In this document: positions 1 through 64,000 of the stretch, piece after piece | Numbering within the stretch: the first letter of the stretch is position 1 | Layout of the letters: each line of letters begins with the position of its first letter | NCBI GenBank assembly: GCA_965199855.1 | Contig: OZ241326.1 | Location: forward strand, 1,248,001 to 1,312,000 | From: a bacterium | Lineage (GTDB): Bacteria > UBA8248 | DNA length: 64,000 bases | Direction: 5' to 3' | Notes under the pieces: model-generated | Told to the model about the DNA's origin: nothing | What the model saw: the letters and a program-made list of their open reading frames with translations, nothing else | Database searches by the model: none | Translations under genes and position numbers: made by a program

Positions 1-623
1 TGGACGTGCTCAAGGACAGGCTCTACATCTCGCTGCCCGACGACGCGGAGCGGATGTCCGGCCTGAGCGCGATGCACGACGTTCTGGACGCGTTGCTGCG
101 GATGATGGCGCCGCTTCTGCCCTTCACGGCGGAGGAAGCCTACCGCCTCACGCCTAAGCTCCACGGCGAGAGCGTTCACCTGGCCTCTTTGCCCGAGAGC
201 GACCCCGCGCGGCGCGACGACGCCCTGGAGGAGAAGTGGGAGCCGCTCATGCGCGCGCGGGGCGAGGTGCTCAAGGCGCTCGAGCTCGTCCGCCGAAGCC
301 GGGAGAAGGGCAAGGGCGGCTCGCTCAACTTCAGCGTCAGGCTGTTCGCCGACGGGGAGGCGCGCGAGAGGCTGGCGCCGCTCGAGCCGCAGATGGAGGA
401 CGTGTTCATCGTCTCGGGCGCGGCGCTCGCCGCGGCGGGCGAGACGCCCCCGGCGAAGGCCTATCGCAGCGAGGAGGTGGAGGGGCTGGCCGTCGAGGTG
501 CGCGAGGCGCGGGGGGCGAAGTGCGCCATGTCCTGGAAAATCTCCGAGGACGTGGGCGCCGACCCGCGCTTTCCCGATCTTTCGGCGCGCTGCGCGCGCA
601 TCGCCGCGAAGACGCTTTCGTGA
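1..623 (+). CDS. ileS: Isoleucyl-tRNA synthetase, C-terminal fragment (truncated by window edge)
   Basis: KDRLY...MAPLLPFTAEE anticodon-binding domain and a degenerate C-terminal Zn-finger-like segment (KCAMSW...LSARC); directly upstream of lspA as in the usual ileS-lspA pair. Confidence 0.93.
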   Translation, partial: DVLKDRLYISLPDDAERMSGLSAMHDVLDALLRMMAPLLPFTAEEAYRLTPKLHGESVHLASLPESDPARRDDALEEKWEPLMRARGEVLKALELVRRSREKGKGGSLNFSVRLFADGEARERLAPLEPQMEDVFIVSGAALAAAGETPPAKAYRSEEVEGLAVEVREARGAKCAMSWKISEDVGADPRFPDLSARCARIAAKTLS

Positions 624-1129
624 GCGGGCGGCCGAGGCTCAAGCCGCTTTTTCTGTTCGCCGCCGCTTTCGCCCTGGCCGATCAGGCGCTCAAGCGGATG
701 GTGGACGCCGCCTTCGCCCTGGGCGAGTCGCGCGCCGTCGTTCCCGGATTCTTCAGCCTCGCGCATCTGCGGAACCCGGGCGGCGCGTTCAGCGTTCTGA
801 ACGATCTGCCGCCCCCGTGGGGCCGCCTGTTCTTCATCTGCGCCACCCTGGCGGCGCTGGGCTTCGTCCTGCATCTCTACCGGAGCCGCCGGCCGGGAGG
901 CCCGTGGGGGCGGGCGGGGCTTTTTCTCGTCTTCGGCGGCGGCCTGGGCAACCTGATCGACCGCGTAGCCCACGGCGAGGTGATCGACTATCTCCTGTTC
1001 TATTACGGGGCGTATCACTGGCCCGCGTTCAACCTGGCGGATTCGGGCATCACGGTCGGGGTCTGCCTCCTGGCGGTCGATCTGCTCCGCAATCCGGCGG
1101 AATCCCCGGCGCGCGGAACGGAGGGATGA
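620..1129 (+). CDS. lspA: Lipoprotein signal peptidase II
   Basis: GTG at 620 overlaps the ileS stop, in the frame of ORF 236..1129; motifs DQALK, NPGGAFS, GGLGNLIDR, VIDY, WPAFNLAD. Confidence 0.95.
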   Translation: MSGRPRLKPLFLFAAAFALADQALKRMVDAAFALGESRAVVPGFFSLAHLRNPGGAFSVLNDLPPPWGRLFFICATLAALGFVLHLYRSRRPGGPWGRAGLFLVFGGGLGNLIDRVAHGEVIDYLLFYYGAYHWPAFNLADSGITVGVCLLAVDLLRNPAESPARGTEG

Positions 1130-1176
1130 GGGGCGGGGCGGTGATTTTCGCGCGCGCCCGCGCGGAGGATTGAGAG

Positions 1177-1716
1177 ATGCCGGCCCCCTTCTCCTTCTCC
1201 GGCGCCCGAGCGGGGCGCGACGGCCCCTCGATAGGCTCGGCGACCCGGGCGCGAGGCTACGCGCGCCATTACCTGTGGAACACGTGCGCCTTCTGGGGGG
1301 CGGCTTCTCTGGCGTGCGCCTCGGGCCTGGGGTTCCTCATCGCCGCCCGCCCGCTCGAAGAAGATACGCTCTTCTACGCCGCCTCCGCTCTGGGCGCCGT
1401 TTTCGTCTATGCGTTCTGGCGAGCCTCCCGCGCGCTCGCGGACCTTGGCGGCAAGCCCGCGCGCTTCGAGGGCCGGGTGGCGTCGAAGTCCGCCTCCGTC
1501 TTCTGGAACAAGCTGGCGTTTCTGGAGGAGAAATACTACGTCGAAATCGCGCGCGGGGCGGGGATGCGCCCGCTCACGCTCGGCGGCGAGCGCGTCGTCG
1601 GGGAGGGGTGGTTCCTCTCCGCGCGGGGCTACCACGACCTGCTGGCGCCGGGAGATCAGGTGCGGGGGACGCTCTACCCCCGAACGCGCCTCATCGACGC
1701 CCTCGTCAAGGTGTGA
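1177..1716 (+). CDS. Hypothetical membrane protein (two TM helices plus a soluble C-terminal domain)
   Basis: GGAGG RBS upstream; two hydrophobic stretches; host-like codon usage; fills the gap between lspA and rluD. Confidence 0.7.
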   Translation: MPAPFSFSGARAGRDGPSIGSATRARGYARHYLWNTCAFWGAASLACASGLGFLIAARPLEEDTLFYAASALGAVFVYAFWRASRALADLGGKPARFEGRVASKSASVFWNKLAFLEEKYYVEIARGAGMRPLTLGGERVVGEGWFLSARGYHDLLAPGDQVRGTLYPRTRLIDALVKV

Positions 1717-1719
1717 GCG

Positions 1720-2670
1720 ATGGAGGAGCGGGGAGAGGAGCGCCGCGCGCTGACCTGCCGTGACGGGGCGAAGCGCATGGATTCGTTTCTGGCCGGAGAG
1801 CTGGAGAGCCTCTCGCGCTCCCGCGCGCAGGCGCTCATCCGCGAGGGCATGGTTTGCGTCGATGGACGGGTCGAGCGCAGGGCGGCGCGCGGCCTGGAGC
1901 GCGGCGCGCGCCTCGAGGTGCGGCTGCCGCGGCCCGCCCCCTCCCGGGTCGAGGCCGAGGACGTCCCGCTCGACGTCCGCTATGAGGACGCGCACCTGCT
2001 CGTCGTCAACAAGCCGCCCGGCATGGTGGTGCACCCGGGCGCGGGCCGGCGCGGGGGCACCCTGGCCGCCGCTCTTCTGAGCCATTGCAGGGGGCAGCTT
2101 TCGGGCATCGGCGGGGTCGAGCGGCCGGGCATCGTCCACCGCCTCGACAAGGACACCTCGGGCCTGCTGATCGCCGCGAAGACGGACGCGGCCCATCAAA
2201 GGCTCTCCGCCGACCTCAAGGCGCGCCGGGTGCGGCGGCGCTATCTGGCCGTCGTCCGGGGCGCGCCCGCGCGGCGCGAGGGGACGATAGACGCCCCCAT
2301 CGGCCGGCATCCCGCGCGCAGGACGGCCATGGCGGTCGTGGGCGGCGGCCGCCGCGCGGTGACGCATTACGCGGTGCGCGAGGCGCTCGAGGGAGCCTCC
2401 CTCCTCGAGGTGCGGCTGGAGACGGGCAGGACGCACCAGATCAGGGTGCATCTGAGCTACATCGGGCATCCCGTCGTGGGCGATTCGGCCTACGGCGCGC
2501 GCCGCCCGTCCAGGGGGGTGAGCGCGCCGGAAGGGGCGGACCTCATCGGCAGGCAGGCGCTCCACGCGCGCGAGCTGCGCTTTCGCCACCCCGTCGATGG
2601 CGGGGAGCGGGGGCTGAGAGCCGAGCCGCCCGCCGATTTCCTGAATCTGCTGGAGCGGCTGCGCGGATGA
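1720..2670 (+). CDS. rluD: RluA/RluD-family pseudouridine synthase with S4 domain
   Basis: VNKPPGMVVHP, HRLDKDTSG, LETGRTHQIRVH, QALHA motifs. Confidence 0.92.
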   Translation: MEERGEERRALTCRDGAKRMDSFLAGELESLSRSRAQALIREGMVCVDGRVERRAARGLERGARLEVRLPRPAPSRVEAEDVPLDVRYEDAHLLVVNKPPGMVVHPGAGRRGGTLAAALLSHCRGQLSGIGGVERPGIVHRLDKDTSGLLIAAKTDAAHQRLSADLKARRVRRRYLAVVRGAPARREGTIDAPIGRHPARRTAMAVVGGGRRAVTHYAVREALEGASLLEVRLETGRTHQIRVHLSYIGHPVVGDSAYGARRPSRGVSAPEGADLIGRQALHARELRFRHPVDGGERGLRAEPPADFLNLLERLRG

Positions 2671-3252
2671 GCCCCGCTTTCCGCGCTGAAATTGCCCCGT
2701 CAAAATGCTCCACGCGGAACATCGCCGCGCATTTGCCCGCAACTGCCCGCATTTGCGAGGCGGAGGCGGCGCCGGGGTCGGGTTATATTCCCGGTGCGGC
2801 GGAAGTGCGCCTCCGGGGGGAGGGAAAGCGGGCGAATCGGGGAGCGGGCGGGATGGTCAAAGGGGTCTCTAAGGGGTGGAAAAAGGCCGGAAAACAGCTG
2901 CGTATTTGTCTATATTGGCCTTGAATTTGTCTGTTTTTGTCGAAATTCGCGGGAATTCATCGGAGCGGGCGGGCGGGGCTTCCGAATCCCTGAAGGCGCG
3001 CCCTCATCCCGTGAATTCCCGGGCGGGGCCGGAGGGCGAGAAACGCCTCCGGAATATGGAGCGGCTCGGCGAAGCCCGCAGGGGGCGGCCCCTCCTCGGC
3101 GGACGTTGCGCCTTGCCCGGCGCCTTCTGGATGTGTCATAAGAATGAAAACAGAGATTCCGGGAGCGCCGCGCGCAGGCTTCTCCACCTCCTCTTGCCGG
3201 GGTTCAACGGCGAGGCGGAATCCATCTTTTCTGAGCGGGAGAGAGGGCTGAT

Positions 3253-4437
3253 ATGAAGGACGTAGCCATTCTCAGCAGCGTTCGCTCCCCGGGCGGGGCC
3301 TTCGGGGGCGCGCTCAGGAGCCTGACCGCCCCGGAGCTGGGCGTTCGCGTCGCGCGCGAGGCCATCCGGCGATCAGGCGTCGCGCCGGAGCATTTCGACG
3401 AGACCGTCATCGGGCACGGCTGGCAGGCGGGCGCGGGGCCCAACTCGGCGCGGCTCATCTCGGTGGGGGCGGGCCTTCCCGAGGAGACGCCCGCCTACAC
3501 GATCAACAAGCGCTGCGGCTCGAGCATCAAGGCCGCCGCCCTGGCCGCCCAGGCGATTCGCGCGGGCGACGCCGGGGTCGTCCTGGCCGGAGGCGTCGAG
3601 AGCACGACGAACGTCCCCTTCGTGAACCCGGGCGCGCGATGGGGCAGCCGGTTCGGGCACGCGCGGCTGCTCGACCTGATCTACAAGGACGGCTATGAGG
3701 ATCCCCTCTCGGGGCAGCTCATGGGCGCGACCGCCGAGAATCTGGTCGAGCGATACAACCTGAGCCGGGAGGAGCAGGACGAATACGCCCTCGAAAGCCA
3801 GGAGAAGGCCGTGGCGGCGGCGGAGGGAGGCGGGTTCGACGAGGAGATCGTCCCCATCGAAATCAAGGGGCGCAAGGGGGAGTCCTCCTGGTTCGACAAG
3901 GACGAGACGCCGCGCGCCGGCATGTCCATGGAGAAGCTCGGCAGGCTGAAGCCGGTGTTCGACGAGAACGGCTCCGTGACCCCCGGAAACTCCTGCTGCC
4001 AGGCGGACGCGGCCTCGGCGCTCGTGCTGGCGTCGAGGGAGAAGGCGGAGGAGCTGGGCGCGAAGCCCCTCGCCTTCCTGCGCGGCTGCGCCTCCACGGG
4101 CGTGGAGCCGCGCTTCATGGGGCTCGGACCGGTCACCGCCATCCCCGGGGCGCTCGACCGCGCGGGGCTCAAGCTCGCCGACATGGACCTCATCGAGGTG
4201 AACGAGGCGTTCGCCGCCCAGGTCATCGCCTGCGAGCGCGAACTCCGATGGGACAGGAAGAAGCTGAACGCGCACGGCGGCGCCATCGCGCTCGGCCATC
4301 CGGTGGGGGCGACGGGCGGCAAGCTCATCGCCACCTGCCTGAGCGCGCTCTCGCGGAGGGGCGAGCGGTTCGGCGTCGTGAGCGCCTGCGTCGGCGGCGG
4401 CCAGGGGGTGGCCGTCGTCCTGGAGCGCGTCGCCTAG
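3253..4437 (+). CDS. Acetyl-CoA C-acyltransferase (thiolase)
   Basis: TINKRCGSS (catalytic Cys), EVNEAFA, GGAIALGHPVGATG, SACVGGGQG. Confidence 0.95.
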   Translation: MKDVAILSSVRSPGGAFGGALRSLTAPELGVRVAREAIRRSGVAPEHFDETVIGHGWQAGAGPNSARLISVGAGLPEETPAYTINKRCGSSIKAAALAAQAIRAGDAGVVLAGGVESTTNVPFVNPGARWGSRFGHARLLDLIYKDGYEDPLSGQLMGATAENLVERYNLSREEQDEYALESQEKAVAAAEGGGFDEEIVPIEIKGRKGESSWFDKDETPRAGMSMEKLGRLKPVFDENGSVTPGNSCCQADAASALVLASREKAEELGAKPLAFLRGCASTGVEPRFMGLGPVTAIPGALDRAGLKLADMDLIEVNEAFAAQVIACERELRWDRKKLNAHGGAIALGHPVGATGGKLIATCLSALSRRGERFGVVSACVGGGQGVAVVLERVA

Positions 4438-4476
4438 GCGCGGCGGCCCCGGCGTTCGGCGGCGCGAGAGGACGAA

Positions 4477-5337
4477 ATGAAGATTGAAAGGGCGATGGTG
4501 GTGGGCGCGGGCGCCATGGGCGCGGGAATCGCCCAGGCGTTCGCGCAAAGCGGCATTCCGGTAACGCTCGCCGACCTGGACGAGGAGACGGCCGCGAAGG
4601 CGATCGCGGGCCTCGAGGCGCGCGCGGCCCGCCGCGTCGATCAGGGCAAGATCAGCGCGGAGGAGAAGGAGGCCGTCTTCTCGCGCATCGCGCCGGGGGC
4701 GGGCTATGCGGGAGCGGCGGAGGCGGACTTCGTGATCGAGGCGGTCTTCGAGGACATGGCCGTCAAGAAAGAGGCGCTGGCGCGTCTGGACGAGGCGGCG
4801 CCCGAGGGGGCGATTTTCGCGTCGAACACGACCTCGCTCTCCATCACCGAGATGGCGGCGGCCACCGCGAGGCCGGAGAAGGTGGTGGGCGTCCACTTCT
4901 TCAACCCGCCCCTGGTGATGAAGCTCGTGGAGATCATGCCGGGCCTCCAAACCTCCCCCGGGACGCTGGCGGCGGCGCGCGCCCTCGCCGAGCGGCTCGG
5001 CAAGACGCCCGTCGTGGCGAATTTCGACAGCCCGGCGGGCATCGGCAGCCGCGTGCTGGCGGGGATGCTCAACGAGGCGGTGGAAGTGTATGCGGGCGGC
5101 CTGGCGTCGGCCGAGGACATCGACCGGGCGATGAAGATGGGCGCGGGCCTGCCCATGGGCCCGCTCGCGCTCATCGACCTGATCGGCGTGGACGTCCACC
5201 TCGCCAAGACGGAGACGCTCTACCGGGAACTCGGAGACGCGCGCTACCGGCCCAATTTCCTGCTGCGCAAGATGGCGCGGGCGGGGCGTCTGGGCAGGAA
5301 GACGGGCCGCGGCTTCTTCGCCTACGACGAAGACTGA
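4477..5337 (+). CDS. 3-hydroxybutyryl/3-hydroxyacyl-CoA dehydrogenase
   Basis: GAGAMGAGIA Rossmann motif, IEAVFE, ASNTTSLSI, HFFNP, PMGPL. Confidence 0.93.
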   Translation: MKIERAMVVGAGAMGAGIAQAFAQSGIPVTLADLDEETAAKAIAGLEARAARRVDQGKISAEEKEAVFSRIAPGAGYAGAAEADFVIEAVFEDMAVKKEALARLDEAAPEGAIFASNTTSLSITEMAAATARPEKVVGVHFFNPPLVMKLVEIMPGLQTSPGTLAAARALAERLGKTPVVANFDSPAGIGSRVLAGMLNEAVEVYAGGLASAEDIDRAMKMGAGLPMGPLALIDLIGVDVHLAKTETLYRELGDARYRPNFLLRKMARAGRLGRKTGRGFFAYDED

Positions 5338-5352
5338 CCCCCCGGAAGAAAA

Positions 5353-6504
5353 ATGGACTTCGAGCTCAGCGAGACCCAGCGGCTCATCAGGGAGACGGCG
5401 GCGGACTTCGCCCGGACGCGCATCGCCCCCGTCGCGCGCGAGAACGACGCCGAGGAGCGCTTCCCCGCGGACGTCGTGCGGGAGATGGGGACGCTTGGAA
5501 TGTTCGGCGGGCCCGTTCCCGAGGAATACGGCGGGGCGGGGCTGGACTACGTCTCCTACGCCATTCTGAACGAGGAGATCAGCAAGGCGTGCAGCTCGGT
5601 GCGCACCGTCCTCTCGGTGCAGCTCTCCCTCGTCGCGACCACCATCCTGAAATGGGGGAGCGAGGCGCAGAAGAGAAAGTATCTGCCCAGGCTCTGCTCG
5701 GCGGAGTGGCTCGGCTGCTTCGGCCTCACCGAGCCGGACGCGGGCTCGGACGCGCAGAGCCTCAAGACCTTCGCGGAGAAGACGGCGGACGGCTGGAGGC
5801 TGAACGGGCAGAAGATATGGATCAGCAACGGCGGGGTGGCGCGGCTCGCGCTCGTCGTCGCGCAGACGGATCGGGAAAATCCCCGGAAGATGGCGGCGTT
5901 TCTGGTGGAAACCGACAGCGTGGGCTTCGAGGCGAAGTCGATGCGCGGGAAGCTCGGGCTTCGCAGCTCGAACACGGCGGAGCTTTTCCTGGCGAACGTG
6001 GAGGTTCCCGACGAGGCGCTGCTGGGCCGGGTGGGCGACGGCTTCAAGGTGGCGATGAGCGCGCTGGACAACGGGCGCTATTCGGTGGGCGCGGGCTGTC
6101 TGGGAATCGCGCAGGGCTCGCTCGAGGCCTCCGTCGCCTACGCGAAGGAGCGCCGCGCGTTCGGCAAGCCCATCGCGGCGCATCAGCTCGTGCAGGACAT
6201 GATCGCCCGCATGGTGGTGGACGTCGAGGCGAGCAGGCTTCTGCTCTACCGGGCGGGGGAGCTCAAGAACGCGGGGCGGCCGAACGCGCGCGAGACCAGC
6301 ATCGCCAAGTACTACTGCAGCGAGGCGGCGCTGCGCTGCGCGAACGACGCCATCCAGATTCACGGGGGCATGGGCTACAGCAGCGAGTATCCCGCCGAGC
6401 GCTACATGCGCGACGCCCGCGTGGCGACCATCTACGAGGGAACCAGCCAGATTCAGAAGCTCATCATCGCCGGCCACGAAACCGGAATCCGCGCGTTTTC
6501 CTAG
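5353..6504 (+). CDS. Acyl-CoA dehydrogenase (short-chain type)
   Basis: FGLTEPDAGSD, LNGQKIWISNG, QIHGGMGY, IYEGTSQIQ. Confidence 0.95.
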   Translation: MDFELSETQRLIRETAADFARTRIAPVARENDAEERFPADVVREMGTLGMFGGPVPEEYGGAGLDYVSYAILNEEISKACSSVRTVLSVQLSLVATTILKWGSEAQKRKYLPRLCSAEWLGCFGLTEPDAGSDAQSLKTFAEKTADGWRLNGQKIWISNGGVARLALVVAQTDRENPRKMAAFLVETDSVGFEAKSMRGKLGLRSSNTAELFLANVEVPDEALLGRVGDGFKVAMSALDNGRYSVGAGCLGIAQGSLEASVAYAKERRAFGKPIAAHQLVQDMIARMVVDVEASRLLLYRAGELKNAGRPNARETSIAKYYCSEAALRCANDAIQIHGGMGYSSEYPAERYMRDARVATIYEGTSQIQKLIIAGHETGIRAFS

Positions 6505-6544
6505 GGGCGGACGCCGCCGGCTCGCTGGTTTTTCCATGTTGTGC

Positions 6545-6573
6545 TTGGTGAAGCTGAAAATCCATTATATCAT
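6545..6573 (+). promoter_or_regulatory. Candidate sigma70-type promoter for the low-GC cassette
   Basis: TTGGTG-N17-TATCAT at the left edge of the low-GC segment. Confidence 0.35.
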
Positions 6574-6674
6574 TGCCTATACATTCCCATTGCAATTTTC
6601 TAAACTTCGAGAGTGGCGACTCCCGGGTGGAGGAGTTCCGTCCGAAACTGGAGCGAAAAGGGGGTGATGACGCT

Positions 6675-7289
6675 GTGTTGCATGTGAGCAGCTTCGTATT
6701 TGCCGGGAATTTCCCGGAAAATATGTTTGACGAACGAGAATTGTTTGATGGAAGGATCGATCCTGGAGGACGCCTTCACGCCGGTCCAGTCCTGCAATGC
6801 TCGTATGCGGGCGGAGTGTATCAATTCCATGCCATGCCGGATCGAATTGATCTGAGAGCGAACACGCCGAACATTATGCCCGATACCCTTATCGAGGCGG
6901 GTCAATTTATAGCCAAACAACTCGACGATGTAAAGCGAGCCGTCAAGGTTTCAGGCTTTGGAATGAATTGTGATACCATTTTTGATCAACATTTGATTCG
7001 CGCCAAGGGGCGTGACTATTGCTTTAACTTATTGGCTGGACACAAAATGAGGGCAATCGTTGACTCAGAAATTACCAATCCTCTCTCAAGAGTGCAATTC
7101 ATAAAAGGCGCAATGCGCTATGATGTGCGGATTGAGCCTCACTTTCAATCTGAGGGCAACAATTTGTTTGTGGCCGTGAACGGTCATCAAAATATCAGCG
7201 CGCAAGACTCCCTGGGTGAAAGGCTCCAATACACAGACGCTTTCAGGGAATATGTCGAAGGATTGCATCGGCGTGTTCTAAAGACTTGA
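6675..7289 (+). CDS. Hypothetical protein, gene 1 of low-GC cassette (TIGR04255-like, by recall)
   Basis: ORF 6573..7289; GTG 6675 preferred because of the AAAGGGGGTG RBS; AT-rich third positions; SFVFAGNF...GFGMN...RIEP...VNGH pattern. Confidence 0.7.
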   Translation: MLHVSSFVFAGNFPENMFDERELFDGRIDPGGRLHAGPVLQCSYAGGVYQFHAMPDRIDLRANTPNIMPDTLIEAGQFIAKQLDDVKRAVKVSGFGMNCDTIFDQHLIRAKGRDYCFNLLAGHKMRAIVDSEITNPLSRVQFIKGAMRYDVRIEPHFQSEGNNLFVAVNGHQNISAQDSLGERLQYTDAFREYVEGLHRRVLKT

Positions 7290-7302
7290 AGGAGCGAATG
7301 AT

Positions 7303-7866
7303 ATGGAAACGGCGGTTGCGTCAACGACATCTCGGGATAGCAATGCAGAATCAGGGCCTCGCAATCATGGGCTTACGCTGGCATTGCATAAACTATACCA
7401 AGATGAGCGCGCTCCAGAATACAAAGGGGAATTAAGTCGTCTCCTTTGTGAGGCTTCTCAACCAAAGCAAGATGCTGTCCAGATTCCTGAATACATTTTT
7501 GAGCGCGAATCCCTCAAGCAAGAAGTCAACGAACTTCTTGAAAGCGCCGGGTCAGAAAACTGGGACGGCGAGGGCGCTCTTGCGATTACGCCCGGTCTTG
7601 TCGGGATTGCGCATGAGGTCATCGAGAAATTGCCGATATACGCCGCCAAACCTGATGTCGAGGCTACGCCGCACGGCGAGATCGATTTCGATTGGGTCGT
7701 CGATCAGAATACGATGCTCACCGTCAGCGTGGCGCCTCCAAATGTAGTCGCATTCGCAGGTACGTTTCCAGAAGCGCGTCTTGCGGGCAAGGAAGAGTGG
7801 GCAGGCGAACTTCCCCATTTCGTAGAGTGTTGTCTTAAGCGAATCAAGCAAATCGGGAAACTGTAA
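7303..7866 (+). CDS. Hypothetical protein, gene 2 of low-GC cassette (NWDGEGA...PTPHGEIDFDW family)
   Basis: AAGGAG RBS; starts 13 nt after gene 1; low-complexity N-terminus and globular C-terminal domain. Confidence 0.8.
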   Translation: METAVASTTSRDSNAESGPRNHGLTLALHKLYQDERAPEYKGELSRLLCEASQPKQDAVQIPEYIFERESLKQEVNELLESAGSENWDGEGALAITPGLVGIAHEVIEKLPIYAAKPDVEATPHGEIDFDWVVDQNTMLTVSVAPPNVVAFAGTFPEARLAGKEEWAGELPHFVECCLKRIKQIGKL

Positions 7867-7869
7867 TAT

Positions 7870-8258
7870 ATGGCCTCCCGAGCGGAGGGTTCGCTTGCTC
7901 GGTTTGCGGTGGAAAGCGGACGCTTCGGCCCTCGACTGTAAAGCCGAAACTCTTTGAGCCCAACAGAAACCTTGAGCTATCCGTGTTTGGCATCGGAGGG
8001 CTTGTCTGCGCGGAGGTACGGGATTTGGGCATTGCCGTTGCGCGACGGCATCCAACGGCCCGCCAACTCCATGGCTGGGGAGAAATATCCGAGGAAGCGG
8101 TGGCCAGTGCGGAACTTGATATTGAGTATGACAACCAACCTGAACGTCATGCCAACATAACCGGCTGGCCCGAAGATATAGAGGAACGAAAGCTGAAGCA
8201 GCAACTTTTAGCAAGCCGCGCGCATCCGGTGAAGTTTGATTCACCGATCCCGGTATAA
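7870..8258 (+). pseudogene. Frameshifted small protein, gene 3 of cassette (candidate ADP-ribosyltransferase-like toxin)
   Basis: ATG 7870 reads MASRAEGSLARFAVESGRFGP and stops at 7939-7941; the -1 frame continues STVKPKLFEPNRNLELSVF...RHANITGWP to TAA 8258; one extra C in CCC 7929-7931 would give a single ORF of about 129 aa. Confidence 0.65.
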
Positions 8259-8444
8259 TTCCCGAACCGGTCGTTGTTTGTCATGGAGCGGATGATTGCG
8301 AAATTCGCTTTCCGGCGTTCGCTCCACTCCCCGCGCCGTTGGCGCGCATTCTCTGGGCTTGGCCTTGAAAACCCCTTGAAATTCGCCCCGGAACGGGGTA
8401 AGGCTCATCCGGAGCCGGAATTTCACGGCGAGGGGGGGGCGCTC

Positions 8445-22182: not shown

Positions 22183-23445
22183 GTGGAGCAGCTTCGGATT
22201 CGGGGGGGCAGGCCGCTTCGGGGGGAGACCGGGGCGTCCGGCTCGAAGAACGCTTCCCTGCCGATGCTGGCCGCGGCGCTTCTGGCCGGGGGCGTGAGCC
22301 GCGCGCGGCGGATTCCCGAGCTGAGCGACACGAACACCATTCTGCGGCTTCTGGCGGAGTTCGGGGTCGAGACGCGGCGGGAGGCGCCCGGCCGCGTCCG
22401 CCTGGACGCCTCGAACGTCACCGGCGGCGTCGCGCCCTACGAGCTGGTGCAGCCGATGCGCGCCTCCATCCTGGTGCTGGGGCCGCTGCTCGCGCGCTTC
22501 GGCCGCGCCCGCGTCTCCCTGCCGGGCGGCTGCGCCATCGGGGCGCGGCCCATCGATCAGCACCTGAAGGGGCTGCGCGCGATGGGGGCGGAGGTCGGCG
22601 TGGAGCGCGGCTACATCCAGGCCAGCGCGCGGAAGCTCAGGGGGGCGCGCATCGCCTTCGACCTCGCGACGGTGACGGGGACGATGAACCTGATGATGGC
22701 GGCCGCTCTGGCGAAGGGCGTCACCGTTCTCGAGAACGCCGCGCTCGAGCCGGAGGTTTCGACCCTCGCGGACCTGCTGAACGGCATGGGCGCGCGGGTG
22801 AGCGGGGCGGGCGCGCCCGTCATCGAAATCGAGGGGGTGGACGCGCTCGGGGGATACGACGCGGCGGCGCCTCCGGACCGCATCGAGACGGGCACCCTGA
22901 TGATCGCGGCGGCCATCACGGGAGGCTCGCTCAAAATCGCGGACTGCGAGCCGGCGCAGGTGCGCGCCCTCACGCGCAAGCTCGCCGAGGCCGGCGTGGA
23001 GGTTTCGGAGGGGGAGGACTGGGTGCGCGCGCGCGGCGCGGGCGCGGCGGCGCCCGTGAGCGTCAAGACGGCGCCCTATCCGGGATTTCCCACGGATCTC
23101 CAGGCGCAGTTCATGGCGCTGATGACGCTGGCGCGGGGAAGCTCCGTGATCACGGAGACCATTTTCGAGAACCGCTTCATGCACGCCGCCGAGCTTTCGA
23201 GGATGAACGCGCGGATTCACCTCGACGGCCGGACGGCGCGCGTCGAGGGCGTGGAGCGCCTCGCCGGCGCTTCGGTGATGGCGACCGACCTGCGGGCGAG
23301 CGCCTCGCTCGTCCTGGCGGGCCTGGCGGCGCAGGGGGAGACCATCGTCCGCGGGGTGGGGCACATCGACAGGGGATACCAGTGCCTCGAGGAGAAGCTG
23401 CGGAGCCTCGGCGCGGACATCGAGCGCGAATCGGAGCCGCGATGA
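22183..23445 (+). CDS. murA: UDP-N-acetylglucosamine 1-carboxyvinyltransferase
   Basis: [27 protein letters not shown] (Cys form), [13 protein letters not shown]. Confidence 0.97.
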
Positions 23446-24152
23446 AGGAGAGCCGCGGGAGGGAACTGACGATCGCCCTGCCCAAGGGGAGAATCTTCGG
23501 CGAGGCCGCGGCGCGTCTGGCGAAGGCGGGGATGCTCTCGGCGCCGGTTTCGGAGAAATCCCGAAAACTCATCCTCCGCGACGCGAAGACGGGCGTCCGC
23601 GTCCTCATTCTGAGGAATCACGACGTGCCCATCTACGTGGAGCGCGGCGCCGCCGATTTGGGAATCATCGGCCGCGACGTGCTGCTCGAGCAGGGCAGGG
23701 ACGTCTATGAGCCTCTGGATTTGAAGATGGCGCCGTGCCGCCTCATGGTCGCGGCGCCGGAGGGGGTGGAATGGCGCGACCTCGCCGGACGCGCCTCGCT
23801 GCGCGTGGCGACGAAGTTTCCGGTCATCACGGCCGGGTTTTTCGAGCGCATGGGGGTTCAGGCGCGCGTCGTCCGCCTCTACGGAAACGTGGAGATCGCC
23901 CCCGCCCTGGGGGTGGCGGACGCGGTCGTGGACCTGGTGGACACCGGCGGAACGCTGCGGGCGAACGGCCTGGCGCCGGTTCGGGAGATTTTCAGCGCGA
24001 CGGCGCGGCTCATCGCCAACCGCGCGAGCCTCAAGACGAACTACGAGAAGGTGAGCGAGGCGATAGAGCGGTTCCGGCGGGCGATTCCCGCCGCCGGCGG
24101 CAGCCGCGCCCGGCGGGGCGCCGGCCCCTCGCCCCGGAGGAAAAAGGCGTGA
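23442..24152 (+). CDS. hisG: ATP phosphoribosyltransferase, short form
   Basis: IALPKGR, DVPIYVERG, RVATKF, DLVDTGGTLRANGL; no C-terminal regulatory domain. Confidence 0.95.
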   Translation: MKESRGRELTIALPKGRIFGEAAARLAKAGMLSAPVSEKSRKLILRDAKTGVRVLILRNHDVPIYVERGAADLGIIGRDVLLEQGRDVYEPLDLKMAPCRLMVAAPEGVEWRDLAGRASLRVATKFPVITAGFFERMGVQARVVRLYGNVEIAPALGVADAVVDLVDTGGTLRANGLAPVREIFSATARLIANRASLKTNYEKVSEAIERFRRAIPAAGGSRARRGAGPSPRRKKA

Positions 24153-24221
24153 GTCGCCGGGAGACGGCGGGGGGCGGCGGCGCGCGCGTCTCCTTGGGCG
24201 GCGCCCGCGCGAGGAGAAGGC

Positions 24222-25553
24222 GTGCGGCGCGTTAGGTGCGGCCAGGAGAATTTCGACGCCGAGATCGAGCGGCTCTCCCGGAGCGGGGCGGACGCGCTCT
24301 CGGACGCGGAGCCGGCCGTCCGCGCGATCGTCGAGCGCGTGCGCGAGGGCGGCGACGCCGCCCTCATCGAGTTGACGCGCGAGCTGGACGGCGTCTCCCT
24401 GGAGGAGGCGGGATTCTGGGTCGGCGAGGAGGAGATGGCGCGGGCGGCCGCGGCGCTGCCGCCGGAGACGCTCGACGCCCTCGAGCTCGCCGCCGGGCGG
24501 ATTCGCGCGTTTCACGAAGCCCAGGTTCCGCGGAGAATCACGCTGGAGCCCGCCTCCGGCGAGCGGCTCTCCCTCATCCCCGCCCCGCTCGCGCGCGTGG
24601 GACTGTACGCGCCGGGGGGGACGGCGGCCTATCCCTCCACCGTGCTGATGAACGCGATTCCCGCGCGCGCCGCGGGCGTGGAGGAGCTGGTTCTGTGCGT
24701 CCCGCCGGGGGCGGACGGACGGGTTCCCGACGCCGCGCTGGCGGCGGCCTCCCTGGCGGGTCTCTCGCGCGTCGCGCGCGTGGGCGGGGCGCAGGCGGTC
24801 GCCGCCATGGCCTACGGAACCGAGAGCGTCCCCCGGGTGGACAAGATCGCGGGGCCGGGCGGCGTCCATGTCGCCGCCGCCAAGCGCGTCGTTCGCGGGG
24901 AGGTGGAAATCGACAAGGAGGCGGGACCGAGCGAGGTGGTCGTCCTGCTGGACGATCCCGCGCTCGCGGAGTGGGCGGCGGCGGACCTCCTCGCCCAGGC
25001 CGAGCACGACGCGCGCGCCATGGCGGTGGGCGTCTGCGTGGGAGAGGCGGCGGCGGACGCCCTGCTCCGGGAGGTGGAGCGCCAGCTGCGCCTCATGGGG
25101 AGGCGCGAGGCGGCCTCCCGCGCGCTCGGGAGCCGGGGCGCCGTCATCGAGGCGCGCTCGCGCGAGGAGGCGCTGGAGGCGGCGGAGAGGCTCGCGCCCG
25201 AGCATCTGGAGATACTGCTGGAGGACGCAGAGGAGGCCGCCGCCGGGGTTCGCCGCGCCGGCGCCGTGTTCTGCGGGCCGTGGAGTCCCGCGGCCCTGGG
25301 CGACTACCTCGCCGGCCCGAACCACGTACTTCCCACCGGCGGCGCGGCGCGCTTCGCCTCTCCGCTGGGGGTCCATGACTTCATCAAATGGCGGAGCGAG
25401 GCGCGCTTCGACGCGGCCGCCGCCGCCCGGCTCGCCGCGCCCGCGGCGCGGCTCGCCGATCTCGAGGGCCTGCCCGCCCACGCGCGCGCCCTGCGCCTGC
25501 GGCTCGCCGCGCCCCGCGGGGACGCTGGCGGGGCGGGAGCGGATCAAGCATAA
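24222..25553 (+). CDS. hisD: Histidinol dehydrogenase
   Basis: YAPGG.A.YPSTVLM, AGPSE, QAEHD, APEHLE, GDYLAGPNHVLPT. Confidence 0.95.
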   Translation: MRRVRCGQENFDAEIERLSRSGADALSDAEPAVRAIVERVREGGDAALIELTRELDGVSLEEAGFWVGEEEMARAAAALPPETLDALELAAGRIRAFHEAQVPRRITLEPASGERLSLIPAPLARVGLYAPGGTAAYPSTVLMNAIPARAAGVEELVLCVPPGADGRVPDAALAAASLAGLSRVARVGGAQAVAAMAYGTESVPRVDKIAGPGGVHVAAAKRVVRGEVEIDKEAGPSEVVVLLDDPALAEWAAADLLAQAEHDARAMAVGVCVGEAAADALLREVERQLRLMGRREAASRALGSRGAVIEARSREEALEAAERLAPEHLEILLEDAEEAAAGVRRAGAVFCGPWSPAALGDYLAGPNHVLPTGGAARFASPLGVHDFIKWRSEARFDAAAAARLAAPAARLADLEGLPAHARALRLRLAAPRGDAGGAGADQA

Positions 25554-25598
25554 TCGGCGGCGCCGGAATCGTCCGCCCCATCCGCCGGGAGAGAGAAG

Positions 25599-26201
25599 GT
25601 GGCCTCGGAACCCAGGCCCAGACGCGCGCGCGCGAGCCGCAGGACGAAGGAGACCGACTTCTCCGTCTCGGTGAACCTCGACGGCGCGGGCGAGGCGAAA
25701 ATCGACACGGGAATCGGCTTTTTCGACCACATGCTCGCCCAGATCGCCCGCCACGCGCTGGTGGACGTCTCCGTTCGGGGCAGGGGCGACCTCGAGGTGG
25801 ACGCCCACCACACGGTGGAGGACGTGGGCATCCTCTTCGGCCAGGCGCTGTCGAAGGCGCTGGGCGACCGGGCGGGCATCGTCCGCTACGCCGACGCGCG
25901 CCTGCCCATGATGGACGCCCTCGTTCAGGTGGCGGCGGATTTCGGCGGCAGGGGAAACCTCGTGTTCCGGGGAACGTTTCCCGAGGCGCGAATCGGCGGC
26001 TTCGACGCCGCCCTCGCGCGCGAGTTCTTCTGGTCGGCGGCTACGCACGGCGGCATAGACCTCCACGTCGAGGTCCGCTACGGGGAGAACAGCCACCACA
26101 TGGTGGAGGCCGTCTTCAAGGGCTTCGCGCGCGCGTTGCGGGCGGGGGTCGCCCTCGACCCCCGGGGCGCGGGGATTCCCAGCACGAAGGGCGTTTTGTA
26201 G
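25599..26201 (+). CDS. hisB: Imidazoleglycerol-phosphate dehydratase
   Basis: RRTKETD, FFDHML, DAHHTVEDVG, NSHHMVEAVFK, PSTKG. Confidence 0.97.
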   Translation: MASEPRPRRARASRRTKETDFSVSVNLDGAGEAKIDTGIGFFDHMLAQIARHALVDVSVRGRGDLEVDAHHTVEDVGILFGQALSKALGDRAGIVRYADARLPMMDALVQVAADFGGRGNLVFRGTFPEARIGGFDAALAREFFWSAATHGGIDLHVEVRYGENSHHMVEAVFKGFARALRAGVALDPRGAGIPSTKGVL

Positions 26202-26243
26202 AAAAAAAATTCTTTCGGGACTCACCGGCATGGCGGGAGGAGA

Positions 26244-26918
26244 ATGGGCGGCGAAATCGTCGTGATCGACTACGGCATGGGCAACGTCCTGAGCGTGGGG
26301 AACGCCTTGCGGAAAATCGGCGCCGAGGCGGCGCTGAGCGCCGATCCGGCGGACATCGAGCGGGCGCGGGGCGTCATCCTGCCCGGGGTGGGCGGCTTCC
26401 CCGACTGCATGGGCGCCCTGGAGGCGGCCGGCCTCACCGACCCCCTGCGCCGCGCCATCGGGCGGGGCGTCCCCTATCTGGGAATATGCCTCGGCCTCCA
26501 GATTCTCTTCGAGGAGAGCGAGGAGTTCGGCGCTACGCCGGGCCTGGGGCTGCTGCCCGGGCGCGTGCGGCGCTTTCCCGAAGGGATGACGGAAAACGGC
26601 GGCGCGCCGCCCCTCAAGGTTCCCCACATGGGCTGGAACCGGCCCCGGCTTCACGGCTCCTCCCCGCTGCTGGAGGACGTGCCGCCGGGGGCGCGCTTCT
26701 ACTTCGCGCACTCCTACTACGCGGAGCCCTCCGGGGCCGCGCGCCCCTGGATCGCGGCGACCTGCGAGTTCGGCGTTCCCTTCATCGCCAGCGTCCGCAA
26801 GGGCAGCCTCTTCGCCACCCAGTTCCACCCAGAGAAAAGCGGCGCGCCCGGCCTGGGGGTCTTGAGGAAGTTCGCCGACATCTGCCGCGCGGGCGCGAAA
26901 GGTTTTTCGCCTTCGTAG
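26244..26918 (+). CDS. hisH: Imidazole glycerol phosphate synthase glutaminase subunit
   Basis: DYGMGN, LPGVG, GICLGLQ, PHMGWN, QFHPEKS. Confidence 0.97.
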   Translation: MGGEIVVIDYGMGNVLSVGNALRKIGAEAALSADPADIERARGVILPGVGGFPDCMGALEAAGLTDPLRRAIGRGVPYLGICLGLQILFEESEEFGATPGLGLLPGRVRRFPEGMTENGGAPPLKVPHMGWNRPRLHGSSPLLEDVPPGARFYFAHSYYAEPSGAARPWIAATCEFGVPFIASVRKGSLFATQFHPEKSGAPGLGVLRKFADICRAGAKGFSPS

Positions 26919-26994
26919 GGGCGGTTCGGGAACCGCCCGTTTTGCAAGAAGGATTCGCATCGGAGGCGGCGGGTGGTTCACGGACGACCCCTAC
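26915..26994. repeat. REPIN-like inverted pair of GTAG REP elements
   Basis: GTAGGGGCGGTTCGGGAACCGCCC (26915-26938) and an inverted degenerate copy ending CCCCTAC (26971-26994), 19/24 identical. Confidence 0.8.
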
Positions 26995-27034
26995 GGAAGA
27001 TTTTTCGCGCCTCGGCGGGATATGAACCCGGCGC

Positions 27035-27268
27035 GGACAACCCCCTATGGTTGTCCCTACGATCGGCATTACGACCCGGAACGGGGCGCATGAATGGAAG
27101 CGCTCTCGCTCTTCACCTGGCAAACCGTCGCCGCCCTCGCCCGTAGGGGACGCATTCATGCGTTCCGCGCCGTTCCCGTTGACGGCGATGCGGGCGGGTT
27201 CACGCGCCGCCCGATTTGGAATGGCGGCCGTCAAAAGGGGCCGTAGGGACAACCCTCTGTGGTTGTCC
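27035..27268. repeat. Second GTAG REP family (two inverted copies) enclosing a third GTAG palindrome
   Basis: GGACAACCCCCTATGGTTGTCCCTAC (27035-27060) and GTAGGGACAACCCTCTGTGGTTGTCC (27243-27268); GTAGGGGACGCATTCATGCGTTCC at 27143-27166. Confidence 0.78.
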
Positions 27269-27301
27269 CCGGCTGCCGTCCCCCTTTTCGCCGTCCCTCT
27301 C

Positions 27302-27329
27302 CTGGATTCCGGCCTTCGCCGGAACGACG
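27302..27329 (-). repeat. Short palindromic element of the GTCATTCCGGCGAAGGCCGGAATCCAG type
   Basis: Reverse strand reads CGTCGTTCCGGCGAAGGCCGGAATCCAG, a hairpin resembling a widespread interspersed repeat (recognised by recall). Confidence 0.65.
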
Positions 27330-27498
27330 GCGGGAGTGGAGGTTTTCACGTTTCCGCGAGGGCGGCGCCGAAAGGACGCGCCGCCGGGGGGAGCGCGGCC
27401 GCCGGGGGGAGCTTTTCGCGCGCGTTTGCAATAAAATCCGTTTGGGTTTAAGGAGAGGCGCGGGCGGAGGCGAGGCTCATTCATCTGCGGGGGCGGCG

Positions 27499-28224
27499 GT
27501 GCTTCTCATTCCGGCGGTCGATCTCAGGGGCGGCAGGTGCGTGCGGCTCGTCCAGGGCCGAAAAGAGCGCGAAATCGTCTATGACGGCGACCCGGCGGCG
27601 TGGGCCTCGCGCTGGGCGGAGCAGGGGGCGCGGCGGCTGCACCTCATCGACCTGGACGGCGCCTTCGGCGGCGCGCCCGCCCACCTGGACGTTCTGGCGC
27701 GGGTGGCGGCGGCGGTGGACGCGCCCGTGGAATTCGGCGGCGGCGTGAGGTCGGAGGAATCGCTCGCGGCCGTCCTGGAGGCGGGGGCGCGCTTCGTCAT
27801 CCTGGGAACCAGCGCGCTCAGGGCGCCGGAGTTTCTCGAATCCGCTGCCCGCGCCCATCCCGGACGAATCCTCCTGGGCGTCGACGCCAGGGACGGGCGG
27901 GTGCGAATCGCGGGCTGGGAGGAGGGGAACTCGATCGCCCCCGAGGCTCTGGCGCGCCGCTTCGCCGACCTTCCCCTGGCGGGCGTCGTCTTCACCGACA
28001 TCAGGCGCGACGGCGCGCTGGAGGGCTTCGACCCCGCCCCCGCCGCCGCCCTCGCCGAGGCGTGCGGCCTGCCCGTCATCGCGGCGGGCGGGGTGAGCCG
28101 GCTCGAGGACGTGGAGAAGCTGATTCCCCTGGAGGAGAAGGGCGTCGTGGGCGCGGTCGTGGGGCGCGCCCTGTATGAGGGGACGCTGGACTTCGCCCGC
28201 GCGATGGAGATGCTCTCTTGCTAG
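27499..28224 (+). CDS. hisA: ProFAR isomerase
   Basis: [45 protein letters not shown]; GTG 27499. Confidence 0.96.
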
Positions 28225-28982
28225 CCAGGCGCGTCATCCCCTGCCTCGACGTGAAGGAGGGCCGGGTGGTGAAGGGGGTCAACTTCGAGGGGCTGCGCGA
28301 CGCGGGCGACCCCGTGGAGTGCGCCGCCCACTACGACGAGATGGGGGCGGATGAAATCTGCTTTCTCGACATCACCGCCTCGAAGGAGAAGCGCGGCGCC
28401 CTGCTCGACGTGGTGCGCCGGACGGCCGAGCGGGTGTTCGTGCCGCTCACGGTGGGCGGCGGCGTGCGCGAGGAGGACGACGTGCGCGACCTGCTGCGGG
28501 CGGGGGCGGACAAGGTGAGCATCAACAGCGCGGCGCTCCGGGACCCGGAGGCGCTCAGGCGCTCGGCGGAGCGCTACGGGAGCTCCACCATCGTGTGCGC
28601 CATCGACGCCAAGCGCGTCCGCGGCGACCCGCCCGCGTGGGAGGCGTTCACGCACGGGGGCTCGCGCCCCACGGGCCGCGACGCCGTGGCCTGGGCGGAG
28701 GAGGCGTGCGCGCTGGGCGCGGGCGAGATTCTCCTGACCAGCATGGACAGGGACGGCACCCGGGACGGATACGACCTCGCGCTCACGCGCGCCGTCGCGG
28801 AGCGCGTGGGCGCGCCCGTCATCGCCTCGGGCGGGGTGGGCGGCCTGGAGCATCTATACGAGGGGCTGGCCGAGGGCCGCGCCGACGCCGTTCTGGCCGC
28901 CTCCATCTTTCACTTCGGCGACTACTCGGTCGCGGAGGCGAAAGCCTACCTGCGCGAGCGCGGCGTGGAGGTGCGGCTGTGA
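28218..28982 (+). CDS. hisF: Imidazole glycerol phosphate synthase cyclase subunit
   Basis: [32 protein letters not shown]. Confidence 0.97.
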
Positions 28983-29653
28983 GCGGCGCGGACTTGCCCG
29001 AGGTGAAATGGAGCGCGGAGGGCCTGGCCCCCGCGATTTGCCAGGACGCGCGCACGGGGCAGGTTCTCGCCCTCGCCTGGGTGAACGAGGAGGCGCTGCG
29101 CCTCACGCTGGAGAAGGGGACGGTCCACTTCTGGTCGCGCTCGCGCGCCGCGCTCTGGCACAAGGGCGAAACCTCGGGAAACTATCTGCGCCTCGTCTCG
29201 GCGCGGCTCGACTGCGACGCGGACGCGCTGGTGTTCCTCGTGGAGCCCGACGGTCCGGCCTGCCACACGAACCGGATGTCGTGCTTCTTCAACGAAATTC
29301 CCGCGCCCGCGCGCGAGGGGAGCGGGGCGGAGCCGTCCTTCGACCAGAACCTGCTCGAGGCGATCTACCGGCTCATCCTGGAGCGGAAAAGCGAGGGCGA
29401 CGCGGACGCGAGCTACGTGGCGCGCCTGTTCGCCGGGGGCGAGGACAGGATTTTGAAGAAGATAGGCGAGGAGGCCACCGAGGTCGTCATGGCCATGAAG
29501 AACGACGACGCGGACGAGATCGTGAGCGAGATGGCGGATTTGTGGTTTCACTCCCTGGTGGGGCTGGCCGCGCGCGACGCGCCGCCCGGCCGGGTTTTCG
29601 CGGAACTCGCCCGCCGGTTCGGGCGGGGGGGCAGGCCCGAATCGGAGAGATAG
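28979..29653 (+). CDS. hisIE: Bifunctional phosphoribosyl-AMP cyclohydrolase / phosphoribosyl-ATP pyrophosphatase
   Basis: [23 protein letters not shown]...[20 protein letters not shown]. Confidence 0.95.
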
Positions 29654-29719
29654 GCGCCGCCGCGCCGGGAATCCGGGGAGGCGGCGGATCGCGCCGATGT
29701 TTCATTTTTTTCATTATAT

Positions 29720-29748
29720 TTGACAATTTCGCCCCCGCTTCCTATATT
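29720..29748 (+). promoter_or_regulatory. sigma70-type promoter upstream of mutS2-dnaG-rpoD
   Basis: TTGACA-N17-TATATT with an AT-rich UP-like tract at 29699-29719. Confidence 0.8.
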
Positions 29749-30062
29749 GGCGACTGGCGGCGGGAGAGACGCTCCGCCGCGTGGCGCGGCGTCGGAAGCC
29801 GTTGAATATCAATGAAATGCGGGATGGGGCGGCTCATCCCCCTTGTTTTGTCCACCGCCGTTCGCTTTCGGGATCATCCGGCAGGCGCGGCCGGCCCGAA
29901 AGACGCCGGATGGCCATTTCGCCCGGTCGGCGTTACCGACGGATTCCAGAGAGGTTTTTCGAGAAAACGCCGCCCCGCTTCGAGGCCTGGCGCTTTCGGA
30001 CGGCGCGCGGAAAGCGCGGCGCCTTCGCAATCGTGAAATCGCATATCCTTGGAAGACGCTTG

Positions 30063-32408
30063 ATGGATAGCCGCACCCTGCGAGGCATCGAGTTTCCGGA
30101 AGCCCTGAAGCTGCTGGCGGCGCGCTGCGTCTCCGCTTCGGGCGCGGCCCGCGCCGCCCGCCTCGCGCCGGCCGCCGCGTCCGCCGACGTGGACGCCCTG
30201 CTGGATGAGACGGACGAGGCGACCGCGCTTTCGGGGGCGGGCGAGTCCCCGCCGCTCCGCGCCTTCGACGATCCGGCGGAATGGCTGGAGGATATCAGAC
30301 GCCGGGGCGGAAGCCTCGAGGGCGAGAAGTTCCTCTCGATTCTCTCGCTGCTGGACCTCGCCTCGGACGTCCGCCGCTTCCTGGAGGAGCGCGCGGGGCG
30401 GACGCCGGGGCTCGCGGGGCTGCTTCGGGGGGCGGACCTGCTGCGTCCCCTGGCCGCGCGCGTCAGGCGGACGTTCGACGAGCGCGGCGAGGCGCGCGAC
30501 GAGGCGAGCGCGGAGCTGCGGGAGGCCAGGGCGAAGCAGCGCGCGCTCAGGGGCGAGATGCGGCGCCTGCTGGATCGCGTCATGGCCGCCCACCCCGAGG
30601 CGATCCGGGAAAGCCTGATCGTCCAGCGGCGCGAGCGGTACGTGATTCCCGCCCGGACGGCGTTCCGGCGCTTCTTCGAGGGCGTGATTCAGGATCGTTC
30701 GGCGAGCGGGGAGACGCTGTTCGTGGAGCCGCTCCCGGCGGTGCCCGTCAACAACGCCATCGTCTGCGCGCGCGAGGCCGAGCGCGCGGAAGTAGAGAGA
30801 ATTCTGCGCGAGCTGACCGCCGCGGCGATGGAGGCGCGCGGGGCGCTCGCGCGTCTGGTCGAGCGTCTGGCGCGGCTCGACTTGATCTGCGCGAAGGCGC
30901 GCCTGGGGCGCGATTGGCGCGGCGCCCGCGCGGGGGCGAGCGCGGACGGGCGCCTCCGTCTGAAGGACGCGCGGCATCCGCTTCTGGCGGCGGGCGCCGT
31001 GGCGGCGGAGCGGGTGGTGCCCATCGACCTCGAGGTGGGCGGGGCGGGCGTCCGCCAGCTCATCATCACGGGCCCCAACACGGGCGGAAAGACCGTGGCG
31101 CTCAAGACGGCGGGGCTTTGCGTGGCGCTTCACCAGTGCGGGGTTCCCATACCGGCCGCGCCCGACAGCGCGCTTCCCCTCGTCAGGACGCTGTTCGCCG
31201 ACATCGGCGACGAGCAGGACATTCACCAGAACCTGAGCACCTTCTCGGGCCACGCGGCGCGCGTGTCGCGCGCGGCGCGGGAGGCGGGCGAGGGGACGCT
31301 CGCGCTGCTGGACGAGCTGGGCTCCGGCACCGACCCGGCGGAGGGCTCCGCCATCGGGGTCGCCGTGCTGGAGCATCTGGCGGCCAGCGGCGCCCTCTGC
31401 ATCGCCACGACGCACCACGACGCGCTCAAGCATTACGCCTATGCGTCCCCGCGCGCGGAGAACGCCTCCGTGGAGTTCGACCCCGAGGACCTCTCGCCCA
31501 CCTACCGGATCCGCATGGGCGCGTCGGGCCCCAGCAACGCCGTGTCGGTGGCGAGGAAGATGGGGTTGCCCGCGTCGGTGCTGGCGCGCGCGGAGGCGCT
31601 GCTGCGGCAGGGCCCCGTCGAGGCGGATCGGCTGATGGCGAATCTCTCCGCCCGGGAGCGCGACATCGCCGGGAAGGAGGCCGCGCTGGCGGCCAGGCGG
31701 GCGGAGGTCGAAAAAGACGGGGCGGCCCTGGAGCGCCGGATAACCGAGGAGGCGCGCCAGAGGAGCGAGGAGGCGGCCCGCTTCCTCAAGGAGCTTCGGC
31801 GCGAGGCCGACCGCCTCCTGGAAGAGATGCGCGGGGCGCGCGAGGCGGAGGAGGCCAGGAGAGTCGCGCGCGAGCGCATCCGCGGGATGGGCGCGAGAAT
31901 CGCGGAGGCGCTCCCCGCGCCCCCGGAGGCGGCGGCGCGTCCGCCCGCTTTCTGCCGCGTGGGCGACAGGGTGCGCGTTCCGCTCATGAACTGCGTCGGC
32001 GAGGTGTTCGCCCTGCACGGGGAGGACGAGCTGACGGTGGCGGTGAACGGAAAATCCCTGCGCCTCGCCCGCGGCGCGGTGGAGGCGCTTGACGGGGCGC
32101 CGGGACCTTCTCCCCGGGAGGGGACGGTGACGCGCGAGATCTCCGCGAGAGAGGACGGCTTCTCGCCCGAGCTTCAGCTGCGCGGCGAACGCGCCGAGCG
32201 CGCGATAGAGATGCTGGAGAAATACCTGGACGACGCCGCGCTCGTGGGCGTCGCCTCGGTTCGCATCGTTCACGGCAAGGGCGAGGGGGTGCTCTCCCAA
32301 GTCGTCGCGGAGCGCCTGCGGGAGCACGTCCTGGTGTCGAGGTTCGGCCCCGCCAGGCCCGAGGAGGGCGGCTGGGGGGTCACCCACGTGGAGCTGGCGC
32401 TTCGCTGA
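30063..32408 (+). CDS. mutS2: MutS2 family ATPase/endonuclease with Smr domain
   Basis: SASGETLFVEP, ITGPNTGGKT, DIGDEQ...LSTFS, LDELGSGTDP, IVHGKG.G.L. Confidence 0.95.
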   Translation: MDSRTLRGIEFPEALKLLAARCVSASGAARAARLAPAAASADVDALLDETDEATALSGAGESPPLRAFDDPAEWLEDIRRRGGSLEGEKFLSILSLLDLASDVRRFLEERAGRTPGLAGLLRGADLLRPLAARVRRTFDERGEARDEASAELREARAKQRALRGEMRRLLDRVMAAHPEAIRESLIVQRRERYVIPARTAFRRFFEGVIQDRSASGETLFVEPLPAVPVNNAIVCAREAERAEVERILRELTAAAMEARGALARLVERLARLDLICAKARLGRDWRGARAGASADGRLRLKDARHPLLAAGAVAAERVVPIDLEVGGAGVRQLIITGPNTGGKTVALKTAGLCVALHQCGVPIPAAPDSALPLVRTLFADIGDEQDIHQNLSTFSGHAARVSRAAREAGEGTLALLDELGSGTDPAEGSAIGVAVLEHLAASGALCIATTHHDALKHYAYASPRAENASVEFDPEDLSPTYRIRMGASGPSNAVSVARKMGLPASVLARAEALLRQGPVEADRLMANLSARERDIAGKEAALAARRAEVEKDGAALERRITEEARQRSEEAARFLKELRREADRLLEEMRGAREAEEARRVARERIRGMGARIAEALPAPPEAAARPPAFCRVGDRVRVPLMNCVGEVFALHGEDELTVAVNGKSLRLARGAVEALDGAPGPSPREGTVTREISAREDGFSPELQLRGERAERAIEMLEKYLDDAALVGVASVRIVHGKGEGVLSQVVAERLREHVLVSRFGPARPEEGGWGVTHVELALR

Positions 32409-32441
32409 CGCTGATGATTCGCTTTCCTTGAGGGGGGCGGC

Positions 32442-34328
32442 ATGGGCCGCGTGCCGGACGAGGTGGTGGACAGGATACGGGACGGCGCTCCGATAGAGAG
32501 CGTCATCGGCGAGTTCGTGCGCCTCCAGAAGGCGGGCGCGAACTTCAGGGGGCTTTGTCCGTTCCACGACGAGAAGACGCCCTCCTTCAACGTGAACCCG
32601 CGCATGGGCATCTACAAGTGCTTCGGGTGCGGGGCGGGGGGCAACGTCTTTCAGTTTCTCATGCGGCACGAGGGCATGACCTTCCCGGAGGCGCTGGCGC
32701 ACCTGGCGAAGCGCCAGGGGATAGACCTCTCCCGCTACGAGGAGCCTTCGGGGAGAGGCCCGCGAAAGCCGGACGCGCGGCGGGAGACGGCGGTGCTCAA
32801 CCGGCTGGCGGCCGATTTCTTCCGCGCCGCGCTCGGGAGCGGCGCGGGCGAGCGGGGCCGGCGGTATCTGGCCGAGCGCGGCGTCTCCGGGGAGGCCGTC
32901 GAGAGGTTTCAGATCGGGTATGCGCCGCCGCGCTGGGACGCCCTCATCAAGGGGGCGGGGCGCAGGGGGGCGTCTCCCGATGCGCTGGCGGAGGCGGGCC
33001 TCGCGGCGCGCCGCGAGGAGGGCAATGGGTTTTACGACCGCTTCCGGGACAGAATCATGTTTCCCATCCGGGGCCACGAGGGGGAAATCGTGGGCTTCGG
33101 GGGGCGCTCGCTGCCCGACGCCGATTCGCGCCACGCGACCGCGAAATACCTGAACTCGCCGGATACGCCGCTCTTCCGGAAGGGAAGGGTCCTCTACGGC
33201 TTCCACGAGGGCGGGGAGGCCATCCGCGAGAAGAAGCGCGCCCTGGTGACGGAAGGATATTTCGACGTCATCTCGCTCTGGATGCGCGGCTTTCGGGAGT
33301 CCGTCGCGCCCCTGGGCACCGCGCTGACCTCCGAGCACGTGAGAAGCCTGCGGGCGCGCGCGGAGGAGCTCGTGTTCGTCTTCGATCCGGACGAGGCGGG
33401 CCTCGCCGCCTCGCGGCGCGCGGGCGCCATGGCGGGGCGGATGCTGGGCCTCGCGGGCGCGCCCGGCCGTCTCGTGGCGAGCGACCTCCTGCGCAGGGAC
33501 TTCATCGACCGCGACGGGGCGGGCGCCGTGCGCCTCAAGGTGGTGAGCCTGCCCGAGGGGCGCGACGTGGACGCCTTCCTGCGTGAGAGCGGGGCGGAGG
33601 CCTTCGAGCGGCTTCTCGCCTCCGCCGAGGGCATTCTCGAAAACACGGTGCGGACGGCGCTGGCGGGCGTCTCTGCGGGGGCGCCCCAGGCGGAGAAGAT
33701 CGAGGCGGCGCGGCGGCTTCTGCCCATCCTCGGCGCCTGCCACCGCAGCGTGCAGGATCAGTATCTCGCCCTGCTGGAGGATCAACTCGGGATTCCCTAC
33801 CCCACGCTGGCCTCCATGGTGCGGCGGATGCTCGCGGAAGAGGCCCGGGAGGGGCGGCCCCGCAGGGAGGAGGAGCGGGTGGACCTGCTGGGCGGCGGCG
33901 TCAAGCGTCCCAGGTTCGAGCTGGACGCCCTCCAGCTTCTGCTCATGCGCCCGGAGCTGGCCTCCGAAGTGCCCGAGGGGCTCCTGACCGACCCCGTGGT
34001 GAGCGAGGTCGTCTCCCTCATGAAGTCCCCGGGCGCGGGTTCGCCCGCGGCGGCCGCCCTGGCGGACAGGCTCGAAAGCCCGGCCGCGCGCGCGCTCGTG
34101 GCGGAGCTCGCCGTCGCGGAGGTCGAGCCCGAGGACGTGGAGGCGGAGCTGGCCGACTGCGTGGAGAGGCTGACGGATCGCCGCCGGCGAAGGCGGGAGG
34201 AGGAGCTGCTGCGGGTCATCGAGCGAACGCGCCGGGAGGAGGGGGCGGACTCCCCCAGACTCCGGGAGCTTCTGGAGCGAAAGAACGCGCTTCTGCGCGA
34301 GCGGCAGCGGGCCGCCGCGCCGCGCTGA
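32442..34328 (+). CDS. dnaG: DNA primase
   Basis: CPFHDEKTPSF CHC2 finger, YDRFRDRIMFPI, KYLNSP, TEGYFDV, FDPDEAG. Confidence 0.97.
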   Translation: MGRVPDEVVDRIRDGAPIESVIGEFVRLQKAGANFRGLCPFHDEKTPSFNVNPRMGIYKCFGCGAGGNVFQFLMRHEGMTFPEALAHLAKRQGIDLSRYEEPSGRGPRKPDARRETAVLNRLAADFFRAALGSGAGERGRRYLAERGVSGEAVERFQIGYAPPRWDALIKGAGRRGASPDALAEAGLAARREEGNGFYDRFRDRIMFPIRGHEGEIVGFGGRSLPDADSRHATAKYLNSPDTPLFRKGRVLYGFHEGGEAIREKKRALVTEGYFDVISLWMRGFRESVAPLGTALTSEHVRSLRARAEELVFVFDPDEAGLAASRRAGAMAGRMLGLAGAPGRLVASDLLRRDFIDRDGAGAVRLKVVSLPEGRDVDAFLRESGAEAFERLLASAEGILENTVRTALAGVSAGAPQAEKIEAARRLLPILGACHRSVQDQYLALLEDQLGIPYPTLASMVRRMLAEEAREGRPRREEERVDLLGGGVKRPRFELDALQLLLMRPELASEVPEGLLTDPVVSEVVSLMKSPGAGSPAAAALADRLESPAARALVAELAVAEVEPEDVEAELADCVERLTDRRRRRREEELLRVIERTRREEGADSPRLRELLERKNALLRERQRAAAPR

Positions 34329-34397
34329 GGCGCTTTGGCGCGACCGGGATTTTCACGGATTCAGACGACTGCCTGGCGAGAGGAAAGGAGCGGAACA

Positions 34398-36179
34398 TTG
34401 GCGCAAGCGATGCAGACGAAGAAAAAGAAGAATGCCGATGACGTGAAGAACCTGATCGACCTCGGCAAGGAGAAGGGCTTCCTCACCTACGAGGAGGTCA
34501 ACGACGTTCTGCCGCCGGACGTCACCTCGCCCGAGGTGATCGACGACATCATGGTGCTCTTCAACGACATGGACGTCGAGATTCTCGACAGCGAGTCGGC
34601 GGAGAAGCGCGCCGCCAAGAAGAAGGTCGAGGCGGCGAGTCCGGCGAAGGCGGGCGCGGAGACGACCAGCTCCTTCGACGACGCGACCTACGGGAAGACC
34701 GACGACCCCATGCGCATGTATCTGCGCGAGATGGGGCAGATTCCCCTCCTGACCAGGGAGGGCGAGATCGCCATCGCCAAGCGGATAGAGGAGGGGCAGT
34801 TCGAGGTGTGCCAGGCGGCGGTGAGCACGCGCGTGGCGATCAACGCCGTTCTGGAGCTGACCGATCAGCTCAGGAAGGACGAGCTCAGCGTGACCGATCT
34901 CGTCGTCGTCACTAGCGAGGCGGCCTCGGACGACGAGGAGAAGGAAAAGCCCGCCTACGAGGAGGACAAGCGGCGCGTCCTCAAGCTCGTGAGCAGGCTC
35001 AAGACGCAGCTTCGCGCCCTGGAGAAGAAGAAGGCGGCGGGCGACAAGCCGGCCTCCCTCCAGCGGACGCACGACAAGGTGGCCTCCTGCATCCGCGAGA
35101 TGAACCTGCGGCCCGAGCGCGTGGACAGCATCGCCGAGCGCGTGAAGTCCTACGTGGAGTCGATGCGCGGGCATCAGGAGGAGATCGGGCGGTATCTCGA
35201 CGCGGTGGGGATGGACGAGGCGCAGCTGCGCGCCGCGCTTCGGGAGGCCGCGAAGTCGAAGGGAAAGAAGGGCTCCGCCATCCTCAGCGCCGGCGGGAAG
35301 CCCGTCTCCGTCATCGTTCTCGCCGAGTATGATCGCCGCATCAAGAACGTGCGCCGCCGCATCCGCGCGACGGAGAAGGAGGCGGGCGCCTCCCGCGCGG
35401 AGCTCGAGAATTCGCTCAGGATGATTCGCCGCGGCCGCCGCAAGGATCGCCAGGCGAAGAAGGAGCTCGCCGAGGCGAACCTGCGCCTCGTCGTGAGCAT
35501 CGCCAAGAAATACACGAACCGCGGCCTCCAGTTCCTCGATCTGATTCAGGAGGGCAACATCGGCCTGATGAAGGCGGTGGACAAGTTTGAATACAAGCGC
35601 GGCTACAAGTTCAGCACCTACGCCACGTGGTGGATACGCCAGGCCATCACCCGGGCGATCGCCGATCAGGCGCGGACGATCCGCATCCCCGTCCACATGA
35701 TCGAGACGATCAACAAGCTCATCCGCACCTCGCGGCAGCTCCTCCAGAAGCTCGGGCGCGAGCCCCTGCCCGAGGAGGTCGCCAGGGCGATGGAGATACC
35801 CGTCGAGAAGGTGCGCCGGGTGCTCAAGATCGCCAAGGAGCCCATCAGCCTCGAGACGCCCATCGGCGAGGAGGAGGACAGCCAGCTGGGCGACTTCATC
35901 AAGGACGAGAAGGCCGAGGTGCCGCAGGATTCCGTCATCAAGCTGAACCTCAAGGAGCAGACCCAGAAGGTGCTTCAGACCCTCAGCCCGCGCGAGGAGA
36001 AGGTGCTGCGCAAGCGCTTCGGCATCGGCGCGGAGAACGAGCACACGCTCGAGGAGGTGGGGCAGGACTTCGACGTCACCCGCGAGCGCATTCGCCAGAT
36101 CGAGGCCAAGGCGCTCCGCAAGCTTCGCCACCCCACGAGGAGCCGCAAGCTCAAGAGCTTCATCGAGGAGGAAGGCTGA
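34398..36179 (+). CDS. rpoD: RNA polymerase primary sigma factor
   Basis: [56 protein letters not shown]; TTG 34398 after AGGAAAGGAG. Confidence 0.98.
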
Positions 36180-36302
36180 GCGGGAGACCCCGCGCGCTTG
36201 ACGCGGAGCGCGCGGAGGGCCATATACTCACGGGCGAACGAGGGCGCGGGGCGGCGGAGGATGTCCGGAGCGCCTTTTCCCCCTTGGGGACGCGCTGATG
36301 CC

Positions 36303-36377
36303 GGGCCCATAGCTCAGCGGCAGAGCCGCCGGCTCATAACCGGCTGGTCCTTGGTTCGAATCCAGGTGGGCCCACCA
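36303..36377 (+). tRNA. tRNA with CAT anticodon, probably tRNA-Ile2 (lysidine) rather than Met
   Basis: GGGCCCA/TGGGCCC stem, GCCGG-CTCATAA-CCGGC arm, encoded CCA; paired 1:72 excludes fMet; Ile2-like sequence and position after rpoD. Confidence 0.92.
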
Positions 36378-36422
36378 CGCGCTTCTTCATCGACGCGCCG
36401 GCGGCGCGAGGAGTCTTTGGCG

Positions 36423-37376
36423 GTGCACCCGGAGCTGACGGCGCTGAAAGAGCTTCAGGCGGTCGACCTTGAGATGGACGCGCGGCGCGAGGCGATAGCC
36501 GCCGTTCCCGCCTCGATTGAAAGGGAAAAGCGCTATCTCACGGGCTTCGAGTCGGCTGTTCAGGAGCTCGAGAAGGAGCTGGAGGCCGCCCGCAAGAGGC
36601 AGCGCGAGGCGGAGGGCGAGGTTCAGGACTTCGACCAGAAGCTGCGCGACGCGCGCGGCAAGCAGACGCTCGTCAAGACGAACGAGGAATACCGCGCCCT
36701 GGGAGCGGAGATAGCGGGCTTTCAGACGAAAATCAGCGCGCGCGAGGACGCCGTTCTCGAAATCATGGACGAAATGCCCTCGCGCGAGGAGGCGCTCGCC
36801 CGCGCGCGCGGCGAGCGGGAGGCGGCGCGGGACAGGGCGCGGGGCGAGGTGAAGAAGCACGAGCGCCGCCGGGAGGAGCTGGAGCGGGAGCTGGGCGGCC
36901 TTTCCGCCAAGTCGAAATCGCTGGCGGGCGAAATCAGCCCGGAGTGGCTGAGGCGCTACCGGGGCTTGCGAAAATCCCGCAAGGGGCTGGCCGTCTGCGC
37001 CATCGTCAACCGCGCCTGCCAGGGGTGCCGCACGGCGGAGACCATCAAGCGCTTTCTGGAGATCCGGGACTCGAAGGACGCGATTTACGCCTGCTCGAAC
37101 TGCGGCCGCATCCTGTATTACGAGGAGGGCGAGACGGAGGATTTGAGCCTCCCGGGAGAGGATGATGGTGCCGGCTATTCTACAAAAATAGGGTCCGTAA
37201 ATAGAAACAGCCAAGAAGTTATTCGGAAGACCAGTATCCCCGGCAACGACCACAATCAGTGGGTCTTTGTCTTGCGATGTGGTGAGTGTAATTATGAATA
37301 TGGATCGAACGGTTCGGATAACCACCAGAGACGATGCCCAAAATGCCAGGGCGGAGCGGCGGGGCTTTCGTATTAA
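36423..37376 (+). CDS. Coiled-coil C4 zinc-ribbon protein (DUF164/CT398-like) with extra low-GC C-terminal Zn-ribbon domain
   Basis: L..LQ.VD, TNEEYRAL..EI, CQGC...CSNCGRILY, then an added tail with CGEC...CPKC; start GTG 36423 or TTG 36417. Confidence 0.88.
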   Translation: MHPELTALKELQAVDLEMDARREAIAAVPASIEREKRYLTGFESAVQELEKELEAARKRQREAEGEVQDFDQKLRDARGKQTLVKTNEEYRALGAEIAGFQTKISAREDAVLEIMDEMPSREEALARARGEREAARDRARGEVKKHERRREELERELGGLSAKSKSLAGEISPEWLRRYRGLRKSRKGLAVCAIVNRACQGCRTAETIKRFLEIRDSKDAIYACSNCGRILYYEEGETEDLSLPGEDDGAGYSTKIGSVNRNSQEVIRKTSIPGNDHNQWVFVLRCGECNYEYGSNGSDNHQRRCPKCQGGAAGLSY

Positions 37377-37420
37377 AAACTGCGGCCCCTAAGCCCGAGC
37401 TCTATAAGGAATGTTGCCGA

Positions 37421-37837
37421 ATGAAGGGGCGCTATCTCCGGGTTCACACCGACGGCGCGGCGCGCGGGAATCCGGGGCCGGCCGCCGCCGCCGCCGTGCT
37501 GTATGACGACGCGGGCGACCGCGTGGCGGAGGAGTCGCGGTATCTGGGGGCGGCGACGAACAACGTGGCGGAATACCAGGCGCTTCTGCTGGGCCTCGAG
37601 CGCGCCGCGAAACTGGGAGCCTCGCGCGTGGAGGTGGTGACGGATTCCGAACTCATCGCCCGCCAGTGGAGCGGAGAGTATCGGGTGAAGAACAAGGCGC
37701 TCAAGCCCCTCTATGAGCGGGCGAAGGAGGCGGCCCGGGCGTTCGGCTCCGTCGCCGTGCGCCACGCGCCGCGCGCGCGGAACGCGGCGGCCGACGCCGC
37801 CGCCAACCGCGCCATCGACGCCGGGACGGCTTCGTAG
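37421..37837 (+). CDS. rnhA: Ribonuclease HI family protein
   Basis: TDGAARGNPGPA, TNNVAEY, DSEL, N..AD..AN. Confidence 0.93.
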   Translation: MKGRYLRVHTDGAARGNPGPAAAAAVLYDDAGDRVAEESRYLGAATNNVAEYQALLLGLERAAKLGASRVEVVTDSELIARQWSGEYRVKNKALKPLYERAKEAARAFGSVAVRHAPRARNAAADAAANRAIDAGTAS

Positions 37838-37874
37838 GACTGGTAGAGCGGCGGGAATACGAAAGAGGCATTCG

Positions 37875-38239
<365 letters not shown>

Positions 38240-38277
38240 CGACAGGATTCGAGGGCGCGCTCCCCGGAGGCGCGAAA

Positions 38278-38361
38278 GCCGTCCGACGGGCGGCGCTCCC
38301 GGCGCGCCGGAAACCCATGCGCGAACCCGGGAGGTCGGACGGCGCGCGCCGCTTTTCTTTT
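38278..38361 (+). terminator. Long stem-loop with U-tract after rnpB
   Basis: GCCGTCCGAC...GTCGGACGGC with inner CTCCCGG/CCGGGAG, followed by TTTTCTTTT. Confidence 0.45.
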
Positions 38362-38381
38362 GAACGAGACGGAGAAGCCAG

Positions 38382-39632
38382 ATGCCCACGGAATCCGCAG
38401 CGGCGCGGCAGACGCTTGATCCCTCGCTCATCGCCGCCGAGTCGGCTCGCGCGGCCGAGGCGATAGCGCCCTGCCTGCGGCCCACGCCCGCCCGCCTCAG
38501 CGAGCATTTCTCCGAGCGGCTGGGCGTAGAGGTCTATCTCAAGCCCGAGAACTTCCAGCGAACGGGCTCGTTCAAGGTGCGCGGGGGCATCTACGCGCTC
38601 CAGAAGCTGGATCCGGCGCGGCGCCAGTGGGGTGTCGTCACGGCGAGCGCGGGAAACCACGCCCAGGGCGTCGCCTTCGCGGCGAAGGAGCTGGGCGTCA
38701 AGGCGCTGGTGGTGATGCCCGAGGCTACGCCCAACACGAAGCTCGACGCCGCGCGGGCGCTGGGCGCCGAGACCGAGCTGTTCGGCGCCTCCTTCGACGA
38801 CGCCTACGAGCGCGCGCGGGGCTACGAGAAAGAGCGCGGCCTGACGATGATTCCCCCTTTCGACCACCCGGACGTCATCGCGGGCCAGGGCACCCTGGGG
38901 CTGGAGATCCTTGATGAGGCGCCGGACGCGGGAACCATCCTCGTCCCCGTCGGAGGGGGCGGCCTCATCTCGGGCGTCGCCGCCGCCGTGAAGACCCGAA
39001 AGCCGGACGCGCGCGTCATCGGCGTGGTGGCCGAGGGCGCGGCCGCGCTCGTGCGCTCCCTGGACGCGGGAAGAATCATCGAGGCGGGCGCGGCGCGGAC
39101 GATCGCGGACGGCATCGCCGTCAAGAGGAGCGGAGAACTCTGCTTTCCCCTGATTCGGGATCTGGTGGATCAGGTGGTCTCCGTCTCCGACGACGCGATG
39201 GCCAACGCCATTCTGGGCCTTCTGGAGCAGGAGCGGATGCTGGTCGAGGCGGCGGGGGCGGCCTCGCTGGCCGCGCTCATCGAGCGAAAGGCCAGGGTGA
39301 GCGGCAAGGTGGTCGCGCTCCTGAGCGGCGGGAACCTGGACGTCAACCTGCTCTCGCGCATCATCGGCAAGGGGCTGGCGCTGGCGAACCGCTACGCGCG
39401 CATCCAGGTGCCGCTCCACGACGTGCCCGGCGCGCTGATGCGGCTCTCCAAAATCGTGGCCGACTGCCGGGTGAACATCATCCACATCGAGCACGACAGG
39501 CTTTCGACGGAAGTGCCCATCAACCACACCCTCTCCACCCTCCACATGGAGGTGCGCGGGCGGGCGCATCTCGAGCAGTTGGCGCAGATTCTCCTCCAGG
39601 AAGGCTACGAAGTGCGCCGGGGGGAGGCCTAG
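38382..39632 (+). CDS. ilvA: Threonine ammonia-lyase with one C-terminal ACT domain
   Basis: KPENFQRTGSFKVRG, SAGNHAQG, PVGGGGLISG, LSGGN, D.PG.L ACT motif. Confidence 0.92.
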   Translation: MPTESAAARQTLDPSLIAAESARAAEAIAPCLRPTPARLSEHFSERLGVEVYLKPENFQRTGSFKVRGGIYALQKLDPARRQWGVVTASAGNHAQGVAFAAKELGVKALVVMPEATPNTKLDAARALGAETELFGASFDDAYERARGYEKERGLTMIPPFDHPDVIAGQGTLGLEILDEAPDAGTILVPVGGGGLISGVAAAVKTRKPDARVIGVVAEGAAALVRSLDAGRIIEAGAARTIADGIAVKRSGELCFPLIRDLVDQVVSVSDDAMANAILGLLEQERMLVEAAGAASLAALIERKARVSGKVVALLSGGNLDVNLLSRIIGKGLALANRYARIQVPLHDVPGALMRLSKIVADCRVNIIHIEHDRLSTEVPINHTLSTLHMEVRGRAHLEQLAQILLQEGYEVRRGEA

Positions 39633-39635
39633 GCC

Positions 39636-41177
39636 ATGGGCGCGCCGCGCCGCGCCCTGCTCAGCGTGAGCGACAAGAGCGGGGTCGGAGAACTCGGCGC
39701 GGCCCTGGTTGAGGCGGGCTGGGAGGTCGTCTCCACGGGCGGCACGGCCGAGGCGCTGCGCCGCGCGGGCGTTCCCGCGCTGGAGGCGGCGGACTGCACG
39801 GGGCATCCCGAAATCATGGGAGGGCGCGTCAAGACGCTCCATCCGAAAATTCTGGGCGGCATTCTCGCGCTCCTGCCGGAGCACGAGGAGGAGATGCACG
39901 CGAACGGCATCGTCCCCATCGACCTGGTGGCGGTGAACCTCTACCCGTTCCGGGAGACCGTCGCCCGGCGCGGCGTCGAAAGGGCCGAGGCGGTCGAGCA
40001 AATCGACGTCGGCGGCCCCGCCATGGCGCGCGCCGCCGCCAAGAACCACGCGCGCGTGGCCGTGCTCGTGGACCCGGCCGACTACCCGGCCGCCATCACC
40101 CACGTCCGGAGCGGCGGGCCGTTTCCGCGGGACTGGCTGGCGGACCTCGCCCGCAAGGCGTTTCGCCACACCGCGAATTATGACGCCGCCATCGCGGACT
40201 ATCTGGACGCCGGCGAGGAGGACGCGCTTCCCGAACGAATCGACCTGCGCCTCGACCGCGTTCAGACGCTTCGCTACGGGGAGAATCCCCACCAGAGGGG
40301 CGCGCTCTACCGGCTGGACGGGGCGGGGGGCGGGTTCTCGCTCTGCGACGCGGAGCGCCTGGGCGGAAAGGAGCTCTCCTTCAACAATCTGCTGGACGCG
40401 GCGGCCGCCGCCGAGCTCGCGAACGATCTGGAGGGCGTCGGCTGCGCCATCATCAAGCACACGAACCCCTGCGGCGTGGGCCTGGGCGGCTCCCCGGCGG
40501 CGGCCTACGAGCGCGCCCTGGCGTGCGATCCCGTCTCGGCGTTCGGAAGCGTGATTGGCTGCAACCGCAAAGTGGACGCGGAGACGGCGCGCGCCATGCG
40601 GGAGCTCTTCGTCGAGGCGGTGGTCGCGCCCGATTTCGACGAAGAGGCGCTCGCCCTCCTGCGTAAGAGGAAAAACCTCAGAATCCTGCGCCTTCGGGGG
40701 CTGGGCGCCTCCGCGCCGGCGGGGCGCGACCTGCGCTCGGTTCCCGGCGGCGTTCTCATGCAGGAGCGCGACCGCCTCTCGGACGCGGAGTTTCGCTGGG
40801 AGGTTGTCACCCCCCGCGCGCCCTCGGAGGAGGAGGAAAGAGCGCTGCGAATCGCCTGGCGCGCGGCGCGCCACGTGAAGAGCAACGCCGTCGTCCTGGC
40901 GGACGCGAGCGGCTCGGTGGGCGTGGGCGCGGGCCAGATGAGCCGGGTGGACGCCGTTCGCCTCGCCGCCGAACGCGCCGTCCTGCCCACCGGGGGCTGC
41001 GCCCTGGGGTCGGACGCCTTCTTTCCCTTCCGGGACGGAGTGGACGCCGCCGCCTCCTGCGGGGTGAAGGCGATAGCCCAGCCGGGCGGCTCGGTGCGCG
41101 ACGAGGAGGTCATCGAGGCGGCGGCCGGGCATGACGTCGCCATGGTCTTCACGGGCAGACGCCATTTCCGACACTGA
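39636..41177 (+). CDS. purH: Bifunctional AICAR transformylase / IMP cyclohydrolase
   Basis: ALLSVSDK, GRVKTLHP, LRYGENPHQ, KHTNPCG, SDAFFPF, RHFRH. Confidence 0.97.
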   Translation: MGAPRRALLSVSDKSGVGELGAALVEAGWEVVSTGGTAEALRRAGVPALEAADCTGHPEIMGGRVKTLHPKILGGILALLPEHEEEMHANGIVPIDLVAVNLYPFRETVARRGVERAEAVEQIDVGGPAMARAAAKNHARVAVLVDPADYPAAITHVRSGGPFPRDWLADLARKAFRHTANYDAAIADYLDAGEEDALPERIDLRLDRVQTLRYGENPHQRGALYRLDGAGGGFSLCDAERLGGKELSFNNLLDAAAAAELANDLEGVGCAIIKHTNPCGVGLGGSPAAAYERALACDPVSAFGSVIGCNRKVDAETARAMRELFVEAVVAPDFDEEALALLRKRKNLRILRLRGLGASAPAGRDLRSVPGGVLMQERDRLSDAEFRWEVVTPRAPSEEEERALRIAWRAARHVKSNAVVLADASGSVGVGAGQMSRVDAVRLAAERAVLPTGGCALGSDAFFPFRDGVDAAASCGVKAIAQPGGSVRDEEVIEAAAGHDVAMVFTGRRHFRH

Positions 41178-41179
41178 AG

Positions 41180-42613
41180 ATGCCGCGGAATCTCCCCGCC
41201 TCTCCTCTCCTGGACAATGCGCCCGCGCCCCTGGAGGCGCTGCGGCGCGCCGAGGCGCTTCTGAACGCCCTGGCCGCGCTGCCCAAGAAATCCTGGAGGC
41301 CGCGCCCGGACGCCCGGGGCGTGAAGGCGGCGGGGCCGGGCCTCGCCCGCGCCGCGCGGCTGCTCGACATTCTTGGGGTTCCCGGGGCGCGCCAGGAAAT
41401 CGTCCACGTCGTGGGGACGAGCGGCAAAGGCTCCACCGCGCTGATGATGGCGGAGGCCCTCCTGGCCTCCGGCAGGAGGACGGCCGCGTTTTTCTCGCCC
41501 CATCTCACCTCGATCGTCGAGCGCTTCTGGATCGGGGGACGCTTCGCCGAGCCCGCCCTCATCGCGCGATGCGCGCGCGAACTCGCCGAGGCGGCCGAAC
41601 GCATGGCGAAGGAGCCCGAATTCGGGCCGCCCTCCTTCTTTGAGGCGGCGCTCGGCCTTTTTCTGGTGATGGCGCGCGAGGAGGACTGCGAATGTCTCGT
41701 CCTGGAGGCGGGGCTGGGCGGGACGTTCGACGCCACGAACGTGGCGGGCGCGGCCGTCTTGGACGTCATCACCTCGGTCGGTCTGGATCACACCGAACTG
41801 CTCGGCGATTCGATCGCGCGAATCGCGCGCGACAAGGCGGGCATCATCACGGAGGGGGGGCGCGTCATGCCGGGCGCCGTCCCTCCCGAGGCGCGGACGG
41901 AAATCGAGCGCGCGGCCTTCGAGCGCGGAGCGCGCCTCTATGCGCCGCCGCGCCTTGAGAACGCGGACTTGCGGCCCGATGGCGCGCTTTTCGATGTAAC
42001 ATTCGACGACGGGGCGCGGTGGGAGAGCCTCTCGACCTCCATGCCCGGCGCGCACCAGGCGCAAAACGCCGCCCTGGCCGCCGGAGCGTGCCGGCTGCTG
42101 GGGCTGGGAGAGCGCGAGATTCGCGCGGGCGTCGCGGCGGCGCGCCTGCCGTGCCGGATGGAGAGCGTCCAGTCGAATCCGCAGGTCGTGCTGGACGGCG
42201 CGCACAACCGGGACAAGGCGCGGGCGCTGGCGGCGGGCCTGGCGCGGCGGGAGTCCGGTCGCCTCATCTTCGTTCTCGGAGCGGTGGGCGGCAAGGATTT
42301 TCGGGGAATGGCCGAGGCGTTCGCCGCCGCGGGCGATTCGTTTTTCGTCACGCTCCCTCCTGTGGGCGCGCCGAGAGCCGCCCTTTCGCCGGTCGCCTTC
42401 GCGCGCGCGCTCGAGGCGGCGGGCGCCGCGCGCGTGGAGATCCGCATGGACGCATGGGCGGCGCTCGATGACGCGCTCGCCGAGGCGGGAGAGGAGGACT
42501 GGGTCGCCGCCGCCGGGTCGATGTTCCTCGCCGGCGAGCTCAGGCGGCGCTGGGTGAGCGAGGCGCGCATCGCGGAGAGCGGCCTCGCTTTTCCGCATGA
42601 GGCGCGTCCGTGA
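41180..42613 (+). CDS. folC: Folylpolyglutamate/dihydrofolate synthase
   Basis: HVVGTSGKGST, SPHL...ER, EAGLGGTFDATN, LDGAHN. Confidence 0.93.
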   Translation: MPRNLPASPLLDNAPAPLEALRRAEALLNALAALPKKSWRPRPDARGVKAAGPGLARAARLLDILGVPGARQEIVHVVGTSGKGSTALMMAEALLASGRRTAAFFSPHLTSIVERFWIGGRFAEPALIARCARELAEAAERMAKEPEFGPPSFFEAALGLFLVMAREEDCECLVLEAGLGGTFDATNVAGAAVLDVITSVGLDHTELLGDSIARIARDKAGIITEGGRVMPGAVPPEARTEIERAAFERGARLYAPPRLENADLRPDGALFDVTFDDGARWESLSTSMPGAHQAQNAALAAGACRLLGLGEREIRAGVAAARLPCRMESVQSNPQVVLDGAHNRDKARALAAGLARRESGRLIFVLGAVGGKDFRGMAEAFAAAGDSFFVTLPPVGAPRAALSPVAFARALEAAGAARVEIRMDAWAALDDALAEAGEEDWVAAAGSMFLAGELRRRWVSEARIAESGLAFPHEARP

Positions 42614-43491
42614 GGGAGGGGCTTCGCTTCACCCGCGCGAGGTGGGCCGCCGCGCCCCCGTTGAGATGCCGCGGGCGAACGCTCGATTTCGCGCGCGCGC
42701 GCGTCATGGGCGTCCTGAACGCCACGCCGGACAGCTTCTCCGACGGCGGGGCGTTTCTGGACACCGCGGCCGCGCTCGAGCGAATCGCGCGAATGACGGA
42801 GGAGGGCGCCGACGTCATCGACGTAGGCGGCGAGAGCACCCGGCCCGGAGCGAACCCGGTGGACGAGGCGGAGGAGCTCGCGCGCGTCATGCCGATTCTC
42901 GAGCGGATGAACATGGAGAAGGGCCCCCTCGTCTCGATCGATACCTCGAAGCCCGGCGTGGCGCGCGAGGCGCTCGGGGCGGGCGTCCACATCGTGAACG
43001 ACGTGAGGGGCCTCGCCGACCCCGCAATGCGCGAGGCGGTCGCGGAGGCCGGCGCGGCGGCGATCGTCATGCACATGAAGGGCGAGCCGCGCGTCATGCA
43101 GGAGCGCCCCGCGTACGGCGACCTCATGCGCGAGGTGTCGGCCCTGCTCCGCGCGAGGGCGCGCGAGGCCGAGCGGGCGGGCGTCGCCTCCGTCCTGATC
43201 GACCCGGGCGTCGGCTTCGGCAAGTCGCGGGAGCACAACCTGGAGCTGCTGAGGCGGCTGCCGGCGCTGAGGCGGCTGGGGCGTCCGGTGGTCGTCGGCG
43301 TTTCGAGAAAGGCGTTCATCGGCGCGGCCACGGGGGTCGAGGCGGCGGGAGAGCGGCTCATCGGCTCGAAAGTCGCCGAGGCGTTCGCCGTGATCGGCGG
43401 CGCGGACATGATTCGCACCCACGACGCGCGCGCGGCCGTCGAGGCGGCGCGCATGGGCGAGGCCATCGCCCGGGGGAGGATCGCCCCTTGA
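42610..43491 (+). CDS. folP: Dihydropteroate synthase
   Basis: MGVLNATPDSFSDGG, GGESTRPG, DPGVGFGK, SRKAF, RTHD. Confidence 0.96.
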   Translation: MREGLRFTRARWAAAPPLRCRGRTLDFARARVMGVLNATPDSFSDGGAFLDTAAALERIARMTEEGADVIDVGGESTRPGANPVDEAEELARVMPILERMNMEKGPLVSIDTSKPGVAREALGAGVHIVNDVRGLADPAMREAVAEAGAAAIVMHMKGEPRVMQERPAYGDLMREVSALLRARAREAERAGVASVLIDPGVGFGKSREHNLELLRRLPALRRLGRPVVVGVSRKAFIGAATGVEAAGERLIGSKVAEAFAVIGGADMIRTHDARAAVEAARMGEAIARGRIAP

Positions 43492-43528
43492 GGGCGCCCC
43501 GTCCATTCCGCAGGAACGAAGCGAGGCG

Positions 43529-44411
43529 GTGATGCTCGAATACGTTTTCGAATTCTGGTGGATGCTGCCCATCGCGTTCTGCGTGTGCCTCGCGGCGACG
43601 AGCACGAGCGTGGAGGGCGCGGTTTTCTTCGCGCCGATATTCATTCTCCTCTTCCCCTGGGCGGCGGGGGTGCGCATCGCTCCCCTGGAGGCCGTGTTTC
43701 TCGCGCTCTCCATCGAGATTTTCGGCTTCGGCAGCGCGCTCACCGGCTACGCGCGAAGAAGGCTGGTGGACTACGGCATCGCGAAGAAGGCGCTCGCCGT
43801 GTCCATCCCCACCGGCATGGCGTTCGGCTTTCTGGCGCATTCGACGCCCGCCGACGTCATCCTGGGGCTGCTGGGCGCGATGATGGCGCTTTTGGCCTGC
43901 GCCATGCTCTACGCCTTCTTCCGGGGGGGGAGTCCATGAGGCGGAGCGGGAGGAGGCGGGCGCGCCCACGCGGGTCGACGCCATGGGCAGAAGATACTGG
44001 TATCGCTACGAGCACGGGCGCTTCGGCTTCGGCTGGTCGGCGCTGGGCGGCGTCCTCGTGGGCTTCACGGGCATCGGCATCGGCGAGCTCGCGACGACGG
44101 CGCTCGTCGTGAAGCACAGGATGCCCGTTCGCGTGGCGGTGGGGACGGGGATTCTCATCGTCTTCGCGACGGTGCTGCCCGCCACCCTCGTGCACGCCTG
44201 GGTGTTCTCCTCGGGCGAGGTGAGCGTCCACTGGAACATCCTGTTCATGACGATCCCGGCGGTCGCCTGCGGCGGCCAGATATCGCCGTTCATCAACAAC
44301 CGCGTTGACGGCGAGAAGATGAAGGCGTTTCTCTCCCTCGTCTTCTTCGTCGTGGGCGCCCTGCTTCTGTGGCGCGCCTTCGGCGGCCAGGCGCCGGCGT
44401 CCGTTGGCTGA
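43529..44411 (+). pseudogene. TauE/SafE (TSUP) family transporter split by a frameshift at G8
   Basis: ORFs 43529..43939 and 43983..44411 are the two halves (GAVFFAP; GFTGIGIGE); deleting one G from 43923-43930 joins them in frame. Confidence 0.8.
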
Positions 44412-45399
44412 GGACGAAGCCCCCATCGTCGTCGTGGGCCCCGGCGCCGTGGGCTCCATGCTCGCGGCGCGCCTGCAGGCGGGCCTCCCCGGGCGGAGCG
44501 TGCACCTGGCGGGCCCGGCGCGCCCGCGCCCCGGGACGGCCGCGCACCTTGCCGCCGTCGGGGAAAGCGGCGTCGTCATTCACGGCGAGGCGGCGCCCCC
44601 GGCGCGTCCCCTGGTTCGCCGGGGCGCGATGAGCGCGGCGGCGTCCCATCTTTTCTTCACCGTGAAGGCGGCGCGGCTGGCGGAGGCGGCGGCGGAATTC
44701 TCCGGCATGGCGGGTCGGGAAACCGTCACGGCCGTTTTCTCGAACGGCCTGGACGTCTGCGGGAGCCTCCCCGCCTCGTTGCGGGCGCGCGGCGTTGTCC
44801 GGGGCCTCGTCAACGCGGGCGCCGAAATCGCGGGGCCGGGCCGCGTGAGGCAGTTCGGCGCGCTGGACCTGACGCTCGCCCCGGCGCCGGGGGGCGCGGA
44901 GGAGGCGGACTTCGCCCGCGTGAGGCGGCTGGCCGGGCTTTTCGAGGCCGCGGGAATCCGCGTTCGCCGGAAGCGCGACGGGAAAGAGGCGGAGTGGCGA
45001 AAGGCGGCGGCCAACGCGATCATCAACCCCCTGGGGGCGGCGCTCGGGCTCAGAAACGGCGCGCTGCTGGACGCCCCCTCCTCCGCGCTCGTGGAGACGC
45101 TGGCGAGGGAGCTGCAGGCGCTCGTCGACGCCGAAGGGATGGCGCTCGCCGTCCTGGAGATCGTCCGCGAGACCGCGCGGGCCACGGCGGGCAACAGAAA
45201 CTCCATGTGGCAGGACTTGCGCGAGCGCCGCCGGACGGAGATTCGGGAGATTACAGGCCGCTTTCTCGAGCGCGCGGAGGCGCGGGGCGTTTCGATGCCC
45301 GCCCACGAATCCCTCTATCGCCGGATGCTGGCGCTCGAGCAAGACGCCCTGCGCCGGGGAGGCGGCGCGCGTCTTGACATCGGCGGACGGAAGCCGTAA
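44404..45399 (+). CDS. panE: Ketopantoate reductase family protein
   Basis: GPGAVG, TVKA, NGL, WRK...N..INPL, SMWQDL...RRTEI; adjacent to panB. Confidence 0.88.
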   Translation: MAEDEAPIVVVGPGAVGSMLAARLQAGLPGRSVHLAGPARPRPGTAAHLAAVGESGVVIHGEAAPPARPLVRRGAMSAAASHLFFTVKAARLAEAAAEFSGMAGRETVTAVFSNGLDVCGSLPASLRARGVVRGLVNAGAEIAGPGRVRQFGALDLTLAPAPGGAEEADFARVRRLAGLFEAAGIRVRRKRDGKEAEWRKAAANAIINPLGAALGLRNGALLDAPSSALVETLARELQALVDAEGMALAVLEIVRETARATAGNRNSMWQDLRERRRTEIREITGRFLERAEARGVSMPAHESLYRRMLALEQDALRRGGGARLDIGGRKP

Positions 45400-45402
45400 T
45401 TT
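45374..45402 (+). promoter_or_regulatory. sigma70-type promoter for panB overlapping the panE stop
   Basis: TTGACA-N17-TAATTT. Confidence 0.7.
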
Positions 45403-45505
45403 TCACGCCTCGCGCCGGGAGCCGCCGCGCCCCGGACGCGGACGGAAAAAAACTGGAAGCCGGAACCGGCCCCCGCTGCAGGCGTTCACCCAAGAGGGAG
45501 CGACC

Positions 45506-46378
45506 ATGAGCCTGAAAAGCCTCGACAAGCCCCACGCGAACGGCAAACCCCCCGTCAACGGAAGCGCCGCGGAGAAGAAGACGCGCGGGAAGGTCACCGC
45601 CGCCGTCATCCGCGCGCGCAAGGGGGGGCGGAAGATCACCTCCGTCACCGCGTACGACTGCCCCACGGCGAAGCTCGCGGACGACGCGGGCGTGGACGTC
45701 ATCCTGGTCGGCGACAGCCTGGGGATGGTGGTTCTGGGCTATCCCGACACGACGAAAGTGACGCTCGACGACATGGTTCATCACGCGCGCGCGGCGAGCC
45801 GCGCGAACCCGAAGGCGCTGCTCGTGGCCGACCTGCCGTTTCTGAGCTTCGGGGTCAGCGCGCGCGACACCATCCTGAACGCCGGCCGCCTCGTTCAGGA
45901 GGGATGCGCCGAGGCGGTGAAGCTCGAGGGCGGCGTTCGCGTGAAGGAGGAGATACGCGCCTTGGTGGACGCCCAGATTCCCGTGATGGGGCACGTGGGC
46001 CTCACGCCCCAGAGCGTCCACGCCTTCGGCGGCTTCAAGGTGCAGGGAAAGACCGACGCGGGCGCCGAGCAGGTGCTGCGCGACGCGGCGGCGGTGCAGG
46101 AGGGCGGCGCGTTCTCCATCGTGCTCGAAGGCGTCCCCGCCGCCCTGGGAGAGCGCGTGACGCGCGAGATCGACATTCCCACCATCGGCATCGGCGCGGG
46201 CCCCGGCTGCGACGGCCAGGTGCTCGTGACCCACGACATGCTCGGCCTGTTCCGCGACTTCACGCCGAAGTTCGTCAGGGTTTATGCCGACGTCGGCGGG
46301 GCGGCCATCGAGGCGATAGAGCGCTACTGCCGGGAGGTGCGCGAGGGCGCGTTTCCGGGCGAGGAGCACTGCTTCTGA
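45506..46378 (+). CDS. panB: 3-methyl-2-oxobutanoate hydroxymethyltransferase
   Basis: TAYD, LVGDSLGMV, VKLEGG, GHVGLTPQ, IGIGAG..CDGQVLV. Confidence 0.97.
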   Translation: MSLKSLDKPHANGKPPVNGSAAEKKTRGKVTAAVIRARKGGRKITSVTAYDCPTAKLADDAGVDVILVGDSLGMVVLGYPDTTKVTLDDMVHHARAASRANPKALLVADLPFLSFGVSARDTILNAGRLVQEGCAEAVKLEGGVRVKEEIRALVDAQIPVMGHVGLTPQSVHAFGGFKVQGKTDAGAEQVLRDAAAVQEGGAFSIVLEGVPAALGERVTREIDIPTIGIGAGPGCDGQVLVTHDMLGLFRDFTPKFVRVYADVGGAAIEAIERYCREVREGAFPGEEHCF

Positions 46379-46735
46379 TCTGCCCCCGCGCCTCCCTTCG
46401 GGGAAAAGGCCGCGGGCGAGGACGCTTGGCTTTGGGCGAATCTTCCCTGTCCGGGCGCGGATGAAGGGAAAATCGCAGGGGACATCGCGCCCGTTCTTCT
46501 CTCGCCCCGGTGAATTTTTCTTTTCGACGCCTCCTTCCCGCGCGGTCGCTCTCTGAAGTATCTCCCACCATGCCCCACAAGTTTAATTTTTCATTTTAAC
46601 TTCAATGAATTAATCCTATTTTATTAAAGTAAATCCTGATGTTTTATCCCTGAAAACACTCCTGGAAAATTAAAATAATTTCTATCTTTTATGGCTAGAA
46701 ATTGTTGTTTTTTCTCAGTTTTCTCTATTTTCGTA

Positions 46736-46800
46736 TTGACAGGACTTTTTCGGGGGGATATAAGAATAAAAATCAGTGGGAAATAATGGGGTGAAGTGGG
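46736..46800 (+). promoter_or_regulatory. dcw promoter and MraZ-box direct repeats
   Basis: TTGACA-N17-TATAAG (46736-46764); GTGGG/ATGGG/GTGGG at 46776, 46786 and 46796 (10-bp period). Confidence 0.8.
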
Positions 46801-46810
46801 AGGTGTGAAG

Positions 46811-47257
46811 GTGCTCATCAGTTCCCATATCGTCTCCGTGGACGCGAAGGGGCGCGTCAGCGTCCCCGCGCGATTCCGGGAATATCTGAGCGCCGCGTTC
46901 GGCGACCAGATCGTTTTGCTCGGCAAGGACGAGTGCATCTTCGCGTATCCCCTGGAGGAGTGGCGGCGCAGGTTCAGCGAGAAGCTTCAGGGGCTGTCCA
47001 CCTCCCGCAAGGAGGTTCGCCGCTATCTGCGCAGAATCTACGGCCGGGCCCAGCCATGCGAGTTCGACAGGCAGGGGCGCATCCTGCTGCCCGCCAGGCT
47101 GCGCGAGAGCTTCGGCATCAGAGGGGAAGCCGTCATCGCCGGGATTGAGGACAGGCTGGAGATTTGGGACCCGGAGAAATGGGAGAAGGAAATGGGGAGC
47201 GCGGACGATGGAGAAGCCGCCGCTTCCGATGAGGATCTGATCGAATTCGAGTTCTGA
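46811..47257 (+). CDS. mraZ: Transcriptional regulator MraZ
   Basis: VDAKGRVSVP and FDRQGRILLP repeats, G..DRLEIWD. Confidence 0.96.
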   Translation: MLISSHIVSVDAKGRVSVPARFREYLSAAFGDQIVLLGKDECIFAYPLEEWRRRFSEKLQGLSTSRKEVRRYLRRIYGRAQPCEFDRQGRILLPARLRESFGIRGEAVIAGIEDRLEIWDPEKWEKEMGSADDGEAAASDEDLIEFEF

Positions 47258-47358
47258 TGCGGACGCGAACGGGAGGAGCGCAGGTGCTCGCCGCGCCGGA
47301 AAAGCCCGCTTCACGAAAACGCGCCGCCGCGAACGGCCTTCGCGGCGGAAATGCGGAT

Positions 47359-48279
47359 ATGACGGCGTCTCACGTTCCGGTCATGGTTCAGGAGGTTCTG
47401 CATTTCCTGTCGCCATCTCCGGGCGCCGTGTTCTTGGATACTACCTTGGGCGGAGGGGAACACGGCGAAGCGGTTTTGGACGCGGTTCGGCCATCGGGTG
47501 TGCTGATCGGCTGTGACCGGGACGGAGACGCTGTTGCGCTTTGCAGGAAGCGGCTGGCGAGGCACGGCGCCGCCGCCAGGATTCATCACGCGCACCACCG
47601 CGAAATGAAGCGCATCGCGGCGGAGGAGGGATACGCCTCCGTGGACGGCGTCCTGTTCGACCTCGGGATTTCCTCGATGCAGCTCGACGCGCCCGGCCGC
47701 GGCTTCCGCATGGACGCGCCCGAGCCCCTGGACATGCGCATGGATCAGACGCGGGGCGCGACGGCGGCCGAGCTGCTCGACCGGCTGTCGGAGGAGGAGC
47801 TCGCCGACCTCATCTACAGATACGGGGAGGAGCGCCGCTCCCGCGCCATCGCGCGCGCCATCGGACGGGCGCGCGTGGACGGGGGCGTCGGGCGCTGCGA
47901 CGAACTCGCGGCGCTCGTCGCCTCGGTCGCGGCGAGAGGGAGCGGCCGCGGCGGGCGGCGGCGCATCCACCCCGCCACCCGGACGTTTCAGGCGCTGCGG
48001 ATCGCCGTGAACCGCGAACTGGAGACGCTGGAGGGCTCCCTGCGCGACGCGGTGGACCTTCTGCGCCCGGGGGGGCGCGTCGTCGTCATCAGCTTCCATT
48101 CGCTCGAGGACAGAATCGTCAAGAACCTCTTTCGAGAACTCTCGCGCGCCGAGAGGCCGACCCTCGAAATCCTGACGCGGAAGGTCGTTCGTCCCGGCGA
48201 GGCGGAAGCGCGGAGAAATCCGCGCAGCCGCAGCGCGAAGCTCCGCGCCGCCGAGCGTCTCGCGGGAGGCCGGGGATGA
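47359..48279 (+). CDS. rsmH: 16S rRNA m4C1402 methyltransferase
   Basis: HVPVM, DLGISSMQLD, HPATRTFQALRI, ISFHSLEDRIVK, NPRSRSAKLR; alternative start 47257. Confidence 0.96.
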   Translation: MTASHVPVMVQEVLHFLSPSPGAVFLDTTLGGGEHGEAVLDAVRPSGVLIGCDRDGDAVALCRKRLARHGAAARIHHAHHREMKRIAAEEGYASVDGVLFDLGISSMQLDAPGRGFRMDAPEPLDMRMDQTRGATAAELLDRLSEEELADLIYRYGEERRSRAIARAIGRARVDGGVGRCDELAALVASVAARGSGRGGRRRIHPATRTFQALRIAVNRELETLEGSLRDAVDLLRPGGRVVVISFHSLEDRIVKNLFRELSRAERPTLEILTRKVVRPGEAEARRNPRSRSAKLRAAERLAGGRG

Positions 48280-48632
48280 AGCGGACGGGGCCGCGGAATT
48301 TCTGGCGGCGGCGCCTCGGCGCGCGCCTTTCCCGAAGGACGCCCGCCGGCCCGGGCGTTTCGTTGCTCAGGGCGGGCCTGTGCATCACCCTGATCGCGTG
48401 CAGCGCGGCCGCGCTGGTGTGGCCGCATCTGGAGACGGTGAAGCTCGGATACGGCCTGGCGCGCCTCGAGCGCCAGAGAGAAAAACTTTTGCAGGAGAGG
48501 CGCGTCCTGCGAATCGAGATCGCCGCGCTCCGCCAGCTGGACGGCATCGAGTCGATCGCGCGGCAGAAGCTGAACATGGTGTTTCCCGAACCCGGGCAGA
48601 TCGTCTATGTAAGAGCCGGGTCAGGGAACTAG
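48276..48632 (+). CDS. ftsL: Cell division protein FtsL
   Basis: TM helix plus coiled coil, IESIARQKLNM..P; lies between rsmH and ftsI. Confidence 0.85.
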   Translation: MKRTGPRNFWRRRLGARLSRRTPAGPGVSLLRAGLCITLIACSAAALVWPHLETVKLGYGLARLERQREKLLQERRVLRIEIAALRQLDGIESIARQKLNMVFPEPGQIVYVRAGSGN

Positions 48633-48678
48633 AGCGCAGCGCCTGACCTTTTCATCGCCGCCCACAGCAGGTTGGCCC

Positions 48679-50439
48679 ATGAAGCAGGGCTTCTCCCGCC
48701 GTCTGATGATTTGCGGCGCCCTGGTCGCGTTCGGATTCTGCCTGCTGGGCGTCCGGCTCTTCATCATCCAGATCCGCGACCGGGCGCGCCTCGTGGCCTA
48801 CGCGGATCGCCAGCTGCGCCGCACCCTGCTCGTGCGGCCCAGGCGCGGCGACGTGGCGGACGCGCGGGGCCGCCTCCTGGCGGTGAGCATCAAGGCGCCC
48901 TCTCTTTTCGCCAACGCGCGGGAGGTCGCCGACCCCCGCGGGGCGTCGAGGGCGCTCGAGAGGATTCTGGGCGGATCGGCGAAGGATTACCTCGAGAAGC
49001 TGAGCAGCCGCCGCCGATACGTGTGGCTCAAGCGCAAGATCAACCCCGATCAGAAAAAAAGAATCGAAAAGCTGGGCCTCGCGGGCCTGGGCTTCGTCAC
49101 CGAGAGCAGGCGGTTCTATCCCAAGCGCGAGCTCGCCTCCTCCCTGGTCGGCTTCGTGGGAGTGGACGACGCGGGCATGTCCGGCGTGGAGCGCGCCTAC
49201 GAGAGCCGCATGGGCGGGCGCGTGGGCCGCATCCGCATCCAGCGCGACGCGAAGGGAAGGTCGGTTCACCCCGAGGCGCGGGTGCTCGTGGCGCCGCGCC
49301 CGGGCGCGGACGTTCGCCTCACCATCGACGCGGTGCTCCAGTATATCGTCGAGAAGGAGCTGGGCGCGCAGCTGCGCCGGGTGGGCGCGCGGCGCGCCAT
49401 CGGGGTGATGGTCGAGCCGCGGAGCGGGCGGATCCTCGCGCTGGCCTCCGTGCCGGGGTTCAACCCCAACACCTACGGGCTTTACGGCGCGTCCCTCTGG
49501 AAGGAGCCCGCCATTCAGGAGTTCTACGAGCCCGGCTCGACGTTCAAAATCGTGACGGCCGCCGCCTATCTGGAGGCGGGCAAGCCGCTCTCCGGGAGGT
49601 ATTTCGCCGAAAACGGCTCCTACCGCACCGGCGTCGGCCGCCACACCCTGCGCGATCACGAAAAATTCGGCTGGCTCACCGCCGAGCAGGTGATCATGAA
49701 GTCCTCGAACATCGGCACCTTCAAGATGGCGCGGGAGCTCGGCAGGCGGCGCCTCTACGACATGGCGCGCCGCTTCGGCTTCGGCGAGAGGACGGGCGTC
49801 GATTTTCCCGGCGAGGCGCGGGGAATCCTCCGCCCGCCGAAGCGGTGGTCGAAAATCTCGCTGGCGTCGATCTCCATCGGCCAGGAGGTGGGCGTCACCC
49901 CGCTTCAGATGGTGATGGCCGCGGCCGCCGTCGCGAACGGCGGGCTGATGCCCCGGCCCGTTCTGCTCGATTCCGTGGAGCGCGGCGGCAGGAGAATTCC
50001 CCTCGCGCGAAAGCCGGAGCCCAGGCGCGTCGTCTCCCGGCGGGTGGCGAAGCGCCTCGCCGCCCTGATGCGGAAGGTGGTGGCCGAGGGCACGGGCGCC
50101 AAGGCCGAGATTCCGGGCTACGGCGCGGCGGGAAAGACGGGCACGGCGCAGAAGTCCCTCCCGGGCCAGCGGGGCTACAGCCGCTCGGCCTTCATCATGT
50201 CGTTCGTGGGGTTCGCCCCCTACGAGAATCCCCGCTTCGCGCTCATCGTCGTCTTCGACGAGGGGCGCGCGCGCGGCGGGGCGTGGGGGGGAACGGTCGC
50301 GGCGCCGGTTTGGCGGCGAATCGCCTGGCGGGCGCTGCGCTACATGCGCGTGCCGCCCGTCGGCGGCCGCGTCCTGCGGGTGGCCGCCGCGCGGCCCGGC
50401 GGTTCGGGCGAGGCGGCCTTGAAGGACGCGGCGCGTTGA
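48679..50439 (+). CDS. ftsI: Peptidoglycan transpeptidase FtsI/PBP3
   Basis: RG...D..G, EPGSTFK (SxxK), SSN, GKTGTAQK. Confidence 0.93.
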   Translation: MKQGFSRRLMICGALVAFGFCLLGVRLFIIQIRDRARLVAYADRQLRRTLLVRPRRGDVADARGRLLAVSIKAPSLFANAREVADPRGASRALERILGGSAKDYLEKLSSRRRYVWLKRKINPDQKKRIEKLGLAGLGFVTESRRFYPKRELASSLVGFVGVDDAGMSGVERAYESRMGGRVGRIRIQRDAKGRSVHPEARVLVAPRPGADVRLTIDAVLQYIVEKELGAQLRRVGARRAIGVMVEPRSGRILALASVPGFNPNTYGLYGASLWKEPAIQEFYEPGSTFKIVTAAAYLEAGKPLSGRYFAENGSYRTGVGRHTLRDHEKFGWLTAEQVIMKSSNIGTFKMARELGRRRLYDMARRFGFGERTGVDFPGEARGILRPPKRWSKISLASISIGQEVGVTPLQMVMAAAAVANGGLMPRPVLLDSVERGGRRIPLARKPEPRRVVSRRVAKRLAALMRKVVAEGTGAKAEIPGYGAAGKTGTAQKSLPGQRGYSRSAFIMSFVGFAPYENPRFALIVVFDEGRARGGAWGGTVAAPVWRRIAWRALRYMRVPPVGGRVLRVAAARPGGSGEAALKDAAR

Positions 50440-50453
50440 GCGGGGGAGCGGCG

Positions 50454-51944
50454 GTGAGAGAGAGAGGCGCCTCATTCGGGGAACTGACGCGGGCGATGAC
50501 CGGCGAGCGGGCGGCGGGGGATTTCTCCGCGCGCGTCACCGGCGTGGCCTACGATTCGCGCCTCGTTCGCGCGGGCGACGTGTTCGTCGCGGTGCCGGGC
50601 TTTCAGGCGGACGGCCACGACTTCGCGGCGGACGCGCTCGCCGCGGGCGCCGCCGCCCTCGTCGCGGAGAGAAGGATAGAGGGCGTCTCCCCCGACGCGC
50701 CGCAGTTCGTCGTCCCCTCCTGCCGCGAGGCGCTCTCCCTCATCGGCGACGCGCTCCACGGCCACCCCTCCGGCGAGCTGGCGCTCATCGGCGTCACGGG
50801 GACGAACGGCAAGACGACCACCGCGTTTCTCATCGACTCCGTTCTGCGCGCCTCGGGCAGGCGCTCCGGCCTCATGGGCACCATCCACTACCGCGTGGGC
50901 GAGGAGGCGTTCGAGGAGCCGCGCACCACGCCGGAGGGCCCCGACCTTCAGGGCTATCTGCGCCGCATGGCGGACGCGGGCGCCTCGCACGCCGTGATGG
51001 AGGCATCGAGTCACGGGCTGGCGCTCGGCAGGCTGCTCGGCTGCGAGTTCCGGGCGGCGGCGTTCACGAACCTCACCCAGGATCACCTCGATTTTCACGG
51101 CGGCATGGAGTCCTACTTTCAGGCGAAGCTCCGGCTGTTCCGGGAATTCTCCCCCGCGCACTCCATCGTCAACGCGGATGACGAATACGGGCGGAGAATC
51201 GCCGGGGAGGCGCGGGGGCGCGTCTGGACGTATGCCCTGGAAGGCGGGGCGGACGTGGGCGCGGAGAATCTCTCCGTCTCCTCCTCGGGCATGAATTTCG
51301 ACATGACGACCCCCGCCGGGCGCGCGCGCGTGGAAACCGCGCTCATCGGCCGCCACAACCTGAGCAACGTGCTGGCCGCCTCGGCGGTCTGCCTCTCGCA
51401 GGGGCTGAGCCTCGATGAGGTGGCGGCGGGCGTCGCGGCTCTCGAAAGCGTCCCCGGACGCTTCGAGAAGATAGACCTGGGCCAGCCCTTTCTCGTGGTG
51501 GTGGACTACGCCCACACCGAGGACGCCCTCGCCCGCGCGCTGGAGTTCGCCCGCCCCGTCACGGAGCGGAGAATCCTCACCCTCATGGGATGCGGGGGCG
51601 ACAGGGACAGGAAAAAGCGTCCGCTCATGGCCGCCGCCGCGCTGCGGGGGAGCGACCGCGTGGTGATGACCTCCGACAACCCGCGCACCGAGGATCCGCA
51701 AGCCATCCTGCGGGAGGTGGAATCGGGCGCCGCCCTGGTTCCCGGAAGCGAGGGCCGCTGGAGAACCATCGCGGACAGGCGCGAGGCGATTCGCGCCCTC
51801 GTCGCCGAGGCGCGCGAGGGGGACGCGGTGATCATCGCCGGCAAGGGGCACGAGACCTATCAGATTCTGGGAACCGAGCGCGCGCCGTTCGACGATCGCG
51901 AGGAGGCCCGGGAGGCGCTGCGCCTCGCGGGATACGGCGCGTGA
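50454..51944 (+). CDS. murE: UDP-MurNAc-tripeptide synthetase (meso-DAP type)
   Basis: GVTGTNGKTT, TNLTQDHLDFH, DYAHT, DNPR (DAP specificity), GKGHE. Confidence 0.96.
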   Translation: MRERGASFGELTRAMTGERAAGDFSARVTGVAYDSRLVRAGDVFVAVPGFQADGHDFAADALAAGAAALVAERRIEGVSPDAPQFVVPSCREALSLIGDALHGHPSGELALIGVTGTNGKTTTAFLIDSVLRASGRRSGLMGTIHYRVGEEAFEEPRTTPEGPDLQGYLRRMADAGASHAVMEASSHGLALGRLLGCEFRAAAFTNLTQDHLDFHGGMESYFQAKLRLFREFSPAHSIVNADDEYGRRIAGEARGRVWTYALEGGADVGAENLSVSSSGMNFDMTTPAGRARVETALIGRHNLSNVLAASAVCLSQGLSLDEVAAGVAALESVPGRFEKIDLGQPFLVVVDYAHTEDALARALEFARPVTERRILTLMGCGGDRDRKKRPLMAAAALRGSDRVVMTSDNPRTEDPQAILREVESGAALVPGSEGRWRTIADRREAIRALVAEAREGDAVIIAGKGHETYQILGTERAPFDDREEAREALRLAGYGA

Positions 51945-53353
51945 TGGGGGCGGAGGCGATGGCGGCCGTCTTCAGCGCGCGCGAGATCGCGGAGGCCGTG
52001 GGCGGGAGAATCGTTCGCGGAGACGGCGCGGCGCGCGCCGCCGGCGTGAGCGCGGACACGCGAACCCTGAAGGAGGGCGAGCTGTTCTTCGCGCTCAAGG
52101 GCCCCAACTTCGACGGGGCGGACTTTCTCGCCCGGGCGATGGAGAAAGGGGCGGCGGGGGTCGTCGCGGAGGCGGGCGCGGCTTTTCCCGCCGGGGGCGG
52201 CTTCGCCATCGAGGCCCCCGACGCCCTGCGTGCGCTGGGCGACCTCGCGTGCCGGCACCGCGGCCGCTTCGATATTCCCGTGGCGGGGGTGACCGGCAGC
52301 AACGGAAAGACGACCACGAAGGAGATGACGGCGGCCGTCCTCTCGGCGCGGGGCGAGACGCGCAAGAGCCGGGGCAACCTGAACAATCTGGTGGGCCTGC
52401 CGCTCGAGGTTTTCCGCCTGGGCGAGGCGCACGCGAGCGCCGTCTTCGAGATGGGGATGAGCGCGGCGGGCGAAATCCGAAGGCTCGCCGAAGTCGCGCG
52501 GCCCGGCGTCGCCGTCATCACGAACATAGGCCCCGCCCACGTCGGGGAGCTGGGCGGCATGAAGGCGGTGCGCGACGCGAAGGGCGAAATTCTGGAGGCG
52601 CTGCCCGCCGAAGGCGCCGCCGTTCTCTCGAACGAGGACGCGCACAGCCGCGCCCTGGCCGCGAGGCGTGAGGCGGCGGGCGGACGCGTGGTTCGCTTCG
52701 GCTTCTCGGCGGAAAGCGACTTCTGGGCCGAGGACGTTCGCCTGGACGCCCGGGGCGCGCGCTTCACCCTCCGGCGCATCGGGGGCGGGCGGGAGGTTCG
52801 GCTGAGGGCGCTCGGGCGGCACAACGTCCTGAACGCGCTGGCGGCCGCCGGCTGCGCCTCCGCCATGGGCTGCTCGCTGGAGGAGACGGCCGAGGGGCTC
52901 TCCCGCGCCGAGCTTCCCGACATGCGCCTTCGGGCGCGGGTGCTGCGCGGACGGACGGGCGTCCGCCTGCTGGACGATTCCTACAACGCGAACCCCGAGT
53001 CCGTCTTCCGCGCGCTCGAGACCGCGGACGCCCTGCGGGGCGGGGGGAGGCTCGTGGCGATTCTCGGCGACATGCTGGAGCTCGGCGAAATCGCCGAAAG
53101 CGCCCATCGGGACGCGGGCCGCAAGGCGGCCGGCTGCGGGGCGGCGCTGTTCGCGGGCGTGGGGCCGCTGATGCGGCTGGCGGTCGAGGAGGCGCGGCGC
53201 GCGGGGATGGACGATTCAAGGAGCATGGGCTTCGACGCGCCGGAGGAGGCCGCCTCCGCGGTGGCCGGGATGCTTCTGCCCGGCGACTGGGTGCTGGTGA
53301 AGGGTTCGCGCTCGATGCGGATGGAGCGCGCGATAGAGGGGCTCGAGGCCTGA
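51944..53353 (+). CDS. murF: UDP-MurNAc-pentapeptide synthetase
   Basis: TGSNGKTTTKE, NLNN.VGLP, DSYNANP, GDMLELG, VKGSR. Confidence 0.96.
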   Translation: MGAEAMAAVFSAREIAEAVGGRIVRGDGAARAAGVSADTRTLKEGELFFALKGPNFDGADFLARAMEKGAAGVVAEAGAAFPAGGGFAIEAPDALRALGDLACRHRGRFDIPVAGVTGSNGKTTTKEMTAAVLSARGETRKSRGNLNNLVGLPLEVFRLGEAHASAVFEMGMSAAGEIRRLAEVARPGVAVITNIGPAHVGELGGMKAVRDAKGEILEALPAEGAAVLSNEDAHSRALAARREAAGGRVVRFGFSAESDFWAEDVRLDARGARFTLRRIGGGREVRLRALGRHNVLNALAAAGCASAMGCSLEETAEGLSRAELPDMRLRARVLRGRTGVRLLDDSYNANPESVFRALETADALRGGGRLVAILGDMLELGEIAESAHRDAGRKAAGCGAALFAGVGPLMRLAVEEARRAGMDDSRSMGFDAPEEAASAVAGMLLPGDWVLVKGSRSMRMERAIEGLEA

Positions 53354-54438
53354 TGTTGCATTCCTTCTTTATCTCCCTGAGCGGCGCGCTCTCCGCGCTG
53401 AACGTGTTCCGCTTCATCACGTTCCGGACGGCGATGGCGGTGTTCTCCGCCCTCCTCATGGCGCTGTTGCTGGGGCCGCGCCTCATTCGCTCCCTGCAAA
53501 GGCTCCAGATCGGAGAGGTCATCCGCGACGACGGCCCGCGGAGCCACCTCTCGAAGCAGGGGACGCCGACGATGGGAGGACTTCTCATCCTCGCGTGCGT
53601 GGCCGTTCCGGTGCTGCTGTGGAACGACCTGGGCAACGGCTTCGTCTGGCTCTCCCTGTTCGTCCTGCTCGCGTTCGGCCTCCTGGGCTTCTGGGACGAC
53701 TACACGAAGGTGACGCGCAGGGACAAGAACGGCGTGCGGCCCGCCATGAAGTTTCTGGCCCAGGCCGCCATCGGCCTCGCCGTGGGCTGCGCCCTTTACG
53801 GCGGACTCGCGGGGGCGGACTTCAAGACGGTCGTCATGCTGCCCTTTTTCAAGGATTTGCAGCCCGACCTCGGAATCTGGTTCGTGCCCTACGCCGCCCT
53901 CGTCATCGTGGCGACGAGCAACGCCGTGAACCTCACGGACGGCCTGGACGGCCTCGCCATCGGCCCGCTGCTGATAGCGGCGGGCGCCTATCTCGTCTTC
54001 AGCTACGTCTCGGGACACGCGGCCATCTCCAGGTATCTGCTCATCCTTCCCGTTCAGGGGGCGGGCGAGCTCGCCATCGTCTGCGGGGCGATGTTCGGGG
54101 CGGGCCTCGGCTTCCTGTGGTTCAACGCCTACCCGGCGCAGGTGTTCATGGGCGACGTGGGCGCGCTCCCGCTGGGCGCGCTGCTGGCCACGGTGGCGCT
54201 GTCGATCAAGCAGGAGCTCCTCCTGCTCCTGGTGGGCGGCCTGTTCGTCATCGAGACGCTCTCGGTCATTTTGCAGGTGTTCTCCTTCAAGACCACGGGG
54301 CAGCGCGTGTTCCGCATGGCGCCCCTGCACCATCACTACGAGGAGAAGGGGTGGTCCGAGCCCAAGGTGACGGTGCGCTTCTGGATCGTGGCGATCGTGC
54401 TGGCGTTCATGAGTCTGGCGACGCTGAAGCTGAGATGA
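53353..54438 (+). CDS. mraY: Phospho-N-acetylmuramoyl-pentapeptide transferase
   Basis: KQGTPTMGG, NAVNLTDGLDGL, VFMGDVG, MAPLHHHYE. Confidence 0.97.
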   Translation: MLHSFFISLSGALSALNVFRFITFRTAMAVFSALLMALLLGPRLIRSLQRLQIGEVIRDDGPRSHLSKQGTPTMGGLLILACVAVPVLLWNDLGNGFVWLSLFVLLAFGLLGFWDDYTKVTRRDKNGVRPAMKFLAQAAIGLAVGCALYGGLAGADFKTVVMLPFFKDLQPDLGIWFVPYAALVIVATSNAVNLTDGLDGLAIGPLLIAAGAYLVFSYVSGHAAISRYLLILPVQGAGELAIVCGAMFGAGLGFLWFNAYPAQVFMGDVGALPLGALLATVALSIKQELLLLLVGGLFVIETLSVILQVFSFKTTGQRVFRMAPLHHHYEEKGWSEPKVTVRFWIVAIVLAFMSLATLKLR

Positions 54439-55835
54439 GGAATCCGGTGCTGGACGGCGAATTCGCGGCGTGGACGAACGCTCTGCCCTCGAGGCGGGCG
54501 CTCGTCATGGGAATGGGCAGGAGCGGCGCGGCCGCGGCCGGCGCCCTGGCTCGCCTGGGGGCGGAGGTGACGGGCACGGATTCGAGCGAGATTCCCGGTC
54601 TGCGCGGACGCCTGCCCGACGGGGTGGCGCTCGAACTCGGCGGCCACAGCGAGGCGAGCTTCGAGGGGTGCGACCTGCTGGTGGTGAGCCCGGGCGTTCC
54701 GGCGACGAGCCGCTACATCGCGCGGGCCAGGGCGGCGGGCGCCGAGGTCATCAGCGAGGTGGAGCTCGCCTGCCGCCTGTGCCCCGTCCCCCTCGCCGCC
54801 GTCACCGGCACGAACGGCAAGACGACGGTCTCCGCCATGCTGGGGAGAATTCTGGAGGAGGGCGGCTTTCGCGCCCCCGTGGGCGGCAACATCGGAAGAC
54901 CGCTCGTCGAGGTGGTCGAGGCGGAGGGAGAGGACGCCGACTTCATCGTCGCCGAAGTGAGCAGCTTTCAGCTCGAATGGGCGCCCGCGATCAGGCCGAG
55001 GGTGGGGGTGATGACGAACGTGACGCCCGATCATCTGGATCGCCACCCCGACCTCCGCGAATACGCGGACCTCAAGGCGCGGCTGTTCGCCAACCAGAGG
55101 GAGGGGGACGCCAGGGCGCTGAACGCGGACGATCCTCTCGCGGCGCGCTACATGACCCCCGCCGGGCGGGGCGGCGTCCTGGCGTTCAGCCGCAAGGGGG
55201 CGGTGCGCCGGGGCGCCTGCGTCGAAGGCGGCGACGTGCTGCTCATGGACGAGGACGGCGCCGCGCGCGTCTGCGGCGCGGAGGAGCTCGCGGCGCCCGG
55301 CCTGCACAACCTCGAGAATTTTCTCGCCGCGTGCGCGGCGGCGCGCTTTCTGGGCGCGGAGGCGGAAGCGATGGCGCGCGCGGCGCGCGGCTTCGAGGGG
55401 CTGCCCCACCGCATGGAGGTGGTGGCCGAGCGGGACGGCGTGCGCTGGGTGAACGACTCCAAGGCGACGAACGTAGGCGCCGCGGCCATGAGCCTGGAGA
55501 GCGCGGCGGGCGACGTGCTGCTCATCGCCGGCGGAACCGACAAGGGGAGCGACCTCGCGCCCCTGCGCTCCGGGGTGGAGCGCAAGGTGCGCCGTCTGGT
55601 TCTCATCGGCGAGGCGGCGGAGCGGTTCGAGCGCTTCTTCCGGGGGTGCGCGCCGATCGCGCGGGCGCGGACGCTGGAGGAGGCCGCGCGCCTCTGCCGC
55701 GAGGAGGCGCGGCCGGGCGATACGGTGCTGCTCTCGCCCGCCTGCTCGAGCTTCGATCAGTTCCGAGACTACGCCCACCGGGGCGACGCCTTCCGCCGGA
55801 TGGCGCGGGAGCTGACGGGGGGGGACGCGGAATGA
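54435..55835 (+). CDS. murD: UDP-MurNAc-L-Ala:D-Glu ligase
   Basis: SPGVP, TGTNGKTT, EVSSFQL, DHLDRH, NDSKATN, LSPACSSFDQF. Confidence 0.96.
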   Translation: MRNPVLDGEFAAWTNALPSRRALVMGMGRSGAAAAGALARLGAEVTGTDSSEIPGLRGRLPDGVALELGGHSEASFEGCDLLVVSPGVPATSRYIARARAAGAEVISEVELACRLCPVPLAAVTGTNGKTTVSAMLGRILEEGGFRAPVGGNIGRPLVEVVEAEGEDADFIVAEVSSFQLEWAPAIRPRVGVMTNVTPDHLDRHPDLREYADLKARLFANQREGDARALNADDPLAARYMTPAGRGGVLAFSRKGAVRRGACVEGGDVLLMDEDGAARVCGAEELAAPGLHNLENFLAACAAARFLGAEAEAMARAARGFEGLPHRMEVVAERDGVRWVNDSKATNVGAAAMSLESAAGDVLLIAGGTDKGSDLAPLRSGVERKVRRLVLIGEAAERFERFFRGCAPIARARTLEEAARLCREEARPGDTVLLSPACSSFDQFRDYAHRGDAFRRMARELTGGDAE

Positions 55836-57019
55836 TACGGAAGCGCATCGACCCCGTCATCTTCTTCCTCTCGCTGGGGCTGGTGGTGCTGGGCGTCGTC
55901 ATGGTGTTCAGCGCGAGCCACATTCTCGCGCTGGACAGATACGGGGATGCGTTCTTCTTCGTGAAGCGCCACGTCCTGTGGGCGGCGCTCGGCTTCGGCT
56001 TCATGCTGGCGATCTCGCAGACGGAGCCCCGGCAGATCCGCAAGGCCGCTTTTCCCCTGGTCATCGCCTCGATCCTGGCGCTTTTGATGGTGTTCGCGCC
56101 GGGCCTCGGGCGGGAGGCGGGCGGCGCCCGACGGTGGCTGATGCTGGGCCCCTTCTCCTTGCAGCCGGTGGAGGCCGCGAAGGTGGGGCTGGTGGTTTTC
56201 CTGGCGCACTTTCTCGCGCTCAAGGGCGAGCGCCTGCGGGACTGGAAATACGGATTTCTGCCGCCGGTCGGGTTCGCGGGAATCATCCTGGCGCTCATTC
56301 TGGCTCAGCCCGACCTGGGCTCCGCCGGCCTCATCGCCGCCGTCGTCGGCGCGCTTCTGCTCCTGGCGGGGGCGCGGTGGACGCACCTGATCCTCTGCGG
56401 GGCGGCGGGAGCGTCCGTCCTGCTCGGCATGGTGGTCTTCGCGCCGTGGCGCATGAAGCGCATCCTGGCATTTTCCGATCCCTTCGCCGTGGCCAAGGGC
56501 GCGGGCTATCAGCTGATCCAGTCCCTGCTCGCCATCGCGCGGGGCGGCCTGACGGGCCTCGGCCTGGGCGAGGGCAAGCAGAAGCTCTTCTATCTGCCGG
56601 AGCCTCACACGGACTTCATCTACGCGGTCGTGGGCGAGGAGCTGGGCCTCATCGGCGCGTTGTGCGTGGCGGCCGCGTTCGCGGTTCTGCTCTGGCGCGG
56701 CTTTCAGATAGCCGCCCGGTGCGAGGATTTCTTCTGCGCCCTTCTGGCGGCGGGCGTGACGCTCCTCGTCGTCCTTCAGGGCTTTTTGAACATGGCGGTG
56801 GCGGCGGGGCTTCTGCCTACCACGGGCATCCCGCTGCCCCTCGTCAGCCTGGGCGGCTCGTCCCTCGTGTGCACGCTCATCGCCCTGGGGCTGCTGATTT
56901 CCATCGAAGCGTCTGGCCAGGAGTCGAGTGCGCCCGCGCGGGGAAGCCCTCTCGACGCGGCCTCGGGGCCGCGAGAGGGCGCGCGGAGGCTGGTTCCCGC
57001 GGGGAGGGCGCGCCCATGA
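55832..57019 (+). CDS. ftsW: Peptidoglycan glycosyltransferase FtsW
   Basis: GARRW, QPVE..K, QPDLG, GYQLIQS, LPEPHTDFI. Confidence 0.95.
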   Translation: MIRKRIDPVIFFLSLGLVVLGVVMVFSASHILALDRYGDAFFFVKRHVLWAALGFGFMLAISQTEPRQIRKAAFPLVIASILALLMVFAPGLGREAGGARRWLMLGPFSLQPVEAAKVGLVVFLAHFLALKGERLRDWKYGFLPPVGFAGIILALILAQPDLGSAGLIAAVVGALLLLAGARWTHLILCGAAGASVLLGMVVFAPWRMKRILAFSDPFAVAKGAGYQLIQSLLAIARGGLTGLGLGEGKQKLFYLPEPHTDFIYAVVGEELGLIGALCVAAAFAVLLWRGFQIAARCEDFFCALLAAGVTLLVVLQGFLNMAVAAGLLPTTGIPLPLVSLGGSSLVCTLIALGLLISIEASGQESSAPARGSPLDAASGPREGARRLVPAGRARP

Positions 57020-58101
57020 GGCTCCTCATCGCGGGCGGCGGCACGGGGGGACACCTCTATCCGGGCATCGCGGTCGCCAGGGCGTGGCTCGCCGATGACG
57101 CGGAGGGCGAGGTCTTGTTCGTGGGCTCCGCCCGCGGGCTGGAGGCGCGGGTGCTGCCGCGCGAGGGGCTTCCGTTCGCGCCGATCTCCGCCGCCGGCGT
57201 CCTGCGGCGCAGCATCGCCCAGCAGGCGGGGGCCGTCTGCATGATGGGCCGGGGGCTCTTCCAGGCGGTGGGAATCCTGCGGCGCTTTCGCCCCCACGTC
57301 GTTCTGGGGGTGGGCGGCTATTCCAGCGTTCCGACGGTGGCCGCCGCCGGCCTCGGGAGAAGGCCGATCGTGCTGATCGAGCAGAACGTCGTTCCCGGCC
57401 TGGCCAACCGCTTCCTGTCGCGCTTCGCGTCCAGGGTCGCCGTGGGTCTGCCCGTGCGCGACGCGGGCTTCGCCCCGGGGAAAATCGTGGAAACCGGCCT
57501 GCCGCTCAGGCGCGAATTCTCGGAGGACTTCGCGCGCGGAGAGGATTTCTGGGGCGGTCCCCTGAAGGTGCTCGTCTTCGGCGGAAGCCAGGGCGCGCGC
57601 GCCATCAACGAGGCGGTGATGGAGGCCCTGCCCCTGCTGGGCGGCGCCGTGGAGCGGATGCGGTTCGTGCACCAGACGGGCGAGGCGGACCTGGCGCGCG
57701 TTCGAGACGCCTACGAGAGGGCGGGCGCGCGCGCGGAGGCGGCGCCCTATCTGCACGACATGGCGGCGCGCTATCGCTGGGCGCAGGTGTGCCTCTCGCG
57801 GGCGGGGGCGGTGAGCGCGGCGGAGATATGCGCCTCCTCCCTGCCGGCGGTGCTGATTCCGCTGCCCGGCGCCACGCACGGACACCAGGAGGCGAACGCC
57901 CGCTACCTCGCGGATCGACAGGCGGCGCGGATGGTTCTTCAAAAAGACTTGAGCGCGAGGCTTCTCGCGGACGTCTGGCTCGAATACGAGGCGGAGCGGG
58001 AGAAGCTCGTTCGCATGTCGAAGCGCGCGAAGGCTCTCGCCCGCGCGAACGCCTCGGAAGCCGTGGCCGCCCTGTGCCGCGAGGAGGCGCGGGCGGCGTG
58101 A
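57016..58101 (+). CDS. murG: Undecaprenyl-PP-MurNAc-pentapeptide GlcNAc transferase
   Basis: GGGTGGHLYP, EQN..PG..N, GGSQGA, HQTG, HQEANA. Confidence 0.96.
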   Translation: MRLLIAGGGTGGHLYPGIAVARAWLADDAEGEVLFVGSARGLEARVLPREGLPFAPISAAGVLRRSIAQQAGAVCMMGRGLFQAVGILRRFRPHVVLGVGGYSSVPTVAAAGLGRRPIVLIEQNVVPGLANRFLSRFASRVAVGLPVRDAGFAPGKIVETGLPLRREFSEDFARGEDFWGGPLKVLVFGGSQGARAINEAVMEALPLLGGAVERMRFVHQTGEADLARVRDAYERAGARAEAAPYLHDMAARYRWAQVCLSRAGAVSAAEICASSLPAVLIPLPGATHGHQEANARYLADRQAARMVLQKDLSARLLADVWLEYEAEREKLVRMSKRAKALARANASEAVAALCREEARAA

Positions 58102-58120
58102 CGCGAAAGGGAGGGGGAGG

Positions 58121-59547
<1,427 letters not shown>

Positions 59548-59551
<4 letters not shown>

Positions 59552-60501
59552 ACGCCGGGCTGGCGGAGGAAGTCATGACGTCCGAGGCGGCGGAGAAGCT
59601 GAAGAATCTCGACTGCGGGATTCTCTTCGGAGAGCCGCTGGCCGCCTACACCACGTTCCGGGTGGGAGGGCCGGCCGACGCCCTCGCGTTGCCCGCGGCG
59701 GAGGGCGCGCTCGCTGCGCTGCTCGATAGATGCCGGAGCGAGGCGCTCCCCGTCGCCGTGCTGGGGGGCGGCGCGAACACCCTGGTGCGCGACGGAGGCG
59801 TTCGCGGGGCGGTCGTCGCGCTTCCGGGGGCGTTCCGGGGGATCGAGGTGATCGAGGAGAGCGGGGAAGGCGCGCTGATCGAGGCGCGGGCGGGGGAGAA
59901 GATTCCCGCGCTGGTGCGCTTCGCCGCCGAGCGCGGCTGGGCGGGGGTCGAGTGTCTGGCGGGCGTTCCCGGCACCGTGGGAGGCGCGCTGGCCATGAAC
60001 GCGGGCACTGCGGAATCCTACATCCAGGACGCCGTGGAGAGCGTGCGCTGGATGCCTCTGGCCGGCGGCGCGCCCGCGTGGGCGCCCGCGGACGCCCTGC
60101 GCTTCTCCTATCGCCGCGCCGAGCTGCCCGCGCCCGGCGTGGTTCTGGCCGCGCGCTTCTCGCTGAGGCGCGCCGACGCCGGCGAGCTGAAGGAGCGGCT
60201 GAGGCGGGACGCCGCCCGGAGGCGCGAGCGCCAGCCCTGGGGGATGCCCTGCGCCGGCTCCATCTTCAAGAACCCCGCCGGCGCGCGCGCGGGGGCGCTC
60301 ATCGAGGCGGCCGGCCTCAAGGGAATGAGAATCGGCGGCGCGCAGGTGAGCGAGGTCCACGGAAATTTCATGGTGAACCTGGGCGGGGCCACGGCGCGGG
60401 ACGTGCTGAGCCTCATCGCCGAAGTCCAAAAAGCGATTCTGGAGCGGACGGGAATCGAGCTGGCGCTGGAGCTGAACGTCATCGGGGAGGACGCCGCATG
60501 A
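59548..60501 (+). CDS. murB: UDP-N-acetylenolpyruvoylglucosamine reductase
   Basis: TTFRVGGPA, GVPGTVGGALAMNAG, AGSIFKNP, VSEVHGNF. Confidence 0.95.
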
Positions 60502-61382
60502 GCCGTTCCCGGTCCGGAGCGCGGCGGCCGAGGCGCCGGGAGGTGTTCCCGGACCGCGCCCGCGCGCCCGGAGGCGCCGGCGGCGCCCGAAAGGGCGTCA
60601 GGCGAAGCGGCGGCAGGAGCGGCCGGAGCTGGGTATGGCCCCTCATCGGCTTTCTGGCTTTCGCGGAGGCGCTCCTGCTGGGCGGACACGCCGTCCTGTG
60701 GGCGAAGGCGAGCCGGCATTTCGAGCTGAGCAAGGTGGTGGTGGAGGGGCATCGGGCGCTTCGGCCCGAGGACGTCGTGAAGCGCGCGGCGCTCGCGCCG
60801 GGGACGAGCATATTCGACGCCGACCTGGAGGCCGTGCGCGCCCGCGTGGCCTCTCATCCCTGGATCAAGCGCGTGAGCGTGCGCAGGCGGCCGCCCCATT
60901 TTCTCCACGTCGAGATCGTCGAGCGCAGGCCGGCCGCGCTGCTCGCCGGCGCCGCGCGCATGGCGGTGGACGCGGAGGGCGTCGTGCTCGGCGGGCTCCC
61001 GGCGCCGCGCGCGGGGTGTCTGCCCGTGATGGAGGGATTCGCCTCGCGGAATTTGCGGCCGGGCGAGGCGTTGCGCGGCGCGCGCTTCGCGCGCGCCATG
61101 GAGGCGGCCTCCCTGTTCCGGGGCTTTCCCGTGATTCGGGAGGGGTGCGTCTCCGTCCGCGCCGCCGGGGGAGGGCAGCTCCGGCTTCGGGCGCTCACGG
61201 GGAAGGTGGAGCTTGTCGTGAACGAGGAGGGGATGGAGAGCCAGGCCGAGCGGCTTCGGGCGGTCGCGCGCGACGTTCTGCGGGAGGAGGCGCTGGGCGC
61301 GGGCGGTCTCCGGCTCGATCTGAGATTTCCGGGCAGGGTGATCGTCCGGTCGCTCGAAGAGGATGGAGGGAACAGGGGATGA
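60498..61382 (+). CDS. ftsQ: Cell division protein FtsQ/DivIB
   Basis: Basic N-terminus, TM helix, POTRA (PWIKRVSVRR..P...IVER), DLRF motif. Confidence 0.88.
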   Translation: MSRSRSGARRPRRREVFPDRARAPGGAGGARKGVRRSGGRSGRSWVWPLIGFLAFAEALLLGGHAVLWAKASRHFELSKVVVEGHRALRPEDVVKRAALAPGTSIFDADLEAVRARVASHPWIKRVSVRRRPPHFLHVEIVERRPAALLAGAARMAVDAEGVVLGGLPAPRAGCLPVMEGFASRNLRPGEALRGARFARAMEAASLFRGFPVIREGCVSVRAAGGGQLRLRALTGKVELVVNEEGMESQAERLRAVARDVLREEALGAGGLRLDLRFPGRVIVRSLEEDGGNRG

Positions 61383-62617
61383 GCAAACAGGGCGACGTGC
61401 TGGTGGGCTTGGACATCGGCACCTCGAAAATCTGCGCGGTCGTGGCCGAGGTGAACGAGGAGGGCGCCCTCGAGATCGTGGGGCTGGGGAAGCATCCCTC
61501 CAAGGGACTCAACCGCGGCTCGGTGGTGAACATCGATCAGACGGTGGAATCCATCAAGGCGGCGGTGGGCGAGGCCGAGTTCATCAGCGGCGCGCCCGTC
61601 CGCTCCGCCTTCGTCGGCGTGGCGGGAGGACACATCCGCAGCTTCAACACGAACGGCATCGTGGCGATCAAGAACAAGATCGTGGCCCAGGAGGACATCG
61701 ACCGCGTCGTCGAGCAGGCGCGGGCGGTCACAATGCCGGCGGATCACGAAATCATCCACGTGCTGCCGCAGGAATACATCGTCGACGAGCAGGAGGGCGT
61801 CACCGAGCCCGCGGGCATGGCCGGCGTGCGCCTCGAATGCAGGGTGCACGTCGTCACGGGGGCGATTCCCGCGATTCAGAACATCACCCGCAGCGTCGAG
61901 ATGGCGGGCCTGAGCGTGGAGCGCCTGGCGCTCCAGCCTTTCGCCTCCTCGCTGGCCGCGCTGAGCGACGACGAGCGCGACCTCGGCGTGGCGATCGTGG
62001 ACGTCGGGAGCGGCACGGCGGACGTCGCCGTCATCAGCGCGAGCGCGCTGCGCTACACCTCCGTCATCCCCGTGGGGGGCAGCCACATCACGCGGGACAT
62101 CGCCATCGGTCTGAGGACGCCGGACTATCAGGCGGAGAAGATCAAGCAGGAGCACGGCTGCGCCCTGGCCTCCCGCCTCTCCCACGAGGACGAGATCGAG
62201 GTGCCCAGCGTGGGCGGGCGTCCGCCGCGCGTGCTGAGCCGCCAGATGCTCGCCGAGATCATCGAACCCCGCATGGAGGAGATTCTGACGCTCATCCGCC
62301 GCGAGATACAGAAGAGCGGCATGGAGGATCTCCTCCCCGCCGGCGTGGTGCTCACGGGCGGGGCGAGCATGATGGAGGGCGTCGAGGAGCTGGCCGAGGG
62401 CGTGCTTCAGCTTCCGGTGAGGCTGGGTCTGCCCGCCGGCGTGGGCGGGCTGGTGGATATGGTCAACGGCCCCATGTATTCCACCGCCGTGGGCCTCGTC
62501 ATCTACGCCATGAAGACGGCCGGCCGAAAGGGGCGGCTCGCGGGCGGCGCTTCGGGCAGTCCAATCCGCCAGACGACGGCCAGAATCCGCCACGTGCTGG
62601 CCAGCGTGTTCAGGTAG
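61379..62617 (+). CDS. ftsA: Cell division protein FtsA
   Basis: [34 protein letters not shown]. Confidence 0.96.
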
Positions 62618-62669
62618 TTTTTCGGGAAGGCCGAGGGGGCGCCTTCCAGGGTCGAATGGGGGGAAGGGA

Positions 62670-63815
62670 ATGAGCGACTTGATGTTCGAGATGGAGCAGG
62701 AGCCGCCCTGCCGGGCGCGAATCGCGGTCATCGGCGTGGGCGGGGGCGGCGGCAACGCCGTCAACACCATGATTTCGTCGGGCATGGAGGGCGTCGAGTT
62801 CGTGGCGGCCAACACGGACGCCCAGGTGCTGGAGCGCTCCCTGGCCGGCGAGAAAATCCAGCTGGGCCTCGATCTGACGAACGGGCTGGGGGCGGGCGGA
62901 AACCCCGAGGTCGGCAGAAAGGCGGCCCTCGAGGACACCGAGCGCCTCGCCGACTACCTTCAGTCGCTGGAGCTGGTGTTCGTCACCGCGGGCATGGGGG
63001 GAGGCACGGGCACGGGCGCCGCGCCCGTCATCGCGCGCATCGCGAAGGAGGCGGGAGTGCTGACGGTGGGCGTGGTCACCCGGCCGTTCGACTTCGAGGG
63101 GCCGCGCCGGATGAACCAGGCGAGCGAGGGCATCGAGGAGCTGCGCGAGGCCGTGAACACGCTCATCACCATCCCCAACCAGCGGCTCTTGGGAATGGTC
63201 GAGCGCTCGACGCCGATGACCGAGGCGTTTCAGAAGGCGAACAACGTCCTCCTTCAGGCGTGCAAGGGAATCGCCGACCTCATCACCACGCCCGGGCTGA
63301 TCAATCTCGACTTCGCCGACGTGCGCACCATCATGCGCGACATGGGCGGCAAGGCGCTCATGGGCAGCGGCACGGGCCACGGCGAGAACCGCGCCGTCAT
63401 CGCCGCCCAGAACGCCATCAACAGCCCGCTGCTCGAGGAGGGAACCATCGAGGGCTCCCGGGGCGTGCTCATCAACATCACCGGCGGCTCCGACCTCTCG
63501 CTCTTCGAGGTGAACGAGGCCTGCAAGCTCGTCCACGAGAAGGCGCACCCCGACGCCAACATCATTTTCGGCTCGGTCATCGACGTCGGCATGGAGAACG
63601 AAATTCGCGTGACCGTCATCGCCACGGGCTTCGGGCGCGAGGCGATTCGCGAAGTCCCGCCCCTGGAGGCGGAGGCGGCCACCGGAACCGACGGAAAGAG
63701 GATATCGCCCGTGGACTACATGCGCCTGAAAAGCGGCGCGCCTCAAGCCGACGCCTACGAACTGGAGGAGGACGATCTGGACGTGCCCACTTTCCTGCGC
63801 AAGCAGGTTGACTGA
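62670..63815 (+). CDS. ftsZ: Cell division protein FtsZ
   Basis: [28 protein letters not shown]-terminal LDVPTFLR. Confidence 0.98.
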
Positions 63816-63882
63816 CCCCCCCAGCGTCGGTTCGCCGAGGGAGCCTTTTCTCAAACCGAACCGCGCATTCCCCTCCGATGAA

Positions 63883-63908
63883 GCCGGGGGAGATTCGTCT
63901 CCCCCGGC
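63883..63908 (+). terminator. GC-rich hairpin after ftsZ
   Basis: GCCGGGGGAGA-TTCG-TCTCCCCCGGC perfect 11-bp stem; no immediate U-tract. Confidence 0.45.
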
Positions 63909-64000
63909 CCCGCCATCCCGCGCGGCGGGCGCTCTTTCTTGTGGCGCCGTTGGGCCCTCTCTATAATGCGGTCTCCATGATGAAGAGCCGTGCGCGCCGG

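Follow-up and report, generated by a model that had tools for sequence, protein, structure and literature searches.

A low-GC insertion between an acyl-CoA dehydrogenase gene and gcvT

The 64,000-nt stretch of bacterial DNA analyzed here (the window) carries a short group of genes of unusual base composition between an acyl-CoA dehydrogenase gene and gcvT, which raises the question of where these genes came from, what they might encode and whether they are still intact. The low-GC stretch described at this place in the first-pass annotation was recovered, with a GC content of 0.43–0.57 over about positions 6450–8250 compared with 0.64–0.77 in the flanks. Same-genus genomes align to the window up to about 6504/6505 and then again from about 8368/8369. 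In 6/7 aligned same-genus loci the island is absent and the flanks lie only 69–95 bp apart, and in a search of 31 genomes only one (G000) matched the island portion of the query. The inserted island was placed at ∼6506–8368 (1.86 kb, no strand), with the acyl-CoA dehydrogenase stop codon (6504) on one side and the conserved upstream region of gcvT on the other.

As noted before, the ORF list of the island contains no integrase or transposase. Neither direct nor inverted repeats stood out next to the island, no target-site duplication or terminal repeat at its edges was convincing, and Rfam searches of positions 6400–8600 gave 0 matches at E ≤ 1, for a glycine riboswitch or any other RNA family. 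A promoter of its own, which had been proposed for the island, was not recovered: the consensus scan yielded no site on the + strand and 2 sites in total, against 1.6 expected by chance, and promoter-like and terminator-like sites were not above shuffled expectation. The drop in GC content and the empty sites in relatives point to a foreign origin, and the island is best read as a self-contained operon of three genes that was acquired horizontally.

Gene order is conserved across unrelated phyla

The island encodes three co-oriented genes on the + strand, here called g1, g2 and g3. g1 (6675–7289) starts with GTG at 6675, with the purine-rich AAAGGGGGT 9 nt 5' of the start (identified by eye), and encodes 204 amino acids, the length given originally. 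g2 (7303–7866, 187 amino acids) starts with an ATG that is preceded by AGGAG, 8 nt before the start, and g3 begins with the ATG at 7870. The gaps of 13 nt (7289/7303) and 3 nt (7866/7870) agree with the tight packing described previously, and all three genes have real homologs.

Co-occurrence of the homologs, which the first-pass annotation had put forward as a check, was indeed found: members of several phyla carry the three genes in unchanged order, in genome as well as metagenome loci. Loci anchored on g1 were compared in genomes of Binatia, Alpha- and Gammaproteobacteria, Dehalococcoidia and other groups, and g1, g2 and g3 are colinear in 7/10 of them. At the g3-anchored metagenome loci, g2 lies directly upstream in 4/4 cases and g1 is present in 3/4, the fourth locus beginning at the first base of its contig. 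In relatives the genes overlap by up to 4 nt or are separated by up to 13 nt. Small co-oriented genes that lie side by side with tight spacing and stay linked across taxa correspond to the layout of type II toxin-antitoxin loci.

At three loci (L008–L010) g1 is present without detectable g2 or g3; two of these (L008 and L010) contain look-alikes only, with hhalign E-values of 8e-4 and 3.5e-3 and low probability. Pairs of g2-like and g3-like genes without a first gene were found at L026 and L029, the latter being a second locus of the same genome as the window, where the pair adjoins a GmrSD_N restriction-type gene (Pfam E 1.3e-26). Homologs of g1 were not detected by tblastn in plasmid and phage collections, a proteobacterial g3 homolog had no match in plasmids, and viral contigs scanned with the family alignments A2 and A1 gave none. 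The cassette is distributed sporadically and spreads by horizontal transfer, turning up as a low-GC island of 2 kb in phyla that are unrelated to one another.

The g3 family has a predicted ADP-ribosyltransferase fold

The intact form of g3 is represented by P0001, a protein of 129 amino acids whose first 20 residues equal those of g3 in the window. The predicted structure, of high confidence (pLDDT 94.8), is that of an ADP-ribosyltransferase (ART) domain, as had been suspected, and the model shows the split beta-sheet with NAD+ cleft that defines the ART superfamily fold. The nearest fold is the NAD+ lobe of the RNA 2'-phosphotransferase Tpt1/KptA, and no Foldseek match to PDB entries or viral models reached E ≤ 0.001. 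The family is large and unnamed, with at least 2011 clusters at 50% identity, and neither its 18 close nor its 104 diverse members have a Pfam or NCBIfam match.

R11 (104/104), S38 (102/104) and H94 (103/104) are the best-conserved polar residues of the family, which bears out the R...S...H pattern reported initially; the motifs quoted with it (LARF, LSVF and RHANITGWP) contain conserved columns. The three motifs of ART proteins are borne by strands 1, 2 and 5. In the g3 model R11, S38 and H94 lie on strands 1, 2 and 5, and judged from this strand order the triad would occupy the motif-bearing strands of the fold. Three recognized ART clades have the active-site profiles H-H-h, H-Y-[EDQ] and R-S-E, and R11-S38-H94 fits none of these as they are given in the accessible text of PMC9503650. 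At the third motif no acidic residue is conserved in the family, and position 72 is E in only 33/104 members. Since none of the three residues is the catalytic Glu/Asp/Gln found in ART clades that modify macromolecules, g3 could be non-catalytic or carry out a different chemistry.

The reading frame of g3 is broken in the window

In the window g3 is not the intact ORF of ∼129 amino acids that had been annotated. The 5' part (7870–7941, + strand) follows the correct frame from the ATG to a deletion site after 7929 and then runs into a stop codon at 7939–7941, while the 3' part (7930–8258, + strand; LSVF ... RHANITGWP ...) continues in another frame up to the stop at 8256–8258. This second frame is open over 7839–8258 and is 99% identical to P0001. 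A single G is missing after 7929; near-identical strains from other samples retain it, and contigs of runs X4 and X7 have the one extra G behind 7929 that restores a single frame of 129 amino acids. A programmed frameshift was considered and rejected, because these near-identical alleles are simply in frame. An assembly error is unlikely; X1 (depth 98) and X3 agree with the window, but X1 is probably its source and X3 has a depth of 2 only.

g3 alone has been lost repeatedly: it is frameshifted in the window, truncated at L002 (profile positions 1–48 only) and split at L053, and at all of these loci g1 and g2 remain open. Because the 1-bp deletion inactivates the candidate effector g3, the cassette is probably silent or decaying in this genome. 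The copy in the window being broken, no claim about its function in this organism is possible.

g2 combines a variable N-terminal part with a conserved domain

g2 consists of a variable N-terminal part (approximately residues 1–60) and a conserved C-terminal domain of ∼125 amino acids, and its family (51 clusters, without Pfam domain or name) can be aligned across the C-terminal domain only. This domain carries the motifs NWDGEGA ... ATPHGEIDFDW; the NWDGEGA and TPHGEIDFDW motifs pointed out in the first-pass annotation are both invariant columns of the family. g2 is found directly upstream of g3 homologs in every canonical locus with room for it, and it is a candidate antitoxin. Co-folding of g1 with residues 58–187 of g2 and with g3 as the partner resulted in scores of 0.87, 0.87 and 0.88. 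When the partner was replaced the scores were 0.00 and 0.01, and when g1 was replaced by an unrelated protein the score was still 0.87, so that it may come from the chain that was kept and speaks neither for nor against binding.

The first position is taken by g1 or by proteins without detectable similarity to it

g1 belongs to an unnamed family with many invariant polar residues, R57, N98, R152 and E154 among them, and is a candidate accessory protein, sensor or regulator. Its proposed twofold beta-rich repeat was retained in part: the predicted secondary structure comprises two beta-sheet-plus-helix halves, indicating a duplicated fold, but no internal repeat was seen by sequence self-comparison (blastp E 14; hhalign E 0.17). 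The suggested resemblance to SecB was not supported: SecB was not among the listed structural matches of g1. A fold search with the predicted model instead gave the catalytic domain of McsB/phosphagen (guanidino) kinases, AdoMetDC and TBP as the best resemblances. The likeness to McsB is not exclusive, since AdoMetDC and TBP match too, and it comes with 5–9% identity, no family-model match and a shorter chain in g1.

The proposal that g1 is TIGR04255-like has to be divided. g1 itself fails the test: 0/32 members of its family (g1 and 31 aligned relatives) matched the TIGR04255 model (curated cut-off 30 bits) at E ≤ 1, whereas the protein of L025, used as a positive control, scored 131.7 bits (E 3.9e-38). 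Comparing the two family alignments by hhalign gave E 0.0074 with a probability of 5%. Genuine TIGR04255 proteins, however, take the same first position elsewhere. One precedes g2 and g3 homologs in L025, and among 30 TIGR04255 loci of 401 Pseudomonadota genomes g2/g3 homologs follow in 6 according to HMM searches, and g2 in 7 according to blastp clustering. Other TIGR04255 loci carry other recurrent gene pairs downstream. The recurrent modules headed by TIGR04255 are of at least five types. This NCBIfam family of unknown function shares with g1 the similar size and the sporadic distribution. It had no match in a PDB sequence search and no mention of it was found in the literature searched. 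In the two plasmid records examined, the neighbors of the TIGR04255 gene include an HNH endonuclease, a ParB-N protein and a methyltransferase in the first, and VapBC, a methylase and Cas6 in the second.

The first-position proteins (g1, TIGR04255 and the type at L027) have no detectable similarity to each other. Together with the pairs that lack a first gene (L026, L029), this speaks for the alternative that g2 and g3 are an ordinary two-gene toxin-antitoxin core and that g1 is a co-transferred neighbor or regulator with no sensing or chaperone role. This alternative is rather unlikely. g1 is retained in fixed order and with tight spacing in 7/10 g1-anchored loci and in 3/3 g3-anchored loci with room for it, it has many invariant polar residues, and heading several module types, as TIGR04255 does, is the behavior of a functional partner.

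Comparison with named systems and with ART-fold enzymes

The earlier description of the cassette as uncharacterized stands with respect to the libraries searched. Pfam, NCBIfam, PADLOC and PHROGs contained nothing for g1, g2 or g3, nor for any member of the family alignments A1, A2, A3 and A4, and divergent look-alikes matched TIGR04255 and GmrSD_N only. PDB sequence searches with four profiles returned nothing under E 0.6, and the ESM Atlas gave unnamed clusters only. Neither these PDB searches nor the four libraries link the cassette to any proven toxin at the sequence level. PADLOC-DB v2.0.0, which presumably includes a CmdT model, had no match at E ≤ 1, and hence none between g3 and such a model. 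No title or abstract describing the cassette was found, and supplementary tables of defense-system surveys may list it.

The closest fold relatives of g3, Tpt1/KptA, are repair enzymes and not toxins. Their resemblance to g3 is structural, with 10–12% identity in the structural alignments and no sequence similarity. g3 aligns to chain residues ∼90–181 only, has no N-terminal RNA-binding lobe, and at 129 amino acids shows neither the two-lobe architecture nor a match to the family model. Its R-S-H triad also differs from the H-H-h profile of Tpt1/KptA (clade names as in the accessible text of PMC9503650), and its context, unlike theirs, is a mobile three-gene cassette.

The likeness to the NAD+ lobe of Tpt1/KptA, which transfers ADP-ribosyl to phosphate, would nevertheless allow a reading without any conflict, in which the cassette is a small NAD+-dependent pathway for nucleic-acid end processing or for a metabolite, and g1, with its kinase/ligase-like cradle fold, and g2 handle the substrate. 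We regard this as quite improbable. Besides the missing RNA-binding lobe, the horizontal and sporadic spread, the breakage of g3 at three loci and the restriction-type gene next to one related pair fit selfish or defense modules better than housekeeping repair. A secreted interbacterial toxin similar to Tse2 or to the ARTs of Rhs tips, with g2 as immunity protein, is very improbable, since g3 is a stand-alone protein of 129 amino acids without a delivery domain, the putative immunity gene is translationally coupled upstream of it, and the island holds three genes only.

Among ART-fold toxins of toxin-antitoxin systems, DarT (DarTG), RES (Xre-RES, MbcTA) and ParT (ParST) have no sequence relationship to g3 and differ from it in their conserved residues. 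Their partners differ as well, since the cassette has no macrodomain, Xre HTH or ParS-like antitoxin and adds a third gene. Another parallel is CmdTAC, a toxin-antitoxin-chaperone anti-phage system with an mRNA ADP-ribosyltransferase (PMC11618068). As far as the accessible text of that paper goes, CmdTAC comprises three co-transcribed genes, an ART-fold effector, a partly unstructured, middle-sized neutralizer and a third, controlling protein, and the cassette would share these features, but CmdA has its unstructured domain at the C-terminus whereas the variable part of g2 is N-terminal, and CmdT has a catalytic Tyr (Y41) in place of the conserved R-S-H triad of g3. The gene order of the cassette, accessory, neutralizer and effector, is likewise unlike CmdTAC, no PADLOC sequence match connects the two, and the fold searches list no SecB match for the third protein of the cassette.

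A putative toxin-antitoxin module with an accessory gene

On balance, an uncharacterized toxin-antitoxin-plus-accessory module, possibly serving in defense and decaying in this genome, is slightly favored. The effector would be g3, a minimal stand-alone ART-fold protein. Its substrate is most likely NAD+, which it would either consume or use for the ADP-ribosylation of a nucleic acid or protein target in the cell, with growth arrest as the outcome. g2, translationally coupled just upstream, would be its cognate neutralizer, with the conserved C-terminal domain holding g3 and the variable N-terminal part serving as the regulated or labile part. g1 would act as an accessory sensor or regulator, in the position that TIGR04255 proteins hold in sister cassettes. 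Modules of this type are usually addiction or abortive-infection (anti-phage) devices.

A wider hypothesis goes well beyond this and is on the whole doubtful. g1-type and TIGR04255-type proteins might represent a promiscuous and widespread first component in control of many different toxin-antitoxin pairs, and would then define tripartite conflict systems of a new class, in parallel with the SecB-based toxin-antitoxin-chaperone systems. Such a hub, with its guanidino-kinase/McsB-like cradle fold, could sense a ligand or act as an enzyme, for example by marking or releasing the variable N-terminal part of the antitoxin, and its effector families would include a new clade of NAD+-using ART enzymes with the R-S-H triad.

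For this genome, the island is a recent foreign insertion adjoining the glycine-cleavage operon, in which the candidate effector gene has already been inactivated. If the interpretation is correct, it would provide a first functional context for three unannotated protein families, among them the large g3 family, and likewise for the long-orphaned TIGR04255 family, which would then be a head gene common to several alternative modules of two genes. An effector that combines the ART fold with an R-S-H triad would broaden the range of active sites known from NAD+-using toxins and could reveal a new target or chemistry.

Insertion between acyl-CoA dehydrogenase and gcvT

The cassette is best read as an uncharacterised mobile toxin-antitoxin-plus-accessory module. 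A GC scan of the window gave 0.43-0.57 for the island (~6450-8250) compared with ~0.64-0.77 for its flanks, in agreement with the low GC reported in the first-pass annotation. The flanking genes, named by eye from translations, are ordinary: thiolase, 3-hydroxyacyl-CoA dehydrogenase and acyl-CoA dehydrogenase upstream, the last ending at 6504, and gcvT (probable ATG at 8445), gcvH and gcvP downstream. When window 6000-8800 was searched in 31 genomes (the window's own genome G000 and 30 relatives), both flanks were matched in 18/18 same-genus genomes and the island portion in G000 only, where g1 has a copy number of 1. The flanks are 69-95 bp apart in 6/7 aligned loci; in the seventh the right flank is on a separate contig. 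A conserved AAACCCTTGAAATTC element upstream of gcvT places the right edge at ~8368. From the flank alignments and this marker it is concluded that the island is an insertion of the segment ~6506-8368.

No integrase was found in the island, as had been noted from the sequence, and neither terminal repeats nor a target duplication could be made out convincingly. An Rfam search of the island gave 0 matches and a promoter scan nothing above chance; the promoter of its own that had been proposed is not confirmed. At 8430-8437, immediately ahead of the probable start of gcvT, the window and the public sequencing runs X1 and X3 share a poly-G run that is one base longer than that in the contigs of runs X4 and X7. 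The ribosome probably binds here to start gcvT, and the length difference could come from strain variation or from an artefact of sequencing.

Reading frames and the broken g3

Three co-oriented reading frames, g1, g2 and g3, are present as first described, but the third is frameshifted and not intact. The g1 ORF as listed opens at TTG 6573; since its ~209-aa homologues align from GTG 6675, the start is placed there, giving 204 aa with AAAGGGGGT 9 nt upstream. g2 (7303-7866, 187 aa) has AGGAG 8 nt upstream, and g3 starts at ATG 7870, 3 nt past the g2 stop. The 5' frame of g3 stops at 7939-7941 and the rest is open in another frame to 8258. The near-identical intact protein P0001 (129 aa, 99% identical to the window translation) reads on with ...GRFGASTVKP... 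where the window frame terminates (...GRFGPRL*), which indicates that one base is missing from the window's g3. A 230-aa ORF on the minus strand (7552-8244) overlaps g2 and g3; because the homologues recovered belong to the plus-strand frames, it is treated as a probable by-product of the coding strand.

Four public runs were aligned over 6400-8500. In contigs of X4 and X7, which come from separate studies, an extra G behind 7929 yields an intact g3 frame; apart from it they show 16 and 24 differences to the window, respectively. The window allele at 7929 is shared by X1, which is near-identical, has a depth of 98 and may be the source of the window itself, and by X3, which comes from a third study and has a depth of 2. 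Since X1 and X3 share the deletion while X4 and X7 have the G, the deletion is most likely a real allele of the window strain, with the gene intact in close relatives. A programmed frameshift was rejected as unnecessary, since related strains have the intact in-frame gene.

The g3 homologue of locus L053 (2712-3127, oriented coordinates) is split into two frames, and that of L002 (7315-7479) retains only profile positions 1-48; the upstream genes are open in both. Counting the window, g3 is broken in 3 loci with its partner genes intact as open frames, and this repeated g3-only breakage fits an effector gene that is costly if unchecked.

Co-occurrence of the three genes

Searches of Pfam, NCBIfam, PADLOC and PHROGs gave 0 matches for g1, g2 and g3, in line with the earlier view that the cassette is no named system; their homologues fall into 66, 51 and 18 unnamed clusters, respectively. 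A g1-alignment scan of one genome per species yielded 10 loci from Binatia, Alpha- and Gammaproteobacteria, Dehalococcoidia, Rhodobacterales-type MAGs and Pseudomonadales. The three genes co-occur as anticipated, with homologues of g2 and g3 colinear behind g1 in 7/10 of these loci. In L008 and L010 the look-alikes of g2 and g3 are divergent (hhalign g3 E 8e-4 and 3.5e-3, low probability), and L009 has other genes downstream of g1. A g3-alignment scan of metagenome contigs gave 4 loci, all with g2 directly upstream and three with g1, the fourth starting at the contig's first base. It is against these counts that the first rival, a plain two-gene toxin-antitoxin pair with g1 as a passenger gene, has to be weighed.

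The GC of the cassette is below that of its surroundings in several related genomes too, and its neighbours vary between loci. Shared gene order, low GC and changing neighbours indicate that the cassette moves as a ~2-kb unit. Searches of phage, plasmid and viral-contig collections found no relative of g1 or g3.

Outside the window, G000 carries one further g2-like/g3-like pair, a distant one that lacks the first gene (L029, G000:C1:117724-121119; g2-like at 1035-1487, g3-like at 1396-1914 with the motif ...NPHHADIVLP...). It adjoins a gene on the opposite strand with the restriction-type domain GmrSD_N (DUF262-type; Pfam E 1.3e-26).

g3 family

An ART-like g3 had been suspected, and the intact protein is indeed predicted to adopt an ART fold (pLDDT 94.8, model with an 18-sequence alignment). 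Foldseek alone returned no more than weak rows for g3, including TreTu and Tpt1/KptA; a KptA-like end-processing pathway is the second rival. Screening 1.84 billion representative proteins with a profile brought up at least 2011 clusters at a cut-off of E<=1e-3; tightening it to E<=1e-10 left 631, and E<=1e-30 left 18. The members are nearly all of ~120-160 aa. Among 104 aligned members, taken from the best 150 of the at least 2011 clusters, no meaningful match to Pfam or NCBIfam was found. The R...S...H residues singled out earlier are conserved throughout (P0001 numbering: R11 in 104/104, S38 in 102/104, H94 in 103/104), as are P31 and W100 (103/104 each), and E occupies column 72 in 33/104. 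R11, S38 and H94 are located on strands 1, 2 and 5 of the model, the strands that bear the three ART motifs. The recognised ART clades, as far as PMC9503650 sets them out, are H-H-h, H-Y-[EDQ] and R-S-E, and R-S-H matches none of these three profiles. Because it lies outside them, the family may use an unusual chemistry or be non-catalytic.

g1 and g2

The g1 model (pLDDT 93.4) consists of two beta-sheet-plus-helix halves, and Foldseek matched it to TBP at E 3e-5 with a TM of only ~0.3. No SecB row was among the structural matches listed, and the proposed SecB-like nature of g1 is not supported. The many invariant or near-invariant polar residues (R21, R57, D59, N98, C99, D100, R152, E154, H171, Q172 and R200) suggest that g1 has a site for ligand binding or catalysis and is no passive chaperone.

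In the g2 family alignment, conservation is confined to a C-terminal domain of ~125 residues with invariant N86 W87 D88, A92, P123 H124 G125 E126 and D128 F129 D130, and the N-terminal ~60 residues vary in length and sequence. In the distant cassettes L026-L029 a g2-like protein precedes a g3-like one; profile-profile comparison of g2 with these proteins (E 0.0013, probability 18%) makes a kinship suggestive only. The last rival, in which g3 would be a secreted toxin and g2 the matching immunity protein, is considered unlikely.

TIGR04255 as a probable head gene

A TIGR04255-like g1 had also been proposed. Membership of this NCBIfam family is rejected, with 0/32 g1-family proteins matching the model at E<=1 and hhalign of the two alignments giving E 0.0074 at a probability of 5%, but the likeness holds by position. 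In L025, which belongs to a genome of the window's class, a genuine TIGR04255 gene (131.7 bits against a cut-off of 30) stands ahead of homologues of g2 (E 1.3e-21) and g3 (E 2.1e-39). A survey of 401 Pseudomonadota genomes found 32 positive, and 30 loci (L035-L064) were compared. Directly downstream of TIGR04255, g2 and g3 were identified by HMM in 6/30, and a g2-like gene by blastp clustering in 7/30. Other loci had a ~110-129 aa plus a ~190-232 aa protein (6/30), a ~214-233 aa protein (4/30), a ~210-250 aa plus a ~205-308 aa protein (4/30) or a further recurrent pair (2/30). With at least five kinds of recurrent module, counting the g2/g3 type, TIGR04255 behaves like a head gene that alternative modules have in common, and g1 takes this place in the window's clade. 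A literature search returned no mention of TIGR04255.

On a Crinalium plasmid the neighbours of TIGR04255 include an HNH endonuclease, a ParB-N protein and a DNA methyltransferase; on a Thermus plasmid they include VapBC, a methylase and Cas6. Both neighbourhoods are defence-like or toxin-antitoxin-like, as two annotated records that are anecdotes and no measure of enrichment. In the window's genus, L027 and L028 (genomes G010 and G038) hold another cassette type, with a first gene of 237-249 aa that has no family match, then a g2-like and a g3-like gene, the latter found by the g3-family profile A4 at E ~1e-11. Within L027, downstream on the minus strand, are an HTH/metallopeptidase-like and a HigB-like gene, candidates by eye only.

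Discussion

In the proposed module, g3 would be a predicted ART-fold effector using NAD+, g2 its putative, translationally coupled neutraliser, and g1 a putative accessory sensor or regulator, the positional analogue of TIGR04255. As far as the source on CmdTAC describes that system, the likeness is one of architecture only, and the cassette differs from it in gene order, antitoxin layout and active-site residues, and apparently also in the fold of the third protein. Tempered by the inactivated copy in G000, the significance of the finding lies in the size of the unannotated g3 family and in its link to TIGR04255.

Follow-up and report, generated by a model that had tools for sequence, protein, structure and literature searches.

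The locus described here raises the question of how a housekeeping gene came to encode a second zinc finger behind its normal end, and what such an extension may do. The gene, a CT398/DUF164 family member in a sponge-associated Nitrospinota genome (G000), lies on the forward (+) strand of the window, i.e., the whole 64,000-nucleotide stretch that was analysed, as do all features given below. It runs from a GTG start codon at 36423 to a TAA stop codon at 37374–37376 and encodes 317 amino acids (36423–37376). The gene order is an rpoD-like sigma-70 gene (34335–36179, named from its recognisable sigma-70 sequence), tRNA-Met (CAT) (36303–36377; ARAGORN; Rfam RF00005, 65.4 bits), the CT398/DUF164 gene, an RNase H-like gene (37421–37837; Pfam RVT_3, 1.7e-24, and RNase_H, 2.8e-11) whose likely start, to judge from an alignment with relatives, is the ATG at 37421, and rnpB, specifying RNase P RNA class A (37877–38241; Rfam RF00010, 298.6 bits). 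The rpoD-tRNA-Zn ribbon-RNase H-rnpB neighbourhood invoked in a preliminary description of this DNA is indeed the one found in the window.

The body of the protein (36423–37154, ending in EDLSLP), as delimited by Pfam matches and a junction alignment, consists of a coiled-coil hairpin followed by a C4 zinc ribbon. The coiled-coil domain is present, CT398_CC (PF24481) matching residues 11–185 at 28.6 bits (cutoff 27), and Zn_ribbon_9 (PF02591) aligns over its full 33-position profile to residues 198–231, where the CQGC and CSNC pairs are located, with an E of 6.6e-6 and a score of 26.6 bits that falls just below the 29.1 cutoff. The protein is a member of the family, and identity as the CdsZ equivalog (NCBIfam NF047363) is ruled out by a score of 76.1 bits, well short of the 275-bit cutoff. 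The body is orthologous to the entire gene of relatives; of the 41 related genomes searched, 40 have an orthologue, and in all 22 other genomes of the genus the match is at 63–78% identity. Residues 1 to about 240 share the coiled-coil hairpin and C4 ribbon with CT398 of C. trachomatis, HP0958 of H. pylori and MSMEG_4306 (DUF164), but the solved or listed relatives have no second zinc finger after the ribbon, whereas the window protein has one. In PMC5947703 the HP0958 ribbon is reported to bind flaA mRNA, and DUF164 family proteins to bind RpoN and FliH. Past its usual end (...CSNCGRILYYEEGETEDLSLPGEDDGAG) the window protein continues through an acidic and glycine-containing linker, GEDDGA (37155–37172), into a 67-aa tail, and this extension, noticed at the outset, is confirmed by the open reading frame and its translation.

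A MAFFT alignment that compares the junction of G000, and of G001 as the genome nearest to it, with that of 10 tail-less genomes from the same genus places the extension within an insert of about 260 bp (37155–37417, boundaries approximate to within a few bases), which comprises the linker, the zinc-finger module, the stop codon and about 40 nt of 3' sequence. In all 10 tail-less genomes the TGA of the CT398 gene overlaps the ATG of the RNase H-like gene, which bears out the expectation that the protein normally stops after its ribbon. In G000 and G001 the insert replaces 18–21 nt holding this original stop/start overlap, GAATGA, and uncouples the start of the RNase H-like gene from the CT398 stop. 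At the CT398 site the module is found in only two of the 23 genomes of the genus, i.e., G000 and G001, while a match to it is present in six of the 42 genomes of the taxonomic family. The linkers of G000 and G001 have diverged from each other and differ by an indel.

The tail has a GC content of 0.488 (GC3 0.507) as compared with 0.674 (GC3 0.879) for the CT398 gene body, close to the 48% against about 70% first estimated, and the RNase H-like gene has a GC3 of 0.891. In 120-nt windows the GC content is 0.475–0.49 over 37160–37339 as opposed to 0.63–0.77 over 36440–37039. The low GC of the module is however partly intrinsic, and this counts against a foreign origin: the module is lower in GC than its flanks in 48 of 75 loci, usually by no more than 0.05. 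With a foreign composition, no start codon of its own and an occurrence at this site confined to G000 and G001, the proposal of horizontal acquisition and start-less fusion has held up. The earlier interpretation of a fused foreign domain is supported.

Short mobile DNA, the palindromic elements of Rickettsia included, is known to insert in frame into genes. Such elements are similar to the present insert in that a conserved gene gains a peptide from a small piece of foreign DNA and survives the insertion. The window insert differs in being present as one copy at the DNA level in the G000 genome, in lacking terminal repeats beyond chance, and in encoding a predicted folded domain under protein-level selection. 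A search for terminal or target-site repeats around the insert gave only an 8–10-nt direct repeat and a 20-nt inverted repeat of 75% identity, one arm of which sits in conserved CT398 sequence, and these short repeats were judged to be due to chance. Repeated in-frame mobile DNA, either RPE-like or MITE-like, was rejected on account of the single copy in G000 and the chance level of the repeats.

The module itself (37173–37373; GYSTKIGSVNRN...CGEC...CPKC...GLSY; 67 aa) was recognised by family search as a member of an unnamed zinc-finger family. Four cysteines form two knuckles, CxxC...CPxC, and positions G7, N10, Q14, V16, T20, G24, D26, Q29, Y32, Y43, G44, N46, G47, D49, R53, P56, G61, and G64 are nearly invariant. 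Of the 22 invariant or nearly invariant positions the window tail keeps all save one conservative change, Y32 to F, and the G001 module keeps every nearly invariant residue. GYST(K/E) precedes the core in family members P0013 and P0018 just as it does in the window. The AF2 model (pLDDT 92.8) consists of three strands and a short helix with the four cysteines arranged as two knuckles. Searches of the tail against Pfam, NCBIfam, PADLOC, and PHROGs gave nothing better than an E of 0.016, and its matches in the ESM Atlas were only to unnamed "hypothetical protein" clusters. Foldseek found no match to the module in PDB or BFVD at E ≤ 0.001; weak leads, with E between 0.1 and 0.5, were the N-terminal domain of CarD/CdnL, HEX-1/eIF5A, and the NrdR ribbon in PDB, and AP2-domain and HNH homing-endonuclease proteins in BFVD. 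A profile search of PDB with the module returned only the RPC10 ribbon (E 0.13). Two known classes were considered and rejected. The module has no HNH Pfam match, and in our own reading of its predicted topology the conserved D-H pair would lie before the first knuckle and outside the beta-hairpin, which speaks against an HNH-type nuclease. With FmdB/Zn_ribbon_8 proteins it has in common two CxxC knuckles about 15 residues apart and a core of about 40 aa, but it differs from them by an extra conserved N-terminal strand and by the motifs NRNxQ, PGTDHxQ, and YGANGSD; TIGR02605 (FmdB/CxxC_CxxC_SSSS) scored 13 bits against 31.3 and PF09723 (Zn_ribbon_8) gave an E of 0.81.

The family is large. A phmmer search with the tail matched 749 cluster representatives at E ≤ 1e-3 and 318 at E ≤ 1e-10, with a best E of 1e-27, in keeping with the small CxxC...CPxC family originally proposed. 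Its presence was confirmed in 229 of 255 candidate stretches from species genomes of many phyla, and module identity across phyla is 55–68%. The preliminary description took the family to consist of free-standing ORFs, and this is true of part of it but not of the majority: among 75 loci 30 were free-standing or had a short leader, while 33 were C-terminal fusions, 6 intermediate, 2 N-terminal, and 4 broken or without a start. As many as 505 proteins of at least 210 aa match the module at E ≤ 1e-8. In 83 proteins scanned for partner domains DUF429 was found in 12 and HEPN_Swt1 in 3. Other partner matches were to mREase_II (1.1e-35) and to the candidates PDC-S39 (5.4e-31) and PDC-S44 (2.2e-10). 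The module is C-terminal on DUF429-like proteins (RNase H fold), Swt1-HEPN proteins, and PD-(D/E)xK/methyl-directed REase-like proteins, and its partners are mostly predicted nucleases of conflict systems. A second CT398 fusion was seen neither in the 82 other fused representatives scanned nor among the 120 matches listed, and all-vs-all ORF clustering of 80 loci revealed no conserved neighbour of the module beyond lineage-specific synteny.

Searches of the literature on DUF429, HEPN, and Swt1 proteins with a zinc ribbon or a role in defence gave no description of the module; it is absent from the Swt1-like rows of PMC3710099, a statement limited to those rows, as Additional file 1 of that article may bear on it. 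A parallel is provided by RAZR (PD-T7-4), described in PMC13017515 as an anti-phage protein that combines a zinc-finger domain with a HEPN RNase (DUF4145), the finger being N-terminal, dimerising, acting as the sensor, and forming the most variable part of the protein. RAZR resembles the HEPN_Swt1-module proteins of G003–G006 in joining a small Cys4 ribbon-type domain to a HEPN RNase in one polypeptide. The module differs in being C-terminal, in sitting on a Swt1-type HEPN (PF18731) or on DUF429-like domains, and in being, in contrast to the variable RAZR finger as described there, the most conserved part of its proteins. PADLOC gave no match for the HEPN-module protein, and with a PF18731-type HEPN and a C-terminal finger membership of RAZR/PD-T7-4 was rejected. 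The likeness to RAZR is an analogy only.

Comparison of G000 with G001 demonstrates that the module is under strong purifying selection. The tail has a dN of 0.13, a dS of 1.00 and an omega of 0.13 (nonsynonymous versus synonymous changes per site, Fisher p = 1.4e-7), and 62 codons of the module are free of stops and indels. The tail dS exceeds the values of the flanks, 0.30 for the CT398 body (p = 5e-4) and 0.23 for RNase H (p = 1e-4), by a factor of three to four. In the HEPN fusions of G003–G006 the module tree disagrees with that of the HEPN part: between G004 and G006 third positions differ at 18 of 140 sites in the HEPN part versus 25 of 63 in the module (p = 3e-5), and between G004 and G005 at 47 of 140 versus 8 of 63 (p = 0.002). 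Recombination exchanges the module irrespective of the partner domain to which it is joined. Given this recombination, the low omega of the module could in part be due to constraint in the lineages that donated it, and not at the CT398 site. A search for recent transposition found no pair of loci with modules more than 90% identical in unrelated contexts.

Whether the module is translated as part of CT398 is decided by a run of A residues (37184–37188). With five A's the sequence reads ACA AAA ATA GGG and the CT398-module fusion results. With four it reads ACA AAA TAG, giving an in-frame stop five codons into the module; the module is then in the -1 frame and lacks a canonical start codon. The A4 allele is found in G001 and, with one base missing at 37184, in runs X3 (depth 7) and X8 (depth 37.6), all three carrying the same ACAAAATAG, while runs X1 and X4 keep A5. 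A4 is thus found in two of the four runs compared, and three of the five distinct insert-bearing records have no fusion by standard decoding. The X1 contig (depth 74, probably the source sample) is identical to the window across 36900–37600 and the X4 contig (another study, depth only 2) across 36900–37555, so the window sequence is not an assembly slip of its record. A listing of sequencing runs that contain the stretch included none of RNA. A stop or frameshift, named as adverse in the preliminary description if present before 37176, is absent from the run of the window genome, but a stop does occur, as the TAG of A4 within the module, in G001, X3, and X8. X8 also has a V to A change (37219) that is consistent with decay after loss of the frame. 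Of the ten substitutions listed for X8, nine fall in 263 nt of insert and one in the 438 nt of flanking sequence (p = 9e-4; p = 0.03 with a triple change taken as one event), and close-strain substitutions inside the module are all nonsynonymous.

On balance it seems probable, as far as sequence comparison goes, that the module is an accessory zinc finger, acquired horizontally and subject to recombination, which probably binds nucleic acid, and that its fusion to CT398 arose by chance and is polymorphic. About 260 bp of foreign low-GC DNA would have been inserted at the CT398/RNase H stop/start overlap, either in an ancestor shared by G000 and G001 or through later exchange between the two, bringing one complete module of about 65 aa without a start codon. 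As the native N-terminal residues of the module, GYSTK, fall in the CT398 frame and the run is A5, translation would carry on through the short acidic linker into the module as a C-terminal extension of CT398. Elsewhere the module occurs as an accessory domain, mostly of predicted conflict-system nucleases, or as a free-standing small protein. We infer that it is a binding module stabilised by zinc, whose conserved ligand would most probably be nucleic acid and which would tether or regulate its fusion partner; on CT398 it may form a second binding head beside the ribbon reported to bind RNA. The fusion is not fixed, as a one-base change to A4 restores a stop. Among the observations that count against this explanation are the broken fusion in G001, X3, and X8 and the lack of any other CT398 fusion in the proteins scanned or listed. 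Both fit an accidental read-through into a captured gene fragment, neutral or mildly harmful, in which A4 would represent a repair that leaves CT398 with a short 18-aa extra tail while the module decays. This is unlikely, though it deserves serious consideration, since A5 is confined to the mutually identical window, X1, and X4 sequences, and the X8 changes concentrate in the insert, are all nonsynonymous within the module and alter a nearly invariant V. It is difficult to reconcile with an omega of 0.13 and an intact reading frame at a dS of about 1, or with the retention of all nearly invariant residues in G000 and G001 except for the Y to F change in G000; decay in place since the two genomes split would look different, unless the module was recently re-imported by recombination. 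A bolder reading, which we regard as rather unlikely, is that the module is a domain-sized mobile start-less 3' cassette that spreads and is swapped by recombination among unrelated genes, its hosts being conflict-system nucleases and now and then a housekeeping gene, of which CT398, arginase, and HIT are examples. The CT398 A run would then act as an expression switch, either on/off or low/high, A5 giving the full fusion and A4 a stop with a small fraction of fusion through -1 slippage of tRNA-Lys at that stop.

Slippage may also be considered for itself. With the TAG in the A site some ribosomes could slip by -1 on C-AAA-A, where tRNA-Lys would re-pair perfectly with the overlapping AAA, so that A4 would yield mostly CT398 and some fusion, and A5 fusion only. 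A -1 shift at AAA recreates a GYSTK-IG... junction identical to that of A5, with GYSTK partly in the zero frame, and no ATG, GTG, or TTG is found upstream of the core in the module frame of G001 and the A4 strains. A4 is the commoner allele (three records), and parsimony on (G001,(G000,X3,X8)) favours it as ancestral; the module is under purifying selection although A4 is probably ancestral by this measure. Earlier examples are a -1 shift close to the end of the cdd gene of Bacillus subtilis, known from a title cited in PMC5009743, and low-level compensatory frameshifting at indels, mentioned in the introduction of PMC5009743. Two hallmarks of programmed -1 frameshifting are however missing: with only four A's there is no X_XXY_YYZ heptamer, so that a single-tRNA slip is possible but a tandem site is absent, and stimulatory elements were found neither as a Shine-Dalgarno-like sequence 6–14 nt upstream in G000 or G001 nor as downstream RNA structure beyond that of shuffled sequences (z = 0.62; 144 of 200 shuffles fold as well). 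Moreover, recombination could explain a conserved module without translation in place, and slippage at A4 is accordingly doubtful. It is very unlikely that the A4 module is a separate small gene whose translation begins at a non-canonical codon, for instance the ATA at 37188. The free-standing locus L034 likewise lacks ATG, GTG, and TTG ahead of the core and has, directly upstream of in-frame AAA ATA AAT codons, a strong GGAGGTGA element, but no Shine-Dalgarno-like sequence precedes the ATA in G000 or G001, and the product would miss the conserved T/S-T residues, which are in the other frame. It is barely conceivable that the extension arose from an error of assembly or sequencing. The frame does hang on a single homopolymer base, and the genome is a single contig and so possibly a long-read assembly, but the X1 and X4 contigs agree with A5, and the A4 of other runs is a distinct allele linked to other substitutions.

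These results have implications beyond this locus. The module represents a large and strongly conserved zinc-finger family of hundreds of 50%-identity clusters in many phyla, with no entry in the four domain libraries searched, and the family marks predicted single-protein nuclease systems of the DUF429-like, Swt1-HEPN, and PD-(D/E)xK types. Its conservation is the opposite of the fast evolution of the RAZR finger and suggests that the ligand is itself conserved, either a cellular component or a nucleic acid, which would make the family a tractable target for biochemistry. The CT398 locus provides a clean natural example of a housekeeping gene that gains a domain by insertion exactly at a stop/start overlap, in which sister species preserve the tail-less state and fused and interrupted alleles both segregate. 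The recombination signal indicates that the module evolves as a unit apart from its host genes, and this bears on the modular assembly of defence proteins. If A4 does express the module by slippage, the locus would offer a simple example, on a chromosome, of a domain added under the control of frameshifting.

The CT398/DUF164 gene (36423-37376, + strand) is a single 317-codon open frame starting at GTG, set between tRNA-Met(CAT) (36303-36377), which rpoD precedes, and an RNase H-like gene (RVT_3, 1.7e-24) that follows directly and is itself followed by rnpB (37877-38241). The gene body is that of an ordinary family member; in Pfam residues 11-185 match CT398_CC (28.6 bits, cutoff 27) and residues 198-231 match Zn_ribbon_9 (E 6.6e-6; 26.6 bits, slightly under the cutoff of 29.1), and the closest NCBIfam model is the CdsZ equivalog (76 bits, under the cutoff of 275). 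The protein then continues from ...CSNCGRILYY through EEGETEDLSLPGEDDGAG into a 67-aa tail carrying CGEC and CPKC, hereafter the module (37173-37373). GC is 0.475-0.49 in 120-nt windows across 37160-37339 and 0.488 in the module, where GC3 is 0.507 as against 0.879 in the gene body and 0.891 in the following gene. The preliminary description, which reported the long open frame, the low-GC tail and the rpoD-tRNA-RNase H-rnpB setting, was right on every checkable point. The runs that carry the window's sequence are mostly labelled as sponge metagenomes.

The full protein was matched in 40 of 41 related genomes and in all 22 other genomes of the genus (63-78% identity), and in 21 of these 22 the CT398 match stops near query residue 246-268 with nothing after it; the tail is thus missing from nearly all orthologues of the genus, as had been expected. 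When the window's genome (G000) and its closest relative (G001) were aligned with 10 tail-less members of the genus, the tail-less genes ended in ...LSLPAVD(E/P)E with a TGA overlapping the RNase H ATG (GAATGA), while in G000 and G001 LSLP is separated from that ATG by ~260 bp (window ~37155-37417). The overlap of the CT398 stop with the RNase H start has received a foreign, start-less module, which is in frame in G000, and the low GC3, the insert at the junction and the ten tail-less relatives bear out the earlier proposal of a foreign tail without its own start. A search with the module alone gave matches in six of 42 genomes from the taxonomic family, each belonging to this genus. Two of them are G000 and G001, with the module at the CT398 site; in the other four (G003-G006) it forms the C-terminal end of a Swt1-type HEPN protein of ~242 aa (PF18731, 2e-28), whose gene is flanked by aldehyde-oxidoreductase-like and acyl-CoA-dehydrogenase-like genes. 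Just downstream of this gene in G004 (locus L013, 2240-2700) a ~35-aa peptide pattern repeats in several frames, implying that a DNA unit of about 100 nt is repeated in tandem.

The frame of the fusion depends on a run of five A's at 37184-37188, where the window reads TCT ACA AAA ATA GGG (S T K I G). In G001 four A's give TCT ACA AAA TAG, with the remaining module in the -1 frame; neither in G001 nor in the window sequence minus one A does an ATG, GTG or TTG precede the conserved core in that frame, and hence no ORF of at least 50 aa is listed there in G001. Strain alleles were read from contigs of four runs. X1, at depth 74 and probably the source sample, shows no difference from the window, and neither does X4, which comes from another study and has a depth of 2. 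X3 (depth 7) and X8 (depth 37.6) come from two more studies; a single base is missing from both at 37184, and both have TCC>GAA at 37194-6 and G>A at 37210 and at 37215. Further differences in X8 are T>C at 37219, A>G at 37348, an extra C behind 37385 and changes at 37399 and 37401. A stop or frameshift, a prospect raised in the preliminary description, is therefore absent from X1 and X4, but X3, X8 and G001 have the four-A form leading to TAG, which cuts the module after five codons. The fused frame is thus genuine in G000, yet one of two alleles, and a one-base frame polymorphism segregates at the fusion junction. As G-Y-S-T-(E/K) stands directly ahead of the core in relatives including the module proteins P0013 and P0018, the start of the module lies upstream of the A run, and the fusion keeps it in its native frame. 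A jump in summed contig depth at 37428-37499 in three runs was rejected as a feature, being a mapping artefact of unrelated contigs that share the GC-rich GCCGCCGCC at the RNase H gene start.

Over 62 module codons G000 and G001 differ with dN 0.131, dS 1.00 (a noisy value near 1, resting on about 40 sites) and omega 0.13, without a stop or indel, while stops abound in the other two frames; nonsynonymous change is significantly deficient (Fisher p=1.4e-7). The CT398 body (dS 0.30, omega 0.38) and RNase H (dS 0.23, omega 0.45) have diverged far less at silent sites, the dS of the module being 3-4 times that of its flanks (p=5e-4 and 1e-4, respectively). Simple amelioration is disfavoured by module GC3, which has hardly risen (0.51 and 0.565). 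The HEPN fusions show the same pattern and, in addition, outright incongruence between module and HEPN part. Between G004 and G006 the HEPN parts are nearly identical (dS 0.26; 18 of 140 third positions differ) and the modules distant (dS 1.0; 25 of 63; p=3e-5), whereas between G004 and G005 the HEPN parts are distant (dS 0.69; 47 of 140) and the modules close (dS 0.28; 8 of 63; p=0.002), the compared genomes being kin and hence non-independent. The listed substitutions relative to the window likewise concentrate in the insert, nine against one in the flanks in X8 (p=9e-4, or 0.03 when the triple change is taken as one event) and seven against none in X3, two of the seven near a contig end. 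We conclude that the module segment recombines as a unit separate from its host gene and that its protein sequence is strongly constrained in whatever gene it sits. Since it is exchanged by recombination, its low omega is no proof of continuous translation at the CT398 site.

We consider it reasonably probable that an acquired, recombining, start-less zinc-finger module with a predicted binding role has been fused in frame to CT398; the binding role taken alone is less certain, somewhat less likely than not. It is conceivable, although we think it unlikely, that the fusion is a valueless accident and the four-A allele the repaired state; the allele counts and a V to A change in X8 would fit this, but the modules of G000 and G001 are intact and constrained. 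We are more doubtful still that in four-A alleles tRNA-Lys slips by -1 on C-AAA-A at the TAG and the module is made in this way. The slip would restore the native junction exactly, and the four-A form is probably ancestral by parsimony, yet the site lacks a heptamer and an SD-like element, and downstream structure is likewise absent (z 0.62). Separate initiation of the module at ATA seems very improbable, and an assembly error in the fused frame, contradicted by the run contigs compared with the window, is hardly credible.

The tail does belong to a family of small CxxC...CPxC proteins, as the preliminary description held: when the 67 residues were compared exhaustively by phmmer with 1.84 billion cluster representatives, 749 matched at E<=1e-3, of which 318 reached E<=1e-10, with 24-68% (mostly 50-66%) identity among the matches listed, and a profile search found 505 proteins of at least 210 aa with the module at E<=1e-8. 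Among genomes sampled one per species, 229 candidate stretches out of 255 were confirmed, in hosts including Alpha-, Beta- and Gammaproteobacteria, Gemmatimonadota, Acidobacteriota, Actinomycetota, Nitrospinota, Planctomycetota, Verrucomicrobiota and others. From the consensus, TT.pGY.NRN.Q.V.R.T.LPGTDH.Q.VYVLRC..C..EYGANGSD..QRKCP.CQGG.PGL, the window copy departs at invariant and nearly invariant positions only by Y32 to F. The preliminary description took the family for free-standing ORFs, but it is not mainly free-standing. A motif pattern recovered the module in 75 of 80 kept loci (three of the five missed contain it on inspection), and 30 of the 75 are free-standing or have a leader of at most 45 aa, but 33 are C-terminal fusions with at least 100 aa ahead of the module; a leader of 60-99 aa is present in six, the module is N-terminal in two fusions, and four are broken or lack a canonical start. 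Damaged copies occur in Stenotrophomonas lacuserhaii (L075; in-frame TAG after ...NRNGQ) and the Olavius symbiont Delta 3 (L088; N-terminal third missing). A free-standing copy in a Hyphomicrobiaceae MAG (L034, ~2850-3000) has no ATG, GTG or TTG ahead of the core and may use a non-canonical start, as a strong GGAGGTGA element is directly followed by in-frame AAA ATA AAT codons.

Partner domains in 83 scanned proteins were DUF429 (12), HEPN_Swt1 (3) and assorted single cases, most of the 83 having no Pfam partner; by eye, many partner-less ~350-aa proteins starting ...IGIDYSGA... look like divergent DUF429. PADLOC matched partners to a methyl-directed type II REase (1.1e-35), PDC-S39 (5.4e-31) and PDC-S44 (2.2e-10), and an arginase and a HIT protein have the module at their N-terminal side. 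A second CT398 fusion was found neither in the 82 other scanned fused representatives nor among the matches listed for proteins of at least 210 aa. ORF comparison across module loci gave no constantly adjoining gene. At 11 Rhodobacterales loci (L028, L032, L037, L050, L055, L061 and others), one on a Limimaricola plasmid, a conserved 276-305-aa ORF, whose C-terminus by eye resembles a PD-(D/E)xK/DUF3883-type nuclease, precedes a module fusion of ~465 or ~350 aa.

Other low-GC features lie in the window. The ribosomal protein L31 gene (19283-20104, +; Ribosomal_L31, 5.3e-25), presumably the first grafted housekeeping gene implied by the preliminary description, extends beyond L31 itself by a K/E/A-rich stretch and then a C-terminal domain of ~100 aa, low in GC (0.50-0.58 over 19800-20200) and without a Pfam family. 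The K/E/A extension is common to genus relatives. Matches to the last ~100 aa are confined to G004 and G006 (51% identity), where they share the open frame of L31, and G008, which has them elsewhere and with stops. A 2-kb island at 6400-8400 (GC 0.46-0.57 vs ~0.70 for the genome) has two ORFs without Pfam match (6573-7289 and 7303-7866, +). The window's GC minimum (0.305 over 200 nt, 46600-46800) is overlapped by short ORFs only and gave nothing in Rfam.

The module is a zinc ribbon/finger of a general kind frequent in conflict-system proteins. Pfam, NCBIfam, PADLOC and PHROGs hold no model matching it; tests as FmdB/Zn_ribbon_8 (Pfam, NCBIfam), RAZR finger (PADLOC) and HNH (Pfam) failed. No name was found in the searched libraries or literature, although supplementary files might list one; the family is unnamed and the CT398 architecture was not seen elsewhere. 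An AlphaFold2 model built with 51 aligned sequences (pLDDT 92.8, pTM 0.79) has strands at 14-23, 30-36 and 42-46 and a short helix at 47-52, with CxxC in a hairpin and CPxC after the helix. Foldseek against PDB and BFVD gave no match at E<=0.001, weaker rows being leads only. The family is conserved and mostly attached to predicted nucleases. The module may, tentatively, be a zinc-stabilised binding head for a conserved ligand. Nucleic acid is favoured because the partners are nucleases, because the window copy is net basic (8 K/R vs 5 D/E) and because the module is conserved across phyla, contrary to what is described for a phage-protein sensor like the finger of RAZR, reported to be its most variable part (PMC13017515). 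The ribbon of HP0958, of the CT398 family, is reported to bind flaA mRNA (PMC5947703). On CT398 the module would add a second binding head via a flexible acidic linker, and its insertion places the RNase H start ~45 nt from the CT398 stop, with loss of the overlap.
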